From Hydrogenobaculum sp. 3684 (GTDB lineage Bacteria > Aquificota > Aquificia > Aquificales > Aquificaceae): DNA of 64,000 bases. The translations under genes were made by a program, and so were the position numbers. The number at the start of each line of letters is the position of its first letter. Within the stretch, counting starts at the first letter, position 1. Below, piece after piece: positions 1 to 64,000 of this stretch. The stretch covers positions 970,664 through 1,034,663 of the forward strand of contig NC_015557.1 of the NCBI RefSeq assembly GCF_000213785.1, written 5' to 3'. The notes beneath the pieces were generated by a model that had not been told where the DNA came from, made no database searches, and saw only the letters and a list, made by a program, of their open reading frames with translations.

Positions 1-252
1 GTTAGTTATGTGGCTCAGCAAGCTGACATAACAAAGGCAAAGGCTGAAAAATGTGTTAATGCTGTATTTTCTGCATTGGCAGAAAGCCTAAAGAAAAAAG
101 AAAGAACCACAATACCAGGCTTTGGTACTTTTACAGTTAGCACCAGAAAAGCCAGAACCGGCAGAAACCCAAAAACTGGCCAAGAGATAAAAATACCAGC
201 CAGAACTACCGCCGTTTGGAGACCTTCTAAAGAGCTAAAGAAATTAGGTTAA
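1..252 (+). CDS. hup: HU/IHF-family DNA-binding protein, 5'-partial (runs off the window start)
   Basis: Translation ...AEKCVNAVF...IPGFGTFTVSTRKARTGRNPKTGQEIKIPA matches the HU beta-arm signature (RNPxTGE). The frame is open to nt 1; about 4-5 N-terminal residues are missing. Confidence 0.8.
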   Translation, partial: VSYVAQQADITKAKAEKCVNAVFSALAESLKKKERTTIPGFGTFTVSTRKARTGRNPKTGQEIKIPARTTAVWRPSKELKKLG

Positions 253-262
253 CTAAATTAGT

Positions 263-290
263 GGCGGTGCTTTATGCACCGCTTCCTTAT
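263..290 (+). terminator. Rho-independent terminator after hup
   Basis: GGCGGTGC-tttat-GCACCGC hairpin followed by a T-rich tract. Confidence 0.5.
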
Positions 291-310
291 AAAGGATAAG
301 AGCAAAAACA

Positions 311-763
311 GTGAAGAAAGATTTAACAAACCTTATTAAAAGTGAAGATCTTTATCAGTCCAATGATTTTGTAAGCGAAAGAACAGCTGCTGATTATGTG
401 GCAAAATACCTTATAAGCTATATAACCATAGAACTTCAAAACCTACCAAAAGACCACTGGGAAAACACCTTAAAAACATGGTTAAAAATAATAGCTTTAG
501 CTAAAAGCCTACAAAACAACATGCAAAGGAGCATGTTTTACCAAGAAAACAAGTTTGACATGGTGATGGAAGGTATCACAGAAGATGTGATACACACAAT
601 AAACGGCTTTCAATCTATAAACTTGCTTTCTAAAGACTTCAAACCTTATGAGCTCATAAAAAAATCCCTTGAAATCATCGTAAAATATCAAAAACATCAA
701 GAATACCAACTCTTTGAAGAACCGTTTAAGTATCTATGCCAAATCTTTGATGTTAAAACCTAA
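311..763 (+). CDS. hypothetical protein
   Basis: 150-aa ORF with no recognisable motif. It overlaps the rsmA start region. Confidence 0.4.
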   Translation: MKKDLTNLIKSEDLYQSNDFVSERTAADYVAKYLISYITIELQNLPKDHWENTLKTWLKIIALAKSLQNNMQRSMFYQENKFDMVMEGITEDVIHTINGFQSINLLSKDFKPYELIKKSLEIIVKYQKHQEYQLFEEPFKYLCQIFDVKT

Positions 764-1505
764 AAAAACATTCGGTCAAAACTTCTTAAAATCAAAAAAT
801 ATAGCACACTCCATAGTAGAGCTTTTAGACACAAAAGAAGATGATACAGTCATAGAAATAGGCCCTGGGCTTGGGGCATTGACAGAGTTTTTATATCAAA
901 AGCCAAAAAAAGAGCTTATACTGGTAGAACTTGATAAAGATATTTTTGGGCTTTTAGAAAAGAAGTATGAAAATGCTACGCTTTTAAACGAAGACGCTTC
1001 TTTGGTAGATCTATCAAACTATAAAAATCTCAAGGTAATAGGAAACCTCCCTTACAACATGTATGCAAGCATACTTATAAATATGATAAATCAAGAAAAG
1101 CATATCTCAAAGATGGTTTTCATGCTTCAAAAAGAAGTGGGAGAAAGACTTATAACAGATTCCAAAGACAAATCTTGGCTTTGGGCATATGCCAACACTT
1201 ACTTTGATATACATTACGCTTTTAGTGTGCCAGGGAGGTTCTTTGAGCCTGTGCCAAAGGTTACCTCTTGTGTTTTGGTTTTTGATAAAAAAGAAGATAC
1301 TCCTTCTTTTGAAAAACAAAATTATATGGATTTTTTAAAAAAGATATTTTCCAACAGAAGAAAGATGCTAAAACATAAATTAAATATCGAAGATAAATAC
1401 GCTCTAAAAAGAGTAGAAGAACTTTCTTTAGAAGATATAAAATATATTTACAATACGCTTTCGTGCTTTAACAAAAACACTTTTACATCCACACCGGCGT
1501 TATAA
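750..1505 (+). CDS. rsmA: 16S rRNA (adenine1518/1519-N6)-dimethyltransferase RsmA/KsgA
   Basis: FGQNFL motif and SAM-binding motif IEIGPGLGALT; length is as expected for KsgA. An alternative in-frame start lies at 714. Confidence 0.85.
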   Translation: MLKPKKTFGQNFLKSKNIAHSIVELLDTKEDDTVIEIGPGLGALTEFLYQKPKKELILVELDKDIFGLLEKKYENATLLNEDASLVDLSNYKNLKVIGNLPYNMYASILINMINQEKHISKMVFMLQKEVGERLITDSKDKSWLWAYANTYFDIHYAFSVPGRFFEPVPKVTSCVLVFDKKEDTPSFEKQNYMDFLKKIFSNRRKMLKHKLNIEDKYALKRVEELSLEDIKYIYNTLSCFNKNTFTSTPAL

Positions 1506-1906
1506 CCACCTATATAATTTTTATCTTTATAAAAGCCGCTAAACACTACCCTATGACAAGGTATAAAGATAGGAAGAGGGTTTGATTTCATAGCGGTGGC
1601 TATAGTCCTTTGATGAAGGTTTAGCTTAGCACCAAGCTCTTTGTAGCTTACAACGTTTCCAAAGGTTATGTGGTTTTTAAGATACATATAAATATCTTTG
1701 TATCTATCTGGTATATAAAAGATATCTTTATTTTCTATATCTTTATTTTCTATATCTTTTTTTTCTATGAAGTATATATCAAATATATCTTTTATATCCT
1801 TTGGTATATGCTCTTTTTCATCGGATATAAAAGGTTTTATATAAAAAATCTTATCGTTTTTCATATATATGTATAGGTTAAAGTTCTGATACTTGTAAAC
1901 AAACAT
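1448..1906 (-). CDS. ogt: methylated-DNA-protein-cysteine methyltransferase (Ogt/MGMT) DNA-binding domain protein; start uncertain (1906 or 1864)
   Basis: PCHRVV active-site motif and the preceding helix-turn-helix region (SYKELGAKLNLHQRTIATAMKSNP). The N-terminal extension contains the KDIENKDIENKDI tandem repeat. Confidence 0.65.
   Translation of the reverse strand: MFVYKYQNFNLYIYMKNDKIFYIKPFISDEKEHIPKDIKDIFDIYFIEKKDIENKDIENKDIFYIPDRYKDIYMYLKNHITFGNVVSYKELGAKLNLHQRTIATAMKSNPLPIFIPCHRVVFSGFYKDKNYIGGYNAGVDVKVFLLKHESVL
1724..1768. repeat. 15-bp tandem direct repeat x3 (atctttattttctat) inside the ogt N-terminal region
   Basis: Read directly from the sequence. It encodes KDIEN repeats on the minus strand. 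Confidence 0.8.
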
Positions 1907-1920
1907 AATTTATAAAACAA

Positions 1921-1990
1921 AGCGGGCTTTTAGACCCGCCAAAGGACAAAGCTATGAAAAGCATAAAATCCCCCCACCCACTCTATCAGG
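1921..1990 (-). terminator. Two hairpins downstream of the outer-membrane-protein gene (minus-strand terminator region)
   Basis: GCGGG-n7-CCCGC and CCCCGCCACC-n-GGTGGGGGG stems, each followed by a T-rich tract on the minus strand. Confidence 0.45.
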
Positions 1991-2007
1991 TGGCGGGGAT
2001 TAAAAAC

Positions 2008-3408
2008 TTAAAATACGGTTCTTAAAGCAAGTGTGTAGTCTGTGAAGTCTTTGAGTTGATTATTGCCATTTGCGGTAGCAGCCTTTAAAGCACCATCTGG
2101 ATTTACTATTTGAGCACCCAAAGATATGTTTGCATTTTCACCATCTATATAGTAGTTAAAGAATATATCTGTCATAGATACTTTAGCATCTACAAAACCA
2201 CTACCGGTGGGGTTGGCATAGTAATTTTCGTTTTCATCTTGTTCATATCTTAGCACGAGTGCTGGTTTACCTAAACCTACATATCTATCGTATAAAAGCT
2301 GTGTTTGTAGATAATACCCTTTGGCTTCTGGTTGAGCTACATTACCGTTCTTGTCTTCTGCATATCCCAAATCCTTTTGGTCAAGCCATGCAGCTTGGAA
2401 GTTTGGCACAAAATCCCCAAACTTTTGTTCCCACAATACGTCAAATGTATATGCTCTTGCTGTGGTGGAAGAACCATTATAGCCACCAAATGCTGGAGGA
2501 CAAAATGCTTTGCCGGTGAGAGCGTCTGTTCCACATTCTATCTCTTGTTGTTGATAGGCAAAACCAAATGTCAATGTGTTTTGTTTACCAAGGAACGTAT
2601 CTTCATCTACATAACCAGGTGTACCTTTGTATCCAAGCATCGTAGGTGTAAACTCTATCCTAAAACCATATTTTAGATTGCTGTTACCGTTTTGACCTGC
2701 TTCATAATCGTATCTGCCGTTTCCAGCCATGAGATAGTACTTTATCATGGCATCTTTACCTATATCACCCCAAAGGGCTATACCAGCATCCCGAAAAGAG
2801 TTACCCACATCAGAACCAAGCGTAAATGGAACAAGTGGGTTTATGAAAGGTTTAAACTTACAAACACTATTCTTACAAGTGTAATTTGAGTTTACAGCAG
2901 AGTTTGCTTGTAAAAGATTACCACCATCAACGTTTATCTCAGATATACCTGGGTTAAAGTTCTCAAGGGGTACTATGAAAGAGTACAAATCACCAAGGCC
3001 TACCCTTGACCATGGATCTAAGAAAAGACCAGCCATAACTTGAGCTTGTGGCATAAACTTAAAGTTTATAAAAGCATCTTTTACAAGAGTATAACCCATA
3101 CCACCATGAGCTCTTGCAGAACCATCTGGAGATAAGGTGTTGTTGTCTGCAAAATCAATGTTTGAGCCAAATTGGACTATTGGGTTTATTTGGCCTGAAA
3201 AATAAAGCCCTGCGTTTTCCACCGAGAAGTTGGTGCTATTTTGGTCGTTGGTGGTAACTTTGCCATTGTTTTGAGCCCAGATGGCAAGTTTAAGACCTAC
3301 GTTTGCAAACTCGTTGTCATTTGCCTTTAATAAGATAGCATCGGCGCTATGAAGGGGTATCATAGCCATACCAAAAACTGATAGAGCTAGTAATAGCTTC
3401 TTTTTCAT
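2008..3408 (-). CDS. outer-membrane beta-barrel protein / putative porin
   Basis: N-terminal signal peptide MKKKLLLALSVFGMAMIPLHSADA; alternating beta-strand pattern; C-terminal aromatic terminus ...LALRTVF. Confidence 0.6.
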   Translation of the reverse strand: MKKKLLLALSVFGMAMIPLHSADAILLKANDNEFANVGLKLAIWAQNNGKVTTNDQNSTNFSVENAGLYFSGQINPIVQFGSNIDFADNNTLSPDGSARAHGGMGYTLVKDAFINFKFMPQAQVMAGLFLDPWSRVGLGDLYSFIVPLENFNPGISEINVDGGNLLQANSAVNSNYTCKNSVCKFKPFINPLVPFTLGSDVGNSFRDAGIALWGDIGKDAMIKYYLMAGNGRYDYEAGQNGNSNLKYGFRIEFTPTMLGYKGTPGYVDEDTFLGKQNTLTFGFAYQQQEIECGTDALTGKAFCPPAFGGYNGSSTTARAYTFDVLWEQKFGDFVPNFQAAWLDQKDLGYAEDKNGNVAQPEAKGYYLQTQLLYDRYVGLGKPALVLRYEQDENENYYANPTGSGFVDAKVSMTDIFFNYYIDGENANISLGAQIVNPDGALKAATANGNNQLKDFTDYTLALRTVF

Positions 3409-3503
3409 ACAAACCTCCTTAAGTTTTGATGCTTTTATTATAAAATAGAATTGTTAATTTTTCATTAAGATTTCATTTTTCTTTATAAGGTATATTAATT
3501 TGT

Positions 3504-5315
3504 TTATATATTTAGATGCTCTAACTTTTCTTTAAGAAGCTCTATATCATCTTCTTCGGAAAGCCCAAGATGTTCTAAGAGTTTTCCTATACTTACCCAC
3601 TTTTTTAGGACCATACCTTGGGTGATAAGCCTATCAAAAGGCTCTATATGGTCTATAAGGCCTATATCGTATAAAAACTTTTCAAAAAACCTCGAATAAA
3701 GAAGATGAAGCACCGCATGCTCTATACCGCCTATATATATATCCACATTCATCCATCTATTGGCTATATCTTTATCAAAAGGAAGCTTGTGGTTTTTGGG
3801 ATCTGTGAACCTCAAAAAATACCAAGAGGAATCAAAAAACGTATCCATAGTGTCTGTTTCTCTTCTTGCTTTGGCACCGCATTTTGGACAGGTAGTATTT
3901 ACAAAGCTCTCAGATTGTTCTAAAGGGTTTCCATGTCCTGTAAAGTTTACATCCTTTGGAAGAAGCACCGGCAAATCTTCGTAAGGCACAGGCACTATAC
4001 CGCAGTTTTGACAATGTATCATAGGTATAGGGGTTCCCCAGTAGCGCTGTCTTGATACATTCCAATCTTTTATCTTGTAAGAGATTTTTTTGGTGGCTAA
4101 GTTTTTGGCTTTTAAAAACTCTAAAATTTTTTCTTTTGCCTCATCGGAAGAAAGTCCATCAAAATCTCCAGAGTTTATAAGAATACCCTTTTCTTCGTAG
4201 GCTTTTTCATCAAAATCATGGTTGTCGTTTTGGGGTTTAACAACAGGTATTATATCGAGCTTGTAAGCTTTGGCAAAATCAAAGTCCCTTTGATCGTGAG
4301 CGGGCACTGCCATTATGGCACCTGTTCCATATTCAAAGAGGATATAATTTGCCACGTATATGGGTATTTTTTTGCCGTTGGCAGGATTTATGGCGTATAG
4401 GCCTGTAAAAACTCCTTCTTTAACAGATGCGGTACCCCTTTCTCTTGTAGATATATGAGACATTTTTTGTAAGAAATCTTTTACAGCTTGGTTTTCTTTG
4501 GACACCTCTTTGGCCAGTGGATGCTCTGGGGCTATAGCCATAAAGCTAACCCCAAATACCGTATCTATACGTGTGGTAAAAATTTCCAAATATTCAAAAT
4601 CTTTTAGCTTTGTTTCCAATGGAAACTTTACCAAAGCCCCTTCGCTTTTTCCTATCCAGTTTCTTTGTTGCATAATTACTTTTTGAGGCCATTTTCCTTC
4701 TAAAAGCTCCAGATCTTTTAAAAGCCTTTCAGCGTAATCTGTAACCTTTATATACCAAGAGGGAATTTCTTTTTGGACAATAAGAGTACCACATCGCCAG
4801 CATTTTCCATCTATTACCTGCTCGTTGGCGAGAACCGTTTGATCGTGAGGACACCAGTTCACAGTGGCGGTTTTCCTATAAACTACGCCTTTTTCATACA
4901 TCTTTAAAAAAATCCACTGATTCCATTTATAATAATCTGGATTGCAAGTGGCAATTTCTCTATCCCAATCGTAAGAAAAACCAAGAGATTTTAACTGAGC
5001 CCTCATATAATCTATGTTTTGATAAGTCCAGATATCAGGTCTTAAGTTGTTTTTTATAGCGGCGTTTTCGGCAGGCAGTCCAAAAGCATCCCATCCCATC
5101 GGATGAAGCACGTTATATCCTTCCATTCTTTTGATACGGGCTATAGCGTCTCCTATGGTGTAGTTTCTTACATGCCCCATGTGTATTTTTCCAGATGGAT
5201 ATGGGAACATCTCAAGTACGTAAAATTTGTTTACGGGTTCTTGGGTCTTAGATTCTTTTTCCCAGCGTTCTTGCCACTTTTTTTCTATGCTTTTAAAATC
5301 CATATCAATAATCAA
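3504..5315 (-). CDS. leuS: leucyl-tRNA synthetase alpha subunit (split LeuRS; ends before the KMSKS region)
   Basis: PYPSG and HMGHVRNYT (HIGH) motifs and the LeuRS editing-domain pattern. The protein stops at 603 aa after the [16 protein letters not shown] block, as in the heterodimeric Aquifex-type LeuRS. Confidence 0.88.
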
Positions 5316-5859
5316 AAAGCATCGCTTTTGCCACTTCTTTTGCCTTTTCTTTTGAAGTTAATTTTTCTAAAAGCCTAAAACCAAAAACCATAGCCGTAGC
5401 TGGACCTCTACTGCTTATAATATTTTCATCTTCTACCACAGATTCTTCTTTGTATAGATGTTCGTTAAACTCAAGCTTCACGGACGGATGAGAGGTAATA
5501 TGCTTATTTTCCACCACACCGGCATTTTTTAGCACCAAAGGACCCGCGCATATAGCGCTAACATATTTTTTCTTAGCATTCATTTGATTTATAAGGTTTT
5601 TTACCTCTTCACTCTTTTTGAGATTTTCAACACCTGTCATACCACCAGGGATTATAATCATATCGAGGTTATCTACATCATTTAGCTCATCTATGGTTAG
5701 ATCAACTTCAATTTTTACATTTCTGGCGCTTGGTATGACTTTATCTTTTACACCTACTATCAACACTTCTACACCGCCTCTTCTTAATATATCTATAGGG
5801 GCTATAGCTTCTACTTCTTCAAAACCAGGTGCCAACAACACAGCTACTTTTGCCATCAT
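5305..5859 (-). CDS. DJ-1/PfpI family protein
   Basis: AICAGP nucleophile-elbow motif and the DJ-1 fold pattern [13 protein letters not shown]. Confidence 0.8.
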
Positions 5860-6176
5860 TCCCTCCTTTTTATATCAAACTTCACTTCTTTTGCCCACTC
5901 AGGTCTTCTGTTTAACCAACTCATCATATTTTCCAAAGACCTTGAATAACAAACCTCACACATCAAAGTCCCATCATCCATTATTTTAGAGTTATCATCA
6001 CAGCATTCTGTTATGTTCCAAAATTCGTAGTTATCGTGAAGTATAAGTTTACCGCAGTTTTTACACTGGTATAGTTTATAGTTTTTGGCTTTTAGTATCT
6101 CATCAAAATTATCGTTGGTAACATCTTGCTCAAATATATTTGATAAAAACTCCAATTGCTCTTTTGAAAATTCCAT
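5856..6176 (-). CDS. hypothetical Cys-rich (zinc-ribbon-like) protein
   Basis: CKNCGK...ECCDD...CEVC cysteine pairs. The 4-nt start/stop overlaps place it in an apparent operon with the ferredoxin and PfpI genes. Confidence 0.4.
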   Translation of the reverse strand: MEFSKEQLEFLSNIFEQDVTNDNFDEILKAKNYKLYQCKNCGKLILHDNYEFWNITECCDDNSKIMDDGTLMCEVCYSRSLENMMSWLNRRPEWAKEVKFDIKRRE

Positions 6177-6186
6177 AAGCGCTATA

Positions 6187-6420
6187 CTAAGCCACTTCTT
6201 CGTGGGCTTCCGCCATCACCATTTTTATGGCATTTCTTTTTAGCATATCAGAGCATACGTATACGCAAAGAGCACATCCTTTGCATCTATTTGTAATCAC
6301 ATAAGCATGATGTTCGTTGTCATCGTACATAAGGGTGTTTGGTTCTGGACAAAAAAGCGTGCATTGTTTGCAGTTGTATTTGCTGCATTCGTCATTTATA
6401 ACCTTAGCTACATAATACAT
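6187..6420 (-). CDS. 4Fe-4S dicluster ferredoxin-like protein
   Basis: CKQCTLFCP and CKGCALCVYVC cluster motifs. Confidence 0.7.
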   Translation of the reverse strand: MYYVAKVINDECSKYNCKQCTLFCPEPNTLMYDDNEHHAYVITNRCKGCALCVYVCSDMLKRNAIKMVMAEAHEEVA

Positions 6421-6590
6421 ATCAAGCCTCCTTTGGAAATGAGATAGATATATATTATAACATTTGTTTGGTGTGTCAATATGTCTTTTGATAGTATAAG
6501 CTTTTTTTGAGCTTTTTATAAGAATATTTTTGCATTGTACCTTTATTTATGGTTTATAATTATATTCTAATACTTATGGAGGTATAGTTT

Positions 6591-6995
6591 ATGTTACATG
6601 CTTTTTTTGCGATGTTTGCTGGCACTTACGCTCTAACGGCTTTTACAACTTATCTTCTTGTGTTTACAATCCTTAAGAAAAAACCAGTTATGATTTTTGG
6701 TCTTGCAAATCATGGTTTATCGGTGATTTTTGGAATTTTAGCGGTGCTTGCTGGTTTTGGTGCCGAGAGAATATCCTATATAATGGTAAAAGCCCCGGCG
6801 CTTTTTATATTTTTACACAAGTGGATTGCCATATTCTCAGCTCTTTATCTTATAGGTACTTTTATGTATCTATGGGTAAAACAAGAGGATGCCGGTAAAT
6901 TAAAAGGTATAGCCATAGCTGTAACAGGTTTATTTTTCTGTCTACTGACAGTATTTTTAGGGCTTGATATCATATTTGATTTTGTAGCAAGATAA
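6591..6995 (+). CDS. hypothetical integral membrane protein
   Basis: Four predicted hydrophobic helices; no motif. Confidence 0.45.
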   Translation: MLHAFFAMFAGTYALTAFTTYLLVFTILKKKPVMIFGLANHGLSVIFGILAVLAGFGAERISYIMVKAPALFIFLHKWIAIFSALYLIGTFMYLWVKQEDAGKLKGIAIAVTGLFFCLLTVFLGLDIIFDFVAR

Positions 6996-7008
6996 TATAT
7001 TAAATTAA

Positions 7009-8892
7009 ATGAGTGTATTAGAACGTATAAACAGCGTATTGGATTTAAAAGAGCTTTCAAAAGAGGAATTGGAAGTTTTAGCTCGAGAAGTTAGAGAACT
7101 TATCATAGATGTAACATCCAAAAACGGGGGTCATGTGGCTCCTGGTCTTGGTGTTGTAGAGCTTACCATAGCACTTTTAAGGGTTTTTGATGTACCAAAG
7201 GATATTGTAATCTGGGATATAGGCCATCAAGCTTACCCTTGGAAGATACTAACAGATAGAAAAGATGTATTTCATACGCTTAGAAAAAAAGGTGGTATAT
7301 CTGGGTTTTTAAGAAGAGAAGAGAGTATATACGATGCTTTTGGAGCTGGGCATAGCTCTACTTCTATATCGGCAGCGGAAGGTTTTAGAGTAGCAAAAGA
7401 CCTATTAAAAGATGATTCTTATGTAGTAGCCGTTATAGGGGACGGTGCTATGACCGCAGGCATGGTATATGAAGCTTTAAACAACATAGGACACCTTCAT
7501 CATAACAAACTTATAATAATATTAAACGACAACGAAATGTCTATATCAAAAAATATAGGTGCAATATCCACATATTTAAACAAACTAATCACCGGCAGAC
7601 ACATCCAAGATACAAGAAATAAAATAAAAAATATTTTAGATAAAGCTGGGTTTGTACCAAGAAGATTTGCAAAACTTACAGAAGAATTTGTAAAGGGTTT
7701 TGCCACGCCTGGTATTTTGTTTGAAGAGCTTGGTCTGAATTACATAGGTATAATAGATGGTCACAACGAAGAAGCCCTTGAAACAACATTAGAAAACGCA
7801 AAATTTATAGATGGACCCGTGTTAATACACATTGTCACAAAGAAAGGAAAGGGCTACGAACCAGCGGAAGAAAACCCTGTGAAATGGCACGGTGTTGCCC
7901 CTTACAAAAAGGAATCTGGTGAAGCTTCAAAAATGTCTGGCGGTAAATCCTGGACCCAATGCTTTTCCGAAGCGCTTCTTAAAATAGCGGAGCTTGATGA
8001 AAAAGTGGTAGCTATAACCCCAGCCATGAAAGAGGGTTCTGGTCTTGTGGATTTTGCTAAAAAATATCCAGACAGGTTTTTTGACGTTGGCATAGCCGAA
8101 CAGCACGCTGCTACATTTTCTGCTGGGCTTGCAGCAGGGGGTTTGAAACCTGTTTTGGCTTATTATTCTACTTTTATGCAAAGAGCCTACGATCAAATAA
8201 TACACGATATAGCTCTTCAAAATCTAAACGTTGTCTTTGCAGTAGATAGAGCTGGTTTAGTAGGAGAAGATGGACCTACGCACCATGGGGTTTTTGATAT
8301 ATCGTTTTTAAATTGTATACCAAACATCGTTATATCATCTCCAAAAGACAATCTTGAGCTTTTAGACCTTCTTTACACAGCTATAAATTCCAACAAACCA
8401 TTTGTAATAAGGTATCCAAGAGGAGAAGCGGTTTTATCCAAAGAAGAAAGAGCACCAAAGCTTATAAAAATAGGTAAATGGGAAGTGTTAAAGCCTGGTA
8501 CAGATATAGCTATACTTACAAACAGTTATCTTTTGAAAGAAGCTTTAGAAGCATCTTATGAGCTTTTAGAGCATGGTATAAACATAGAAGTGGTAAATGC
8601 AAGGTTTATAAAACCTTTAGATGAAGATATGCTATTTGATATAGCAAAAAGGTTTAACACAGTTTTAACCGTTGAAGACGGAGTTTTAAAGGGTGGTTTT
8701 GGAGCCTCTGTTTTAGAGTTTTTTAACGACAATATGTTAGACGTACAACTTTATAGAATAGGTATTCCAGACAAGTTTGTAGAGCATGCTTCTCAGAAAG
8801 AGCTAAGAGAGATGTTTAACCTTACAAAAAATGGTATTAAGAAGTTCATATTAGAGAACATATTTGCATCTCAAAAGCTAAAAAACTTTTAA
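7009..8892 (+). CDS. dxs: 1-deoxy-D-xylulose-5-phosphate synthase
   Basis: 627 aa; IGHQAYPWKILTDR and GDGAMTAGMVYEALN TPP-binding motifs; transketolase-like C-terminus. Confidence 0.95.
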   Translation: MSVLERINSVLDLKELSKEELEVLAREVRELIIDVTSKNGGHVAPGLGVVELTIALLRVFDVPKDIVIWDIGHQAYPWKILTDRKDVFHTLRKKGGISGFLRREESIYDAFGAGHSSTSISAAEGFRVAKDLLKDDSYVVAVIGDGAMTAGMVYEALNNIGHLHHNKLIIILNDNEMSISKNIGAISTYLNKLITGRHIQDTRNKIKNILDKAGFVPRRFAKLTEEFVKGFATPGILFEELGLNYIGIIDGHNEEALETTLENAKFIDGPVLIHIVTKKGKGYEPAEENPVKWHGVAPYKKESGEASKMSGGKSWTQCFSEALLKIAELDEKVVAITPAMKEGSGLVDFAKKYPDRFFDVGIAEQHAATFSAGLAAGGLKPVLAYYSTFMQRAYDQIIHDIALQNLNVVFAVDRAGLVGEDGPTHHGVFDISFLNCIPNIVISSPKDNLELLDLLYTAINSNKPFVIRYPRGEAVLSKEERAPKLIKIGKWEVLKPGTDIAILTNSYLLKEALEASYELLEHGINIEVVNARFIKPLDEDMLFDIAKRFNTVLTVEDGVLKGGFGASVLEFFNDNMLDVQLYRIGIPDKFVEHASQKELREMFNLTKNGIKKFILENIFASQKLKNF

Positions 8893-9495
8893 CACTATAA
8901 AAGATAGGTTATCTTTCATACGATGTTTTTTTGACAAAATATGCTCTTTTATAGATTTAGGATCTTTTCCTGCTATATCTTCCAATACATCTTTTATATC
9001 GCATATGCCGTCTGTGGATATTAAAAAAATATCGTTTTTCTCAATGTTTCCTATCGTTTTATATAAATCTATACTCCAATTTATACCAAGGGCTTTTACG
9101 TATTTTTTATAGTTTTCTAGTTTGCTTTGGTCTTTAGTAAGTTGTATTAGGCTTTTATCACGAATAAGAAATATTTTAGAATCTCCAACATGATATACAT
9201 AGTACATCATGCTATCCAAATCGCATTTTAACACACTAAGCGTGGTACCACATATAAGCCCGTCTGCATATTTACTTAACCTATTTATAATCTCTTTGTT
9301 TATTTTATTAAAAGCATTTTCTATATCATCTAAATATTGCTCTAACACCTGTATCGCTATTTTTGAGGCAAGCTTTCCAGAGTTTTTATCTCCCATACCA
9401 TCTGCCACTGCAAATACACTATCTTGCACAAATATTTCATCGCTTTGGTAGTTCTTCTCTCCTATTATCTGCCCGCACTCGTAGATTATATTCAT
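8878..9495 (-). CDS. PP2C-family Ser/Thr protein phosphatase
   Basis: FAVADGMGD and STDG(I/L)xD metal-binding motifs. It overlaps the kinase gene by 4 nt. Confidence 0.75.
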   Translation of the reverse strand: MNIIYECGQIIGEKNYQSDEIFVQDSVFAVADGMGDKNSGKLASKIAIQVLEQYLDDIENAFNKINKEIINRLSKYADGLICGTTLSVLKCDLDSMMYYVYHVGDSKIFLIRDKSLIQLTKDQSKLENYKKYVKALGINWSIDLYKTIGNIEKNDIFLISTDGICDIKDVLEDIAGKDPKSIKEHILSKKHRMKDNLSFIVLKVF

Positions 9496-10295
9496 AAAAT
9501 CTCGTGAGTCTTTAGATATTCTCTTAGTTCCATAGCGTTTTGAAATCTTTTGTTGTAATCACACTCTAAAAGCATCTTTATAAATTCCCTTGTTTTTTGA
9601 GGTAAGTCTTCGGATATCTTATAATCGCAGTTTTTGTTTCTTTTTAACTTTGGTATATCGCTTTCTACCTCAAAAGGGTCTTTTTTTGTAAGGATATAGT
9701 GAAGCAACGCTCCCATAGAAAATATATCGCTGGCTGGATATATTTCATTTCTAAATATCTCAGGGGCTATATAGCCTACAGTACCTTTTACAGATATAAG
9801 AGATTGTCCTTTTTTTGTTTTTAAAAGCCCAAAATCCCCCAATTTCCACACAAGCCCTTTTAATATCTTTTTACCAAACACGTTATCTGGTTTTATATCG
9901 CTGTGTATATAGCCCATTTGATGTAAAAAAGCAAGGCCGTTGGTTATGTCCGTAAAAATCTTCAATACAGCCTCTTTGTTAAGATCTTGATGAGATATAT
10001 ATTCTTTTAAATTTCCAGTATCCATAAGCTCGTATATAACATACAATCTCTTTTCCTCTTTTTTATAAAGATAGCTTATCAAAGATATAATGTTTGGATG
10101 TCTTAAAAGAATAAGGGATTGGACTTCTTTCCAAAGGTACTCTATGGCATATTCATCTTTTGCTATTTTTAATGCAAACTCTTTCCATTTGTATTTGCCT
10201 TTTAAGCCCTCAACTTTGTATACTTTACCAAACTCACCTTCCCCAAGAATCCCTACTATCCTATACATATCTAAAACTATATCGCCTATTTCCAT
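9492..10295 (-). CDS. Hanks-type Ser/Thr protein kinase (kinase domain only)
   Basis: GEGEFGKV glycine loop, AL(K) lysine, HSDIKPDN catalytic loop, DFG and APE motifs. Confidence 0.8.
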   Translation of the reverse strand: MEIGDIVLDMYRIVGILGEGEFGKVYKVEGLKGKYKWKEFALKIAKDEYAIEYLWKEVQSLILLRHPNIISLISYLYKKEEKRLYVIYELMDTGNLKEYISHQDLNKEAVLKIFTDITNGLAFLHQMGYIHSDIKPDNVFGKKILKGLVWKLGDFGLLKTKKGQSLISVKGTVGYIAPEIFRNEIYPASDIFSMGALLHYILTKKDPFEVESDIPKLKRNKNCDYKISEDLPQKTREFIKMLLECDYNKRFQNAMELREYLKTHEIL

Positions 10296-11038
10296 CAGTA
10301 ATACACCTTTTTTAAGTATAAACCATTAGCTTTTGCCGTGTGGTTTGAAACTTTTTTGGCTTGTAAAAAATCGTTAACATCGTCTATGGATATAAGCCCT
10401 TGAGCGTAAGATAACATCGTGCCTACCATACGCCTTACCATATACCTCAAAAATCTATTGGCAGTAATTGATATTTCTACCAAAGGGTAATCCACTTTAA
10501 AAGTTATATTTTCTACAAAGCAATATCCGTTTTCGTCTTCAAGCTCTTTGGTAAATCCCCTAAAATCCTTATAACCTAAAAATAAGTACGATATCTCCAT
10601 CATTTTGCCTAAATCTGTAGGCTTATACACAAGCATTGCCCTATCCTGGAAAAACGGTGAGTTTTTCTCATCAAAAAACAGTTTGTATATATAGGTTTTT
10701 TTTAAAGCATCAAAACGTGAGTTAAATTCCAAAGGAACTTCTTCTATGTTGTGGACTTTTATATCCTTTGGTAGAGCGCTGTTTAGGGCTTTTTTTAAAA
10801 AGTTTAAATCTTTATCAAATTCCATCTTGACGTTGAATACAAACTCAATAGCATGAACGCCTTTGTCTGTCCTAGAACAACCTATTGCCCTTATTTTTTG
10901 CTTTATAGGTTTTTTCTTATTTACTATGTAATAAAGTTTTTCTTCTACTTCGTTTTGTATGGTGGGTACGTTTGGTTGGTATTGCCATCCGCTGTAATTT
11001 GTACCCACAAAGGATATACTAAATTTGTAGTTCTTCAC
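10295..11038 (-). CDS. truA: tRNA pseudouridine(38-40) synthase TruA
   Basis: GWQYQPN and RTDKGVHA catalytic Asp motif. Confidence 0.85.
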   Translation of the reverse strand: MKNYKFSISFVGTNYSGWQYQPNVPTIQNEVEEKLYYIVNKKKPIKQKIRAIGCSRTDKGVHAIEFVFNVKMEFDKDLNFLKKALNSALPKDIKVHNIEEVPLEFNSRFDALKKTYIYKLFFDEKNSPFFQDRAMLVYKPTDLGKMMEISYLFLGYKDFRGFTKELEDENGYCFVENITFKVDYPLVEISITANRFLRYMVRRMVGTMLSYAQGLISIDDVNDFLQAKKVSNHTAKANGLYLKKVYY

Positions 11039-12714
11039 ACCGCCAACGTGTTCTTTAGATAAAGCTTTGTGATATACTCCATCACCATCCTATTTGTATT
11101 AAAGTAAGTGGATACAGTGGCCACAGACATCTTCATCACACTTACATATTTGCCAAAACTATCATAGTAAGTGGGCAATATTATATATCTAAGCTTGTTG
11201 TAAAGATCATGAATCTCATCAGGATCCCATTCTGGTTCTACGTCTATATCTTCCCAAGAGGTTTTTTTACCTATGGACCAGCCGTTTACGTTTTCCATAC
11301 AACCTTCTATCCACCAACCATCCAATACGGAGAAACTTGGGACACCGTTTAAAGCTGCTTTAATTCCACTTGTACCAGAAGCCTCTAAAGGTCTTTGTGG
11401 AGTGTTTAACCATATATCTACACCGGATATAATAATCTTAGCTTTATACATGTCGTAATTTTCTATAAAAGCTATTTTTAACTTGTCGGTTTTGGATTTT
11501 ACGTAATCTTTTGCATCAAATATCTCTTTTATGATGGCTTTGCCTTCCCCGTCAAGCGGATGAGCCTTACCAGAAAATACTATTTGAAGACCGTTAAAAT
11601 CGTTGGCTATATCTATGAGCCAATCAAGATCTTTTAATATCATGTGGTTTCTTTTATAGGCTGTCATACGTCTTGCTACACCTATAGTAAACCAATCCCT
11701 AGAAAATGAAGCGTCCGTTTGAGAGTTTACAAGATCTATAAGATCTTCCTTTGCTTTTTGATGGGCTTGTATAAATATCTGGTCAGGCACATTGGTTATT
11801 TGTCTTAGAAGAGATGGGTCTTCTTCCCAACCCCTTATAAATTCCGTATATAACTTTTTATGGTGAGGGGAGGCCCATCTTATATGATGAACGCCGTTGG
11901 TAACGTATTCCAGCTTATACCCTTCAAAAATGCCCTCTGAAACATATTTGTGTTTTCTTGATACAGCAGCCACAGTTCTTGAAGCTTTTAAAGATATCCA
12001 AGATAGGTTAAACTCTTGATCGTGATCAAAAAGATCCTCCATATTCGTATCTTTTATATAATCTTTTAAATAGGTTTTCACATCGTCTATTGGGAACTTG
12101 TCAAAAGCAGCTGCCACAGGTGTATGAGTTACAAAAACTACTCTATCTCTCACTTTTTCTATATCTTGTAAATCTTTCAGAAGACCTATCGTGAGAAATG
12201 CTGAGTGACTTTCATTTATGTGATATACCATAATCTTATAACCCAAAACCTTTAAAAGCTCATAACCACCTACACCAAATATAATCTCTTGAAGCATCCT
12301 ATCCTTTCCTTGGGCAAGATAAAGCCTGTCAAATATCTGTCTTATCTCTGGTTGGTTTTCTTTTAGGTTTGTATCTAAAAATAGTACTGGTACTACGTGT
12401 CCAGAAATACCCACCATATCGTATTTCCAAGCTGTCACATATATATCTTGACCGTTAACAGGTATTTTGATTTTAATATCTAAAGGCTTTAAATATTTTG
12501 ATGGGTCCCAAGTTTGCGGGAAATCAGTTTGAGCTCCATGAGCTGTAAGATGCTGAGATGTATAGCCCTTTCTCCAGAGTATAGTAACACCTACAGAGGG
12601 CACTTTTAAATCCGCAAGACTTTGAAGAGTATCACCAGCCAATACCCCTAAACCCCCACTGTAAGTGGGTATATATGGTTCTATGCCGCATTCCATTACA
12701 AAGTAAGCTATCAT
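11035..12714 (-). CDS. glgP: alpha-glucan phosphorylase (GT35, short archaeal/Aquificae type)
   Basis: YSGGLGVLAGDTLQSLADLKVPSVGV N-terminal signature of alpha-glucan phosphorylases. Confidence 0.8.
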   Translation of the reverse strand: MIAYFVMECGIEPYIPTYSGGLGVLAGDTLQSLADLKVPSVGVTILWRKGYTSQHLTAHGAQTDFPQTWDPSKYLKPLDIKIKIPVNGQDIYVTAWKYDMVGISGHVVPVLFLDTNLKENQPEIRQIFDRLYLAQGKDRMLQEIIFGVGGYELLKVLGYKIMVYHINESHSAFLTIGLLKDLQDIEKVRDRVVFVTHTPVAAAFDKFPIDDVKTYLKDYIKDTNMEDLFDHDQEFNLSWISLKASRTVAAVSRKHKYVSEGIFEGYKLEYVTNGVHHIRWASPHHKKLYTEFIRGWEEDPSLLRQITNVPDQIFIQAHQKAKEDLIDLVNSQTDASFSRDWFTIGVARRMTAYKRNHMILKDLDWLIDIANDFNGLQIVFSGKAHPLDGEGKAIIKEIFDAKDYVKSKTDKLKIAFIENYDMYKAKIIISGVDIWLNTPQRPLEASGTSGIKAALNGVPSFSVLDGWWIEGCMENVNGWSIGKKTSWEDIDVEPEWDPDEIHDLYNKLRYIILPTYYDSFGKYVSVMKMSVATVSTYFNTNRMVMEYITKLYLKNTLAV

Positions 12715-12719
12715 AACAA

Positions 12720-13505
12720 TTATTTTATCAGATTGCCAAACTCTTTGTACATCGCTTCTTTTGAGTTTGCAATACCAGTTTCCACTTTTCCAGTAGGACC
12801 CACAAATGTAGGCGTTCCATCTACTCCTAAACCTTGCAAATATGATATATTTTCCTTTACTTTTTCTAAACCTTTTTTACAAGGGCTTTTTGGTACCGGA
12901 GCACTGTACATAAACTCCAGCATGCTATAACTAGCGTTGTTGTCACATAAAAGCTCAGCGGATTTCTTAATAGAGCCTGGATGCAAAGAGCCTGTTGGTG
13001 TTTGTACAGGATATAAAATTACTTTTATTGCTATATGGTTTTTCTTAGCCCATTCTTTAAGCGGGCCTTCCGCTTCGTGACAAAACGGACATTGAGGATC
13101 TGTTATGAAATATACAAAGTTTTTAGCGTTTTTAGAGTTGTACACAAAATCAACATGGTCTTCTAATTCTTTTAGTTGATGCTTTGATAGCTTTTCATAC
13201 TTAGATAGATCTGGAGCTACCAAAGACTTATGCTTTATATCTATCACTTGACCTTGTATTATATAGTTTCCGTTTTTACTTATAAAAAAGTATTGAGCGT
13301 TTAGAGGAGATACTTTAAACACCACTTCACAAAAACCGCTAAGTCTTTTGGATGGATATACATCTTCTATTTTTATAGTAGGCGGTAGGTTAAAATTTTT
13401 CAATATGCTTTTAACCTCTGTTTTTGATGGACAAGCGTCCTTTGCATAAGCACTGCCTATAATCATACCAAAAGCACCTATAGACAACAAAAGCTTTTTA
13501 TACAT
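12720..13505 (-). CDS. periplasmic thiol:disulfide interchange protein, DsbC/DsbG-like
   Basis: Signal peptide; thioredoxin-fold CPFC active site; N-terminal dimerisation-like region. Confidence 0.65.
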   Translation of the reverse strand: MYKKLLLSIGAFGMIIGSAYAKDACPSKTEVKSILKNFNLPPTIKIEDVYPSKRLSGFCEVVFKVSPLNAQYFFISKNGNYIIQGQVIDIKHKSLVAPDLSKYEKLSKHQLKELEDHVDFVYNSKNAKNFVYFITDPQCPFCHEAEGPLKEWAKKNHIAIKVILYPVQTPTGSLHPGSIKKSAELLCDNNASYSMLEFMYSAPVPKSPCKKGLEKVKENISYLQGLGVDGTPTFVGPTGKVETGIANSKEAMYKEFGNLIK

Positions 13506-13543
13506 AAAATTCCTCCTAAATATTAAATGCCATTATACCACAG

Positions 13544-14494
13544 CTAAATGAATAAATCATGAATAGTCTTCACTTTCTCTAACACGTCCTCTGGTTTTAC
13601 AAAATCAAGGCACTTGTAGGTTTTTGTTTTACAGCTTTTAGGATTTATAGAACAAGGATGACAATACAGCTTAGGCTCTAAATAAAACCCATTTATAGGA
13701 TAAAACCCATAAGAGGCTGAAGTAGCGCAATATATTGAAATAGCTTTTATACCAAAGGCGTTTGCTATATGAACGGAAGAAGAATCGTTTGAAATCACCA
13801 AAGAAGAAAGACTAACAACAGCTAAAAACTCTTTTAAAGATGTTAGACCTGATAAGTTTAAAACATTTTTTATATTGTCAAAAGCCTCTAAACGTTTATC
13901 AGATAATATAACTACAGGTTTATCAAGAAATTTTGATAGTTTTACAAAGTGCTCTTGTTTCCAGGTTTTTAAGAAAAAATTTGATATAGGGGATATTGCT
14001 ATGAAAGAAAGTGGTAAATTGAATTTTCTTTTTACAGCTTCTTTTAGACCTTCTTCTATATATAACTTTGGCGGTTTTGGAGTTAGTTTTTTTGATATCA
14101 AAAGCTCCAAAAGTTTTATATTTCTTTCTATCTCGTGAATACCTTTTTCTTGGTAAGGTATAAGGTCTGTATATAAAAATTTCCCCTCTGATCTATCAAA
14201 ACCTATTCGCTTTTTAATACCAGACAAATAAAGCATTAAGGCGCTTCTAAAAGATACATGTAAAGACAAAACAGCATCGTAGCCTTTTATGGCTTTTATG
14301 ATATCAAAAGAATCTTTTAAGGATCTATCGTAAGGATAAAGCTCTACAGGGTAACCATATAAAACATCTTTTATAAAAGGCCTTCCTACAAAACCTACGC
14401 TGTACTCACCAAAAATATCAACGGTATTTTGCAAAAGGGATGTAGCCAGTACCACATCCCCTAAGTAAGCTGTTTGCCAAACAAGTACTTTCAA
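13544..14494 (-). CDS. glycosyltransferase family 9 (ADP-heptose:LPS heptosyltransferase-like)
   Basis: MKVLVWQTAYLGDVVLATSLL N-terminus and the C-terminal GT9 pattern. Confidence 0.7.
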   Translation of the reverse strand: MKVLVWQTAYLGDVVLATSLLQNTVDIFGEYSVGFVGRPFIKDVLYGYPVELYPYDRSLKDSFDIIKAIKGYDAVLSLHVSFRSALMLYLSGIKKRIGFDRSEGKFLYTDLIPYQEKGIHEIERNIKLLELLISKKLTPKPPKLYIEEGLKEAVKRKFNLPLSFIAISPISNFFLKTWKQEHFVKLSKFLDKPVVILSDKRLEAFDNIKNVLNLSGLTSLKEFLAVVSLSSLVISNDSSSVHIANAFGIKAISIYCATSASYGFYPINGFYLEPKLYCHPCSINPKSCKTKTYKCLDFVKPEDVLEKVKTIHDLFI

Positions 14495-14504
14495 TAAATA
14501 AACG

Positions 14505-14933
14505 CTAAAAACTTATGCTGGTTATCTTCCAAGAGCCGTCCTCTTTTGATACGGTAAAAGTAATATCACGTTCCATATGCTCGTTGTCTTTGGTTTCTAG
14601 CACAACCTTTACCTCAGAATCTGATATTTTTGACACATTTTTAATCTTAAAAGATTTTACAAAAGACATCTGACCCTCCAAAGAAGCCCCCAAAGCTTCA
14701 TACGGCTTCATCTCCACTAAAGCAAGTGGTAATTTTAATTGGCTTTCTAAGCTTTCCCTTAGGCTTGGATCGAGCTTTCTTATAGCTTTTATAGGATGAT
14801 GGTCTTTTAGATTAGCCATAAAATCCGATACTAAATCTCTAGATATCCCTTGAGGCGAAGACCCACAAGCTCTAAAAAGCAAAAACACAGCCCCTAAGGC
14901 TACTATTCCTATAACAATTTTCTTCTTTGACAT
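14505..14933 (-). CDS. hypothetical secreted protein or lipoprotein
   Basis: N-terminal signal/anchor MSKKKIVIGIVALGAVFLLFRAC; no motif. Confidence 0.4.
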   Translation of the reverse strand: MSKKKIVIGIVALGAVFLLFRACGSSPQGISRDLVSDFMANLKDHHPIKAIRKLDPSLRESLESQLKLPLALVEMKPYEALGASLEGQMSFVKSFKIKNVSKISDSEVKVVLETKDNEHMERDITFTVSKEDGSWKITSISF

Positions 14934-14934
14934 G

Positions 14935-16332
14935 CTATGACCTCCTAGATTTATTGATAAGATAATCGTAAATATGCTTTGCCGCTTCTTTTCCTTCTTT
15001 CAAAGCTCTTACTACAGTATCACCACCGTTTACCACATCCCCAGATGCAAATATACCCTCAACAGAACACATATAATTTTGGTCCACTTCAAGAGTACCC
15101 CATTTTGTAGTTTTTAAGTTTAATTCTTCAAAGGCTATAGGGTTTGGTTTTTGGCCTATAGCCAACACCACAGCGTCACAGTCTATAACAAACTCTGAGT
15201 TTGGTATCTCAATTGGTCTAGGTCTTCCCGATTCGTCCGGTTCACCAAGCTCCATTTTCACACAAAGAAGACCTTTTGTATAACCGTTTTCATCTCCTAT
15301 TATTTCTTTCGGTTGTGTAAGCCAATGTATTATGGCACCTTCTTCTTGAATATGATCCCATTCTTCGTCTCTAGCTGATGAGGTTTCTCTGGTTCTTCTA
15401 TAAACTACATGGGTTTCTATACCAAACCTTATAGCACTTATAGCACAATCCACAGCGGTAAATCCACCACCTATTATGGCTACTTTTTTTATATCTGCCA
15501 TCGGACAACCTAAAGCTATATTCATGAGAAATTCTATTGCAGAATATACATTTATAAGGTTGTCTCCTTTTATACCGAGATTTCCCCTACCGGCACCTAC
15601 GCCTATAAACACCGCATCGAAATTTTCCTTTAGTTCTTTAAGCGATATGCTTCTTCCTACTACTATGCCAGTATGAAATTTTACGCCCATTTTTTTGAGC
15701 TTGTTTATTTCGTATTCTAATATAGATTTATCAAGCCTTGCATTTGGAATACCGTAAAACATTACACCACCAAGCTTAGGAAGCGCCTCGTAAACCTCAA
15801 CATCTACACCTCTTCTAGCAAGTTCATAAGCACATCCTAATGATGCTGGACCTGAGCCCACAATCGCAACTTTGTATCCTTTCTTTTCTTCTATCTCTAC
15901 CGATGGTTCTATGCCAGATATCCTTACAAAATCTCCTACAAACTTTTCTAAAGCCCCTATGTTAACAGGAAGACCCTTGTTTCTCTTGTTTCTTACCGTA
16001 TCAAAGTACAATATGCAAGCACCTTCGCATTGCCTTTCTTGAGGACATACCCTTCCACATATTGATGGAAATATATCGGTTTGAGTGATTATCTTGTAAG
16101 CTTCCAATATGTTACCTTCCGCTATCTTCGATATAAAACCAGGTATGTCTACATTTATAGGACAACCTTTAATACATCTTTTATCCGCATCTTTGCAAAG
16201 TATACAACGCCTTGCCTCATCTATAGCTAAATTTATTGTATAGCCAAGAGCATACTCTTCAAAAGTCTTTGTGCGCTTATCCACTGGCATTAGGACTTCT
16301 TGGTTTCTATCGTAATACCTAATTTTTTTCAT
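14935..16332 (-). CDS. GltD/NfnB/SudA-like NAD(P)H-dependent FAD/FeS oxidoreductase
   Basis: N-terminal Cys cluster (CILCKD...CIKGCP...CPQERQCEGAC) plus the GSGPASLGCAYELARRG dinucleotide-binding motif; about 465 aa. No glutamate synthase large subunit is nearby. Confidence 0.8.
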   Translation of the reverse strand: MKKIRYYDRNQEVLMPVDKRTKTFEEYALGYTINLAIDEARRCILCKDADKRCIKGCPINVDIPGFISKIAEGNILEAYKIITQTDIFPSICGRVCPQERQCEGACILYFDTVRNKRNKGLPVNIGALEKFVGDFVRISGIEPSVEIEEKKGYKVAIVGSGPASLGCAYELARRGVDVEVYEALPKLGGVMFYGIPNARLDKSILEYEINKLKKMGVKFHTGIVVGRSISLKELKENFDAVFIGVGAGRGNLGIKGDNLINVYSAIEFLMNIALGCPMADIKKVAIIGGGFTAVDCAISAIRFGIETHVVYRRTRETSSARDEEWDHIQEEGAIIHWLTQPKEIIGDENGYTKGLLCVKMELGEPDESGRPRPIEIPNSEFVIDCDAVVLAIGQKPNPIAFEELNLKTTKWGTLEVDQNYMCSVEGIFASGDVVNGGDTVVRALKEGKEAAKHIYDYLINKSRRS

Positions 16333-16335
16333 GGC

Positions 16336-17103
16336 TCAACTCTTCCTAGAACGCACCAACACTTCTTTTAAAATTAGGTGCCTTCTGTTTAAATCATCAA
16401 AATCTATCTTGTTGGCTTCAAGCCAAGGCCCCTCTACGCAAGGAAGTTTAAGCTTGCCATCATATTGAATCCTACAAGCCAAACAAAGCCCTACCGTACA
16501 AAGCATCCTTGTGATAACTGCACACAAAACATTTTTATCTTCATAAACACTAACTAACTCTTTAGCTAAATCGTTAGAACCAGCACTTACAACAACATCA
16601 TATGGTTTATCAATCTTGCTAAAAGCCTCTATACTATCAAACTCATAAACATGATCAAATATATCTGTATAGCTTTTCAAATCGTCTAAACGCACTGAGT
16701 CAGAATTTATAAAAGCAAGTTCTATTTTGTTTTTTGGCTTTAGATGTTTTGCAAGATTGTATATACCTGCAAAACCCCAATTTATACTAACAAAGAGTAT
16801 ATTCTTATATTCTAGCTGAGGGAAAGGTTTTCCAGCTGGACCTTCCACGTAATGCAACCTTTGCCCTGGTTTTATATTTTCAAAAGCCTCAGTCACCACC
16901 GTGTCATCAGATTTTTGCAACAAGAAAGAAACAGTGCTATGTTCTACATCTGCACTCATAATAAAAACAGGTATTCTTTCTGGCTTTTCTTGATATTGCA
17001 TGATAAAAAATTGACCTGGTTTTGCTTTAGAAAGATACAAACTCTTTAGTTTTATTAGTTTCAGACTTTTAGAGATATCTAAAACTTCTAATACTTCAGC
17101 CAT
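16336..17103 (-). CDS. SudB/NfnA/PyrK-like FAD and 2Fe-2S electron-transfer subunit
   Basis: Ferredoxin-NADP-reductase-like fold with the C-terminal CxxGxCxxC...C motif (CTVGLCLACRIQYDGKLKLPC). Adjacent to, and probably co-transcribed with, the GltD-like gene. Confidence 0.7.
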   Translation of the reverse strand: MAEVLEVLDISKSLKLIKLKSLYLSKAKPGQFFIMQYQEKPERIPVFIMSADVEHSTVSFLLQKSDDTVVTEAFENIKPGQRLHYVEGPAGKPFPQLEYKNILFVSINWGFAGIYNLAKHLKPKNKIELAFINSDSVRLDDLKSYTDIFDHVYEFDSIEAFSKIDKPYDVVVSAGSNDLAKELVSVYEDKNVLCAVITRMLCTVGLCLACRIQYDGKLKLPCVEGPWLEANKIDFDDLNRRHLILKEVLVRSRKS

Positions 17104-18094
17104 TCACAAAATCCCTAATGTCAAATATCACCGTAGAACAGCAGTTTGGAGATATATGAGGCTTCATACCAAATTCCATGCTTTGAGATACTATGCCCTC
17201 TGCTGGAAAAGCTATACCGTTGGCTCCTGCTAACATAGCGTATGTATCAAAAGCCAAGCGATACTCTCCTGCTGGTCTTGCACATCCTATTATTATAGGG
17301 TTTTTTGGCATTTTTTGTCTAGCGTAAAGTATCACCTCTGCAGCTTCTTCAGCGCTTGGAGGTTTTATAAGCTGATATCTTGCGTTACCGTAGTAAGGCA
17401 TAACCACTACAAGCACCAAAGCATCGGGATCGTATTTTGATATCATATCTACCGCGTTAAACTCGCCTATAATCTTACCGTAATGTAGGCCTATGATAAT
17501 ATGAGGCACTATTTTAAGGCCATACTCTTTTAAAAGTCTCAATGACTCGTCGTAGTCTTTGGTGCTTTTATGAGGAAGCTTATAAACCTTATGAATTGTT
17601 TCATCTTCACCTATAATATCTAAAAGAACAGCATCCACATCAGCTTCTTTTAGCGTCTTAGCCAATCTTTCATCCACAAGGCCAACATGACATGTTACTA
17701 TAAGCCCTAACTCTTTTTTGGCATATACCATTGCATCTTTATAGTCGTATAGCTCCACGACGTTATCTTTGTTTGAGCCTCCTGATATAAGTATACCTCC
17801 AACGCCTGCTTCCTTTAAGTCCTCACAAACTTTTACAAGCTCTTCGGGAGAAGTGGCAGGTATCATATGGTGCAATATTTTAGAAGCGCAGTGATCGCAC
17901 ATCAATTCACATTTTTTCCCAGTTATAGATATATCTACAAACCTCGGTTTTGGCACAGTTTTGAAATCCTCTACCTCGTAATGCTTAAAACCTGGCCCAT
18001 AAAAAAATATATTGTTTCCAAAATGTTCTTCTTTTGTTTTAAGACCTGTTTTTAGCTTTTCTAAAAAAGCTTCATCTACTTCTATGTCTATCAT
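17096..18094 (-). CDS. radical SAM protein, putative LipS-type lipoyl synthase for LbpA
   Basis: CELMCDHC (Cx3Cx2C) radical SAM motif. It lies within the sHdr-LbpA cluster. Confidence 0.6.
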   Translation of the reverse strand: MIDIEVDEAFLEKLKTGLKTKEEHFGNNIFFYGPGFKHYEVEDFKTVPKPRFVDISITGKKCELMCDHCASKILHHMIPATSPEELVKVCEDLKEAGVGGILISGGSNKDNVVELYDYKDAMVYAKKELGLIVTCHVGLVDERLAKTLKEADVDAVLLDIIGEDETIHKVYKLPHKSTKDYDESLRLLKEYGLKIVPHIIIGLHYGKIIGEFNAVDMISKYDPDALVLVVVMPYYGNARYQLIKPPSAEEAAEVILYARQKMPKNPIIIGCARPAGEYRLAFDTYAMLAGANGIAFPAEGIVSQSMEFGMKPHISPNCCSTVIFDIRDFVNG

Positions 18095-18104
18095 AAATTC
18101 TACC

Positions 18105-18452
18105 TCAAAATGTTATTACTTCAGCACCTTGATCTATGAGTTCTAAAAGCTCTGGACCAATAGCCAAAACGTTTATGCCTTTTTGTTCGTTGTAATCTTT
18201 TTCTCCTAGCTTTGTAGAGTTGTTTATACAGGCCATTGTAGTAACGCCTTTTTCTAAAAGCTTATAAAACAAATCTTTTAAATGAGGTATATTCTCTATT
18301 TGTCTTGGTACTTTAACTCCGTCTGCCCAAAAGAAAAATCTCACATCAAAGCTTGGATCCTCAGAGGCTCTTAAAGCAAACCTCATACTCATCTCTACTC
18401 TCAATTCACTTATATTTACATCAGACATCAACACAATAGCTAATTTCTTCAT
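18105..18452 (-). CDS. DsrE/DsrF-like sulfur-relay family protein
   Basis: 115 aa; DsrE-fold pattern with a conserved Cys (TTMACINNS). Confidence 0.5.
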   Translation of the reverse strand: MKKLAIVLMSDVNISELRVEMSMRFALRASEDPSFDVRFFFWADGVKVPRQIENIPHLKDLFYKLLEKGVTTMACINNSTKLGEKDYNEQKGINVLAIGPELLELIDQGAEVITF

Positions 18453-18527
18453 TTAAAACACCACATACAATTGATTTTTAAATTAAATTTAGCGGCCCTA
18501 CTCCAAAAGAGTAGGGCATAGATTATA

Positions 18528-18974
18528 TTAACCGCAGGAGATACCTTTTTCTTTTGCTATAGCACCTAACTTTTCTGCAGCTTCTGGGCCTTTAAGAAGC
18601 ATTGACACTTCTGATGGATTAGTGGGTTTTATCTTTGCTATCCAACCAGCACCATAGGGATCGTCGTTAGCTAAGGCAGGATTTGCTTTTACTGCATCGT
18701 TTATCTCTACCACTTCGCCACTCAATGGAGATGGCACTGGACCAACCCATTTTCCACTTTCTATGGTAGCTACTGACTTTCTTCTTTCCACAGTTTTACC
18801 TGGTTTTTTCGGTGTATAGGCTACCAATCTACCAGCCATAGCTGCAGCTACAGAAGTGAGGCCTACCGTGAAGGTGCCATCACCGTTGTCTTTTGCCCAT
18901 GTGAAGGCATTAGCCTCTGCGTCAACGTCGTAAAGTAAATCCTCTGGGATATTGCACCCGTTTACTACTGCCAT
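18528..18974 (-). CDS. lbpA: glycine-cleavage-H-like lipoate-binding protein LbpA (copy 2)
   Basis: GcvH fold with a lipoyl-lysine motif ESGKWVGPVPSPLSGEVVEIN. Confidence 0.75.
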   Translation of the reverse strand: MAVVNGCNIPEDLLYDVDAEANAFTWAKDNGDGTFTVGLTSVAAAMAGRLVAYTPKKPGKTVERRKSVATIESGKWVGPVPSPLSGEVVEINDAVKANPALANDDPYGAGWIAKIKPTNPSEVSMLLKGPEAAEKLGAIAKEKGISCG

Positions 18975-19026
18975 ATATACCTCCTTAATAAATTATTTTC
19001 TAAATTAATTTTTAACTTTTAAAAGC

Positions 19027-19428
19027 CTAAAAAATTATTACCTTATCAGCTTCTAAAGATTTTTGAGCAAATTCACCAGCTGGAACTATACCGTCTAGCA
19101 ATGGTATTAGCTCATCTTCTTTTAAACCCGATGAATCTATAGCCTGCTTACAAGAGTAAAGTTTAACACCAGCAGCTTTAGCATCTTTCATAAATTCATA
19201 TACCGATTTTGGTTTTTGACCTGCTACACAGGAATCTCCACCGGGGTATATAGATTCTGGAACGCCCTTTCTTATTAGATTTGTACCATCCATATTAAAA
19301 AATATCTCTACTATTGCATCGTTTGAAGCCATCAAAGCTCCTATAAAAAACGGTGTAGCGCATCTATGAGGTGTTTTTGGACCGCTTGTCATTAGTATTA
19401 ACACTTTTTGGCCTTCTGCTTCCATCAT
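19027..19428 (-). CDS. DsrE-family protein
   Basis: DsrE-like pattern with Cys (KLYSCKQA); 133 aa. Confidence 0.55.
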   Translation of the reverse strand: MMEAEGQKVLILMTSGPKTPHRCATPFFIGALMASNDAIVEIFFNMDGTNLIRKGVPESIYPGGDSCVAGQKPKSVYEFMKDAKAAGVKLYSCKQAIDSSGLKEDELIPLLDGIVPAGEFAQKSLEADKVIIF

Positions 19429-19682
19429 GAGTTAAGCACCTTCCTTACCTCTTCTTCTGAGGGCACTCCTACAAATGTTAGTTTGCCGTTTATAATCGTA
19501 GATGGAACACTTCTAACTATTAACTTTTTAGCCCAAGCCCTACCTTCTGGTTGAGCCACATCGAGCACTTCGTACTTGAAACCAAGTTCAGCTTGTAACT
19601 TTTGATAAAGAGCATCTGCATCTGGACATGTAGCACACCACTGAGACACTAAAAGTATAACATGTTTATCAGAAGCCGCCAT
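19425..19682 (-). CDS. thioredoxin/glutaredoxin-like small protein
   Basis: WCATCP CxxC motif in an 85-aa thioredoxin-fold-like ORF. Confidence 0.5.
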   Translation of the reverse strand: MAASDKHVILLVSQWCATCPDADALYQKLQAELGFKYEVLDVAQPEGRAWAKKLIVRSVPSTIINGKLTFVGVPSEEEVRKVLNS

Positions 19683-19683
19683 A

Positions 19684-20160
19684 CTACGTACACCTCATGC
19701 AAATAATATCTTCTCTATCTATGTACTCTTTCATTTTTCTAACAGCTTCTTCACCAGTTACCAAATCTTTTAAATCTCTTTCTAAATTTACAGGTTTTAA
19801 CGTTACTATCCAACCTCTACCATATGGATCGTAATTTATTATATCAGCTTGCTCTAATAACTCTTCGTTTCTTCTTACTACTTCACCCTCTACGATACAA
19901 GGTATAGGACCAGCCCATTTACCACTCTCTAACGATGCCACTGGTTTACCTTTGGGTATTTTCTTACCGACATCTTTTATGCGTATATGTAGAAGCTTAC
20001 CAGATCTGGTTTGCCCTACATCTGTAAGACCGTACGTTACATTACCGTCTGGCTCTAACCTAATCCACACTTGATTTTCTATATCGTAATACAAATCTTT
20101 TGGTATCAAACAACCGTTATGATCAACTATATTTTCGTCTACATTACCATGTAAATCCAT
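19684..20160 (-). CDS. lbpA: glycine-cleavage-H-like lipoate-binding protein LbpA (copy 1)
   Basis: VASLESGKWAGPIPCIVEGEVV lipoyl-lysine motif. Confidence 0.75.
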   Translation of the reverse strand: MDLHGNVDENIVDHNGCLIPKDLYYDIENQVWIRLEPDGNVTYGLTDVGQTRSGKLLHIRIKDVGKKIPKGKPVASLESGKWAGPIPCIVEGEVVRRNEELLEQADIINYDPYGRGWIVTLKPVNLERDLKDLVTGEEAVRKMKEYIDREDIICMRCT

Positions 20161-20220
20161 ATCTATACACCTCTAGAGCTTGAAATTGCCCCCAGAAAAC
20201 GTGGGGGGCAAAATAGTATA

Positions 20221-21183
20221 TCATGCCAAACCGTATCTTTTCAGCACTGGTAATGGATCAGATAAATTGTCTTTTAGCTTTACTTCAGAGGCGCTTCTTC
20301 CCAATGCAAGACCTAAGAGTTGAGTAAAATAAACGGCTGGTACATCAACATCTGGAACACCTTTTAACATTAATCTATGTCTATACATTTCCAAAGAAGC
20401 ATGGCAAAGTGGACATTCGGTAGCTATAACATCGGCGCCATTTCTTTTAGCGTTTTGCAATATCATCATAACAAATTTTTCTGACACTGACTCATCCGAC
20501 AAGGAGTGAGGACCACCGCAACATTGGGTATGCATAGGTTCAAAATCTACACTAGTAGCTCCGGCCGCTTCTAAGAGTTTGTTTTGGAAAAATGGATGTT
20601 CATCATCATCAGCCGTTGCTCTTCTCATGGGTCTATCTTTATCTAAGTCCTGACCACCAGAGTGCGAATATGTCCTAGCATAGAAGTGCGGTCTTGTATA
20701 TAGACAACCGTAGTAGTTGGCTACCTTTAAACCTTTTAAAGGTTTCTTGGTCTTTTCTTTTATTTTTTCTGGGCCAGCTTCTTCGTAAAGCCACTCTAAA
20801 GCATGATATGTCTCAGGTATTACATCCAAAGGATCCACACCGCCTTGTTTTAAAAGATCATTTGTTTTAGTAAGCACAGAATTATCGGTGGTTAGAAAGT
20901 ACCAAGCCCTTTGGAGTGAAAAAGAACAACCGTTGCAAGGAGCCACTATTACTTCATGTCCTTGTTTTCTAGCCAAAGACATATTTCTAGCGTTCATTAA
21001 AATAGTGCCCCAGAACGTTACATTTTTTGATTCCATTGCTCCGCAACAGTTGTAATCTTTTAAATAATCAAGCTCTAAGCCCAAATCTTTAGCTACCAGT
21101 CTTAAAGATACATCGTAAGCTCTAGCTGCACCTTCTAATGAGCAGCCTGGGTAGTAAGCTACATTTTTACCTATAACACCCAT
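20221..21183 (-). CDS. hdrB2: heterodisulfide reductase subunit B-like (sHdrB2)
   Basis: Two CCG domains (YYPGCSLE...CCG, ...CNGCSF..., HTQCCGGP). Confidence 0.8.
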   Translation of the reverse strand: MGVIGKNVAYYPGCSLEGAARAYDVSLRLVAKDLGLELDYLKDYNCCGAMESKNVTFWGTILMNARNMSLARKQGHEVIVAPCNGCSFSLQRAWYFLTTDNSVLTKTNDLLKQGGVDPLDVIPETYHALEWLYEEAGPEKIKEKTKKPLKGLKVANYYGCLYTRPHFYARTYSHSGGQDLDKDRPMRRATADDDEHPFFQNKLLEAAGATSVDFEPMHTQCCGGPHSLSDESVSEKFVMMILQNAKRNGADVIATECPLCHASLEMYRHRLMLKGVPDVDVPAVYFTQLLGLALGRSASEVKLKDNLSDPLPVLKRYGLA

Positions 21184-21195
21184 GTAAAACCTCCT

Positions 21196-21957
21196 TTAAT
21201 GAGTCATTATGCCTTCTTCATTTATAACTCTTTCAAGAACTTGTTTGAATCTGTTCCAGTTTTGAGTTCTTGGATGTATCAACATATGTTTGGCATTTAA
21301 TATCAAGAAATCTATGTTCATACCTTTCAACGGTTTGATAGCTAAGCTTTTTAACCAATCTGGCAAACCACCTGCAAAAGGTATTGGTTTCTTGAGGATT
21401 GGATCCTTCATTACATTAAAACCTTGCTTTTCCATCCATCCAAACAAAAGCTCTCCATCTTCTATACGTCCGTATTCTATGACACTTTCAGTAAAGAACT
21501 TGTCAAACTTTTTAGATGGGTATTCTTCTATAAGGCCTCTTTTCGACATTTGATTTACTATTACCTTTAATACTTCCTCTACCAAAACGCCTTTTGGACA
21601 TCTATGCGTACATTTGTGACAAGACACGCATCTCCATATTACATCTGCTCTTTTCTGCAATTCATCTAACATACCTAATCTTGCTAAATATATGAAATGT
21701 CTTGGGTTGTATTTCTCGTCCCAATAGTTGTGCACAGGACAACTAGCTGTACAGTATGAGCATTGATAGCACTGGTTTATCGTTTTCCCTTGGGGGTGGT
21801 TGATGATATCTTTGGCGAAATCTAAATCGTAATCGTCTATTACGCGAGGAAGTATTATAAGGTTCCAGTCTCCAGATGCATCAACACCGTCTATAACTAT
21901 CCTATCTTTCTTTATTATACGCTCTTGCTCTACAAGGCCACGTTCATGAATAGCCAT
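21196..21957 (-). CDS. hdrC2: heterodisulfide reductase subunit C-like (sHdrC2)
   Basis: Two 4Fe-4S motifs CYQCSYCTASCP and CVSCHKCTHRCP. Confidence 0.8.
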   Translation of the reverse strand: MAIHERGLVEQERIIKKDRIVIDGVDASGDWNLIILPRVIDDYDLDFAKDIINHPQGKTINQCYQCSYCTASCPVHNYWDEKYNPRHFIYLARLGMLDELQKRADVIWRCVSCHKCTHRCPKGVLVEEVLKVIVNQMSKRGLIEEYPSKKFDKFFTESVIEYGRIEDGELLFGWMEKQGFNVMKDPILKKPIPFAGGLPDWLKSLAIKPLKGMNIDFLILNAKHMLIHPRTQNWNRFKQVLERVINEEGIMTH

Positions 21958-21969
21958 AACAACCTCCTA

Positions 21970-22743
21970 TTAATAGGTAAAAGTTACTTCATCATCTCTT
22001 AAAACACCTAAAAGACGCTTGGCAATAAAATCTGCAGGTGGGAAAAACCCTTTAGCACTATGCATTGTAGATAGGGTCATGTAATCAACGTAAGTACCAT
22101 AAATCATAGCCAAAAAGATATCTACAAACAAAAATCCTCTCACTCTTATACCGAACTCCAGAAGCTTTTCGTAAACTTGAACATAGGTTTGATAAAATTC
22201 TTCGTAAGTAGAACCATACATCTCTCTGCCGTGCCCATTTACTGGGGCTTCTTCTTTTAAGAACACAATAGCTCCACTTTCAGATTCAGGGTCCCATATC
22301 CAAGAGGTGAAAAGTATGTAATCTTCTGGAAATGTAAAATGTAGTATCTCTGCAGCAATATCTCTAGCGTTTTTCTTACTTACACCTCTTATTACATCTG
22401 TAAAAGCGTTAACCCTTTGTTCCCAGGTATCCGCTTTAGAATATAAAAGATCGCTTATAGCTTTTTTGAGGTTGTTAACACCGGTTTCTTCCACAATCTT
22501 ATTTCTGAATCTTCTAGCTGGGTACATCCTGTAAAATACATCAAGCAATGTGTCCTTATCTATAGAAGCTAATCGCTCCTTTGAGAATGTCTCTCTAAAA
22601 AGATTCGATTTCTCAAGAACCCTAGAATAGAACTCTTGAGCTAGCTCCTCTCCATCTCCTAATATCTTTATTAGATAATCCCTTACTAAAAAGTCATCAA
22701 GAGGGGCCGCTTTGAACCCCTCGTTTGGTTTAATGTTGCTCAT
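21970..22743 (-). CDS. conserved hypothetical protein of sHdr clusters
   Basis: Sits between hdrA and hdrC2, as in described sHdr loci; no motif. Confidence 0.5.
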   Translation of the reverse strand: MSNIKPNEGFKAAPLDDFLVRDYLIKILGDGEELAQEFYSRVLEKSNLFRETFSKERLASIDKDTLLDVFYRMYPARRFRNKIVEETGVNNLKKAISDLLYSKADTWEQRVNAFTDVIRGVSKKNARDIAAEILHFTFPEDYILFTSWIWDPESESGAIVFLKEEAPVNGHGREMYGSTYEEFYQTYVQVYEKLLEFGIRVRGFLFVDIFLAMIYGTYVDYMTLSTMHSAKGFFPPADFIAKRLLGVLRDDEVTFTY

Positions 22744-23801
22744 TATACACTCACCTTAGCTCCTATAAAAGCTATTGCTTCTGCAGCTGCTGCCTCACCT
22801 TCAGACATAGATGACTCTATATCTATAGGGCCTTTGCAAGCACCTGCTATAAAAATACCTTCTTTGTTTGATATGATGTTTGAACCTGAGTTGTCAGAAG
22901 GTATCAGGAATTTACTATCTTGATCTTGGTTCAAACCTAGTATCTTAGCAACTTTCTTTGTACCTTCAGATGGCTCCATTCCAAGCACTAAAACTACCAA
23001 GTCCATTGGTACTTCTGATGGTCTTTGAACTATAGTGTCTTCGTGCTTTACTACAAGTCTTCCGTCTGACGGTCTAAAGGTTATTTCAGCTATTCTTCCT
23101 CTTACATATCTAACACCGGCTTTTTCTTGAGGAGCCCAATAGAATGGGTATTCCCAAGTGCCATATGTTCTAACATCCATATAATAGCAAAACACATCTA
23201 CATCTGGATAATGTTCTCTTATCTCTGTGCCTTGTAAACCAGAGAGAGCACATCCATATCTACAGCAGTGTACATTTGATACACCCAATTGCCTATCTCT
23301 TGAACCAACGCAAAATACAAATGCTACACGCTTGGGAAGTTGGCCGTTGGATGGTCTGTAAAGCTTACCTTGACGAGAAAACATTTGCTCTAACTCAAGG
23401 TTTGTTATTACATCTGGGAAAAGCCCATAACCGAGTTCACCTTTTCTTCTTGGATTAAAGTGTTGGAAGCCAGTGGCCACTACTATAGCTCCAGCTTCTA
23501 CAGTTTCCCCGTTTGATAGCTTTACCTTGTAGTTACCAGGCGCACCTTCACAAGCTTCCACTTCTGTACCTAACTTGACTTTAACGTTTGGGTTCTTAGT
23601 TACTTCATCAATAACGGGACCTAAAACTTGTGATGGTTTTAGCTTTCTTGGAATAAGGGTATGATAATCTTCCAATATCGGTCTACCACCTAGTTTTTGC
23701 TCCTTCTCCACTAAGATGGTAGATATACCCAATTTACCAAGAGTTTTAGCTGCGGATACACCAGCAGGTCCGCCACCTATTACTAATACGTTCTTAGACA
23801 T
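22743..23801 (-). CDS. hdrA: heterodisulfide reductase subunit A-like flavoprotein (sHdrA)
   Basis: VLVIGGGPAGVSAA FAD-binding motif and an FeS Cys cluster (CVGSRD...CCRYGC). Confidence 0.85.
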   Translation of the reverse strand: MSKNVLVIGGGPAGVSAAKTLGKLGISTILVEKEQKLGGRPILEDYHTLIPRKLKPSQVLGPVIDEVTKNPNVKVKLGTEVEACEGAPGNYKVKLSNGETVEAGAIVVATGFQHFNPRRKGELGYGLFPDVITNLELEQMFSRQGKLYRPSNGQLPKRVAFVFCVGSRDRQLGVSNVHCCRYGCALSGLQGTEIREHYPDVDVFCYYMDVRTYGTWEYPFYWAPQEKAGVRYVRGRIAEITFRPSDGRLVVKHEDTIVQRPSEVPMDLVVLVLGMEPSEGTKKVAKILGLNQDQDSKFLIPSDNSGSNIISNKEGIFIAGACKGPIDIESSMSEGEAAAAEAIAFIGAKVSV

Positions 23802-23821
23802 ATATAACCTCCTAAGGTTTA

Positions 23822-25138
23822 TTAAGATCTAAACAATACCTTATCAGCCGTTGCACTTGCCCTTGGTTTGCCGTCGGATGTTCTGCTGTATGGTTCGTAC
23901 AGGTCATAGGTTTTAAAGAATTCTTGAAGCTCATCGTGTTTGCCTGCTTTATCAAGCTCGTTTATATATTTCACAGTGTCTTCCCACTCTTTTCTTAGCT
24001 CTTTCCAGTTGGTTATACCCATTTTTTCCAAGAGAGGTTCATAGCTTGAGCAGTTCCAGTATAGTTGAACTATCTTGTACGGATGCGCACCACAGGCTAA
24101 AGCTGAGAACATAACATCTGACATAACAGCTACCGGATAGTACATATCATGAGCTTTGCCTATCCATTGATTCTTTTCGAAAGTTGTGGTACAACCGGTA
24201 TCGTGAGTAACTATAACATCTGCCTTAGCATCCTCATATATTACCTTCAATTTTCTGTTTATAGCAAAAGACCTGGTGAACTCTCTTTCTGTCAATATAT
24301 GTCTAAATCCAAAACCACAGCAATCATACCATGTATAATAGTCAGCCACTATAGCTCCTAACTCTTTTACAACAGCAGTAGATGCTGCTGGTCTTTGGCC
24401 TCCATATATTTCTGGGTCATATACGTAGTCATCAGCTATCATTTTCCAAACGTGGCAAGCATTGTGTATAGCAACTCTTACATTTGATACATCTATACCT
24501 TTTGGTTTACCTTCTTTTTCGTATAGTTCTCTTATCTTATATCTGTTTGCATGTGTCCATTCTGAGTAGTGAACTACTTCTTGAGGTATCACCAATTCAC
24601 CATTTGGCCCCAATCTACCCAACTTCTTCAATATAGGTCTTACAGCATCTCTAAGCTCTTTATTCATTATGAGTTGTTCTCTAGTTTCCTTGTAAGAACC
24701 AAAAGATGTACCACAGTGAATTAGAGGATAATAACCAGTCTTCCAAGCTTGGTGCATGTTTCTTAGCCATACAGCAGCCAATGCAACAGGGTTTGATGTA
24801 CCAGAACCATGGTAGTTCCATGCAGTACAAGAAGTTTGGTGTGGTTCGTTTAGATAATCATATCCAAACTTGTTCATAAACCAGAATATAGAAGCTGGAT
24901 ATCCAGGAATGTTACCACATTGTCCACAAGATTTATGGTGCCATAGTTTGTTGGTAGGCACAGTCTTTATACGACCTGTTCTTGTATAAACCTCTACAGG
25001 TTTATGTTCTTTGGTGATTCTATGTATAAGGATCTCACCCTTTGCTTCCAATTCTTCCATGCGCTCAAATATTTCATCGTAATGAGCATGGTTGTTTTGA
25101 ATTGGAAATTTGGTCTTGTCATATCTAAGTAAACTCAT
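23822..25138 (-). CDS. hdrB1: heterodisulfide reductase subunit B-like (sHdrB1)
   Basis: CCG-domain cysteine patterns (CGQCGN..., DCCGFGFR). Confidence 0.8.
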   Translation of the reverse strand: MSLLRYDKTKFPIQNNHAHYDEIFERMEELEAKGEILIHRITKEHKPVEVYTRTGRIKTVPTNKLWHHKSCGQCGNIPGYPASIFWFMNKFGYDYLNEPHQTSCTAWNYHGSGTSNPVALAAVWLRNMHQAWKTGYYPLIHCGTSFGSYKETREQLIMNKELRDAVRPILKKLGRLGPNGELVIPQEVVHYSEWTHANRYKIRELYEKEGKPKGIDVSNVRVAIHNACHVWKMIADDYVYDPEIYGGQRPAASTAVVKELGAIVADYYTWYDCCGFGFRHILTEREFTRSFAINRKLKVIYEDAKADVIVTHDTGCTTTFEKNQWIGKAHDMYYPVAVMSDVMFSALACGAHPYKIVQLYWNCSSYEPLLEKMGITNWKELRKEWEDTVKYINELDKAGKHDELQEFFKTYDLYEPYSRTSDGKPRASATADKVLFRS

Positions 25139-25190
25139 AAAACTAACCTCCTAAAAAATTTTTTTGGCACTACGCCAAAAATTGCAAAAA

Positions 25191-25913
25191 TCACTCTTCT
25201 TGCATGTCTTCCCAACGCTCTTCGTTTTCTTCTACCATATCCATGATAACGTTGTAAAGGTTGGGGTCTATCTTTTCAAGCATATCAAATATACCTGTTT
25301 CTCTCCAAATACTGTAAAGCTCTATGGCAGTTTGAAGAGATACTTCCCAAGCTGTTTTTACAGATTTACCTACATCAAAGGGTATAGCCATACGCTTTGC
25401 TCTCAAGTTTTCCATATTGTCAGCCATCTTTGGACCCCAGTCTGGGAAGAAGTCCGGTTGAAGCATATCCGCTGAGAGCTGGTTACCAGTGGTCATAACC
25501 TTCAAGAGCACACGACCGTATGGTTTGAGAAGATCTTTAGTTGCGTCAAAGGCGTTTCTAACAGCCACTTCTCTCATTATAGCCACAAGACCACCTGGGT
25601 TGTTTACAAATGGACATCTTATCCAACAGGTAAAGCATTGGGAACAAGCCCATATGTATTCGTGCATCATGTCATAAAGCACTTCCACATCATCTTCCAA
25701 AAATCTTTGGACTATTTCTCTGGGTGAATAATCAAAAAATCTGTTGGATGGGCATGATGCAGTACAAACACCGCAATTTAAACAACCAAATATATATTCG
25801 TGATAGCGAAAGTCTGATTTGACTTCCTCTACAATTCTAACCTTCTCTTCCCATGGCACATCTTTGGTTTTCTGCGATATGGGAAGATTGTATCCGTAAG
25901 CGTGTCCATCCAT
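25191..25913 (-). CDS. hdrC1: heterodisulfide reductase subunit C-like (sHdrC1)
   Basis: CLNCGVCTASCP and CSQCFTCWIRCP 4Fe-4S motifs. Confidence 0.8.
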   Translation of the reverse strand: MDGHAYGYNLPISQKTKDVPWEEKVRIVEEVKSDFRYHEYIFGCLNCGVCTASCPSNRFFDYSPREIVQRFLEDDVEVLYDMMHEYIWACSQCFTCWIRCPFVNNPGGLVAIMREVAVRNAFDATKDLLKPYGRVLLKVMTTGNQLSADMLQPDFFPDWGPKMADNMENLRAKRMAIPFDVGKSVKTAWEVSLQTAIELYSIWRETGIFDMLEKIDPNLYNVIMDMVEENEERWEDMQEE

Positions 25914-25926
25914 AACAATTACCTCC

Positions 25927-26355
25927 TTAAAGGGTTATAACGGCGTACTCGCCACTCATTACTTTGTCCAAGAATGCAGCACCACCTATTATACCATCGC
26001 AAAGCTCGGTGTTAACGTCCTCCCTTTTGTATTCTTCCGTCAAGTCTAAAGATGGTACGCAAAGATATACCTTCACTCCTGCTTCTTTTGCCATTTTTAT
26101 AAAATCATACACAGTTTGTTCTACGCCTGGTCTTACTTTAACCTTTTTTGCATTGTCTTTCATCAACAAAAATCCGGCCTCTGAAGTAATAACCATCTCC
26201 ACTTCAAAGTCCATTGTTGTAGCCGCAGTAGCCAAGAAAAAAGGTGCACCCGCTTGAGGGTTTATAAGCTCACCAGTCACCGCATCGGCTCTTTCAAAAA
26301 ATGGAACAGTTAAAATATAAAAAATAATTTTATCAAATCCATTTGGTACCGCCAT
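25927..26355 (-). CDS. dsrE: DsrE3-like sulfurtransferase
   Basis: DsrE fold with a conserved Cys (KVYLCVPS); first gene of the hdr operon. Confidence 0.6.
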   Translation of the reverse strand: MAVPNGFDKIIFYILTVPFFERADAVTGELINPQAGAPFFLATAATTMDFEVEMVITSEAGFLLMKDNAKKVKVRPGVEQTVYDFIKMAKEAGVKVYLCVPSLDLTEEYKREDVNTELCDGIIGGAAFLDKVMSGEYAVITL

Positions 26356-26407
26356 AAATCTCTCCTTTAATAAGTTTAATCCTAAAATTTAAAAAATCAA
26401 TTAAGAT

Positions 26408-26440
26408 TTGCTTATAAGAATATAATAAATTGCTTATAAG
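26408..26440. promoter_or_regulatory. Direct repeat (A/T)TTGCTTATAAG x2, 22 bp centre to centre, in the gap upstream of the dsrE3-hdr operon
   Basis: Read directly. It lies in the 126-bp intergenic gap between the dsrE2-like and dsrE3-like genes. Confidence 0.35.
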
Positions 26441-26481
26441 TAACTTAAGCTCACACCTCTTGTTGTTCATCAAGATCACCA

Positions 26482-27015
26482 TTAAACAAAAATTGTTATC
26501 GGCTTATCTGCTTCCAACAAGAAATCAAACAAAGTCATAGCTCCAGCCGGTGGCTCCAAGCCGTCTATTAAATCTTCGTATTTGTATCCGAAAAGTTCCA
26601 TAGTCATCTGACAGGGTATTAGCTTAACATCGGCTTCTTTACACAACTGAAGAAGCTCTGGTATAGAAGCCACACCGTGTTCTTTGATAGATTTTTTCAT
26701 CATCTCTGTCATAAGATCTGTCATGCCGGGTATTACACCCATTAGCTGAGGAGGACCTGGTATAAAGTTTGACACGCTTTTAAGAAAAGGAAACTTTTCT
26801 TCCATAGATGGTGGGAATGCCATAGGCATAGCCGGATTTCCAACAGGGGCCAGCTTTAGCTGGTTTACTTTTTCCTTATGTATTATATTTAAGCCGTAAA
26901 ACGTAAAGAATATGGCCGTTTCTAGACCCATTGAAGCACCTACTGATGCTAATATCAATGGCGGATATGCCATATCTAACGTACCTTTTGTGGCTATTAT
27001 AGCCAATCTTTCCAT
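26482..27015 (-). CDS. DsrE2-like DsrE-family protein
   Basis: DsrE-like pattern with Cys (KLIPCQMT). Confidence 0.5.
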   Translation of the reverse strand: MERLAIIATKGTLDMAYPPLILASVGASMGLETAIFFTFYGLNIIHKEKVNQLKLAPVGNPAMPMAFPPSMEEKFPFLKSVSNFIPGPPQLMGVIPGMTDLMTEMMKKSIKEHGVASIPELLQLCKEADVKLIPCQMTMELFGYKYEDLIDGLEPPAGAMTLFDFLLEADKPITIFV

Positions 27016-27025
27016 ATTAAACTCC

Positions 27026-27259
27026 TTACTTTTTCTTTAGATAGAATATAATTTTTCCACCTTCTTCCACAGTTTCTAATAGCTCATCCCCAGTTCTTTT
27101 ACAGTAAGCTGGTATATCTGCTTTCGCTCCTGGGTCTGTGGTGATGAGTTCCAAAATTTGACCAGATGACATTTCTGCCATTTCTTTTTTGGTTTTAAGT
27201 ACCGGTAAAGGACAATTGAGACCAGATGCATCTAAAGTCCTGTCTACTTTAATAGCCAT
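27026..27259 (-). CDS. tusA: TusA-family sulfurtransferase
   Basis: CPxP motif (LNCPLPVLKTKK); 77 aa. Confidence 0.8.
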   Translation of the reverse strand: MAIKVDRTLDASGLNCPLPVLKTKKEMAEMSSGQILELITTDPGAKADIPAYCKRTGDELLETVEEGGKIIFYLKKK

Positions 27260-27366
27260 GCAAAATACCTCCTAAATAAGTTATGTTATTATTTTATTCT
27301 TTATTTTATATTTTATGTATTAAGATTTTATTAAAAAAAATTAATTTTTTTTATAATTAATTGCTA

Positions 27367-27915
27367 TCAAGCAAGGCCTCTTTGCTTTAGAGTATCTTGA
27401 TATATCCTTTTATATAGAATGTTCCACTCGGATGTTCCTTCTACAATCTTCTTGGAATAATTTTTTATACGCATACGCACTTCTTTCTCTATCTCTTCTT
27501 CCTCTTTGGCAGCTTCTATAAGGATAGAAGATATAACTTTTCTTATCATTGGTATATCTTCATAAATTTCTATGTTTGGATCGTTTTTAATAAGATCTCT
27601 TATTCTGTTGGTTATTTGATTCATGCGTTCTCTAGGTTTTGTTTCTATTTTCATTTCCTCAGCCAGCTTCATTCTTATGGTTCTATAAGCTGTCCTGTAA
27701 TCTATGTTTTCTTTTTCTATATAAGATAGTTGGTCTTTTAGTATTTCTTTTGCTTTTTCATCTAAGTTTTTTTCTTCTTCATCGGCTTCTTTAAATATTG
27801 CCAGCAACTGTTTTTTAAAATAATCTACATCCTCTACTTCTATATATTTTTTTGTTAAAAGCTCAGATAATAACTTATTTATTATTCTTTCCACCAACCT
27901 TTCTGGTAATCTCAC
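27367..27915 (-). CDS. hypothetical coiled-coil protein (DUF507-like)
   Basis: Charged, helical, E/K-rich ORF; no catalytic motif. Confidence 0.4.
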   Translation of the reverse strand: MRLPERLVERIINKLLSELLTKKYIEVEDVDYFKKQLLAIFKEADEEEKNLDEKAKEILKDQLSYIEKENIDYRTAYRTIRMKLAEEMKIETKPRERMNQITNRIRDLIKNDPNIEIYEDIPMIRKVISSILIEAAKEEEEIEKEVRMRIKNYSKKIVEGTSEWNILYKRIYQDTLKQRGLA

Positions 27916-27926
27916 GCTTGTGCTCC

Positions 27927-28337
27927 TTAAGCTTTTATTTTAGGACTAAAATGCTTTGCTATGTTTATAAACGTTTCCGCCATCTCCCTTTTTTTCTGCC
28001 ATTCTGATATTTCTTCCGCAGTTTTTGCATCAGATAATTTTCTCGTGGCTTCTTCAAAAACTTTCTTGTATTCTTCGAGGTCTATATTTCCTACTGGAAT
28101 AGCTTCTTCTGTTAGTATTATAACTTTGTCCGGTGTTATATCGGCAAATCCATATCCTACAGCTATACCATTTTTGTCATCTTTGTTGAAGTAAACCAAA
28201 CCAGGCTTTATTTGAGTTAAAAGCAACATATGGTTTTCCAATATGCCCATTTCACCGTCGTAGGCTGGTATATTTACAGATTCTACCTCTTCGGTGTATA
28301 CAACGCCCTTTGGTGTGACTATATCAACTTTTAACAT
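27927..28337 (-). CDS. atpC: F0F1 ATP synthase epsilon subunit
   Basis: MLKVDIVTPKGVVYTEEVESVNIPAYDGEMGILENH N-terminal beta-sandwich signature. It is a lone atp gene. Confidence 0.8.
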   Translation of the reverse strand: MLKVDIVTPKGVVYTEEVESVNIPAYDGEMGILENHMLLLTQIKPGLVYFNKDDKNGIAVGYGFADITPDKVIILTEEAIPVGNIDLEEYKKVFEEATRKLSDAKTAEEISEWQKKREMAETFINIAKHFSPKIKA

Positions 28338-28412
28338 AAAGCCTCCATATCATAAGATAATATTATACCAAAATATTTTTTGTAAAAAAATTAAATATGC
28401 TATAATTATGGT

Positions 28413-29609
28413 ATGGATTTAGAAAAAAACCAATGTAGCGTAGTCTTCGATAAAAAAGAATTTGACGATATCGTATCCAAAGCTAAAAATACCACAGAAT
28501 CGAAATCTATACTCCCAATATTATCAAATTTCCTAATAGAGATAGAACATTCTAAGTATTTTGTAAAAGCCACAGACTTAGAAAACTATATAAAGATAGA
28601 AGGTAGACCAGAGCAATCGGAAGTTAGCTGCACCTTGTGTATAAATTCTAAGAAACTAAGCGATATAGTAAAAAGTCTTTCTTCTGCAACATTCACGCTA
28701 ACGCTTGTTAACGACCCTTCAACCCAAAGCTCTTACGTCCAAATACAGAGCGGCAGGAGTAAATTTAAGCTAACGTTAGCAGAAGCTTCCGAGTTTCCAG
28801 CTTTTCCAGAGATAGAAGAGGACATGATATCAAATAACATACTTGGCTCTATGCTGTTAGAGGGTTTGGAGAGGACAGATTACGCTGTAGCAAAAGAAGA
28901 TGCCATGAACCCCACCCTCACAGGCGTAAACATGATACTTGACAACAACGATGGAAAGCCTTTTGTAGAGTTTGCCGCCACAGACGGCAATAGACTTACG
29001 GTTTTCAAAAAATACTACCCCAAAGATGAATCCAACGAAAATATAACTTTAAACAAAGTGTCTTTTACAATACCAAGAAAAACAGTAAAAATATTAAAAT
29101 CCATAGTAAACAAAGCATCTTTTGTAAATATTTACTATAAAAACGGTGGCTCGTTTTTGATTTTCGAAGATAAGGCAATGGGCTGGACGTTGTTTAGCAG
29201 GCTTTTAGAAGGAGAGTTTCCAGATTATAAGATGTATATAGAAAACGTAGAAAGACCTTTAAACGCCAAAATACAGCGTAAAGATTTGAGAGATTTGATA
29301 AGAAGGCTTTCTTTTAGTGCAGATGGTACTGTTATACCTATAAAGCTTACCTTTGCCGACAACATTTTGATAGGAGAAACCTCAGATAGAGAACTAACAG
29401 AAGGAAGGGATGAGATCGATATAGATTACGTAGGAGAAGCTTTTAGCGTAGATCTAAACGCAAGATATCTAAAAGAATCCGTAGACTACGCTCCATGCGA
29501 CTATATAAACATATCCACCGATGATCCTATGAACGGCATATTAGTTTCTTGTGGAAACTTTGAAGAAGAAGGTTTTTATTACGCCTCTTTAATAATGCCT
29601 TTTGGATGA
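28413..29609 (+). CDS. dnaN: DNA polymerase III beta sliding clamp
   Basis: ILSNFLIE, ATDGNRL and EGEFPDY motifs; C-terminus LIMPFG. Confidence 0.8.
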   Translation: MDLEKNQCSVVFDKKEFDDIVSKAKNTTESKSILPILSNFLIEIEHSKYFVKATDLENYIKIEGRPEQSEVSCTLCINSKKLSDIVKSLSSATFTLTLVNDPSTQSSYVQIQSGRSKFKLTLAEASEFPAFPEIEEDMISNNILGSMLLEGLERTDYAVAKEDAMNPTLTGVNMILDNNDGKPFVEFAATDGNRLTVFKKYYPKDESNENITLNKVSFTIPRKTVKILKSIVNKASFVNIYYKNGGSFLIFEDKAMGWTLFSRLLEGEFPDYKMYIENVERPLNAKIQRKDLRDLIRRLSFSADGTVIPIKLTFADNILIGETSDRELTEGRDEIDIDYVGEAFSVDLNARYLKESVDYAPCDYINISTDDPMNGILVSCGNFEEEGFYYASLIMPFG

Positions 29610-29633
29610 TTTTAAAAGCTGAAAACTTAAATT

Positions 29634-30377
29634 ATGACTGACAACAACCAAATACTGGAAGAGCTAAGGTTAAAAGAAGGAGATACATGGCGTATCTTTA
29701 AAATACTCAGCGAATTTGTGAATGGGTTTGATACGCTATCCCATGTAAGCCCAGCGGTAACGTTTTTTGGAAGTGCCAGATTCGACGAAAACAACTTTTA
29801 CTATAAAAAGGCTTATCAGCTTAGCTACGAGTTTGGAAAAGGTGGTTACAACGTTATAACAGGTGGCGGACCAGGCATTATGGAAGCAGCCAACAGAGGA
29901 GCTAAGGATGCTGGTGTCATATCGGTGGGTTTAAATATAAAGCTTCCCAAAGAGCAAAAGCCAAATCCATATCAGACACTCTCTATGAGCTTTGAATATT
30001 TCTTTGTAAGAAAAGTTATGCTTATAAGATACTCTATAGCCTATCTTGTTTTTCCTGGTGGATTTGGTACTATGGACGAACTCTCTGAAGCTCTTACCCT
30101 AATACAAACTAAAAAGAGTCCAAAATTTCCAATTATTCTCTTTGGTAAAGAATTTTGGGAAGGTCTTGTGGATTTTTACAAAAATACCTTTATAAAACAT
30201 GGTACCATCGACGAGGAAGATTTATCTCTTATCCATCTTACCGATGATATAGACGAGGCTATAGCTATAGTAGACAAACATCTCTTAGAAAAAATAAAAC
30301 TCATGGAAGAACAAAAAGAAGACATTTCTAAGGTAGAAAGATACAAAAATACCGCAAGGATTAGAGGTCTTAGATGA
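29634..30377 (+). CDS. LOG-family (TIGR00730) protein
   Basis: GGGPGIMEAANRGA and PGGFGTMDEL motifs. Confidence 0.8.
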   Translation: MTDNNQILEELRLKEGDTWRIFKILSEFVNGFDTLSHVSPAVTFFGSARFDENNFYYKKAYQLSYEFGKGGYNVITGGGPGIMEAANRGAKDAGVISVGLNIKLPKEQKPNPYQTLSMSFEYFFVRKVMLIRYSIAYLVFPGGFGTMDELSEALTLIQTKKSPKFPIILFGKEFWEGLVDFYKNTFIKHGTIDEEDLSLIHLTDDIDEAIAIVDKHLLEKIKLMEEQKEDISKVERYKNTARIRGLR

Positions 30378-31516
30378 CCAAGTTTTTACACATAGGCGAC
30401 ATACATGCAGGGAAAACTCTTCATAACAAATCAAGAAACGACGATGCAGAATATGCCATATCTCAAGTGATAGATTTTGTAAAAAAAGAGCCTGTAGATT
30501 TTATTCTTATGGCGGGGGATATTTTTGATCAATACAACCCAGATACAGAAGCCACAAAAATCATATTTGATTTTATGGTAAGGGAGTTAAACGATTTAAA
30601 GATTCCAGTGGTTATGATCACCGGAAACCACGACGGGCATAGTTTTTTTGAAGGTTACAAGACTCTTGCCAAATACGCCAACATGCATTTGTTTGTAAAA
30701 CCATCTCCAGACGATTTTGTTATCACAATAAAAGATACCAACATAATATGTGTGCCCTACATTTCTCCTAAGTTTATAGTTAGGCTCTGGGAAGATAACT
30801 CAAGTGCAGAGTACGCTAACAAAGTAGAAAATTTTATAAATGCGCTCATTTCAAAAGCTCCAAGAAATACCTTTAATATATTGCTTTCTCATATGATGGT
30901 AAAAAGTGCAAAACCAACAAAATCAGAAAGAGAAGCTTCCATAGGGGAGTATTACGCAATAAATTTAGACAACATAAACAACCTTAAAAACTTGGACTAC
31001 GTTGCCTTAGGGCATGTGCATAGATATCAAAAGATACCCACCACTACAGATGCCTATTACACAGGTTCTTGTTTTCAAATAGATTTCAACGAAGAAGGAC
31101 AAGAAAAATACTTCAACTTTGTGGTTTTAGAAAAGCATTCCACCAACAAAGTAGAAAAGATAAAATTAGACACAAAAAACCAGCTTAAAACTATAAAAGT
31201 TGATGCTAAAAGCTTAAATATAGAAGATATAGAAAACGTAAAAGGATACGTAAGAGTTATCATAGACGATACCATCGAAAACACCAGGCTTTTAGAATCA
31301 AGGCTAACATCAGAACATATAGCCAGCAAAATATTAGAGATAAGAAGAAACGTCTTTGAAAAACCAGATATACAAGTAGATATAAACAAAATAAGAAATA
31401 ACCTTGTAGATTTTTACGAAGAATATTACAAGGCAAAATACCGCGAAGATTTGCCAGAGGATTTAAAAAAAGCATTTGTAGAACTTCAATACAAAGTAGA
31501 GCATATAGAAGAATAA
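30374..31516 (+). CDS. sbcD: SbcD/Mre11-like DNA repair exonuclease (calcineurin-like phosphoesterase)
   Basis: HIGDIHAG, MAGDIFD and GNHD phosphoesterase motifs. No sbcC follows. Confidence 0.7.
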   Translation: MTKFLHIGDIHAGKTLHNKSRNDDAEYAISQVIDFVKKEPVDFILMAGDIFDQYNPDTEATKIIFDFMVRELNDLKIPVVMITGNHDGHSFFEGYKTLAKYANMHLFVKPSPDDFVITIKDTNIICVPYISPKFIVRLWEDNSSAEYANKVENFINALISKAPRNTFNILLSHMMVKSAKPTKSEREASIGEYYAINLDNINNLKNLDYVALGHVHRYQKIPTTTDAYYTGSCFQIDFNEEGQEKYFNFVVLEKHSTNKVEKIKLDTKNQLKTIKVDAKSLNIEDIENVKGYVRVIIDDTIENTRLLESRLTSEHIASKILEIRRNVFEKPDIQVDINKIRNNLVDFYEEYYKAKYREDLPEDLKKAFVELQYKVEHIEE

Positions 31517-31576
31517 AAAATAGCAATTGACTTTTTCACAAACTTTTTTATTTTAAAGTAAAGGAGGGTAAAAAGC

Positions 31577-32425
31577 TTGATAAATTTGACAATAGTGCTT
31601 GCAATTGTAATCATAGCGCTAGTATTGATAAGATTTTCTATAAGAGCGGTTCCCCAAGGAGAAGAGTGGATTATAGAAAGACTTGGTAGATACCATAGGA
31701 CTTTAAAACCAGGCCTTGCTTTTATAATGCCTTTTGTAGATTACATCAGAAACAAGGTTAACGTAAGAGAGCAGTTTTTAGATGTACCTTCTCAAGCTGT
31801 CATAACAAAAGATAACGCTATAGTCCAAATAGACGCCGTTTTTTTCTACAGAGTGGTAGATAGCTACAACGCCACTTACAACATTACAAACATAGATGCA
31901 TCGTTGATACAATTAGCCAAAACAAACCTAAGAGCCATAATAGGCTCCATGGAACTAGAACATGCCCTATCCAATAGAGATGAAATAAACGCAAAGCTTA
32001 GAAACAACTTATCTGGTATAGAAAGCGAATGGGGCATAGTGATAACAAGGGTAGAAATAAGAGATATACTTCCACCAGAAACCATAGTAAAAGCCATGGA
32101 AAAACAAATACAAGCTGATAGAGAAAAAAGAGCTATCATCCTTCAAGCAGAAGCCAATAGAGAAAAACAACGCTTAGAGTCCGAAGGTTATCTCATAGCA
32201 CAAACCAACAGAGCAGAAGCTATAAAAAGGGTAGGACAAGCCCAAGCAGACGTCATAGCAATGATAGGGCAATCTCTAAAAGAATCAGGAGAAACCGCTG
32301 GTTTATTACAACTAGGAGAGCGTTATATAGAGGCTATAAAAGATTTGGCTTCTTCAAACAGCTCTAAGCTGATAATATTCCCAAACAGCATAATAGATGC
32401 CGTAAAAGGCCTTATAGACAAATGA
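31577..32425 (+). CDS. SPFH/band-7 (stomatin-like) protein
   Basis: N-terminal TM helix plus an SPFH-domain pattern. TTG start with a GGAGGG RBS 9 nt upstream. Confidence 0.8.
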   Translation: MINLTIVLAIVIIALVLIRFSIRAVPQGEEWIIERLGRYHRTLKPGLAFIMPFVDYIRNKVNVREQFLDVPSQAVITKDNAIVQIDAVFFYRVVDSYNATYNITNIDASLIQLAKTNLRAIIGSMELEHALSNRDEINAKLRNNLSGIESEWGIVITRVEIRDILPPETIVKAMEKQIQADREKRAIILQAEANREKQRLESEGYLIAQTNRAEAIKRVGQAQADVIAMIGQSLKESGETAGLLQLGERYIEAIKDLASSNSSKLIIFPNSIIDAVKGLIDK

Positions 32426-32898
32426 GCCCGTTTCTTTGGATACTGCTTGGTATAGTGCTTTCTTTATTAGAACTAGCACATCCTGTAATGATATTCTTTC
32501 CCATAGGGCTTAGTGCTATTGCAACTGGAGTTTTTGGGCTTTTGATAGAATATTTTACAAAAATACCTTACGAAAAAATGCTCATAACCCAACTTATCAC
32601 ATTTTTTGTTGTAAGCGCTATAAATATATATCTTCTTCGTAAAATCTCAAAAGAGTGGATAAGTGTAAAAACACCAAAATCTTCTCAGCCAGAGAACGCT
32701 ATACTTGGCAAGGAAGTTTACGCAAAAGAAGACGCTAAAGCAAAAACCATGATAGAGGTGGAATCCCCTTCTCCAATCCTCGGTGTAAACTTATGGCATG
32801 CAAAAGTTTTAGACGATGTAAAAGCAGGCGATAAGCTTGTAGTGGTTGGTCACGAGGGAGGTATATTGGTTTGCAAAAAAGCTTCCCCTAATGTATAG
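32422..32898 (+). CDS. NfeD-family membrane protein (stomatin partner)
   Basis: TM helices plus a C-terminal OB-like soluble domain. The gene overlaps the SPFH stop by 4 nt. Confidence 0.7.
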   Translation: MSPFLWILLGIVLSLLELAHPVMIFFPIGLSAIATGVFGLLIEYFTKIPYEKMLITQLITFFVVSAINIYLLRKISKEWISVKTPKSSQPENAILGKEVYAKEDAKAKTMIEVESPSPILGVNLWHAKVLDDVKAGDKLVVVGHEGGILVCKKASPNV

Positions 32899-32903
32899 GA
32901 TCG

Positions 32904-33017
32904 GATAGAATATGAACAGAGTGCTGTAAGCACGTTTTATATGCCTATCCTTTTAAAAGACACTTATCATAAGATATAAGAAATGCTGTTGACACACTTA
33001 AATAATCATATTATAAA
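32904..33017 (+). repeat. Copy 1 of a ~115-bp repeated intergenic element (box1 GATAGAATATGRACAGAGTG, hairpin, box2 AAATGCYGTTGRCACACT), ending in TTGACA-17-TATAAA
   Basis: Aligned by eye to copy 2 at 51968-52075. Confidence 0.5.
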
Positions 33018-33462
33018 CCTTTTGCTCTAAAGATTTTTTGTAGTCTTCGAGCTTTTTAGAAAGAGATTCGTATTTTATAGATAAAATCCTAATGGCTAAA
33101 AGAGCGGCGTTGTAGGCGTTTCCAATGGCTACTGTGGCTACTGGTATACCTTTTGGCATCTGGACTATGGAGTACAAAGAATCAACACCGTTTAGATGCT
33201 TTGTCGGTATCGGGACACCTATTACCGGAAGTGTAGTGATGGATGCCACCATACCCGGCAAATGGGCAGCACCACCAGCCCCTGCTATTATCAGTTCTAT
33301 GCCCCTTTCTTTTGCGCTTTTGGCATATTCATACATCAAATCTGGGGTTCTATGAGCGGATACCACCTTTTTCTCGTAAGGGACTTCAAACTCCTCAAGT
33401 AAATCCGCAGCTTCTTTCATATATTCCCAATCCGATGAGCTTCCCATTATTATACCTATCAT
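32998..33462 (-). CDS. purE: N5-carboxyaminoimidazole ribonucleotide mutase
   Basis: GSSSDW, AHRTP and [13 protein letters not shown] motifs. Confidence 0.9.
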
Positions 33463-33492
33463 TCTAAATATTATAAATGCTATAATAAAAAG

Positions 33493-34569
33493 ATGTTTAG
33501 CAAGAGAATTAAGCTTTTAAAAGCCTACAAAACCGAGACAACACCTTGTCATATAAAACTCTCTTCCAACGAAAACCCTTTTGATTTGGAGGAGTCTGTA
33601 AAGTTAGAGCTTTTAGAGGTTATAAAAAATATAGAGTTCAACAGATATCCAGATCCCCATGCTACAAAACTAAGACAAACCCTATCCAAACTTTATGAGG
33701 TAGAACCAGAAAACATAATGGTTTGCAACGGCTCAGATGAAGCCATCCAATATCTTATGCTTGGTATAGGAGAACTTGATGAAGGGGCACTGATACCGCG
33801 TCCTACGTTTCCCATGTATGAGGTTATAGCAAACGCTTTGGGAAAACCCATATACGATGTGGATTTGGATGAAAATTTTCAAATGAACAAACAAACCCTT
33901 CAAAAAGCCATTGAGAAAAAACCCTCTATCGCTTTTATATCAAATCCAAACAACCCCACCGGAAACTTGTTTAAGGATGAAGATATAGCACTTATAAGAA
34001 AACATACTTTTACAGTCGTAGATGAAGCTTATTATGATTTTTGTGGTAAAACTTATATAAAAGATGCTATAAAAGATGACAACATAGCAGTTATGAGAAC
34101 TTTATCCAAAATAGGCCTTGCTTCTTTGAGAGTTGGGGCTTTGATAGGCACAAAAGAGTTTATAAGAGAAATATCTAAACTAAAGATGCCTTTTAACGTA
34201 TCCTCCACATCCCAAGCTATAGCAGATTACATTGTTTCAAACCACATAGATAACATCAAAAACCAAATAAAAGTTTTAACAGATGAAAGACATAGGCTAA
34301 AAGAAGCCCTTTCTGAGATAAAAGGTATAAAAGTGTATGATTCTTGTGCAAACTTTTTCCTAATAAAAGTAAACGATGCAGATTTTATTCATAAAAGCCT
34401 CATACAAAAAGGTATTTTGACAAGGAACATATCTTACCTTCCAAACCTTGAAAACCATATAAGGATAAGTATCGGTAAAAAAGAAGAAAACGACGCTCTT
34501 ATAAACGCTTTAAAAGAAATAGCTCAACAAGTCTACCACGATAACAAGTCTACCACGGTCTATGAGTGA
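33493..34569 (+). CDS. hisC: histidinol-phosphate aminotransferase
   Basis: LSSNENPF N-terminal motif; class-II aminotransferase pattern; PLP Lys region (TLSK). Confidence 0.8.
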
Positions 34570-34897
34570 AGAATGCCCAGTTAGTATAACGTTAAATATA
34601 TTAAACGGCAAATGGAAACTTCTTATTATAAAAGAACTACTCACAGGCAAAAAGCGTTTTTCGGAGCTAAAAAAGTCTATGCCAGAAGTAACTCAAAAAA
34701 TGCTCACAAAACAACTAAGAGAGTTAGAATATTATGGTCTTATAGAGAGAAAAATATATCCTGAAATCCCCCCGAAAGTAGAATATTCTCTTACGCCTCT
34801 TGGAGAGAGTTTAAAACCCGTCTTAGATGTGTTGCATAAATGGGGTGAAGAGTATAGAGCGACAACTTCGCATTTCAAAGCTAACGAACAGGTATAG
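34562..34897 (+). CDS. HxlR-family transcriptional regulator
   Basis: CP(V/I)xxxLxxxxGKWK winged-helix HxlR signature. Confidence 0.8.
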   Translation: MSEECPVSITLNILNGKWKLLIIKELLTGKKRFSELKKSMPEVTQKMLTKQLRELEYYGLIERKIYPEIPPKVEYSLTPLGESLKPVLDVLHKWGEEYRATTSHFKANEQV

Positions 34898-34985
34898 GCG
34901 CTCCATAGCTCAGAGAGCGGCCGTTGGAACAATGTTAAAAACTATAAAAACTTCTTCAAACTTCTGATAAAATAATATAATCCTA

Positions 34986-35075
34986 GGAGAGGTGGCTGAG
35001 TGGCCGAAAGCGGGTGATTTGAAATCACTTGTGGGTTGACGCCCACCGGGGGTTCGAATCCCTCCCTCTCCGCCA
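34986..35075 (+). tRNA. tRNA-Ser (anticodon TGA)
   Basis: Perfect 7-bp acceptor stem GGAGAGG/CCTCTCC; anticodon loop tTTGAaa; long variable arm (GTGGG/CCCAC); GGTTCGAAT T-loop; encoded CCA. Confidence 0.9.
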
Positions 35076-35109
35076 TAAAATCCTGCTTATATATTGCAAT
35101 TTTGCAGTG

Positions 35110-35805
35110 TTATTGAACGCTTATCATAACGTATTGTATATGTTTATTGCCTGGTGAAATATATTCAGAATGAATATTAAGTGTGTACTTTTTATTGCCA
35201 GATGCTATTACAGTCATATTTTTGATATCGCATTCCCTTTCTATGCATTTGTGCCTAAGAGACTCAATAAATTCTTCTTCACTTGGTTTCTTGATGTCAT
35301 AGATATGATAAAAAGCGTCAATAATAGAACGCCCTGCTTTATCTTCAGTAGATAAACATTCTTTACTTCCCAAATTTCTTGCAAGCCGCATTCCTATGAA
35401 ACAGTTCACAGTAAAGACACCATCGCTTATATCTCCTACATCAACGGTAAGAGTAGTGTTTTTGTAAGGAAATTGTATGATAGCATCATTGTTTCCGCCA
35501 CCTATCGTAGCTTCAGGGTAGTTTTGTTTGTAAAAGGATACCACAGCTTTTTTCAGATCCGTTCCTGAAATGCTGGATGCTTGAGTTTGTTTAGCTTCTT
35601 GTTGATTAGATGTCTGCACTGTTGATTGTGTAGTATTGCCCGTCATCAACGCCGAACCAATAACCATGACAATAAACCCACCAATCCTAAATATCCATTT
35701 GTGGTTTCTGAACATCTCTAACTTCTTTGCATCGGCTTCATTTTTCGGTTTTACAAACGTTCCTATGAAAAGCACAAACCCTACGATAAGAAGAATTAAG
35801 CCCAT
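35110..35805 (-). CDS. hypothetical membrane protein
   Basis: Two N-terminal TM helices and a Q/T-rich linker; no motif. Confidence 0.4.
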   Translation of the reverse strand: MGLILLIVGFVLFIGTFVKPKNEADAKKLEMFRNHKWIFRIGGFIVMVIGSALMTGNTTQSTVQTSNQQEAKQTQASSISGTDLKKAVVSFYKQNYPEATIGGGNNDAIIQFPYKNTTLTVDVGDISDGVFTVNCFIGMRLARNLGSKECLSTEDKAGRSIIDAFYHIYDIKKPSEEEFIESLRHKCIERECDIKNMTVIASGNKKYTLNIHSEYISPGNKHIQYVMISVQ

Positions 35806-35863
35806 AATTTACCCCCTTACAAAAATTATACTACTTTTTCCTACCATCCCTGCAATTTTGCAC

Positions 35864-36049
35864 TCACAACTTCCGTCTTGCTATCACTTCTTGACCAGTC
35901 CCAATGATCCTAAAACCCTCGTTTGGATGGATAGGTTCATAATCTGGATTGTTTGATATGAAAGCGATGCCGTTTTTGCCTTTATAGATTCTCTTCACAT
36001 ACAGCTCTCCCTTATCATCTCTGACAATGACAATTTTCTTGTTCGGCAA
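35864..36049 (-). pseudogene. Truncated S24 (LexA/CI/UmuD-like) peptidase C-terminal fragment
   Basis: LYVKRI...NNPDYEPI...FRIIGTGQEVIARR aligns with the LexA C-terminal beta-strands and includes the catalytic Lys, but the Ser-containing N-terminal half is missing. TTG start. The upstream frame has no Ser motif. Confidence 0.5.
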
Positions 36050-36114
36050 GTCTCTAGCATCGTTGTAAAAATACTTTGCTATGATAATAAAGCTTTTTCT
36101 GATATAATTAATAG

Positions 36115-37362
<1,248 letters not shown>

Positions 37363-37449
37363 TATAAAATATTTTTAGTTTTCATCAAATTTTCATCTTT
37401 TTTTTATTATATTAAAAACTATCAAAACTTTTATAGGAGGTTAAGAGCT

Positions 37450-37635
37450 ATGAAGAAGTTCTTATCAATGCTTTTGGCAGGTATGTTTGCAGTATCACCA
37501 ATGGTGATGGCAGCAGAGAAGAAAATGGAACACAAACCAGTGCACAAGAAGATGGTGCACAAAAAATGGCACAAGAAGTGGCATAAAAAAGTAGCCCACA
37601 AAAAATGGCACAAAAAAGTAGAGCACAAGAAGTGA
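37450..37635 (+). CDS. small secreted His/Lys-rich repeat protein
   Basis: AGGAGG RBS 8 nt upstream; signal peptide MKKFLSMLLAGMFAVSPMVMA; six HKK(W/V) repeats; followed by a terminator hairpin. Confidence 0.55.
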   Translation: MKKFLSMLLAGMFAVSPMVMAAEKKMEHKPVHKKMVHKKWHKKWHKKVAHKKWHKKVEHKK

Positions 37636-37655
37636 TATAAATCCTCTCATTTTCT

Positions 37656-37690
37656 GGCCCCGATGTTATTTCGGGGCTTTTAAAAAAATT
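37656..37690 (+). terminator. Rho-independent terminator
   Basis: GGCCCCGA-tgttatt-TCGGGGC followed by TTTTAAAAAAA. Confidence 0.55.
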
Positions 37691-37732
37691 AAAAACTCAC
37701 CTGCCCTACCCCCTCCGCTTTATTAAAAACTA

Positions 37733-40618
37733 TTAAGCTGTCGTTTGTGAGCCTTGTTCAAACACTGTTATGACTTCTTTGTTCTTTATGGTGAAAGCAG
37801 ATCCTTTTGTTTTATCTATTATGATTACTCTTGTCCATTCGTTTAATACAAGCTCTAAGGCTTTTGGTACACTCTTGGCGGCTTCCATAACCTTCTCAAT
37901 AGGAGCTTCTACAAATACAAGAAGCCTCATTGGTTCGTGGTATGGTTTCCCATCCACATACACTGTTTGATAGGGAAGACCAGTTCTTAGATCGCCGTAG
38001 TTTCCTGTCCAAACGCCAACTTTTCCCACTACGTTGTGATACACCTTAGAACCAGCTCCTAATTTTTCGTTATCTGTAGTGGAAAAATAGTATTCTAAGT
38101 TTATCCACTCACCGATGAGATAAGGACCAGCCAATATGTTTTTCAATATAGAACCATCTTTGTCTATCTCCCAATCGTAAGATTGCATGAAAACCCTATT
38201 TTTGAGTGCTAAATTTTGAGTGCTAGAGCGTTTTCCTACGTAAGCTCCCATGTTTTTGGATAATCCCCATTCTGGTCTTGTTTCAGACCAATCTATAGCT
38301 CTTATAAATATTTTTTCAGGGTTATCAGCGTAAGGAAGCATCTTTGCTCTTTCTTCTCTTGTTTTTTGAGAAGCCAATTTAAAATCTTCTAAGACCTTGT
38401 TTAAGTATGCTCTATGAGTTTCCGGCACAAAATCCAAATCGTAAAGCTCTAACTCATCTGTGGTGGTATCGTGAATACCAGGTATAAACACAGTATCCTC
38501 TGGTATAAAAATACCTTTTAGAGCAAGAGCTTCTTTAACATCTCTTTTATTTGCTATTCTAGCTAAGACTCTTACGTTTGCAAGACCGTTGTTGCCTCCG
38601 CAGGCACCGCAGTCAAGGGCAGACTCAAAAGGATTGTTATCAGAAGTGCTTCCGTGTCCAAACAAGAATACAAACTTAGGAAAATCTTTGGTAAAACCTA
38701 TGAGTTTTAAAAAGTTGTACACCAAGCTAACTTGCTCTTCTGGTGTATATCCTATCATAGATAGCTTTTGCTTTTGGAATTCGTAAGCTTCTTTTGTGAC
38801 GTTGTATTTGGTTTTTAAAAGCTCCAAAAATTTGGCATCAAAAGATGCTTTTTCGTTTAATATAGTGTTTAGTATTTCAAGGGCGTCTTTGTATTTTAAG
38901 TTTTTCTTATAGGCTTCATGATAGGCTTCTTGTATCTTTTCTACAAAAAATCTTTTTGCATACTCTTCAATCTCTTGTTCAGAAAGTTTGTCTATGGTAA
39001 AGGTAGTGTCTGGTTTTTGAGCTTTTACATTCTTCATCAGCTTTTGAGTAAGTCCAGGGAAAAGCGTTTTACCAAACAAATTAATTCCAAAAAGCCATCC
39101 CATTGCCTCCACCATGAAAAATGGTGTATATGGGTTATTTTTAAGAGATTCTAAGATCTTCTTAAAAGTATAATTGATATTTTTCTTTTGTTCATATTCT
39201 TTATGGCTGTCCTTTGGAAGTTCTAGGATAATCTTCTCTGGTTTCATGATAACAGGGCAAGAGTATATTTCATGTCCTTTGTCAAACTCTATAAAAGCTA
39301 TAGGAGTACCAAAAAATCCAGCCACTCCGTAGGTGTTGTAATGTCCAAACCTCTCTAAATTTCTTCTTATGGCCTCTGATCTTACATCTATGCAAAATAT
39401 CGCAGTAGCTAAATTTGATTTTAATTCTCTTTCTTTTGCCATTAAAAACTCTTTTGAAAGATCTTTTATGTAAGAGTCTTCCAAAGATACAAGCCATATA
39501 TATCCCACTTCCTCTTCTAAAAACTCCACAAGTTCAATCAACGCTTTTGGGTTGTCCAAATAAAGACTCATAGCATATATTACATTTTGAAGAAGAGATG
39601 CCCTTTGAACTTCTCTGTAGTTTAAATACTCTTCAAATATCGCTTTATAATCTTTGCCAAGCTCAATTTCGTCCAAAAACTTTGGATATAACATGTTTTT
39701 GGCTTTTAAAAGCTTTAAAACCACATAATAGGGATTTTTTGAAGCAAAATCTCTAAACGCATCGAAGTTTTTTATTGGTGCTTTTTTTAGGTATTTGTGC
39801 TCAAAATAAAGCCTTATAGCAAGATACGCCATCATAGAAGATGGGTATTTTATCTGGAAGTAGTAGTCTTGTGCTTCACTTCTATACTTTATGAAAGATG
39901 ACCAACCAAAATCTTTAACAAAATGGTTTAATATATATCTTTCAATGTCGCTTGGATTTAAAAAGTTTATATGCTTTTCTACAAAAGATTCTTCATCAAG
40001 GGTTTCTTTTATACCTTCGTATAGTTTAAAAGCCTCAAACATGCCCCTTTCTCTTTCTGGCATAGACATGGTGGTTTGGCCTTCGTCTAAAAATCTTGCT
40101 ATAAATTCCACTATCTCTTTCTCTATAATGTCTGTATAGTTTTTGTCAAACACTGCATCTACTATTTCGCAAAGGATCATATCTTCACAAAGTTCTTCTA
40201 TAAGCCCCAATACACCTTTTTGATAATACGTTGTCGATATGTTATCTTTGGTTTTAACATGTTTAAGTATAGCTTCATCTAAGTCTTTTGGTACTTTTTT
40301 ATACTCATCTAAAGATGGGCTTATATCCACCATAAAGGTTTTTGCTTCTTGAAAATAATTTTCAAGTCCTATTTTTCTTAGTTCTTCCAACAAATTTTCT
40401 TCAAAAACATCCTTTTTGATAATACCATCCTTGTAGAGTTCTACGTAGTAAGAAGAAGGCATGTATACTTTTGCTTTAAAAAGCTTTGAGGCTTTTTTAA
40501 GGCCTTCTCTAAAAGGCATATCCTCAAAACCCATAAGAGGATTTCTAGATATGAATGTGGTCATTGGCCAATAATAGGGAATAAGCTTCACCGCGTTTTC
40601 AAAAGCTACTCTTATCAT
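37733..40618 (-). CDS. dabA: DabA (DUF2309) subunit of the DAB inorganic-carbon accumulation complex
   Basis: 961 aa; N-terminal FISRNPLMGFEDMPF and the conserved SALDCGACGGNNG cysteine/zinc-site motif typical of DUF2309/DabA. Confidence 0.7.
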   Translation of the reverse strand: MIRVAFENAVKLIPYYWPMTTFISRNPLMGFEDMPFREGLKKASKLFKAKVYMPSSYYVELYKDGIIKKDVFEENLLEELRKIGLENYFQEAKTFMVDISPSLDEYKKVPKDLDEAILKHVKTKDNISTTYYQKGVLGLIEELCEDMILCEIVDAVFDKNYTDIIEKEIVEFIARFLDEGQTTMSMPERERGMFEAFKLYEGIKETLDEESFVEKHINFLNPSDIERYILNHFVKDFGWSSFIKYRSEAQDYYFQIKYPSSMMAYLAIRLYFEHKYLKKAPIKNFDAFRDFASKNPYYVVLKLLKAKNMLYPKFLDEIELGKDYKAIFEEYLNYREVQRASLLQNVIYAMSLYLDNPKALIELVEFLEEEVGYIWLVSLEDSYIKDLSKEFLMAKERELKSNLATAIFCIDVRSEAIRRNLERFGHYNTYGVAGFFGTPIAFIEFDKGHEIYSCPVIMKPEKIILELPKDSHKEYEQKKNINYTFKKILESLKNNPYTPFFMVEAMGWLFGINLFGKTLFPGLTQKLMKNVKAQKPDTTFTIDKLSEQEIEEYAKRFFVEKIQEAYHEAYKKNLKYKDALEILNTILNEKASFDAKFLELLKTKYNVTKEAYEFQKQKLSMIGYTPEEQVSLVYNFLKLIGFTKDFPKFVFLFGHGSTSDNNPFESALDCGACGGNNGLANVRVLARIANKRDVKEALALKGIFIPEDTVFIPGIHDTTTDELELYDLDFVPETHRAYLNKVLEDFKLASQKTREERAKMLPYADNPEKIFIRAIDWSETRPEWGLSKNMGAYVGKRSSTQNLALKNRVFMQSYDWEIDKDGSILKNILAGPYLIGEWINLEYYFSTTDNEKLGAGSKVYHNVVGKVGVWTGNYGDLRTGLPYQTVYVDGKPYHEPMRLLVFVEAPIEKVMEAAKSVPKALELVLNEWTRVIIIDKTKGSAFTIKNKEVITVFEQGSQTTA

Positions 40619-41343
40619 AACAACACCTCCATCAAGCTGTAAAAACCTACAACGGTTAACACTGAAAAAACCAAGCTAAACACAAAAACATAGCCTTGTC
40701 CTATATCTTTGTAGTTTACCAATGGGTTTGGTTTACCAAACAAAGAGCTATTTATTATCCTAAAAGCCATAAAAAAGTTTGCAAAGAATAACCAAACTAC
40801 TATCAAATACCCATCAAGATGTAAGCTTGATTTTAATATATTTGAAGTAATTATCAAAGCGTTTGCAAAAGGAGGATAAAGCCCAAGGTTCATAAGAGAA
40901 AGTCTTAAGAATAAAGCAAGTTTTGGAGCTTTTAGTACGATACCGGTAATAGCGTCTATGTTGGCGCTGCCAAAGGTTTTATCCATATAATAGCCTACAA
41001 GGTAAAGAGAGAATGCGCTGAAAACAAGAGAACCAAAGTAAAGTTCAAACATCCATTTATCTTTAAAGATAAAAAGCGCCACAACGTTTACAAATACAAA
41101 GTAGTAACTAAGTTTTATAAGGTTTGAAGTTCTATAGGACAATAAAAACGTAAGCGCTGATGTTATAAATGCCATAAGCTCAAGAGCTTTGTAGATGGCG
41201 CTTGTAGCCGTTGGGTCATCGAAGTGGTAGATAAAAAGCCCCATAAGCGGCAGCCCTAAAAACAACATGCTGTAGGTCTTGAAGTTTTTGCCAAAAAGAT
41301 AGTAGGGTAAAATACCCATCATAGTCAATGCTAAGTAGTACAT
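40615..41343 (-). CDS. membrane protein co-transcribed between dabB and dabA; weakly resembles the C-terminal helices of a NuoN/MnhD-like antiporter
   Basis: Own AGGAGG RBS at the dabB stop. 4-nt overlap with the dabA start. About 7 TM helices. GLYPPFANAL resembles the GxPPxxGF motif of NuoN/NuoM C-termini. Confidence 0.5.
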   Translation of the reverse strand: MYYLALTMMGILPYYLFGKNFKTYSMLFLGLPLMGLFIYHFDDPTATSAIYKALELMAFITSALTFLLSYRTSNLIKLSYYFVFVNVVALFIFKDKWMFELYFGSLVFSAFSLYLVGYYMDKTFGSANIDAITGIVLKAPKLALFLRLSLMNLGLYPPFANALIITSNILKSSLHLDGYLIVVWLFFANFFMAFRIINSSLFGKPNPLVNYKDIGQGYVFVFSLVFSVLTVVGFYSLMEVLL

Positions 41344-41353
41344 AAATACCTCC

Positions 41354-42943
41354 TTATAAAAGCTTAAAATACCTTATTAAAATATCTGGTAAGAAAAATC
41401 CTCTGGAGAAGATTTTATAAAAAGTCCATTTTAGCTTTTCATACCTTGTGCCAGAAGCATCTTTGTAAGATTGATAGTATATGATAGCCCAACCAAAAAC
41501 TATAACACCTATAAGTAAAGCAAGTAATATAAGAAGGTAAGGTATAGATAGATTAGCAGCTTTGTAAAACTCTACGTATTTGGGCCCATAGAGGTATTCT
41601 TCAAATGTAGTACCCATAAACTCGTAGGTTAAAACTATAAATACAAAAGATACTATAAGACCTAAGATAGTTTTTAAAGATGTATTTTTAGAAACCTTAA
41701 AAAACGATAGGAAAAGCTGGGCACTGGTGAGCCAACCAAAAGCTAAGAATATAATACCAGCTTGGAATTGAAATTGAACTCTATTTATCAAAAACTCTAT
41801 AAGTGTAAAAAGCACTATAGGTATTATGGTAAATATAGCTACAATCTCACCTATGGTTTTTCTGTTTTCCTCAGTTTCTTCTGAGAAAAGCTTGTAAGAG
41901 AGATTTTTTGGTATGTTTGGATCTTTTCTGGCAAGGTGTATGACGTTACCAGACTCTAAAAACAAAGAAGCTTTAAATATACCATGTACTATGAGGTGAT
42001 AGATTGCTACGCTAAAAGCTCCTATACCAACTTCCATTATCATATATCCCATTTGTCCTACTGTAGAATAACCCAAAGAGCGTTTTATATCTGGTTTAGA
42101 GAGCATCACCACAGAAGCGGCTATAGCGGTTAATATGCCAAAGAAAAACGCGGTATTCAAAGCAATTGAGGAAGATAGATAAAGGTAAGCTATTTTGTTC
42201 AAGAGTATACCACCAGCGTTTACTATACCAGCATGCATTAGGGCTGAAACTGGAGTTGGAGCTTCCGATGTGTAAGGAAGCCAAAAGTAAAAAGGTATAA
42301 TAGCTGATTTTGCCATTGCAGAAGCCACAAACAAGAGGGCTATTGCATTTACAACAGTGCTATGCTCTATGTTGGTTTGCCATATGTGATATAGCGTTTG
42401 AAGGTTTAGCGTATGATAGACTTTGTATGTTAGTATCGTCCCTAACAAGAAAAAGAAATCTCCTATTCTATGCACCGTGATAGCCCAAGAGCCAAACCTT
42501 ACTGCATCTTTTGACTCCACCCTAAAAGATATCAAGAAGTAAAGGCTAAGGCTTAGTATTTGCCAAGCTATAAACATTACAATGAGGTTGTTTGCCATTA
42601 TCATAAAGTATATGGAGCTAAAAATAAAGTTTAGTATTATAAAAAACCTCTTATAACCTTTTTCGTCCCACATGTAGTTTGAAGCGTACTTTCTTATAAC
42701 AAGCCCTATGATGGCCACATAAGGCACCAGTATAGAGGCCAAATGATCAAACACCAAGGTGTTGTAAAACCCTATTATCACCTTGTGAAACATAAACTCA
42801 TAAGCGGTACCTATAAGGCTTATAATGGCTATAAGCCCTGAAAAGAACATACTGATTCTTGGTATCGCCCTCTTATCATCCACAAAGGATATCAAAGCGG
42901 CAATAACAAGCGGAATAAATGGTATGGATACCACTATTTCCAT
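41354..42943 (-). CDS. dabB: DabB (NuoL/MnhA-like proton-conducting membrane transporter)
   Basis: 529 aa with NuoL-family motifs (GYSTVGQMGYM, HGIFKASLFL). Paired with the DUF2309 gene. Confidence 0.75.
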   Translation of the reverse strand: MEIVVSIPFIPLVIAALISFVDDKRAIPRISMFFSGLIAIISLIGTAYEFMFHKVIIGFYNTLVFDHLASILVPYVAIIGLVIRKYASNYMWDEKGYKRFFIILNFIFSSIYFMIMANNLIVMFIAWQILSLSLYFLISFRVESKDAVRFGSWAITVHRIGDFFFLLGTILTYKVYHTLNLQTLYHIWQTNIEHSTVVNAIALLFVASAMAKSAIIPFYFWLPYTSEAPTPVSALMHAGIVNAGGILLNKIAYLYLSSSIALNTAFFFGILTAIAASVVMLSKPDIKRSLGYSTVGQMGYMIMEVGIGAFSVAIYHLIVHGIFKASLFLESGNVIHLARKDPNIPKNLSYKLFSEETEENRKTIGEIVAIFTIIPIVLFTLIEFLINRVQFQFQAGIIFLAFGWLTSAQLFLSFFKVSKNTSLKTILGLIVSFVFIVLTYEFMGTTFEEYLYGPKYVEFYKAANLSIPYLLILLALLIGVIVFGWAIIYYQSYKDASGTRYEKLKWTFYKIFSRGFFLPDILIRYFKLL

Positions 42944-43285
42944 AGACTTTACCTCCTTTTTGGTTTGTAAAAATCTATACTTATAAGATCTTTTGTCAAT
43001 AGTTTAAATATGATTTGACACATTGTCATAACCTCTTTTTGCCTTTAAAATTAAGCAGCCCGCTTTTGATATAAAACATTTTTTATGATATATATCGTGT
43101 TATAATTGTAAAATCAAAAAACTTATTTTACAAAATATTTAACCTTTTTAAGTTAAACTGCCTTTGAATTAAATAAATTAACATCAAAAATAAAAACCAA
43201 AATGCGGAAAATTAAAAATATTTTTAAACAAAAGTTTTTATTACAAAATCAGCAAGAGATTTATGCTTTAAAACGCTTTGTATTT

Positions 43286-43987
43286 TTATGAATGTGTTTT
43301 TATACGCTCTAAGATTTTAAGATAGCCCTCTTTTAGATCCCCAAGGTCAAACCTAAACCTATCTTTGTCTAATTTTTCGCCGGTTTTTTTGTCCCAAAGT
43401 CTGCAGCTATCTGGAGATATTTCATCTATTAATATTATCTCGCCGTCTTTTGTTTTACCAAATTCAAGTTTGAAATCTACAAGTATTATATCAAGCTGAT
43501 CAAAGAACTCTTTTAAAACATCATTTACCTTCAAAGCGGTTTGTTTCATAAATGTTATGTCTTCTTCGGTGGCAAGATTGAGAAGTTTAACGTGTTCTAT
43601 ACATATAAGAGGGTCGTGAAGCTCATCGGATTTGTAAAAAAGTTCTACCAGCGGCGGGTTTAAAGATGTACCTTCTTTTATGCCAAGTCTTTTGGTTAGG
43701 CTTCCAGCAGCTATGTTTCTTACCACCACTTCTACATCTATGCGGGTTGCTTTTAAAACAACCATAGAGTTTTCAGATAGTTTTTTTATAAAATGTGTTT
43801 TTATATTTCTGGCTTTTAAAAGCTCAAAAATAAAAGATGTTATTTCTAAATTTATATGTCCTTTACCAGATATGTTGTCTTTTTTTATGGCGTCAAAAGC
43901 GGTAACATCATCTTTAAATGTTATTATGTAAGTGTCTTGGTCGTTTTCATAGACTATTTTAGCCTTGCCTTCATAGAGTTTGTTCAT
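43286..43987 (-). CDS. purC: phosphoribosylaminoimidazole-succinocarboxamide synthase
   Basis: YEGKAKIVY N-terminal SAICAR synthetase signature; 233 aa. Confidence 0.9.
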   Translation of the reverse strand: MNKLYEGKAKIVYENDQDTYIITFKDDVTAFDAIKKDNISGKGHINLEITSFIFELLKARNIKTHFIKKLSENSMVVLKATRIDVEVVVRNIAAGSLTKRLGIKEGTSLNPPLVELFYKSDELHDPLICIEHVKLLNLATEEDITFMKQTALKVNDVLKEFFDQLDIILVDFKLEFGKTKDGEIILIDEISPDSCRLWDKKTGEKLDKDRFRFDLGDLKEGYLKILERIKTHS

Positions 43988-44565
43988 GATTCTAACATCG
44001 ATATTCTAAGAGAGGCTACGTTTGCATAATAGCTTTTTGGAAACGCTTTTATTATATCGTTGTAAACTGTTATAGCTTTTACTTTGTCGTTTAACTTTTC
44101 ATAAGCTTCGGCTTCCAATAGTAAGGCAGAAGCTTTGTTGAAAGCGTTGTTTGGGATGGTGTTTAGTATGCTTACGGCTTGTTGGTATTTACCTTCTTTG
44201 TATAGCCCATAAGCTGCCCTTTCTTCGTATAAGAATTTAGCAGGCAATGTTTTTGCTTTAGATGAAATATCTTGAGACAAAGCAACGTCGTTCACAGGCA
44301 AGTTTGCCAACGTGGATATACCTATTTCATAAGACATCGCCAAAAGCGCCATAGGACTTTTCTTATAATGGGTTGCCACAAACTGGGCTTGGTTTAGGGC
44401 TCCTTGATAGTTTTTTTGTTGCAAAAGCTCATCTACTTTTGATAGTTGATAGCTTGCAGCTTCGTTGTACTCTTTTTCATGGTTTTTAAGAAAATAAAAA
44501 CCTATGGCCACAAATATAGCTGTGATGCTAAGGGATAAAATAGTGTATATTTTATTTTTGCTCAT
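43984..44565 (-). CDS. membrane-anchored TPR-like repeat protein
   Basis: N-terminal TM helix plus TPR-like helical repeats (YxxAxxxY patterns). Confidence 0.45.
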   Translation of the reverse strand: MSKNKIYTILSLSITAIFVAIGFYFLKNHEKEYNEAASYQLSKVDELLQQKNYQGALNQAQFVATHYKKSPMALLAMSYEIGISTLANLPVNDVALSQDISSKAKTLPAKFLYEERAAYGLYKEGKYQQAVSILNTIPNNAFNKASALLLEAEAYEKLNDKVKAITVYNDIIKAFPKSYYANVASLRISMLES

Positions 44566-44833
44566 TGGATGCCAAAGCCTTGTTTAAAAGTTGTGTAACT
44601 CTCGATACTCTTCTGGCCGCTTCGTTTTTGTGTATAGAACCCTTAGCGGCTGCGTGCTGGATCATACTTACCACAAAAGGAAGTTTGGCTTTGGCGGTTT
44701 CCAAATCTTTGGCTTGTATGAGTTTCTTAAAATTTCTTATGGCAGTTTTCATCCTTGATACATGCAACGCATTTATCTCTCTTCTTCTTTCATCTCTTCT
44801 AGCTCTTTTAGCAGCCTGTCTTTTGTTGGGCAT
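44552..44833 (-). CDS. rpsT: 30S ribosomal protein S20
   Basis: MPNKRQAAKRARRDERRRE...AAKGSIHKNEAARRVSRV matches S20 throughout. Confidence 0.85.
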   Translation of the reverse strand: MPNKRQAAKRARRDERRREINALHVSRMKTAIRNFKKLIQAKDLETAKAKLPFVVSMIQHAAAKGSIHKNEAARRVSRVTQLLNKALASNEQK

Positions 44834-44886
44834 CTAAAACCTCCTTTAAAAATTAATATTATATTATAACAAACAATTTATACAAA

Positions 44887-44933
44887 TGCACAAGTTCAAT
44901 AAGTCGTAGACATATAAACCGTGGTAGACTTAT
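44887..44933. repeat. Direct repeat A1 (TGCACAAGTTCAATA...CCGTGGTAGACTT); partner at 48779-48823
   Basis: About 85% identity by eye to the left end of A2. It lies between the rpsT start and the helicase-nuclease gene stop. Confidence 0.55.
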
Positions 44934-44942
44934 AGAGCTTAG

Positions 44943-47900
44943 TTAAGTGGTTAAGTTTTCTACTAGTTCCTTTTTAATTCTTTCTAACTCTTCTCTCATA
45001 ATAGGATTGCTTGAATCTAACCATCCGTTAATATACCACCTATAATATGGTGTATGAATTACTTTCCACCCAGCTCTTTTTAACCTTTCTGCTCTTTCTA
45101 TGTGCCAATCAGCATAATTAATACTTTGTAAACCAGATTGTTCATAGTGATAAGGTCCATCAGCTTCCAATGCAATAAATTTTTTGTTTTTTCTATTATG
45201 CAATACAAAATCCAATCTATAACCACAAGTTTCATATTGATTGTATATTCTTATATCTGAGTGGTAATTTTTATTTATCTCGTTTACTATATCTTTTAAA
45301 TAATTATAAACAAATTCCTCTAATTCTGATTCAAATTTAGATTTATCTAGGTGAGCATTTTCTGTATCTATATTTTTTCTATCTACATTCTCTATACTTT
45401 CAAAGTGTACTATGTATTCCTTAGTCAAATGGAAGTTTTCAGGAATTCCACCATAAACTAAAAACGTAAAATATTTTGCTCTACTTGTAGCAACATTAAA
45501 TCTATTTTTATTTTCATAATGGTTTTTACTTCTTGTGCATGTCTCATCTAAAGCAAGTGATATAATCATTACATCTTTCTCATGACCCTGAAACTCTTCT
45601 GGTGTTCCTATAAGTATATCTTCATAGCCATATTCATAACTTCTAATCTTCAACCTCACCACTTGATCCCTTGTAAATGATAATACCCCTATTGAAAAAT
45701 TTTCTGGAACATAATCTGGTAAAACAACGTCCTCATATCTTCTATTTCTTTTTAGACTTTCAATAATTTTAAAAACTTCATCTATTTCTTCTTCAACAAC
45801 ATTAAATTTTAAATGCCTTTTACCGTTAACTTTGATACTTTTAAATGCTTTATCTTCTAAATTGGGATTTTTTGTCATAATATAAATCTTATTTTCATAA
45901 AATTTCTTTGAAGTAAAGCTTGCCGAAGGATAAACTGACCTAAAATGTTCGTTTAACATACTTTGAGCTTCTGCACTTATGTAGTTAAAAGATTCTCTGT
46001 TCGAATCTTTATCAGAATCATCTGAAACTAAAAAATCTAAAATAGAAGATTTTGTTAATATTAAATCTCTTCTTTTTGCTTGTTCATAATCTATCTTATT
46101 TGGTTTAAATTTTTCCCATGTATACCTATCAAGTTTTCCACCAATAGAAAATCCTAAACCTGTAGCCTCAAGGCTTAGCTGTTTATGGTCTCCAACTACA
46201 CAAATATGCTTACCTCTATAAAATACCGGAATTATTTGAGCTAAATTTACCTGAGAGGATTCATCAACTACAACGATATCAAATAAGTTTGGCTTCATAG
46301 GTAGTATTCTGTCTACGTTTGGAATATCTACAATCCAAATATTAAAAATTTCCAAAATATTTTCATAATTAACTTTTTCTTGTACATTCTTTAATAAACG
46401 ATCTTTTACCCAATGAAAAACATTCTTAAATTTGGCTAAATTATTTTTATATTTTTGTGCATTTTCATAAATCTTAAGTAATAGCTTTAAATTTACTAAC
46501 TCTTTTGAAACTTGCATTAATTGGCTTTTTATATGGTTTATCCGATTGACTAAATTCTGTATATCTCCAAATGATAAAATCTTACTTTTTGTATCTTGAA
46601 TTTTATTATAATCATAAATTATTTTTATCAGAGAATCTAAGAATAAAGATTGGCTAATATTTAAAAATTTCTTAAGCTCAAGCTCTTTGTGATAGTTTTT
46701 TAAAAATCTATAAAGAAATACTTTTCTTAACTGCAAAAGTCTTGTATTTCCATATCCTTCTAATACTTTAAAAGTATTTTTATGAAGATTTAGCTCTTCA
46801 ATTTCTATGCATTTTAAGTGATTGAGGTAATTTTTGATATTAAAAAATCCTCCCTCAAAAAACTTGACTTCATCATTCAAATCTTTTCTTATAGAGTAAT
46901 ATTTATTTTCCAATGCAAGATATTTTTTATAATTTTTCTCTAATTCTTTTAACTCATTAATGTAATCTATTGCTCTTTCTTCCAAGTATCTTAATCTTTC
47001 TTTTAAATCGTCTTTTATATTTAATCTCTCAACAGCTCCTACATTTTCCTTCATTTTTCTTTTGTGCTCATCATAGTAATAAATAAACGGAATAATGTTA
47101 TTTTTTTCTAAAATTTCTGTTAACTTTTCAAACAGAACCTTAATAGCCGGTGGTTTTTGAGAAACGATTAGAATTTTTTTATCAAGTAAAATAGACAATA
47201 AAGCCAATGCAGTTATAGTATGGCTTTTACCAGTTCCCGGAGGTCCTTGTATATAAGAAATTTCGTAATTTATAGCATTCTCAAGAGCTTTTTTCTGACT
47301 TTCTGAAAGTTGCAAAGGAGTTAAATATTCATAGTCTTCAAGTTTAAAATTGTCAACTTTCTCTAAGTTAATCTTTTCTTCAAAGGCTGATACAAAAAGT
47401 TTTTTTAGTGTGCTGTTTTTAAAATCTCCTTCTTCATTTATTTCTTGAATTAACAATTCTAAAGATTTGTAAGTTGATAGTTCAGAAGGAAAGTTATTGA
47501 CAAAAAAATAATTTCTATCTAAATAAACGCTTTCTTTTTTATAGAATATCTCTTTTACATTTTTGTTTTCTATTGTAATGTCTTGTTCAATTTTAATGTT
47601 AAATGCTTCAGGAATTTTCAAAATAGCTTCTTTTGCAAGAGTCTTTAAACCAAGCAAATTATTTGTTTCTTCAAGTTTTTCTTCTAAGGTTTTTATAAAG
47701 TATACTGCTTGTTCTAATTGGATAGAGTTTTCGTTATCTTCTAAATTTTCAGATATGTTATTAAAAAGATCATAATTTATATATGAGTTTTCAAAATAAA
47801 TAGATATACTTTTACCTTCCTTATCTTCTTCTATATCTAAGTTAACTATAAAAATAGGTCCAAAGGCTTTATTGGTATAACTTCCATTCTCTTTTATTAC

Positions 47901-48206
47901 ATATTTTAATAATCCAATACCTAAAAATATTGCTTGATTTGAATTATTAATTTCTATAAGCTTTTGCCTTAAGTACCAATATAATTTTCCATCTACTTCT
48001 TTATTAGCTCTATAAATTTCTCCTATGTCAATTCTATAAATTTCTCCTATGTCTAAGTTTTTATCAAAGTAGAAAAAAGTATTTTCAAGATTTTTATTTC
48101 TTGGTTTAGATTTAACAAGATTTCCAAAATCAACTCCAACACCGATTTTTCTACTTAACTCTTTTAAATATCCAAGATAATCTAAGATATATTGTTTATC
48201 ATTCAT
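44943..48206 (-). CDS. SF1 (Upf1/DNA2-like) helicase fused to a C-terminal DUF559/Vsr-like PD-(D/E)xK endonuclease; N-terminal ~300 aa of unknown function
   Basis: Walker A GPPGTGKS, motif II VVVDESSQ, VVGDHKQL and NVATSRAK (motif VI). The C-terminus YRLDFVLHN...IALEADGPYHY...DWHIERAERLKRAGWKVIH fits the DUF559 pattern. Confidence 0.7.
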   Translation of the reverse strand: MNDKQYILDYLGYLKELSRKIGVGVDFGNLVKSKPRNKNLENTFFYFDKNLDIGEIYRIDIGEIYRANKEVDGKLYWYLRQKLIEINNSNQAIFLGIGLLKYVIKENGSYTNKAFGPIFIVNLDIEEDKEGKSISIYFENSYINYDLFNNISENLEDNENSIQLEQAVYFIKTLEEKLEETNNLLGLKTLAKEAILKIPEAFNIKIEQDITIENKNVKEIFYKKESVYLDRNYFFVNNFPSELSTYKSLELLIQEINEEGDFKNSTLKKLFVSAFEEKINLEKVDNFKLEDYEYLTPLQLSESQKKALENAINYEISYIQGPPGTGKSHTITALALLSILLDKKILIVSQKPPAIKVLFEKLTEILEKNNIIPFIYYYDEHKRKMKENVGAVERLNIKDDLKERLRYLEERAIDYINELKELEKNYKKYLALENKYYSIRKDLNDEVKFFEGGFFNIKNYLNHLKCIEIEELNLHKNTFKVLEGYGNTRLLQLRKVFLYRFLKNYHKELELKKFLNISQSLFLDSLIKIIYDYNKIQDTKSKILSFGDIQNLVNRINHIKSQLMQVSKELVNLKLLLKIYENAQKYKNNLAKFKNVFHWVKDRLLKNVQEKVNYENILEIFNIWIVDIPNVDRILPMKPNLFDIVVVDESSQVNLAQIIPVFYRGKHICVVGDHKQLSLEATGLGFSIGGKLDRYTWEKFKPNKIDYEQAKRRDLILTKSSILDFLVSDDSDKDSNRESFNYISAEAQSMLNEHFRSVYPSASFTSKKFYENKIYIMTKNPNLEDKAFKSIKVNGKRHLKFNVVEEEIDEVFKIIESLKRNRRYEDVVLPDYVPENFSIGVLSFTRDQVVRLKIRSYEYGYEDILIGTPEEFQGHEKDVMIISLALDETCTRSKNHYENKNRFNVATSRAKYFTFLVYGGIPENFHLTKEYIVHFESIENVDRKNIDTENAHLDKSKFESELEEFVYNYLKDIVNEINKNYHSDIRIYNQYETCGYRLDFVLHNRKNKKFIALEADGPYHYEQSGLQSINYADWHIERAERLKRAGWKVIHTPYYRWYINGWLDSSNPIMREELERIKKELVENLTT
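48009..48053. repeat. 24-bp tandem duplication (tctataaatttctcctatgtc) inside the helicase-nuclease CDS
   Basis: Read directly. It encodes IGEIYRID/IGEIYRAN. Confidence 0.85.
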
Positions 48207-48604
48207 CTTAAATCTTCCTCTGTTAATGGCTCTTTAAGAAGTTTTATAATATGCTCAATTTTTTCCTCAAGTTCTTTGATTTCATTTTCATGTCGCTCTA
48301 TCTTTTTATCTAGATCTAAAAACGCTTGGTTCATTGCGGTTTGAATCATATTGTTGTGTTCTTTGATTTCATTTTCATGTCGCTCTATCTTTTTATCTAG
48401 ATCTAAAAACGCTTGGTTCATTGCGGTTTGAATCATATTGTTGTGATTTGATACCTCTTTGTGATGATTTGACATCTCTTCTAGTATTAAACTTTTGTCT
48501 TTCTCAAGTTTCAAGTAAGTAGTAATATTTAAAGCAATTGAAATTAATAATAAAATCAAGATAACAATTAATATTATTTCAGTAGGCATATTCACCTCCT
48601 TCAC
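48203..48604 (-). CDS. membrane-anchored coiled-coil protein containing a perfect 29-aa duplication
   Basis: N-terminal TM helix; heptad-rich E/K sequence. Its start overlaps the stop of the helicase-nuclease gene by 4 nt. Confidence 0.5.
   Translation of the reverse strand: MKEVNMPTEIILIVILILLLISIALNITTYLKLEKDKSLILEEMSNHHKEVSNHNNMIQTAMNQAFLDLDKKIERHENEIKEHNNMIQTAMNQAFLDLDKKIERHENEIKELEEKIEHIIKLLKEPLTEEDLR
48274..48445. repeat. Perfect 87-bp tandem duplication within the coiled-coil gene
   Basis: Read directly: two identical 87-bp units (HNNMIQTAMNQAFLDLDKKIERHENEIKE x2). Confidence 0.9.
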
Positions 48605-48778
48605 ACCTTTAAAAATCTGATCTGCTTATTGTGAAAGTAAGAAATCAATTTCAAAGTCTCATAAGGTTTTCCCATAACTTCACTCCTTTTATTCCTATCT
48701 GTTTATTTCAACTACTTTTAAAACTTATAATTAATTTACTCTCCTATGACTTATTATATCATATTTATTTATAAAAAA

Positions 48779-48895
48779 TTGCACAAGTTCAATACATCGC
48801 AGACATAAGCCGTGGCAGACTTGTGGATTGTGGCAGACTTGTAGGGCGTGGTATACTTGTTTATCGTGGTATACTTGTGGATTGTGGCAGACTTG
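48779..48895. repeat. Direct repeat A2: a 32-bp segment shared with A1, followed by five 18-bp-phased iteron-like units (core GTGGYAKACTTGT at 48811, 48829, 48847, 48865, 48883)
   Basis: Read directly. It lies in the divergent gap between the coiled-coil gene and the Rpn gene. Confidence 0.65.
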
Positions 48896-49003
48896 TCGTG
48901 ATATTATTTTCTTTTAAGAAAACACTTATCTCAAATATGACAAACCTCTCTTTCTATGCTTTATATAGACTTATACAAAGAGTGATATAATTTTACTTAA
49001 GTT

Positions 49004-49987
49004 ATGGATCAAGAGAATAAACATCCTCAGAAGATAGATATCACAATAAGAGATATAATTCCATCTTTTTCAGAAAGCGCATTTATAAGAATGATAACAG
49101 GTAAAAACTACAAACGTGTTTTGAACTCAGTGTTTCCAAGCACAAAAGAAAGAAGAGTAGATTTACTTTTAGAGCTTGAAGATAACTCAATACTACATAT
49201 AAAATTTCAAACAAGTAATGACAAAGACATGCTTTACAGAATGCTTGAGTATTATAGCCTTATAAAGTCGCATTTTAAAGACAGGTCTCTTTATCAAAAG
49301 CTTATTTATCTTGGTGAAGATGAATGCAATATGGAAAATTCTTTTGAAGATATTGGTATTTCTTACAAATACGAGATAATAGATATAAAGTATATTCAAT
49401 GCGATAGTCTAATAGAGTCTAACAATATAGCAGATATAACTTTTGCATTTCTATGCAATGTAAAAGATAGAGAAAAACTATTCAAAAAAGCTGTAGCTAA
49501 ATTAAAAGAGCTGCCAAGCAAAGAAAGGTCTGATTGGTTTAAGAAGATATTGACGCTTTTAAGCATAAGACCTAAATTAAGTAAAGAGATTATAGATTTT
49601 TACGAGGAGGCACCTATGCTTGAAATAAGCCTAACTATAGACGACATAAAAGAGTGGCCTGTGGTGGGAAAGCTTGTTAAGGAATTAGAACAAGAAGCCA
49701 TCTTAAAAGGAATGCTTGAAGGTGAGTTAAAAGGTAAATTAAAAGGAAAACTTGAAGGAAGGCTTGAAGGAAAGATTGAAGGAAAACTTGAAGGAAGGCT
49801 TGAAGAGAAATTAGAGGATATAAAACGTGTGATATTGACAAGATTTGGGATATTGCCAGAAGATATTGAAAATAGGCTATCTAAGATAGAGGACCTTCAA
49901 AAGCTAAATGTTATATTTGATAAATCTATTACTGCCAATAGCATTGATGAGATAGAAAAGCTGATATCTGAAACTACCAAGCGATAA
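49004..49987 (+). CDS. Rpn-family recombination-promoting nuclease / putative transposase (PD-(D/E)xK, YhgA/transposase_31-like)
   Basis: D...ELEDNSILHIKFQ (E-x-K) core. The C-terminal EGxLKG heptad repeats and the conserved tail FGILPEDIENRL are shared with the 52167-53114 paralog. Confidence 0.6.
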   Translation: MDQENKHPQKIDITIRDIIPSFSESAFIRMITGKNYKRVLNSVFPSTKERRVDLLLELEDNSILHIKFQTSNDKDMLYRMLEYYSLIKSHFKDRSLYQKLIYLGEDECNMENSFEDIGISYKYEIIDIKYIQCDSLIESNNIADITFAFLCNVKDREKLFKKAVAKLKELPSKERSDWFKKILTLLSIRPKLSKEIIDFYEEAPMLEISLTIDDIKEWPVVGKLVKELEQEAILKGMLEGELKGKLKGKLEGRLEGKIEGKLEGRLEEKLEDIKRVILTRFGILPEDIENRLSKIEDLQKLNVIFDKSITANSIDEIEKLISETTKR

Positions 49988-50044
49988 TACTTTAGTACAG
50001 GTTAAATACATCATAAACACATAAATCTTGCTATAATTGGGAGA

Positions 50045-50093
50045 GTTGAATACTTGTTTATCGTGGTATACTTGTGGGGCATGGCAGACTTGT
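50045..50093. repeat. Repeat A3: three 18-bp-phased iteron-like units (cores at 50045, 50063, 50081) downstream of the Rpn gene
   Basis: A 28-bp stretch (ATACTTGTTTATCGTGGTATACTTGTGG) is identical to part of A2. Confidence 0.6.
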
Positions 50094-50248
50094 AAACTAT
50101 CTTAGCAAGCGTTCTATAACCTAAAAAGCTCTTTTCAGTCTCTTGTAGGTACATAAAAAAGCCAAACCAAAAAAGCGTAAAGGTCATCCCCTTAGGAAAC
50201 ACCAATCACCATTCAGATAGCTTTCTTATTATACTAATGGTTTTTTCT

Positions 50249-50848
50249 TTATGGTAATCCTATGCCTAACTGCTTTACCAAAACATTACATACTCTCTTT
50301 GGTAAGAATTTGTTTTTATGTGGCGGATTATTATCCGTCTTATGTTCTTCTACAAGTTTATATGGGAAGTAGGCAGTTTCATAGTTGCAATGATATTCTG
50401 GATCATGATATGTCCCACCATCTATACCTAAAGCTTTAGTCCAGAATCCATCTTTATAGAATCCTACCTTGACTGGATACCTTTTAACATTCCAAGGATG
50501 TGAAAAATCTGAATCAACATATGAACCTATGTCTTCCGCAGCCTTAGTTTGTGGTTTACCATTTACACATTCCACATAAAATACTAAATAATCGACGTCT
50601 GCTTTCATTAATACCAATGCTTTATTACCTTTTGCTATATACTTTAAAAGTTTTATACTGACATCTTTATCAAGCTGCAATTTACCATTATGAAGCACGA
50701 TTTCTTTGTTGCGATTATAAGAGACATAATAAAAATTTGACATGTCTTTTGTGCTAACCCCATAATCATGGTTATACGGGTTAAAGCACAACCCACTGCC
50801 AAAAGCCAAGCTTGTTAAAGCCAATGTTGCAACTAACTTCTTTAACAT
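50249..50848 (-). CDS. hypothetical secreted protein
   Basis: Signal peptide MLKKLVATLALTSLAFGSG; no motif. Confidence 0.45.
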   Translation of the reverse strand: MLKKLVATLALTSLAFGSGLCFNPYNHDYGVSTKDMSNFYYVSYNRNKEIVLHNGKLQLDKDVSIKLLKYIAKGNKALVLMKADVDYLVFYVECVNGKPQTKAAEDIGSYVDSDFSHPWNVKRYPVKVGFYKDGFWTKALGIDGGTYHDPEYHCNYETAYFPYKLVEEHKTDNNPPHKNKFLPKRVCNVLVKQLGIGLP

Positions 50849-50974
50849 CTTAATACCTCCTTTTGTTTGCCTTGTTCATTTGAATTAAGCCTACTTGTAA
50901 ACCATGTTGGTACATCATTCCAAGATCATTTCTTTCCATTTCATACACTTGTTTTTGATTCAATAGCCACCAAA

Positions 50975-51625
50975 TTAGTGCTCTGATTCAAGACGTTCAA
51001 GGTTAGCTTTTGCTGGTGCATATCCCTGTTCAGCAGACTTTTTGTACCAGTACAAAGCTTTGTTATAATCCTGTGATACTCCAAAACCATTTTCATACAT
51101 ATATCCAAGAAGATTTTCTCCTCTTGCATTTCCCTGCTCAGCAGATTTCTTCACCCAATATAGAGCTTCGTCATAATCCTTTGGTACTCCTTTACCAAAT
51201 AAATACATCCATCCAAGACCAAATTCTCCGTATGCATTTCCTCGTTCAGCAAATTTCTTCACCCAATATAGAGCTTTTCTATAATTCCGTGGTACTCCTA
51301 AACCATTGACATAAATCACACTAAGATCAAATCCTCCGTCTGCATCTCCCTGATCAGCAGCTTTCTTGAACCAATAGATAGCCTTGTCGTAATTCTTTAA
51401 TGTTCCTTCACCATATAAATACAACACTCCAAGCTTAACTTCGGCTGGCGCATATCCTTGATTCGCTGCGTCTTTAAATAAAGGTAATGCTTTTTGGTAG
51501 TTTTTATTTTTATAATAAGAAAGACCTTTTTTATATTCTATTTTACTATACACGTATCTGTGAAAAACAAAACCACCAATTAAAACTAATAATATTGTTC
51601 CTCCTATAATGTAAGATTTCTTCAT
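50975..51625 (-). CDS. Sel1-repeat (TPR-like) protein, membrane-anchored
   Basis: Five tandem Sel1 repeats (KAxxWxKKAAEQGxAxAxxxLGxMY). Confidence 0.8.
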   Translation of the reverse strand: MKKSYIIGGTILLVLIGGFVFHRYVYSKIEYKKGLSYYKNKNYQKALPLFKDAANQGYAPAEVKLGVLYLYGEGTLKNYDKAIYWFKKAADQGDADGGFDLSVIYVNGLGVPRNYRKALYWVKKFAERGNAYGEFGLGWMYLFGKGVPKDYDEALYWVKKSAEQGNARGENLLGYMYENGFGVSQDYNKALYWYKKSAEQGYAPAKANLERLESEH

Positions 51626-51967
51626 TTATCGCCTCTTATTGTATTTTATCTAAATGCTATTAAAATCCCCTATAAATAGATAAACTTTAATATCTATTTT
51701 TATTTTTGCAATGATATTTATCAGTTTAAATCCTCTATGTACACAAAACCATGTTTTAAATTAAGCTGCCTTTCAAGCATTGTAAATCAACGATGTTGTT
51801 ATGATTGCAATTATACTTATGTCTTTTTAATATCCAAGAGCTTCAGATGAAATAAAACAAAGCCTTTACCTAAAAAGTTAAAAATGCCATGCTGGGATTT
51901 ACTAAGTATAAAAAGCTCTATACACTTATTCAGTTATTAAAGTACGACCTGCTCTTAAATAAGTTTA

Positions 51968-52075
51968 GATAGAATATGGACAGAGTGGTTTACCACATTT
52001 CAAATTCCAGTTTTCTTAACAAATATTTTACTCACGATGTAAAAATGCCGTTGGCACACTAGAAAGATATAATCG
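51968..52075 (+). repeat. Copy 2 of the ~115-bp repeated intergenic element
   Basis: Box1 is a 19/20 match to copy 1. The hairpin GTGG-ttta-CCAC corresponds to GTGCT-gta-AGCAC in copy 1 (covariation). Box2 AAATGCCGTTGGCACACT. Confidence 0.5.
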
Positions 52076-52166
52076 CGTTTCAGAAATCGGTGGAGTTGTT
52101 GAAACCCACATGGTTAAGATTGAACAATTTTAATAGATTTTATAAATCATTACTAAATAGGCTAGA

Positions 52167-53114
52167 TTATTGAATCTCTTCAATTTTAGTGGCAAGTATA
52201 ACTTTCTTGAAGATATCGTTTAAAGCCTGTATATCATCTGTGTTTTCTATTTTTTCTTCAAAATCTTTTGGTAGTAACCCAAACTTGATAAGGACAGCAC
52301 TCTTGATGTCATCTTTTTTAGCCTTAATTAATCCTTTTTGTAATCCTTCTTGTAATCCTTCTTGTTTGCCTTCCATTTTCCACTTTTCTGTTAGTGTCAT
52401 AACTTTTTCATCACCTCCTGTTAGTTCTTTTAAAATATTTTCAACCTCTTCAGCACTGTCTTTCACAGATACAATATAATCAAGCGTTAAAAATATGCAA
52501 TGAGTCGTTTCTATATAATCATGGGTTTTGATATAATCTGCTATAAGCTCAAATACCTTTATAAAGTCTTTTATGCTATCAAATATATGTTTCATTGCAA
52601 GCAAGGCCCACTGTGTGCAAAGATCTTTATGTGTTTCACTTATAATATCATCATCTGATATTTTATTTAGATCTATAAGTATATAGTTTAGCTTAGATGT
52701 GTATTTTTCTAATTTGGTATTTTTAACAATAGGTAAACATGTTGGCATATTCCATTCACCTTTTCCATGATAAAAAACGATGTTGATAATAGGAGGGTAA
52801 TACTCTTTTTCTTTTATGGCTTCTTCCCAGATAGCACTGTTGTAGTATGAAAGCTGAATAGGTAGTTCTTTATCAAGATAAGATTTGTGCTCAAGTACTA
52901 CCCGTATATATGCATCTTGATCTTCTACTTTGCAGCTAAAAAGTAAATCAAGCATGAACTTTTGAGATTTAGAAGAAAACTTTTCTGTATTAACGGGTGT
53001 TATAGAATGTATATCCTGTGCTATATCCTCTGCAAAGATATCAAGAAGCATCTTTAATCTTTTGGGATCTGAAAATATCTGCTTGAAAAATGTATCGTGA
53101 GGTTGTATATCCAT
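52167..53114 (-). CDS. Rpn-family recombination-promoting nuclease / putative transposase (TIGR01784-like)
   Basis: N-terminus MDIQPHDTFFKQIFSDPKRL is typical of YhgA-like proteins; EGLQEGLQKGL repeats in the C-terminus. Confidence 0.7.
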   Translation of the reverse strand: MDIQPHDTFFKQIFSDPKRLKMLLDIFAEDIAQDIHSITPVNTEKFSSKSQKFMLDLLFSCKVEDQDAYIRVVLEHKSYLDKELPIQLSYYNSAIWEEAIKEKEYYPPIINIVFYHGKGEWNMPTCLPIVKNTKLEKYTSKLNYILIDLNKISDDDIISETHKDLCTQWALLAMKHIFDSIKDFIKVFELIADYIKTHDYIETTHCIFLTLDYIVSVKDSAEEVENILKELTGGDEKVMTLTEKWKMEGKQEGLQEGLQKGLIKAKKDDIKSAVLIKFGLLPKDFEEKIENTDDIQALNDIFKKVILATKIEEIQ

Positions 53115-53224
53115 AGATCTATTTTACTACAAATCAAAAGTATTTAAAGGATATGATTTCACAGCTTCTTAACCCAGACGGCTCAGATGAAACCAGAAAT
53201 TGCTACTACTAACATTATTTACAA

Positions 53225-53721
53225 AAGTAAATCCCCTATAGGTACAAACAAAACTATTGATAGAGCGTATATTAGACGATATAGAAGATTGTTTCAATCC
53301 CCTATAGGTACAAGCAAAACTCTTCAAGTCGGCGTCACGCCGATATTCGAGGAGGAGTTTCAATCCCCTATAGGTACAAGCAAAACTTAAACAATGATGG
53401 TGTAAAGTCAAACTCTTTAATCAAAGTTTCAATCCCCTATAGGTACAAACAAAACAAATTAGGGAAATAATGAATCAAATATTAAAATAGTTTCAATCCC
53501 CTATAGGTACAAACAAAACTTCCTTCTTGTGTGTCGCTTTCTTGTGTGGTATCATTGTTTCAATCCCCTACAGGTACAAACAAAACACATTGACATCAAA
53601 ACTAATAAAGTGCCGATTATGGAGTTTCAATCCCCTATAGGTACAAACAAAACAAGATTAAAAATTGGGGCTTTGTGATAAAAAACAAACTGTTTCAATC
53701 CCCTATAGGTACAAACAAAAC
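53225..53721 (-). CRISPR. CRISPR array: eight 30-bp repeats (GTTTCAATCCCCTATAGGTACAAACAAAAC), seven spacers of 34-39 bp; the orientation (leader at the 53722 side) is inferred
   Basis: Repeats at 53225 (degenerate 5' end), 53291, 53357, 53426, 53490, 53557, 53624 and 53692. Point variants are present in repeats 2 and 3 (A>G) and repeat 6 (T>C). The degenerate terminal repeat is at the low-coordinate end. The reverse complement ends in ...ATTGAAAC. Confidence 0.9.
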
Positions 53722-54113
53722 ACCAAAATGAAAAAATTGTGAACTACCCTAAAACCCTTCGCCGGCAAGGTTTTTGAGGTACCCCATCAACCTATCAACA
53801 GCTTATAATATAACATATTTCCCGTCGATCGTCAATAGGAGCAAAATCATAGGAGATCGACAATTCTTTGTCAGATATAGCTGAGATGCCAAAAATGAGG
53901 TATTTTTTTGTTTGAAAACAAGGCGTTTTTTAATAATTTTTTGCCGATCGACAGATCGTTGATAGACAATGATTTTGGGGATTTTGATGTTAATAATTTA
54001 GAAATTATATTAACATTTTTAGGCTTTTAGAAAATAAAATTAGGAAATAAAATCTTTATGAGATGGTTTATTTATGTCTATCTTTGGCAGTAGTTTTTGG
54101 ACTTATGCAAAAT

Positions 54114-55778
54114 TTAGTCGTTGTCAAAAATAGCTTCTTCTTGCCCGATTTTATAGTATGGATATTCCCAAGAGGAGTAATAATAAGGCGTATAAGCCCT
54201 AAACTCCCCAGCGCAGGTGTCTACCGCTTTAAAAGTAGGCATAAGACCTTCCAAAAGCTCTTCTATCTCTTTCTCTGTCTTGTTAAACTTTTTAGCTATT
54301 TCTTTATTTGAAAAGCCCAATATTTTTAGCTCAAATATATAATCTTTATCGAAAGGTATATCTTGTTTGTAAGCCTCTACAAGCTCTTTTATCTGATGTA
54401 AAAACCATTTGTCTATATGGCTTACTTCATTCACTTTTTCTATGCTTATACCCCTCATAAACGCTTCTTTTATATAAAAAATACGTTCTGGTGTTGGTAT
54501 CCTTATGTTTGTAAGAAGCTCATCGTAAGAAAGCGCTTCGTAATCTTTCATAAAGAGATATGGATTATCGGTTTCTAAACTTCTTATGGCTTTCATGAAA
54601 GCTTCTTTAAAAGTTCTTCCTATAGCCATCACTTCGCCCACAGATTTCATTGTGGTACCAAGAATTTTGCTTGATTCTTTAAACTTTGCAAAATCAAACC
54701 TTGGTATTTTTACTACAACATAATCTATGCTTGGCTCAAAGCTTATAGGTGTATTTTTTGTAATGTCGTTTTTTATCTCATCAAGGGTATATCCAACCGC
54801 CAAAAGGGCGGCTACTTTTGCTATGGGAAAACCAGTGGCCTTAGAAGCCAAGGCTGAGCTTCTTGAAACCCTTGGGTTCATCTCTATCACGTAAAAATTG
54901 TCGCTGTTTGGGTCTACTGCAAACTGGATATTTGAGCCTCCGGTATCAACACCTATTTTTCTTATAATGGCAAGGCTTGCATCTCTTAACATCTGATATT
55001 GTTTATCGGTTAGGGTTTGGGCTGGTGCTACTGTTATAGAGTCTCCAGTATGAACACCCATAGGATCAAAGTTTTCTATAGAACAAACTATAACGACGTT
55101 GTCTTTTGTGTCTCTTATGACTTCAAGCTCAAACTCCTTCCATCCTATAAGAGATTTGTCTATAAGCACCTGATGTATAGGAGAGGCTTCTAAAGCAGCG
55201 TTTAGCTTAGCTGGAAACTCTTCTAAGTTGTAAACGATAGAACCCCCTGTCCCGCCAAGTGTAAAAGCTGGCCTTAATATAGCTGGAAATCCTATATCTT
55301 TTATAGAGGCCATACCCTCTGAAAGAGAGTTTACTATGGCATTTGGTGGAACTTTTAGACCTATCTCCTCCATGGCTTTTGCAAAAAGAGCCCTATCTTC
55401 ACCTTTTTTGATGGCCTCGTAGCTGGCACCTATTATTCCTACACCATATTTTTCTAATATGCCCGATTCATATAAATCCTTTGCTAAGTTTAAAGCCGTT
55501 TGCCCTCCTAAGGTAGGTAGTAAGACATCTGGGTGTTCTTTTTTTATAATCTCTTCTAAAACCTCTACAGTCAAGGGTTCTATGTAAGTCTTAGTGGCAA
55601 GCTGTTCATCTGTCATTATGGTGGCTGGGTTTGAATTTACAAGTACTACTTCATAACCTTCTCTCATAAGGGCTTTGCAAGCCTGAGTACCAGAGTAATC
55701 AAATTCTGCCGCTTGGCCTATGATAATAGGGCCTGCTCCTAAGATTAGTATTCTTTTTATGTTGGTATTTTTTGGCAT
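54114..55778 (-). CDS. carB: carbamoyl-phosphate synthase large subunit, N-terminal half (split carB)
   Basis: [24 protein letters not shown] signature. The ORF is 554 aa, about half of a canonical CarB. Confidence 0.9.
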
Positions 55779-55847
55779 AGAATTATTATACTATAAACTA
55801 ACTGATTGAAATATTTGATAATATTTTTAAAACAAGAAACTAAATGT

Positions 55848-56639
55848 TTATTGAGCTTTTTGTATATCTTTTGAAGTATTTTGCTTTTTAACTGCAAATC
55901 TACCTACGAATATAGATATTTCATACAAGGCAATAAGTGGTAAAGCCATAAGGATTTGAGTGGAAACATCTGGGGCTATCAAAGCACCTATAAAAAATGC
56001 CACCACTATAAAGTATTTTCTAAAAGATTTTAATTGTTTTGTAGATATTATACCCGCTCTTTGTAGCATAAAAAGAAAAATGGGCATCTCGAAGGCTATA
56101 CCAAAACCAAGAAGCATTTTAAGTAAAAAGTTTATATAAAGCTCCGCTGAAAGCATGGGTTTTGCCCTAAGCTGGCTAAAACCTATACCTATTAAAAATT
56201 TTAAAGCCATTGGAAGCACTGCAAAATATGCAAAGCTAGCCCCCATTACAAACAATACCAAAGAAAAGAAAACCAAAGGAAAAACAAGTCTTTTTTCTTC
56301 TGGGTAAAGAGCTGGTTCTACAAATCTCCATATTTGATATAAAATAACAGGTATAGCAAGTATTATTCCCACTATTACAGATATTTCCATCATGATAAAA
56401 AGGGGCTCTGTGGGAGAAAGTGTTATAAGTTTCATACCAGGATAATATACATCTATAGGGTATTTTAAAATCTCAAAAACATACTTAGCGTAAAAAAAGC
56501 TTATGGCAGAAAATATTAGTACAGCTGCTATAGATTTAAGTATTCTCTGTCTTAGTTCCTGAAGATGCTCCATCAGTGGAGCTTTCGGAAGTTCCTTCTC
56601 CATCTTTCTTTTCCTCGGTATTAGTTTGTTCTTTCTCAA
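55848..56639 (-). CDS. tatC: Sec-independent protein translocase TatC (start uncertain; 56573 or 56603 is more likely)
   Basis: MEHLQELRQRI N-terminal TatC motif and a six-TM pattern. Confidence 0.8.
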   Translation of the reverse strand: MRKNKLIPRKRKMEKELPKAPLMEHLQELRQRILKSIAAVLIFSAISFFYAKYVFEILKYPIDVYYPGMKLITLSPTEPLFIMMEISVIVGIILAIPVILYQIWRFVEPALYPEEKRLVFPLVFFSLVLFVMGASFAYFAVLPMALKFLIGIGFSQLRAKPMLSAELYINFLLKMLLGFGIAFEMPIFLFMLQRAGIISTKQLKSFRKYFIVVAFFIGALIAPDVSTQILMALPLIALYEISIFVGRFAVKKQNTSKDIQKAQ

Positions 56640-56814
56640 GCTCTAACACTTTTTTATTTACATTTTCTATATAAGCTTGCATTTTTATCTCATCCATGAA
56701 CTCTCTTGCTTTTCTTGTAAACTCTCCAAGCTTTGTAGCCACATCCATCATTTTTTCAGGCCCAAGCACTATATACGCTATAACCAGTATTATGATTATC
56801 TGACCTAAGTCCAT
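56536..56814 (-). CDS. tatA: Sec-independent translocase TatA/TatB family protein
   Basis: MDLGQIIIILVIAYIVLGPEK TM helix plus amphipathic-helix signature. It overlaps the tatC 5' region. Confidence 0.65.
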   Translation of the reverse strand: MDLGQIIIILVIAYIVLGPEKMMDVATKLGEFTRKAREFMDEIKMQAYIENVNKKVLELEKEQTNTEEKKDGEGTSESSTDGASSGTKTENT

Positions 56815-57623
56815 AACACTCTCTCTATAAATATACCAACAAGTATGCCACGGTCTAAAAACATCCAAATTATTGCACCAATAGACAAAAATGGTCCAAA
56901 GGGTATATAGTATTGCATATTTTTATTTTTTATAATGGTAGGTATGCTTACCAAAAGCCCTATAACTGAACCAAAAAACATAGCACCAAGCACCATCCAG
57001 ATACCACCAAAGGCTCCTATCATTGCCAAAAGTTTTATATCACCTATGCCAAGACCTTCCATCTTCCTAACCTTAAGATAAATATAGTATATTAAAAATG
57101 GAATTAAACCACCAAACAAAATCCCAAGTATTGAGCTTTTAATATCAACAAAACCATAATTACTAAGAGAAAATAAAAGTCCAAACACTATGCCAGCGTA
57201 GTTAAAACTATCAAGTAGGATAAACCAATCTAAATCTATAAAAGATTGTACTATAAGGATTGATCCAAAAAGTAGAGCTTCTAATGTTTTTACAGCATCT
57301 TTTATATTTAGCACAGATAAATTTTCATTGTTTTTTATATAAAAAGCATAAACACAAAGGGCAAAATAAAACCCGGTAAGGGCTTCTACTATAGGATACC
57401 TCATAGATATTTTATTTTTGCAAGCACTGCATCTACCTCTCAAGAAAATGTAAGATAATATGGGTATGTTTTCATAAGGTTTTATCTTATGTCCACAATG
57501 AGGGCACTTGGAATTTGGATAAACGACAGACTCTCCCCTTGGAAGTCTATATATCAGCACGTTATAAAGGCTTCCAAAGATAGTACCAAGCAAAAAGAAT
57601 GTAAGTAAGATTAGGATTGTCAT
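56805..57623 (-). CDS. pilD: type IV prepilin peptidase (A24 family)
   Basis: CPHCGHKIKPYENIPILSY...CSACKNKI zinc-binding motif and a polytopic membrane pattern. Confidence 0.8.
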   Translation of the reverse strand: MTILILLTFFLLGTIFGSLYNVLIYRLPRGESVVYPNSKCPHCGHKIKPYENIPILSYIFLRGRCSACKNKISMRYPIVEALTGFYFALCVYAFYIKNNENLSVLNIKDAVKTLEALLFGSILIVQSFIDLDWFILLDSFNYAGIVFGLLFSLSNYGFVDIKSSILGILFGGLIPFLIYYIYLKVRKMEGLGIGDIKLLAMIGAFGGIWMVLGAMFFGSVIGLLVSIPTIIKNKNMQYYIPFGPFLSIGAIIWMFLDRGILVGIFIERVLWT

Positions 57624-59122
57624 ATCTTAAGCATTCTTAGTTTAGCCAGGATGTCTATCATCACTTTTGAATAATAAACATTTGACAAAAACGATGCTAT
57701 GGTACCAATAGTAAGTGTGGTGGCAAAGCCCTTTACTGGACCACTGCTAAATTGAAAAAGTATCAAAGCTGCCACCAGAAGTGTGGCGTGTGTATCGTAA
57801 ACGGCACTAAGCACTCTCTTATAACCGTATTCTACGGCTTTCCTTAGGGTGTTGCCCCTTGTTATCTCTTCTTTTATACGCTCAAATATAAGAACGTTTG
57901 AGTCTACCGCTATACCCATATTTAGTATGATACCTGCAATACCTGGCAATGTAAGTGTAGCTCCTAAAAGCACAAGACCAGCCCAAAGAAGAAGCCCATT
58001 CATTATTATTGCTATAGTGGCTGTGACCCCTGCTGTCTTATACCTTGCTATTATCAAAAGCACCACAAACAAAAACGACGCTAAACCAGCATAGATACTC
58101 TGTTTTATAGCGGCTTTTCCCAAAGTGGGTCCTACCACAGCATCTTGGAGTATATGAAGCGTTGTAGGTAATGCACCGGCTCTTAAAATAGCGGCCAAGT
58201 CTCTTACTTGATCTGGTGTAAAATTACCAGTTATCTGACCTTGATCTGATATTCTTGAACGAATAACTGGAGCAGACATAACTCTATTGTCAAGGACTAT
58301 AGCAAGTCTTTTACCTATATGGCTTTGGGTAAAATTACCAAATATTTCAGCTCCTTTTGAATTTAGCTCAAAGCTAACAGCAGGGTTGTTAAAGCTATCT
58401 GTGCTCTCGTAAGCGGTTTTTAAATCAGCCCCTGTTATTATGGGTTTTTTCTTAACTAAATACCATTCGTGCCCATCTTTTGATGGCAATATCTTTTCAT
58501 CTGGTTTTAGCTCTTTTTGTAAAGCATCTAAAGAAGCTGATGCGTCCACCACTTCCATGAGCTCAAGCTGAGCGGTTTTCCCAAGGACTTTTTTAGCCCT
58601 TTCCAAATCCATAACACCGGGTAGCTCCACCATAACTTTAGAATTGCCAAGCCTTGTAATTACAGGTTGCACTACACCAAGTTGGTCTACCCTTCTTCTT
58701 AACACTTCCACCGTTTGAGTTATAACGTTTTCCTTTATCTGACTAAGGTAGATAGAGCTAAATCTAACTTTAACTTTAAGAGCTGATACCTTAGAAATAT
58801 CTATTCTATTTTTGTAGTATTTTGTCAAAAGCTCATAAACTTTGTTGTAATCTGAAGCATTTAATAGGTCTATATATATACCATCTTGAGAAGGTGTAAC
58901 ATCTAAGACGTTTATATGATTTTTTAAAAAAAGTTTTGATATATCAGAGGCTGTGTTTTCATACTCTTCTTTTATAACTTTGTCTATATCGGGAGCCAAG
59001 ACCATGCTTATGCCCCCTTTCAAGTCAAGACCAAGGTTTACTGGCTTAAAAGCTACCACCAATAAAGAACCTATTATGATAAAAGCCCCTATAAGGATGT
59101 TTAGAAAAATATTCTTTGGCAT
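57620..59122 (-). CDS. secD: protein translocase subunit SecD
   Basis: LGLDLKGGISMVL motif and C-terminal six-TM SecD/SecF domain. Confidence 0.9.
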   Translation of the reverse strand: MPKNIFLNILIGAFIIIGSLLVVAFKPVNLGLDLKGGISMVLAPDIDKVIKEEYENTASDISKLFLKNHINVLDVTPSQDGIYIDLLNASDYNKVYELLTKYYKNRIDISKVSALKVKVRFSSIYLSQIKENVITQTVEVLRRRVDQLGVVQPVITRLGNSKVMVELPGVMDLERAKKVLGKTAQLELMEVVDASASLDALQKELKPDEKILPSKDGHEWYLVKKKPIITGADLKTAYESTDSFNNPAVSFELNSKGAEIFGNFTQSHIGKRLAIVLDNRVMSAPVIRSRISDQGQITGNFTPDQVRDLAAILRAGALPTTLHILQDAVVGPTLGKAAIKQSIYAGLASFLFVVLLIIARYKTAGVTATIAIIMNGLLLWAGLVLLGATLTLPGIAGIILNMGIAVDSNVLIFERIKEEITRGNTLRKAVEYGYKRVLSAVYDTHATLLVAALILFQFSSGPVKGFATTLTIGTIASFLSNVYYSKVMIDILAKLRMLKI

Positions 59123-59124
59123 AG

Positions 59125-59727
59125 TTATCCTTTACACCCTAAGTCGATAACACCAAAACTGTCTGAACGTTTTCTATATAAAATTTTTATCTTACCGTCT
59201 TTTGTATCCATAAAAGGTAAAAATACCATATGGTTTTCGGTTAGTTCTAAAATAGCATCTTCAACGCTCATAGGCTTTTCCACTGAAAACGTTTCCTCTA
59301 TTACAAATGTTTTAGTCTCTTGCTCTTCTTCAAGTGGTTCTAGTGGTATTTCTCTTGTTTCCTCTTTTGTTTTTGAGCTTTTACGACGATAGTTAAGCCT
59401 TCTTTCTTTTAGTTTTAAAAGTTGGCGCTCTACTTCATCTATCACTCTATCTATAGCTGTATAGACATCTTTGTCCTCTTCCCAAGCGTGCACTGTACCA
59501 CCGCCGTTGCTTTTTATATATATATCTATATCTACTCTGTAAATGGATGTTTTGTTGATGTTGTCGTCGGTGTGTTTTGCTCTGGCGCTTGATATTGTTA
59601 CTACTACTTCTGTTTGGTCTTCACCTGTTTCTCTTAAAAGCCTCTTAAACTTTGATAGTTTTGCTTCTACAAAAGCCCTTAAGTGTTCTGTGATTTCAAA
59701 GTGCTTGCCGATAAACTCAATCTGCAT
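59125..59727 (-). CDS. hpf: ribosome hibernation promoting factor (long HPF)
   Basis: MQIEFIGKHFEITEHLRAFVEAKL N-terminal RaiA fold plus the C-terminal dimerisation domain. Confidence 0.85.
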   Translation of the reverse strand: MQIEFIGKHFEITEHLRAFVEAKLSKFKRLLRETGEDQTEVVVTISSARAKHTDDNINKTSIYRVDIDIYIKSNGGGTVHAWEEDKDVYTAIDRVIDEVERQLLKLKERRLNYRRKSSKTKEETREIPLEPLEEEQETKTFVIEETFSVEKPMSVEDAILELTENHMVFLPFMDTKDGKIKILYRKRSDSFGVIDLGCKG

Positions 59728-59730
59728 AGT

Positions 59731-60486
59731 TTAACCTCCTTTAAAGTTAATAGTAATTGTACCACTTTCTACTGGTCCATTTATAGGTTCAAATCTAAAC
59801 CTTCTTACGTAGTTTACCACCTCTCTATCCACATATGCTATACCGCTCCTTTTAAGGATAATAACCCTCGTGACATAACCAGAAGGTGATACAAAAATCC
59901 TTAAAACCATTGGTGCTGGAAACTCTCCAGCTCTTATAACAGGAGCGGGCGGTGCGTATATAAGCTTTCTAGAACCCTCATGAAGGTAAGACCCTTTTGA
60001 GCTTATGGTAGCGCTTAAATTTCCCACTTGTTTTATAGCCCCTTCTATGTCTGTTTGGGCTTGTTTTCTTTGAGCTTCGATTTCTTTTTCCAAAGATGAC
60101 AATACGCTGATGTTTTTTGGCGGTGCTTTTGGTGGATGGTGTACCACCGGGATTTTAATATCCCCTTTTTTAAAAACTTGTCTTTGTCTTAAAGCGCTTG
60201 TTTGCAAGGGTTTATGGACGCCTCTTGATGGTTTATAGCCTTTGGCTGGGCTTAAAGGTTTAGAGTAGCTTCTTTTCATATGAAATTTTTGAAGTTTTAT
60301 AGGTTTTGGCGGAGTTGGTACTTCTTTTGGTGGATTTATTAGCTGTACGTTAACAGGTGGATTTTGATATTGGCTTAGAAGTGGTCTCATGGTAAAAAGC
60401 ATGGCTAAACCAGAAAACAAGAATATGTTTATCAATATAGATACCAAAAAAAACGGTAATTCTTGCGTTTCTTGCTTTAAATCCAT
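59731..60486 (-). CDS. TonB-family protein (N-terminal TM anchor, Pro-rich linker, TonB-like C-terminal domain)
   Basis: PPKEVPTPPKP linker; C-terminus ...RFRFEPINGPVESGTITINF. Confidence 0.5.
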   Translation of the reverse strand: MDLKQETQELPFFLVSILINIFLFSGLAMLFTMRPLLSQYQNPPVNVQLINPPKEVPTPPKPIKLQKFHMKRSYSKPLSPAKGYKPSRGVHKPLQTSALRQRQVFKKGDIKIPVVHHPPKAPPKNISVLSSLEKEIEAQRKQAQTDIEGAIKQVGNLSATISSKGSYLHEGSRKLIYAPPAPVIRAGEFPAPMVLRIFVSPSGYVTRVIILKRSGIAYVDREVVNYVRRFRFEPINGPVESGTITINFKGG

Positions 60487-60521
60487 ACTAAATATATTAG
60501 CATATGATAGGTATCTAAGTT

Positions 60522-61295
60522 TTATTTATATAAGCTTCCAATAAAATCTTCAAAATGAGAAAAAGAAGATTGTTTAAATTCTAAGTATTTGGTTTTTAAC
60601 CAAAGCTGTATTATAAAGCTTTTGGCATCTATGTAATCTCTGTTTAAGATGTTCTCTATACCTTTTATGCATGAAACTTTTGTATATTCGTTTTCTTCTT
60701 TGTTGCCAGCCTCTTTCTTGCAAAGATGTTCTATCTCCTCTTTTTTGGCTTTTAAAAATAAAACATACAAAAATACTTCTTCAGAAGAATCTCCTATGGT
60801 TGGATAAAGAGATTTTATAAAAATAGGCTTAGATTCCATTAGGCTTTTGTATATATGTGATGTTGGTTCTATACCAAGCTCTTCTATAACCTCTTTTTTT
60901 ATAGTTTCTTCTATGGATTTTTCTAGATTGCCATGTCTTATAGCATCTATAAGGCCTGCCACTATTTCTTCTGCTTCATCTAAAATGGGATATCTAAACT
61001 GTTTTACGTTTAATTGATATATATCATCGGAAAATACAAATACGCCGATTGCCACAGCTTTTTTGCGAAGGGTTATTATGCCTCTATATAGGTTTTCAAG
61101 TTTTACAAACACTTGAACCCTTCCAAACTCTTTTCCAAAATATACGGCATCTTTTCCATATATTTTTATATATTCAATATCCTTGTGATGTTTTAGTTTA
61201 TCAGCCCATTCCCAAAACACATAGTTTGATTTGTCCAAAAATTTTTTTAACTTTTTATCCGAAAATCCTATAAACTTTATCTTGTCTAAATCCAT
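60522..61295 (-). CDS. hypothetical protein (possible degenerate Nudix box)
   Basis: KEVIEELGI resembles REUxEExGU, but the upstream Gx5E is imperfect. Confidence 0.35.
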   Translation of the reverse strand: MDLDKIKFIGFSDKKLKKFLDKSNYVFWEWADKLKHHKDIEYIKIYGKDAVYFGKEFGRVQVFVKLENLYRGIITLRKKAVAIGVFVFSDDIYQLNVKQFRYPILDEAEEIVAGLIDAIRHGNLEKSIEETIKKEVIEELGIEPTSHIYKSLMESKPIFIKSLYPTIGDSSEEVFLYVLFLKAKKEEIEHLCKKEAGNKEENEYTKVSCIKGIENILNRDYIDAKSFIIQLWLKTKYLEFKQSSFSHFEDFIGSLYK

Positions 61296-61296
61296 T

Positions 61297-61716
61297 TTAC
61301 TGTTTTATTCTTGCATCGGCACTAAGATAACCTGGCAGGCCAAAGGTTTGGTAAATAATTTTATATGTTGGAGTATCGTATTCCCATACGGCCATTCTTA
61401 AAGGTATTCTAAGCAAAAGCTTTGGTTTTATCTTAGAAGCATCTTTTATAAATAAATCTGGCGATGGAAGGGTTTTATTTTTTAACGTGTATTCCTCGTA
61501 GCAAATATCTTTTTCATCAAAAAGAGCGTATACCTTAAAACCATTTTTTTCTATTTCAAGGGCTCTTTTGGCATGCGGTGTAATATTTTTGTCTACGCTC
61601 AAAATCTTTACATGTTTGTACTCTTTTAAAAATGTATCGTAGGAATCACCTATATAACCAAAAGCCATTCTAAGCCCCATCCCCAAGACAACCACTGTAA
61701 AAAGAAAATTTTTCAC
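61297..61716 (-). CDS. hypothetical secreted protein
   Basis: N-terminal signal peptide; no motif. Confidence 0.35.
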   Translation of the reverse strand: MKNFLFTVVVLGMGLRMAFGYIGDSYDTFLKEYKHVKILSVDKNITPHAKRALEIEKNGFKVYALFDEKDICYEEYTLKNKTLPSPDLFIKDASKIKPKLLLRIPLRMAVWEYDTPTYKIIYQTFGLPGYLSADARIKQ

Positions 61717-62936
61717 AATACCCTCCTTAATCTATCTAAAAAACTAGGTGCTTTTATCTCTTGAGAAATTATTACTGGCATGCTGTAGCTAGAATCTCCA
61801 TAATTTATAATAAGAGTACCGATTACTTCGTTAGGTTTTATTGGAAATTTAATATCCTTTACAGGATAAAGAGAGTAAGTTATCTTCATGCCAGGATAAA
61901 CTACGGTGCTAAAATCATCAGATGCCAACATAGGAATCTCTTTTTTTATCCAAGGGACTTTGATAAAGCCTATCTGTTGATTTTTTGATATAAGTTTTTC
62001 GGTAGATAGCTGAGTTTTTGTCATGTCTATAAGGGTTATGGCATCTTTTAAAGCTGTGATAAGAGGAGATCTGCCAGATGCACCAAAGATTACTCCTAGT
62101 ATATCTATGTTGCCTTGTTTTGAATCAAAAACAAAGTTTGCACCAGCTGGTAAAGAAGAACCAGTTTTTACACCTACTATGTTGTCTTTACCAAGGTCGT
62201 AGTTTACGTTGTACTGTATACCAGCCACTGGTAAAACTACTTGAGGCATAGCTACTATATGCCTAAAAGTTGGGATTTGCATGGCAAGCTGGGTGAGTTT
62301 AAATTGATCTGTTGGTGTGCTTACAGTTCCAGCGCTAGCGCCTGATGGGTCTTCGTAACGCGTATCTTTTAGGCCAAGACTTTGAGCGGTTTTATTCATT
62401 TTATCTACAAAAGCTTTTACGCTACCTGCGTCCCATCTAGCCAATATATATGCAAAGTTGTTGGCAGACGGTATCATTAGACCTTCTAAAAGTTGTCTTT
62501 CTGTAAGTTTTTCCCCCAAGGTTACTTTTACTACAGATTGGCCATCTTTTTTAAAAGCTTCATATTCGTTTACCTCTTTTTGGGTGACGGTAACGGTAGG
62601 CCCATCTTGCCCTATTGAAAGAGGGTGATCTTTTAAAATTATATAGGCGGTCATTATTTTAGCTACGCTGGCTAACGGCCATTGACCTTGATTTGGGGTT
62701 TTTGATATGATACCGCTTTGAAGTGTACCAATTACTCCATACCTTATATCAGTGGGCCAAGAGATGTTAAAAGAACCTGGTATCTGTTGATCTTTCAAAG
62801 AAAGTTCTAACTTTGGCTTTGGCCAGCCTTTAAAAAGCTGAAAACCAACGTAAAAAATAAATCCAAGCACCAACAACACAAGAACCCTTTTTAGATTCTT
62901 GTGCTTAGCATATCTATCTTCTTCGTTGTAGTACAT
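61713..62936 (-). CDS. dacA: D-alanyl-D-alanine carboxypeptidase (S11, PBP5/6-like)
   Basis: SVAKIMT (SxxK), SANN and KTG-like motifs; N-terminal TM or signal sequence. Confidence 0.8.
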   Translation of the reverse strand: MYYNEEDRYAKHKNLKRVLVLLVLGFIFYVGFQLFKGWPKPKLELSLKDQQIPGSFNISWPTDIRYGVIGTLQSGIISKTPNQGQWPLASVAKIMTAYIILKDHPLSIGQDGPTVTVTQKEVNEYEAFKKDGQSVVKVTLGEKLTERQLLEGLMIPSANNFAYILARWDAGSVKAFVDKMNKTAQSLGLKDTRYEDPSGASAGTVSTPTDQFKLTQLAMQIPTFRHIVAMPQVVLPVAGIQYNVNYDLGKDNIVGVKTGSSLPAGANFVFDSKQGNIDILGVIFGASGRSPLITALKDAITLIDMTKTQLSTEKLISKNQQIGFIKVPWIKKEIPMLASDDFSTVVYPGMKITYSLYPVKDIKFPIKPNEVIGTLIINYGDSSYSMPVIISQEIKAPSFLDRLRRVL

Positions 62937-62958
62937 ATAGAAGTATTATAGCAAATCT

Positions 62959-63759
62959 TTATACGTTGGTTTTTTCTGATTTTAAAAGCATCAAAATAAC
63001 AGATCCAGATATAAAACTTAACAGCCCAAACAACTGTTCTAATGTAATGTGATTAAATACAACACGGCTTATTGTGTAATATCCTACTATAATATTTGAA
63101 ATTCCATAAAGCATGAGAAAAATAGAAAATACTTCTCCCATAAACCTATTTTGTTTTTTTATCACATAAAATATTAGGCTTATGCCAAACAGCAAAAACA
63201 ATATACCGTAAATAAACTGTACTGGATAAAAGGGAATAGAAGGAGGGGCTATATCACCAAACTTATAAACCACATAAAAAAACGGAAACACTCTCAAAAG
63301 GTGAAACCCAGGTGTAACATCCACTGCCATAGGTACAGGTCTTCCAAAACCAAAACCTACAAGACCTGCCGATATATAACCAAATCCAAGCATTAGAGAG
63401 CCTATTATAGAGGTTATATCAAGGGCTTTTAAAATAGGTATGTTGTACAACCAAGCCACGGAAACAACTCCTATTATAACACCTATCATAGTTCCGTAAT
63501 AATCGATACCGCCGTTCCATATTTGAAATACGCTTATGACGTTTGGTATCTGGTCGTGATTTTTGATAATATAAAAAAGTCTTCCAAAGAAAATACCAGA
63601 AAGCACTCCCGCCAAAAATATATTTTCCGTCTGGGATTTTAATATGCCTATATATCTAGAAATCTGCAACGACACAACGTAAGAGATAAAAAGGGATATG
63701 GTTATCATTAGGCCTAATGTGGATACAGCAAATTTGCCTATTCTTATGTAAAATGGCAT
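62959..63759 (-). CDS. lgt: prolipoprotein diacylglyceryl transferase
   Basis: Polytopic membrane protein matching the Lgt signature pattern (N-terminal helix; GGxDYYG-like region IWNGGIDYYG). Confidence 0.75.
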   Translation of the reverse strand: MPFYIRIGKFAVSTLGLMITISLFISYVVSLQISRYIGILKSQTENIFLAGVLSGIFFGRLFYIIKNHDQIPNVISVFQIWNGGIDYYGTMIGVIIGVVSVAWLYNIPILKALDITSIIGSLMLGFGYISAGLVGFGFGRPVPMAVDVTPGFHLLRVFPFFYVVYKFGDIAPPSIPFYPVQFIYGILFLLFGISLIFYVIKKQNRFMGEVFSIFLMLYGISNIIVGYYTISRVVFNHITLEQLFGLLSFISGSVILMLLKSEKTNV

Positions 63760-64000
63760 CAGAGCTTTTTCCAGATGGTGCCGGCCTTTGTATCCTCAAG
63801 CTTTATACCATAGTTTAGAAGCTCATCCCTTATGAAATCTGCTACTTTAAAATCTTTGTTTTCTTTTGCCAAGTTTCTAGCTTTTATCAAAATTTCTAAA
63901 AATTCTGTGGATATATTGACGCTTGAAGCTGGTTCCAACGTCTTAAGAGTGTTTTGTAAGGTGTTTTCTTCTAAAAGCCCAAAAATATCTTTTAACGTCT
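63759..64000 (-). CDS. cysS: cysteinyl-tRNA synthetase, C-terminal fragment (the 5' end lies beyond the window)
   Basis: Minus-strand translation ...[40 protein letters not shown] matches the CysRS C-terminal anticodon-binding tail. The stop codon overlaps the lgt start (ATGA). Confidence 0.7.

Follow-up and report, generated by a model that had tools for sequence, protein, structure and literature searches.

The 18-bp repeat arrays on either side of an Rpn-like gene in Hydrogenobaculum sp. 3684 are local members of a 17/18-bp tandem repeat family that is interspersed genus-wide. These arrays probably represent a dispersed repeat family lodged in the remnants of IS ends, where they form the joints of a hypervariable defence island in which the Rpn-like gene is cargo. 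The evidence comes from the arrangement of the units, from their distribution across related genomes and from a series of strains that differ by whole cassettes.

Arrays and cassettes at the rpsT locus

The window, meaning the whole 64,000-nucleotide stretch of DNA that was analysed, contains the five phased units upstream of the Rpn-like gene that an initial annotation had described (array A2). They start at 48812, 48830, 48848, 48866 and 48884, show no mismatches to GTGGYAKACTTGT, and follow one another at steps of exactly 18 bp; TRF delimits the array at 48811-48896 with a period of 18 and 4.8 copies. Three downstream units (A3) are likewise present as described, starting at 50045 (2 mismatches), 50063 (0) and 50081 (1), as is a diverged single unit at 44921-44933 (A1, 1 mismatch), and the units of A1, A2 and A3 are indeed all in direct orientation on the plus strand. 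Allowing up to 2 mismatches, the core motif has 18 matches in the window against 3.48 +/- 2.0 expected from 100 dinucleotide-preserving shuffles, none of which reached 18 (maximum, 10). Additional units absent from the initial annotation lie within genes at 34527-34556 (two, minus strand, 17-bp step) and 56839-56851 (minus strand). A shared box of approximately 32 nt, TGCACAAGTTCAATACATCG.AGACA.ATAA.CC, which was also absent from that annotation, precedes all three local copies. The features of the window are as follows.

34527-34556, minus strand: two units at a 17-bp step in the last codons of hisC, overlapping the hxlR start
44887-44920, plus strand: L-box copy A1, what remains of the IRR-type terminal inverted repeat from an IS481-like (rve) element; abuts the rpsT start
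44921-44933, plus strand: single unit GTGGTAGACTTAT of A1, the rpsT-proximal array reduced to one unit (3 or 6 in other strains)
44943-48206, minus strand: cassette 1, 1087-aa defence-type helicase-nuclease (SF1 helicase, REase-like domain at the C-terminus)
48203-48604, minus strand: cassette 1, 133-aa coiled-coil ORF, in which 87 bp are perfectly duplicated in tandem and in frame at 48271-48444
48780-48811, plus strand: L-box copy A2, forming the left terminal inverted repeat of MITE E (48780-48977), a diverged copy
48812-48896, plus strand: array A2, five units in exact 18-bp phase (variants CAG, CAG, TAT, TAT, CAG), inside MITE E
48897-48977, plus strand: right part of MITE E, comprising cgtgatattattttcttttaagaaaac... 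(the subterminal b segment) and a diverged R-box whose last letters are ...GACTTATACA
49004-49987, plus strand: cassette 2, 327-aa divergent Rpn-family (DUF4351-type) PD-(D/E)XK predicted nuclease or toxin
49703-49810, plus strand: 12-bp coding repeats, strain-variable 4-aa LEGK-type repeats in the Rpn C-terminal region
49993-50044, plus strand: diverged L-box A3 (49993-50027) and one degenerate unit (50028-50044), 6 nt past the Rpn-like stop
50045-50093, plus strand: array A3, three units in 18-bp phase
50094-50205, minus strand: T segment, C-terminal remnant of an IS481-like transposase (…FLGYRTLAKIV…), after the array in every strain
52167-53114, minus strand: canonical Rpn paralog (PF04754); 18-bp units are absent within 300 bp, which makes it an in-window negative control
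56839-56851, minus strand: single in-frame unit near the C-terminus of the prepilin peptidase PilD (…FLDRGILVGIFIE…)

At this locus, every array is found immediately internal to a terminal inverted repeat that belongs to an IS481-like element or its MITE derivative. The L-box is the IRR, which adjoins the transposase C-terminus (L007, L061), and the R-box is the IRL, upstream of the N-terminus (L081, L044). The transposase matches the Pfam families rve, rve_3, HTH_32 and LZ_Tnp_IS481, and the module running from L-box to R-box shares its terminal inverted repeats with the autonomous rve transposase element. L-box copies are 75-89% identical to one another, and the flanks of box copies diverge immediately beyond TGTAY in more than 15 loci; at A1 the flank beyond TGCAC is unique, and the box is kept beside rpsT in all strains compared. 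MITE E, as delimited by comparison with L050, L065, L098 and L074, ends 27 bp upstream of the Rpn-like ATG. Its R-box matches the IRL at 13 of 19 positions in the window and 14 of 19 in Y04AAS1, and no clear target-site duplication is visible at the ends (48780 and 48977) of this diverged copy. The T segment has an intact counterpart in L061, RPHCSLGYRTPAEVA. As in IS481 elements and their MITEs, then, the local L-box and R-box are the element's terminal inverted repeats, and short derivatives bounded by them recur with unique flanks. However, the canonical IS does not include the 18-bp units (L074 and L061 are unit-free copies), and most arrays of the genus lack an L-box.

Several candidate relationships were rejected. 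The 32-nt box is no universal array leader, being the IS481-like terminal inverted repeat and occurring in only a minority of arrays. The units do not mimic the terminal inverted repeats, which a PWM of 209 units scores at background (P 0.14-0.88), and a resemblance of the unit to the R-box noticed by eye was dropped, as it needs a 1-nt gap. A 199-aa ORF considered as a transposase belongs to a divergent secreted protein family without transposase similarity.

An array is kept beside rpsT in 10 of 10 strains examined, and the sequence that follows it varies by cassette. The cassette-free allele (L109-L112) consists of rpsT, an L-box with three units, and T. In Y04AAS1, rpsT is followed by an L-box with six units, the Rpn-like gene (94% identical), a box L' with four units, and T. 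The allele of the window carries the helicase cassette in addition to the Rpn-like segment; this cassette is missing from Y04AAS1 and from the cassette-free strains, and its 1087-aa helicase matches AAA_11, AAA_12 and MTES_1575, with weak similarity to the ProA, Hhe and PLuB helicases. Homology to the window stops at 44931-44934 and picks up at 50052 (cassette-free strains) or 48752, and the cassette breakpoints fall inside the arrays. The array counterparts also differ in length, with four units at the A2 position in L037 and four at the A3 position in Y04AAS1 and L105. The last unit before T reads GTGG versus ATGG between cassette-bearing and cassette-free strains, and therefore none of the alleles has arisen recently from another. 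A comparison of strains, which the initial annotation had suggested as a check, thus finds the array-Rpn-array segment present in some (Y04AAS1 and the window) and absent in others (L109-L112), with breakpoints inside the arrays. The idea that the arrays are the ends of a mobile unit stands insofar as the block is present or absent as a whole; the ends probably do not belong to the Rpn gene, the Rpn-free helicase cassette being bracketed alike and behaving likewise.

Three TIR-plus-array modules in the same orientation (A1, A2 and A3) separate rpsT, the helicase-nuclease cassette, the Rpn-like gene and the remainder of the island, where a CRISPR array and the second Rpn gene are also found. 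Under the favoured reading, cassettes would be gained and lost by recombination with breakpoints inside the arrays, either through deletion between direct arrays or through Campbell-type insertion of a circle bearing one array, and the Rpn-like toxin or defence gene would hitch-hike rather than own the repeats. We infer that the arrays themselves, and not the adjacent remnants of terminal inverted repeats, are the recombining sequence, and likewise infer the direction of each cassette event, gain or loss. Against this, the arrays share identical stretches of only some 14-20 bp, a marginal length for RecA recombination, and the adjacent L-box copies, at their level of identity, could contribute to the joint. 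Moreover, DNA taken up by the cell could replace the resident allele through homologous recombination in the conserved rpsT and T flanks, and this would produce the same pattern with the arrays inactive. The locus resembles minimal mobile elements and other cases of defence-island exchange in that alternative cassettes occupy a site between conserved flanks, with one more repeat module per cassette; it differs in that the module is a remnant of a terminal inverted repeat with an 18-bp array, not an att site or simple homology, and no integrase is present.

A repeat family dispersed in Hydrogenobaculum

The unit consists of a 14-bp core, CGTGGYAKACTTGT, and a variable spacer of 4-5 nt, giving a repeat length of 17/18 bp. 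Among 182 unique units, 11-12 core positions are near-invariant, one is strictly Y and one strictly K, and the spacer is free; the Y and K positions vary independently (CG 71, TG 44, CT 37, TT 25). Arrays at corresponding sites of different genomes, compared at loci that had to contain two perfect cores, show 1% deviation in the core where the flanks have diverged by 24%. This pattern of conservation resembles that of a protein recognition site, and to that extent the suggestion of protein-binding sites in the initial annotation may be sound; its Rep-iteron form is not supported, no rep or par gene lying nearby.

A search with a two-unit pattern recovered at least 40 loci in five genomes, all of them Hydrogenobaculum or Aquificaceae MAGs, with several loci at contig ends. 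These loci hold about 50 arrays of 2-8 units each in unrelated flanks, and variants of the unit that are specific to a lineage recur at several loci of one genome. Arrays also accumulate in IS pseudogenes. Additionally, 15 of the 50 arrays (~30%) are read in frame as part of a long ORF that they overlap; five of the six reading frames are used, and both orientations occur. These intragenic cases come mostly from MAG contigs, hisC and pilD being the only ones from a finished genome. The confirmed host genes encode DnaG, DnaE, NrdD, Dam, a DinG-like helicase, YkuD, a TsaB-like protein, DHH, a secretin, PilD and HisC. Intragenic arrays in essential genes are restricted to single species, and one CoaX protein has a 36-aa array insert that nine others from Hydrogenobaculum lack. 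Five of the six frames of the core contain no stop codon.

The motif is non-palindromic and unstructured, and shuffled sequence folds better than the arrays on either strand (z +0.9 and +1.1). A structured RNA or hairpin element was accordingly rejected, Rfam finding only a tRNA in the window, and the hairpins that characterise REP/BIME, RPE and attC are lacking. No terminator was predicted, and a promoter-like signal was not significant. The family is apparently undescribed, in that literature on Hydrogenobaculum repeats and genomes yielded only CRISPR descriptions, an absence that is no proof of novelty.

The Rpn-like gene and other explanations of the arrays

The 327-aa ORF matches the Rpn family only below threshold, a point absent from the initial annotation. 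It scores 30 bits against TIGR01784 (E 4.3e-7, below the cutoff of 52.1) and has no Pfam (PF04754) match. Its homologues at 25-32% identity are annotated as Rpn family or DUF4351, and phmmer relates it to the PF04754 paralog of the window (E 4e-12). In a 24-sequence alignment of the Rpn-like protein, D53, E67 and Q69 are near-invariant and give the D...E-x-Q signature of an N-terminal PD-(D/E)XK core; the catalytic residues of RpnA are D63, E82 and Q84. A predicted model (pLDDT 79) matches the nuclease cores of EndoMS/NucS, Cas4-type proteins and Card1 with a probability of 0.9-1.0 at weak E values of ~0.01, and the Rpn-like profile retrieved no sequence from the PDB. The LEGK-type repeats number eight in the window, seven in P0001 and five in Y04AAS1, and such strain-variable 4-aa repeats of the C-terminal RpnS region are a hallmark of the Rpn family (PMC10400941).

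The Rpn-like gene and its flanking arrays could instead form an autonomous mobile or homing unit, with the 14-bp core as the recognition or cleavage site of the PD-(D/E)XK nuclease. The cassette would then be moved, and units seeded elsewhere, by repair or by joining that is independent of RecA. We consider this improbable. The en bloc presence or absence of the segment is consistent with such a unit, as is the proximity of arrays to four of six Rpn-like ORFs in array-centred loci (at most 400 bp, with the array upstream on the same strand), and motif sites are approximately five-fold enriched in Rpn-like flanks (16/27 versus 3.4 expected). RpnA also promotes RecA-independent recombination and leaves ends able to prime polymerase, but it showed no sequence specificity in vitro (PMC5350276). 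The enrichment, moreover, works via the array-bearing IS481-like MITE: arrays near Rpn genes are almost all of the L-box type, so the link runs via the IS. Most of 62 metagenome Rpn-like loci have no array within reach, and neither does the second paralog of the window, which is adjoined by unit-free MITE E fragments. Terminal repeats specific to Rpn genes are not borne out, the helicase cassette being identically bracketed without an Rpn gene. The window copy further carries a replacement of the catalytic glutamate (E67K) in the E-x-Q motif. Arrays and L-boxes on either side of the gene are direct rather than inverted, and no target-site duplication is seen, so that an element bounded by terminal inverted repeats around this Rpn (Transposase_31) gene was rejected. 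A narrow consequence, if this description holds, is that the idea of Rpn genes owning terminal repeats is removed.

Alternatively, the arrays may be host-selected clusters of sites for a chromosomal DNA-binding protein (nucleoid, segregation, uptake-type or regulator), with the position of the Rpn-like gene incidental. The recognition-like conservation of the core with its restricted degeneracy, its retention as flanks diverge, the constancy of the rpsT-side array and the lack of palindrome or structure all agree with this explanation, which we nevertheless hold to be unlikely. Copy number and even presence vary between near-identical strains, and the units occur in either orientation, in essential genes of single species and in IS pseudogenes, where they pile up; these properties resemble tolerated insertion, not positioned function. 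Tandem arrays are also unlike known uptake or organiser motifs, which occur as single dispersed copies. Far less probable still, and effectively refuted, is the Rep-type reading of the initial annotation, by which an integrated replicon, plasmid or phage, would have left the arrays as its iterons or partition site and the Rpn-like gene as part of its remnant. Tandem direct repeats of iteron-like length (17-18 bp) beside mobile-looking genes speak for such a replicon, and plasmid and phage iterons are similarly direct repeats in tandem, 17-22 bp long, whose conserved core is presumably bound by a protein. However, no Rep, Par or integrase gene lies nearby, and the neighbours of the arrays (helicase-nuclease, coiled-coil ORF, Rpn-like gene and secreted protein) offer no initiator or origin context. 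Viral contigs, PLSDB plasmids and phage genomes gave no matches, the 18-bp period is out of step with the helical repeat, and dozens of chromosomal copies, some inside essential genes, stand against the one or few clusters per replicon that typify iterons.

Gain and loss of units, and comparison with known repeats

Related sequences differ by clean indels of 17, 18, 36 or 54 bp (n×18), with 0-3 nt of homology at the junctions of filled and empty pairs and no target duplication seen among them. The spacer was rejected as a target-site duplication or excision footprint, since it never repeats the flank in ten filled/empty pairs. The hisC/hxlR site forms an allelic series, having 0, about 0.7 or 2 units (at an 18-bp step) elsewhere, depending on the strain.

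A bolder reading, possible though doubtful, is that the 17/18-bp unit moves in its own right, as the smallest mobile DNA known from bacteria, and that the arrays then shuffle defence cassettes. Pieces of one or n units with a fixed ...ACTTGT end would come from a dedicated sequence-specific activity, either a nuclease that makes one cut in each unit of an array or a polymerase that synthesises the repeat from a template, and would be captured at breaks genome-wide without target duplication. They would survive in frame in essential genes because the core is stop-free in most frames, and the resulting arrays would act as portable joints that move the Rpn and helicase-nuclease cassettes between strains.

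Mycobacterial MIRU-VNTR and the heptamers of cyanobacteria (STRR) share with the Hydrogenobaculum family a single unit, tandem at tens of dispersed loci, in strain-variable number; STRR units are 7 bp long and stand in tandem at dispersed loci. The Hydrogenobaculum unit differs in length (17/18 bp versus 40-100 bp in MIRU and 7 bp in STRR), in lacking internal inverted repeats, in leaving no tetranucleotide direct repeats at filled sites, in occupying essential coding sequences in five frames and in inserting as single units. MIRU often occupy tight intergenic gaps in operons and have unit reading frames that can overlap the ends of neighbouring genes, a feature shared by the units at hisC/hxlR (PMC3184786). 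Rickettsia palindromic elements (RPE) colonise protein genes in frame and non-destructively, mostly in linkers and termini (PMC3184786), as do in-frame MITEs, and the Hydrogenobaculum units likewise colonise genes in frame. However, RPE and MITEs are 100-150 bp, palindromic or TIR-bounded, present once per site and usually accompanied by target duplications, whereas the unit here is 18 bp, unstructured and tandem, with no target-site duplication. Like DUS/USS, it is short, non-palindromic, over-represented, on both strands and tolerated in coding frames. DUS/USS comprise hundreds to thousands of single dispersed copies with a cognate competence receptor; by contrast, the density of the window extrapolates to about 50-100 sites, mostly tandem.

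If this description holds, the family is an interspersed repeat unlike REP, MITE, RPE, MIRU, STRR and CRISPR, an unstructured 18-bp unit with gain and loss by exact units, no target duplication, tandem expansion and a recognition-like core across species. It would be tolerated in primase, the Pol III alpha subunit, ribonucleotide reductase and other essential proteins, and the question of mechanism would become what makes or inserts 18-bp DNA. The units would also provide natural hexapeptide insertions in proteins and strain-typing markers for hot-spring populations, and the island would exemplify non-autonomous rpn defence genes moving between joints of repeats and IS ends.

CRISPR repeats are 23-50 bp and alternate with unique spacers of similar length, unlike the 14-bp core and 4-5-nt spacer of this family. 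The window does contain a CRISPR array, at 53225-53721, with a repeat unrelated to the 18-bp unit.

Repeat units in the window and across the genus

The phased repeats that the initial annotation described around an Rpn-like gene are borne out and lie far above chance. With up to 2 mismatches, the motif has 18 matches in the window vs 3.5 ± 2.0 in dinucleotide-preserving shuffles, and 0 of 100 shuffles reached 18. Three local modules (A1 to A3) carry units on the + strand throughout, and a box of ~32 nt common to all three, the L-box, lies directly 5ʹ of the first unit:

44921 (+): lone unit of A1, with 1 mismatch, preceded by the A1 L-box
48780-48977: diverged copy of MITE E (a short element bounded by an L-box and an R-box), with L-box, five units, subterminal segment and R-box, the last ending 27 bp short of the Rpn-like start codon (ATG)
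48812, 48830, 48848, 48866, 48884 (+): starts of the five A2 units, perfect to GTGGYAKACTTGT, step exactly 18 bp
49004-49987: Rpn-like ORF, 327 aa
50045-50093 (+): three units of A3 starting at 50045 (2 mismatches), 50063 (0) and 50081 (1), preceded by a diverged L-box and a degenerate unit and followed by a remnant of a transposase C-terminus (…LGYRT…)

A pattern search of the window added two units at 34527-34556 (-) and one at 56839-56851. No secondary structure was found in the arrays, and they had no match in Rfam. They are likewise without counterpart in viral, phage and plasmid collections, and the earlier reading as iterons did not survive its defining tests. One 2-mismatch match, at 53546, is spurious, being a spacer of a CRISPR array at 53225-53721 (8 repeats of GTTTCAATCCCCTATAGGTACAAACAAAAC, period 64-69) that lies directly upstream of a canonical Rpn gene and was not reported by TRF. 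Separately, the 12/27-bp tandem repeats at 37519-37641 reflect the His/Lys/Trp-rich repeats of a small secreted protein encoded at ~37452-37640 (+; …KKMVHKKWHKKWHKKVAHKKWHKKVEHKK-stop), which is followed by a hairpin.

The repeat family is the result of greater interest. Two adjacent units, searched for in one genome per species, were present at 40 loci. Four Hydrogenobaculum/Aquificaceae MAGs account for 38 of these, and of the remaining two, the one labelled Nanopusillus is the orthologue of the window. Several loci are at contig ends, as a multi-copy repeat would give. The 40 loci together contain ~50 arrays, each made of 2-8 units that repeat every 17 or 18 bp and flanked by unrelated DNA. 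The 14-bp core, C-GTGG-Y-A-K-ACTTGT, hardly varies among 182 unique units, and the 4-5 nt spacer is variable (e.g., AAACC, GAATC, GGTGC, AGGGC, TATC); only C or T occurs at the first degenerate core position and only G or T at the second, in independent combinations (CG 71, TG 44, CT 37, TT 25). At corresponding sites in different genomes, flanks are ~24% diverged and the 11 fixed core positions deviate in 4 of 396 cases, a figure subject to ascertainment bias because loci were chosen by requiring two perfect cores. A given spacer and period variant prevails at several loci within one genome (AATC with a 17-bp step in one MAG, TATC with a 17-bp step in another), so dispersed units evolve in concert. 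A literature search found no description of this family in the searchable literature. Unlike REP, MITE, RPE, MIRU and STRR elements, from which it also differs in unit size, the Hydrogenobaculum repeat is unstructured, lacks target duplication and grows in tandem inside essential genes. In MAG SRP041649_co1_4, four contigs (L010, L014, L023, L025) end in uniform (AATC-GTGGCAGACTTGT)n arrays of 17-bp period. The inner flanks are of three kinds, so at no fewer than three loci the array is so long and uniform that assembly breaks.

Arrays overlap long ORFs in 15 of 50 cases, all with an 18-bp step, in both orientations and five of six frames, giving the translations RGILVx, TSLPRx, (D/N)KSATx, LQVYHD and AWYTCI. 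By Pfam, the host genes encode DnaG primase, Pol III alpha, anaerobic ribonucleotide reductase, Dam methylase, a DinG-like helicase, L,D-transpeptidase, a TsaB-like protein, DHH phosphoesterase and secretin, and the inserts are located in linkers, at termini or past the signal peptide. CoaX of one species has a 36-aa insert that nine other Hydrogenobaculum CoaX proteins lack, that of H. acidophilum included. In the window, part of a finished genome, hisC ends in codons supplied by two units, and a further unit is read as RGILVG close to the prepilin peptidase C-terminus.

Whole units are gained and lost. All-against-all comparison of loci yielded filled and empty pairs whose surrounding DNA is 92-99% identical: an exact 18-bp block is present or absent between L047 and L080 and between L061 and L058, and 54 bp, three identical units inside a transposase remnant, distinguish L050 from L061 and L058. 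Blocks of 17 and 36 bp, and more examples within IS copies, were also found. Inserted blocks start in the spacer and end at ACTTGT ± one base, with junction homology of 0-3 nt. The spacer never copies the flank in these pairs, which means that target sites are not duplicated. Near-identical strains differ at the hisC/hxlR junction, with 0 units, a partial unit, 2 units at a 17-bp step or 2 at an 18-bp step. An IS481-like pseudogene (L007) holds five single units in both orientations and nevertheless keeps an open reading frame. A dedicated activity making or cutting unit-sized DNA may lie behind unit-length insertions.

The IS481-like element and variation at rpsT

Over 15 loci have a copy of the L-box (TGTAYAAGTTCACTACATCGTGAACACATA), each with outside flanks of its own. 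It sits at the end of a transposase gene (HTH_32, rve and rve_3), adjoining the protein C-terminus, and the related R-box (TGTATAAGTTCAGATAGACTGTGAACAC) is located 5ʹ of the N-terminus, a match to LZ_Tnp_IS481; these positions mark the boxes as the IRR and IRL of an IS481-like element. The unit has no significant similarity to the terminal repeats of this element, and MITE E occurs with and without units (L050, L074, L098). At purE, a variable junction is marked by an E copy, into which two units are inserted in the Y04AAS1 strain. In two loci (L074/L076, ~450-1570), an IS200/IS605-type element (Y1 TnpA and TnpB) lies exactly at the outer MITE tip (…CTTATACAT, then cagtttcg…), a hint that the TIR tip could serve as its target sequence.

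The rpsT-carB interval was compared in ten genomic contexts from an S20 protein look-up, including Y04AAS1 (CP001130.1) and Hydrogenobaculum sp. CP004347.1, the latter identical to the window over the stretch examined. The interval is hypervariable, and an L-box with an array of 1, 3 or 6 units adjoins rpsT in every strain (L', diverged L-box; T, transposase C-terminus remnant):

L109-L112: rpsT / L-box, 3 units, T / secreted-protein gene
Y04AAS1: rpsT / L-box, 6 units, MITE right part / Rpn-like gene (94% identical) / L', 4 units, T
Window: Y04AAS1 arrangement with, behind the first unit, an additional helicase-nuclease cassette of 3.9 kb that has an L-box of its own
L105: window arrangement with a ~1.1 kb insertion splitting the Rpn-like gene

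Homology to the window is lost at 44931-44934, inside the A1 unit, and regained at 50052, inside A3, or at 48752 in Y04AAS1. Each added cassette thus brings one added L-box and array module, and the breakpoints are within arrays. Cassettes would be deleted between direct arrays, or a circle with one array would insert in Campbell fashion; allele replacement through the conserved outer flanks is a further possible explanation.

The insert in L105, a Yellowstone metagenome strain (5381-6480, between window equivalents 49410 and 49545), encodes a Sel1-repeat protein along with a paralog of the secreted protein of ~199 aa that adjoins A3 (window 50249-50848; orthologues L106 7894-8481, L109 1841-2440). 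The A3-adjoining protein is only 37-50% identical between strains, with flanking genes 96% identical at the DNA level, and is a hypervariable surface or secreted protein.

The Rpn-like gene and its link to arrays

A Pfam search of the 327-aa ORF gave no match, and its TIGR01784 match is sub-threshold (E 4.3e-7). Its membership of the Rpn family nevertheless has several lines of support. Some of its homologues carry the annotation Rpn family or DUF4351, and it can be aligned with the canonical PF04754 paralog at 52167-53114. D53, E67 and Q69, near-invariant across 24 relatives, are the counterparts of RpnA D63, E82 and Q84. The N-terminal core of its AlphaFold model (pLDDT 79) resembles PD-(D/E)XK nucleases (e.g., EndoMS/NucS, Cas4-type), with high probabilities and weak E-values. 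LEGK-type 4-aa repeats in the C-terminal helix number 8 in the window, 7 in the orthologue P0001 and 5 in Y04AAS1; strain-variable 4-aa repeats are a hallmark of the Rpn toxin/RpnS antitoxin region (Zhong et al., PMC10400941). In the window strain, the nuclease motif E-x-Q has lysine for its catalytic glutamate (HIKFQT; codon 67, 49202-49204), and the Y04AAS1, L105 and P0001 orthologues read HIEFQT; the window copy may thus be an inactivated toxin.

Of the six Rpn-like ORFs in array-centred loci, four have an array within 400 bp. Around Rpn-like segments in 62 Rpn-centred metagenome loci, the 300-bp flanks contain 16 of the 27 motif sites vs 3.4 expected, a ratio inflated by redundant loci and intergenic-DNA bias. 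Most Rpn-like genes have no nearby array, including the closest homologues (53-56% identical) and the canonical window paralog. Arrays as terminal repeats of the Rpn gene, a reading that fails its defining tests, were therefore rejected, cassettes without Rpn being bracketed equally. Arrays near Rpn genes are almost all of L-box type, and Rpn stop codons often have an IS or MITE copy right next to them. The link is thus best explained by co-residence and hitch-hiking with IS/MITE copies in defence islands. The initial annotation's mobile unit carrying Rpn stands in part: the Rpn-like gene forms a cassette that varies between strains and has repeat modules on either side, but these are not its own. 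They are remnants of IS481-like ends loaded with the genus-wide 18-bp tandem repeat.

Two further observations concern neighbouring and related genes. A 133-aa coiled-coil ORF at 48203-48604 (-) contains a perfect 87-bp tandem duplication (48271-48444, 100% identity) that lengthens the protein by 29 residues without a frameshift and seems to have arisen very recently. In L045 (3272-6291) and L055, Rpn-family genes form tandem clusters of two or three, the canonical type alternating with the 327-aa type, and adjoining fragments of Rpn 3ʹ ends suggest frequent local recombination.
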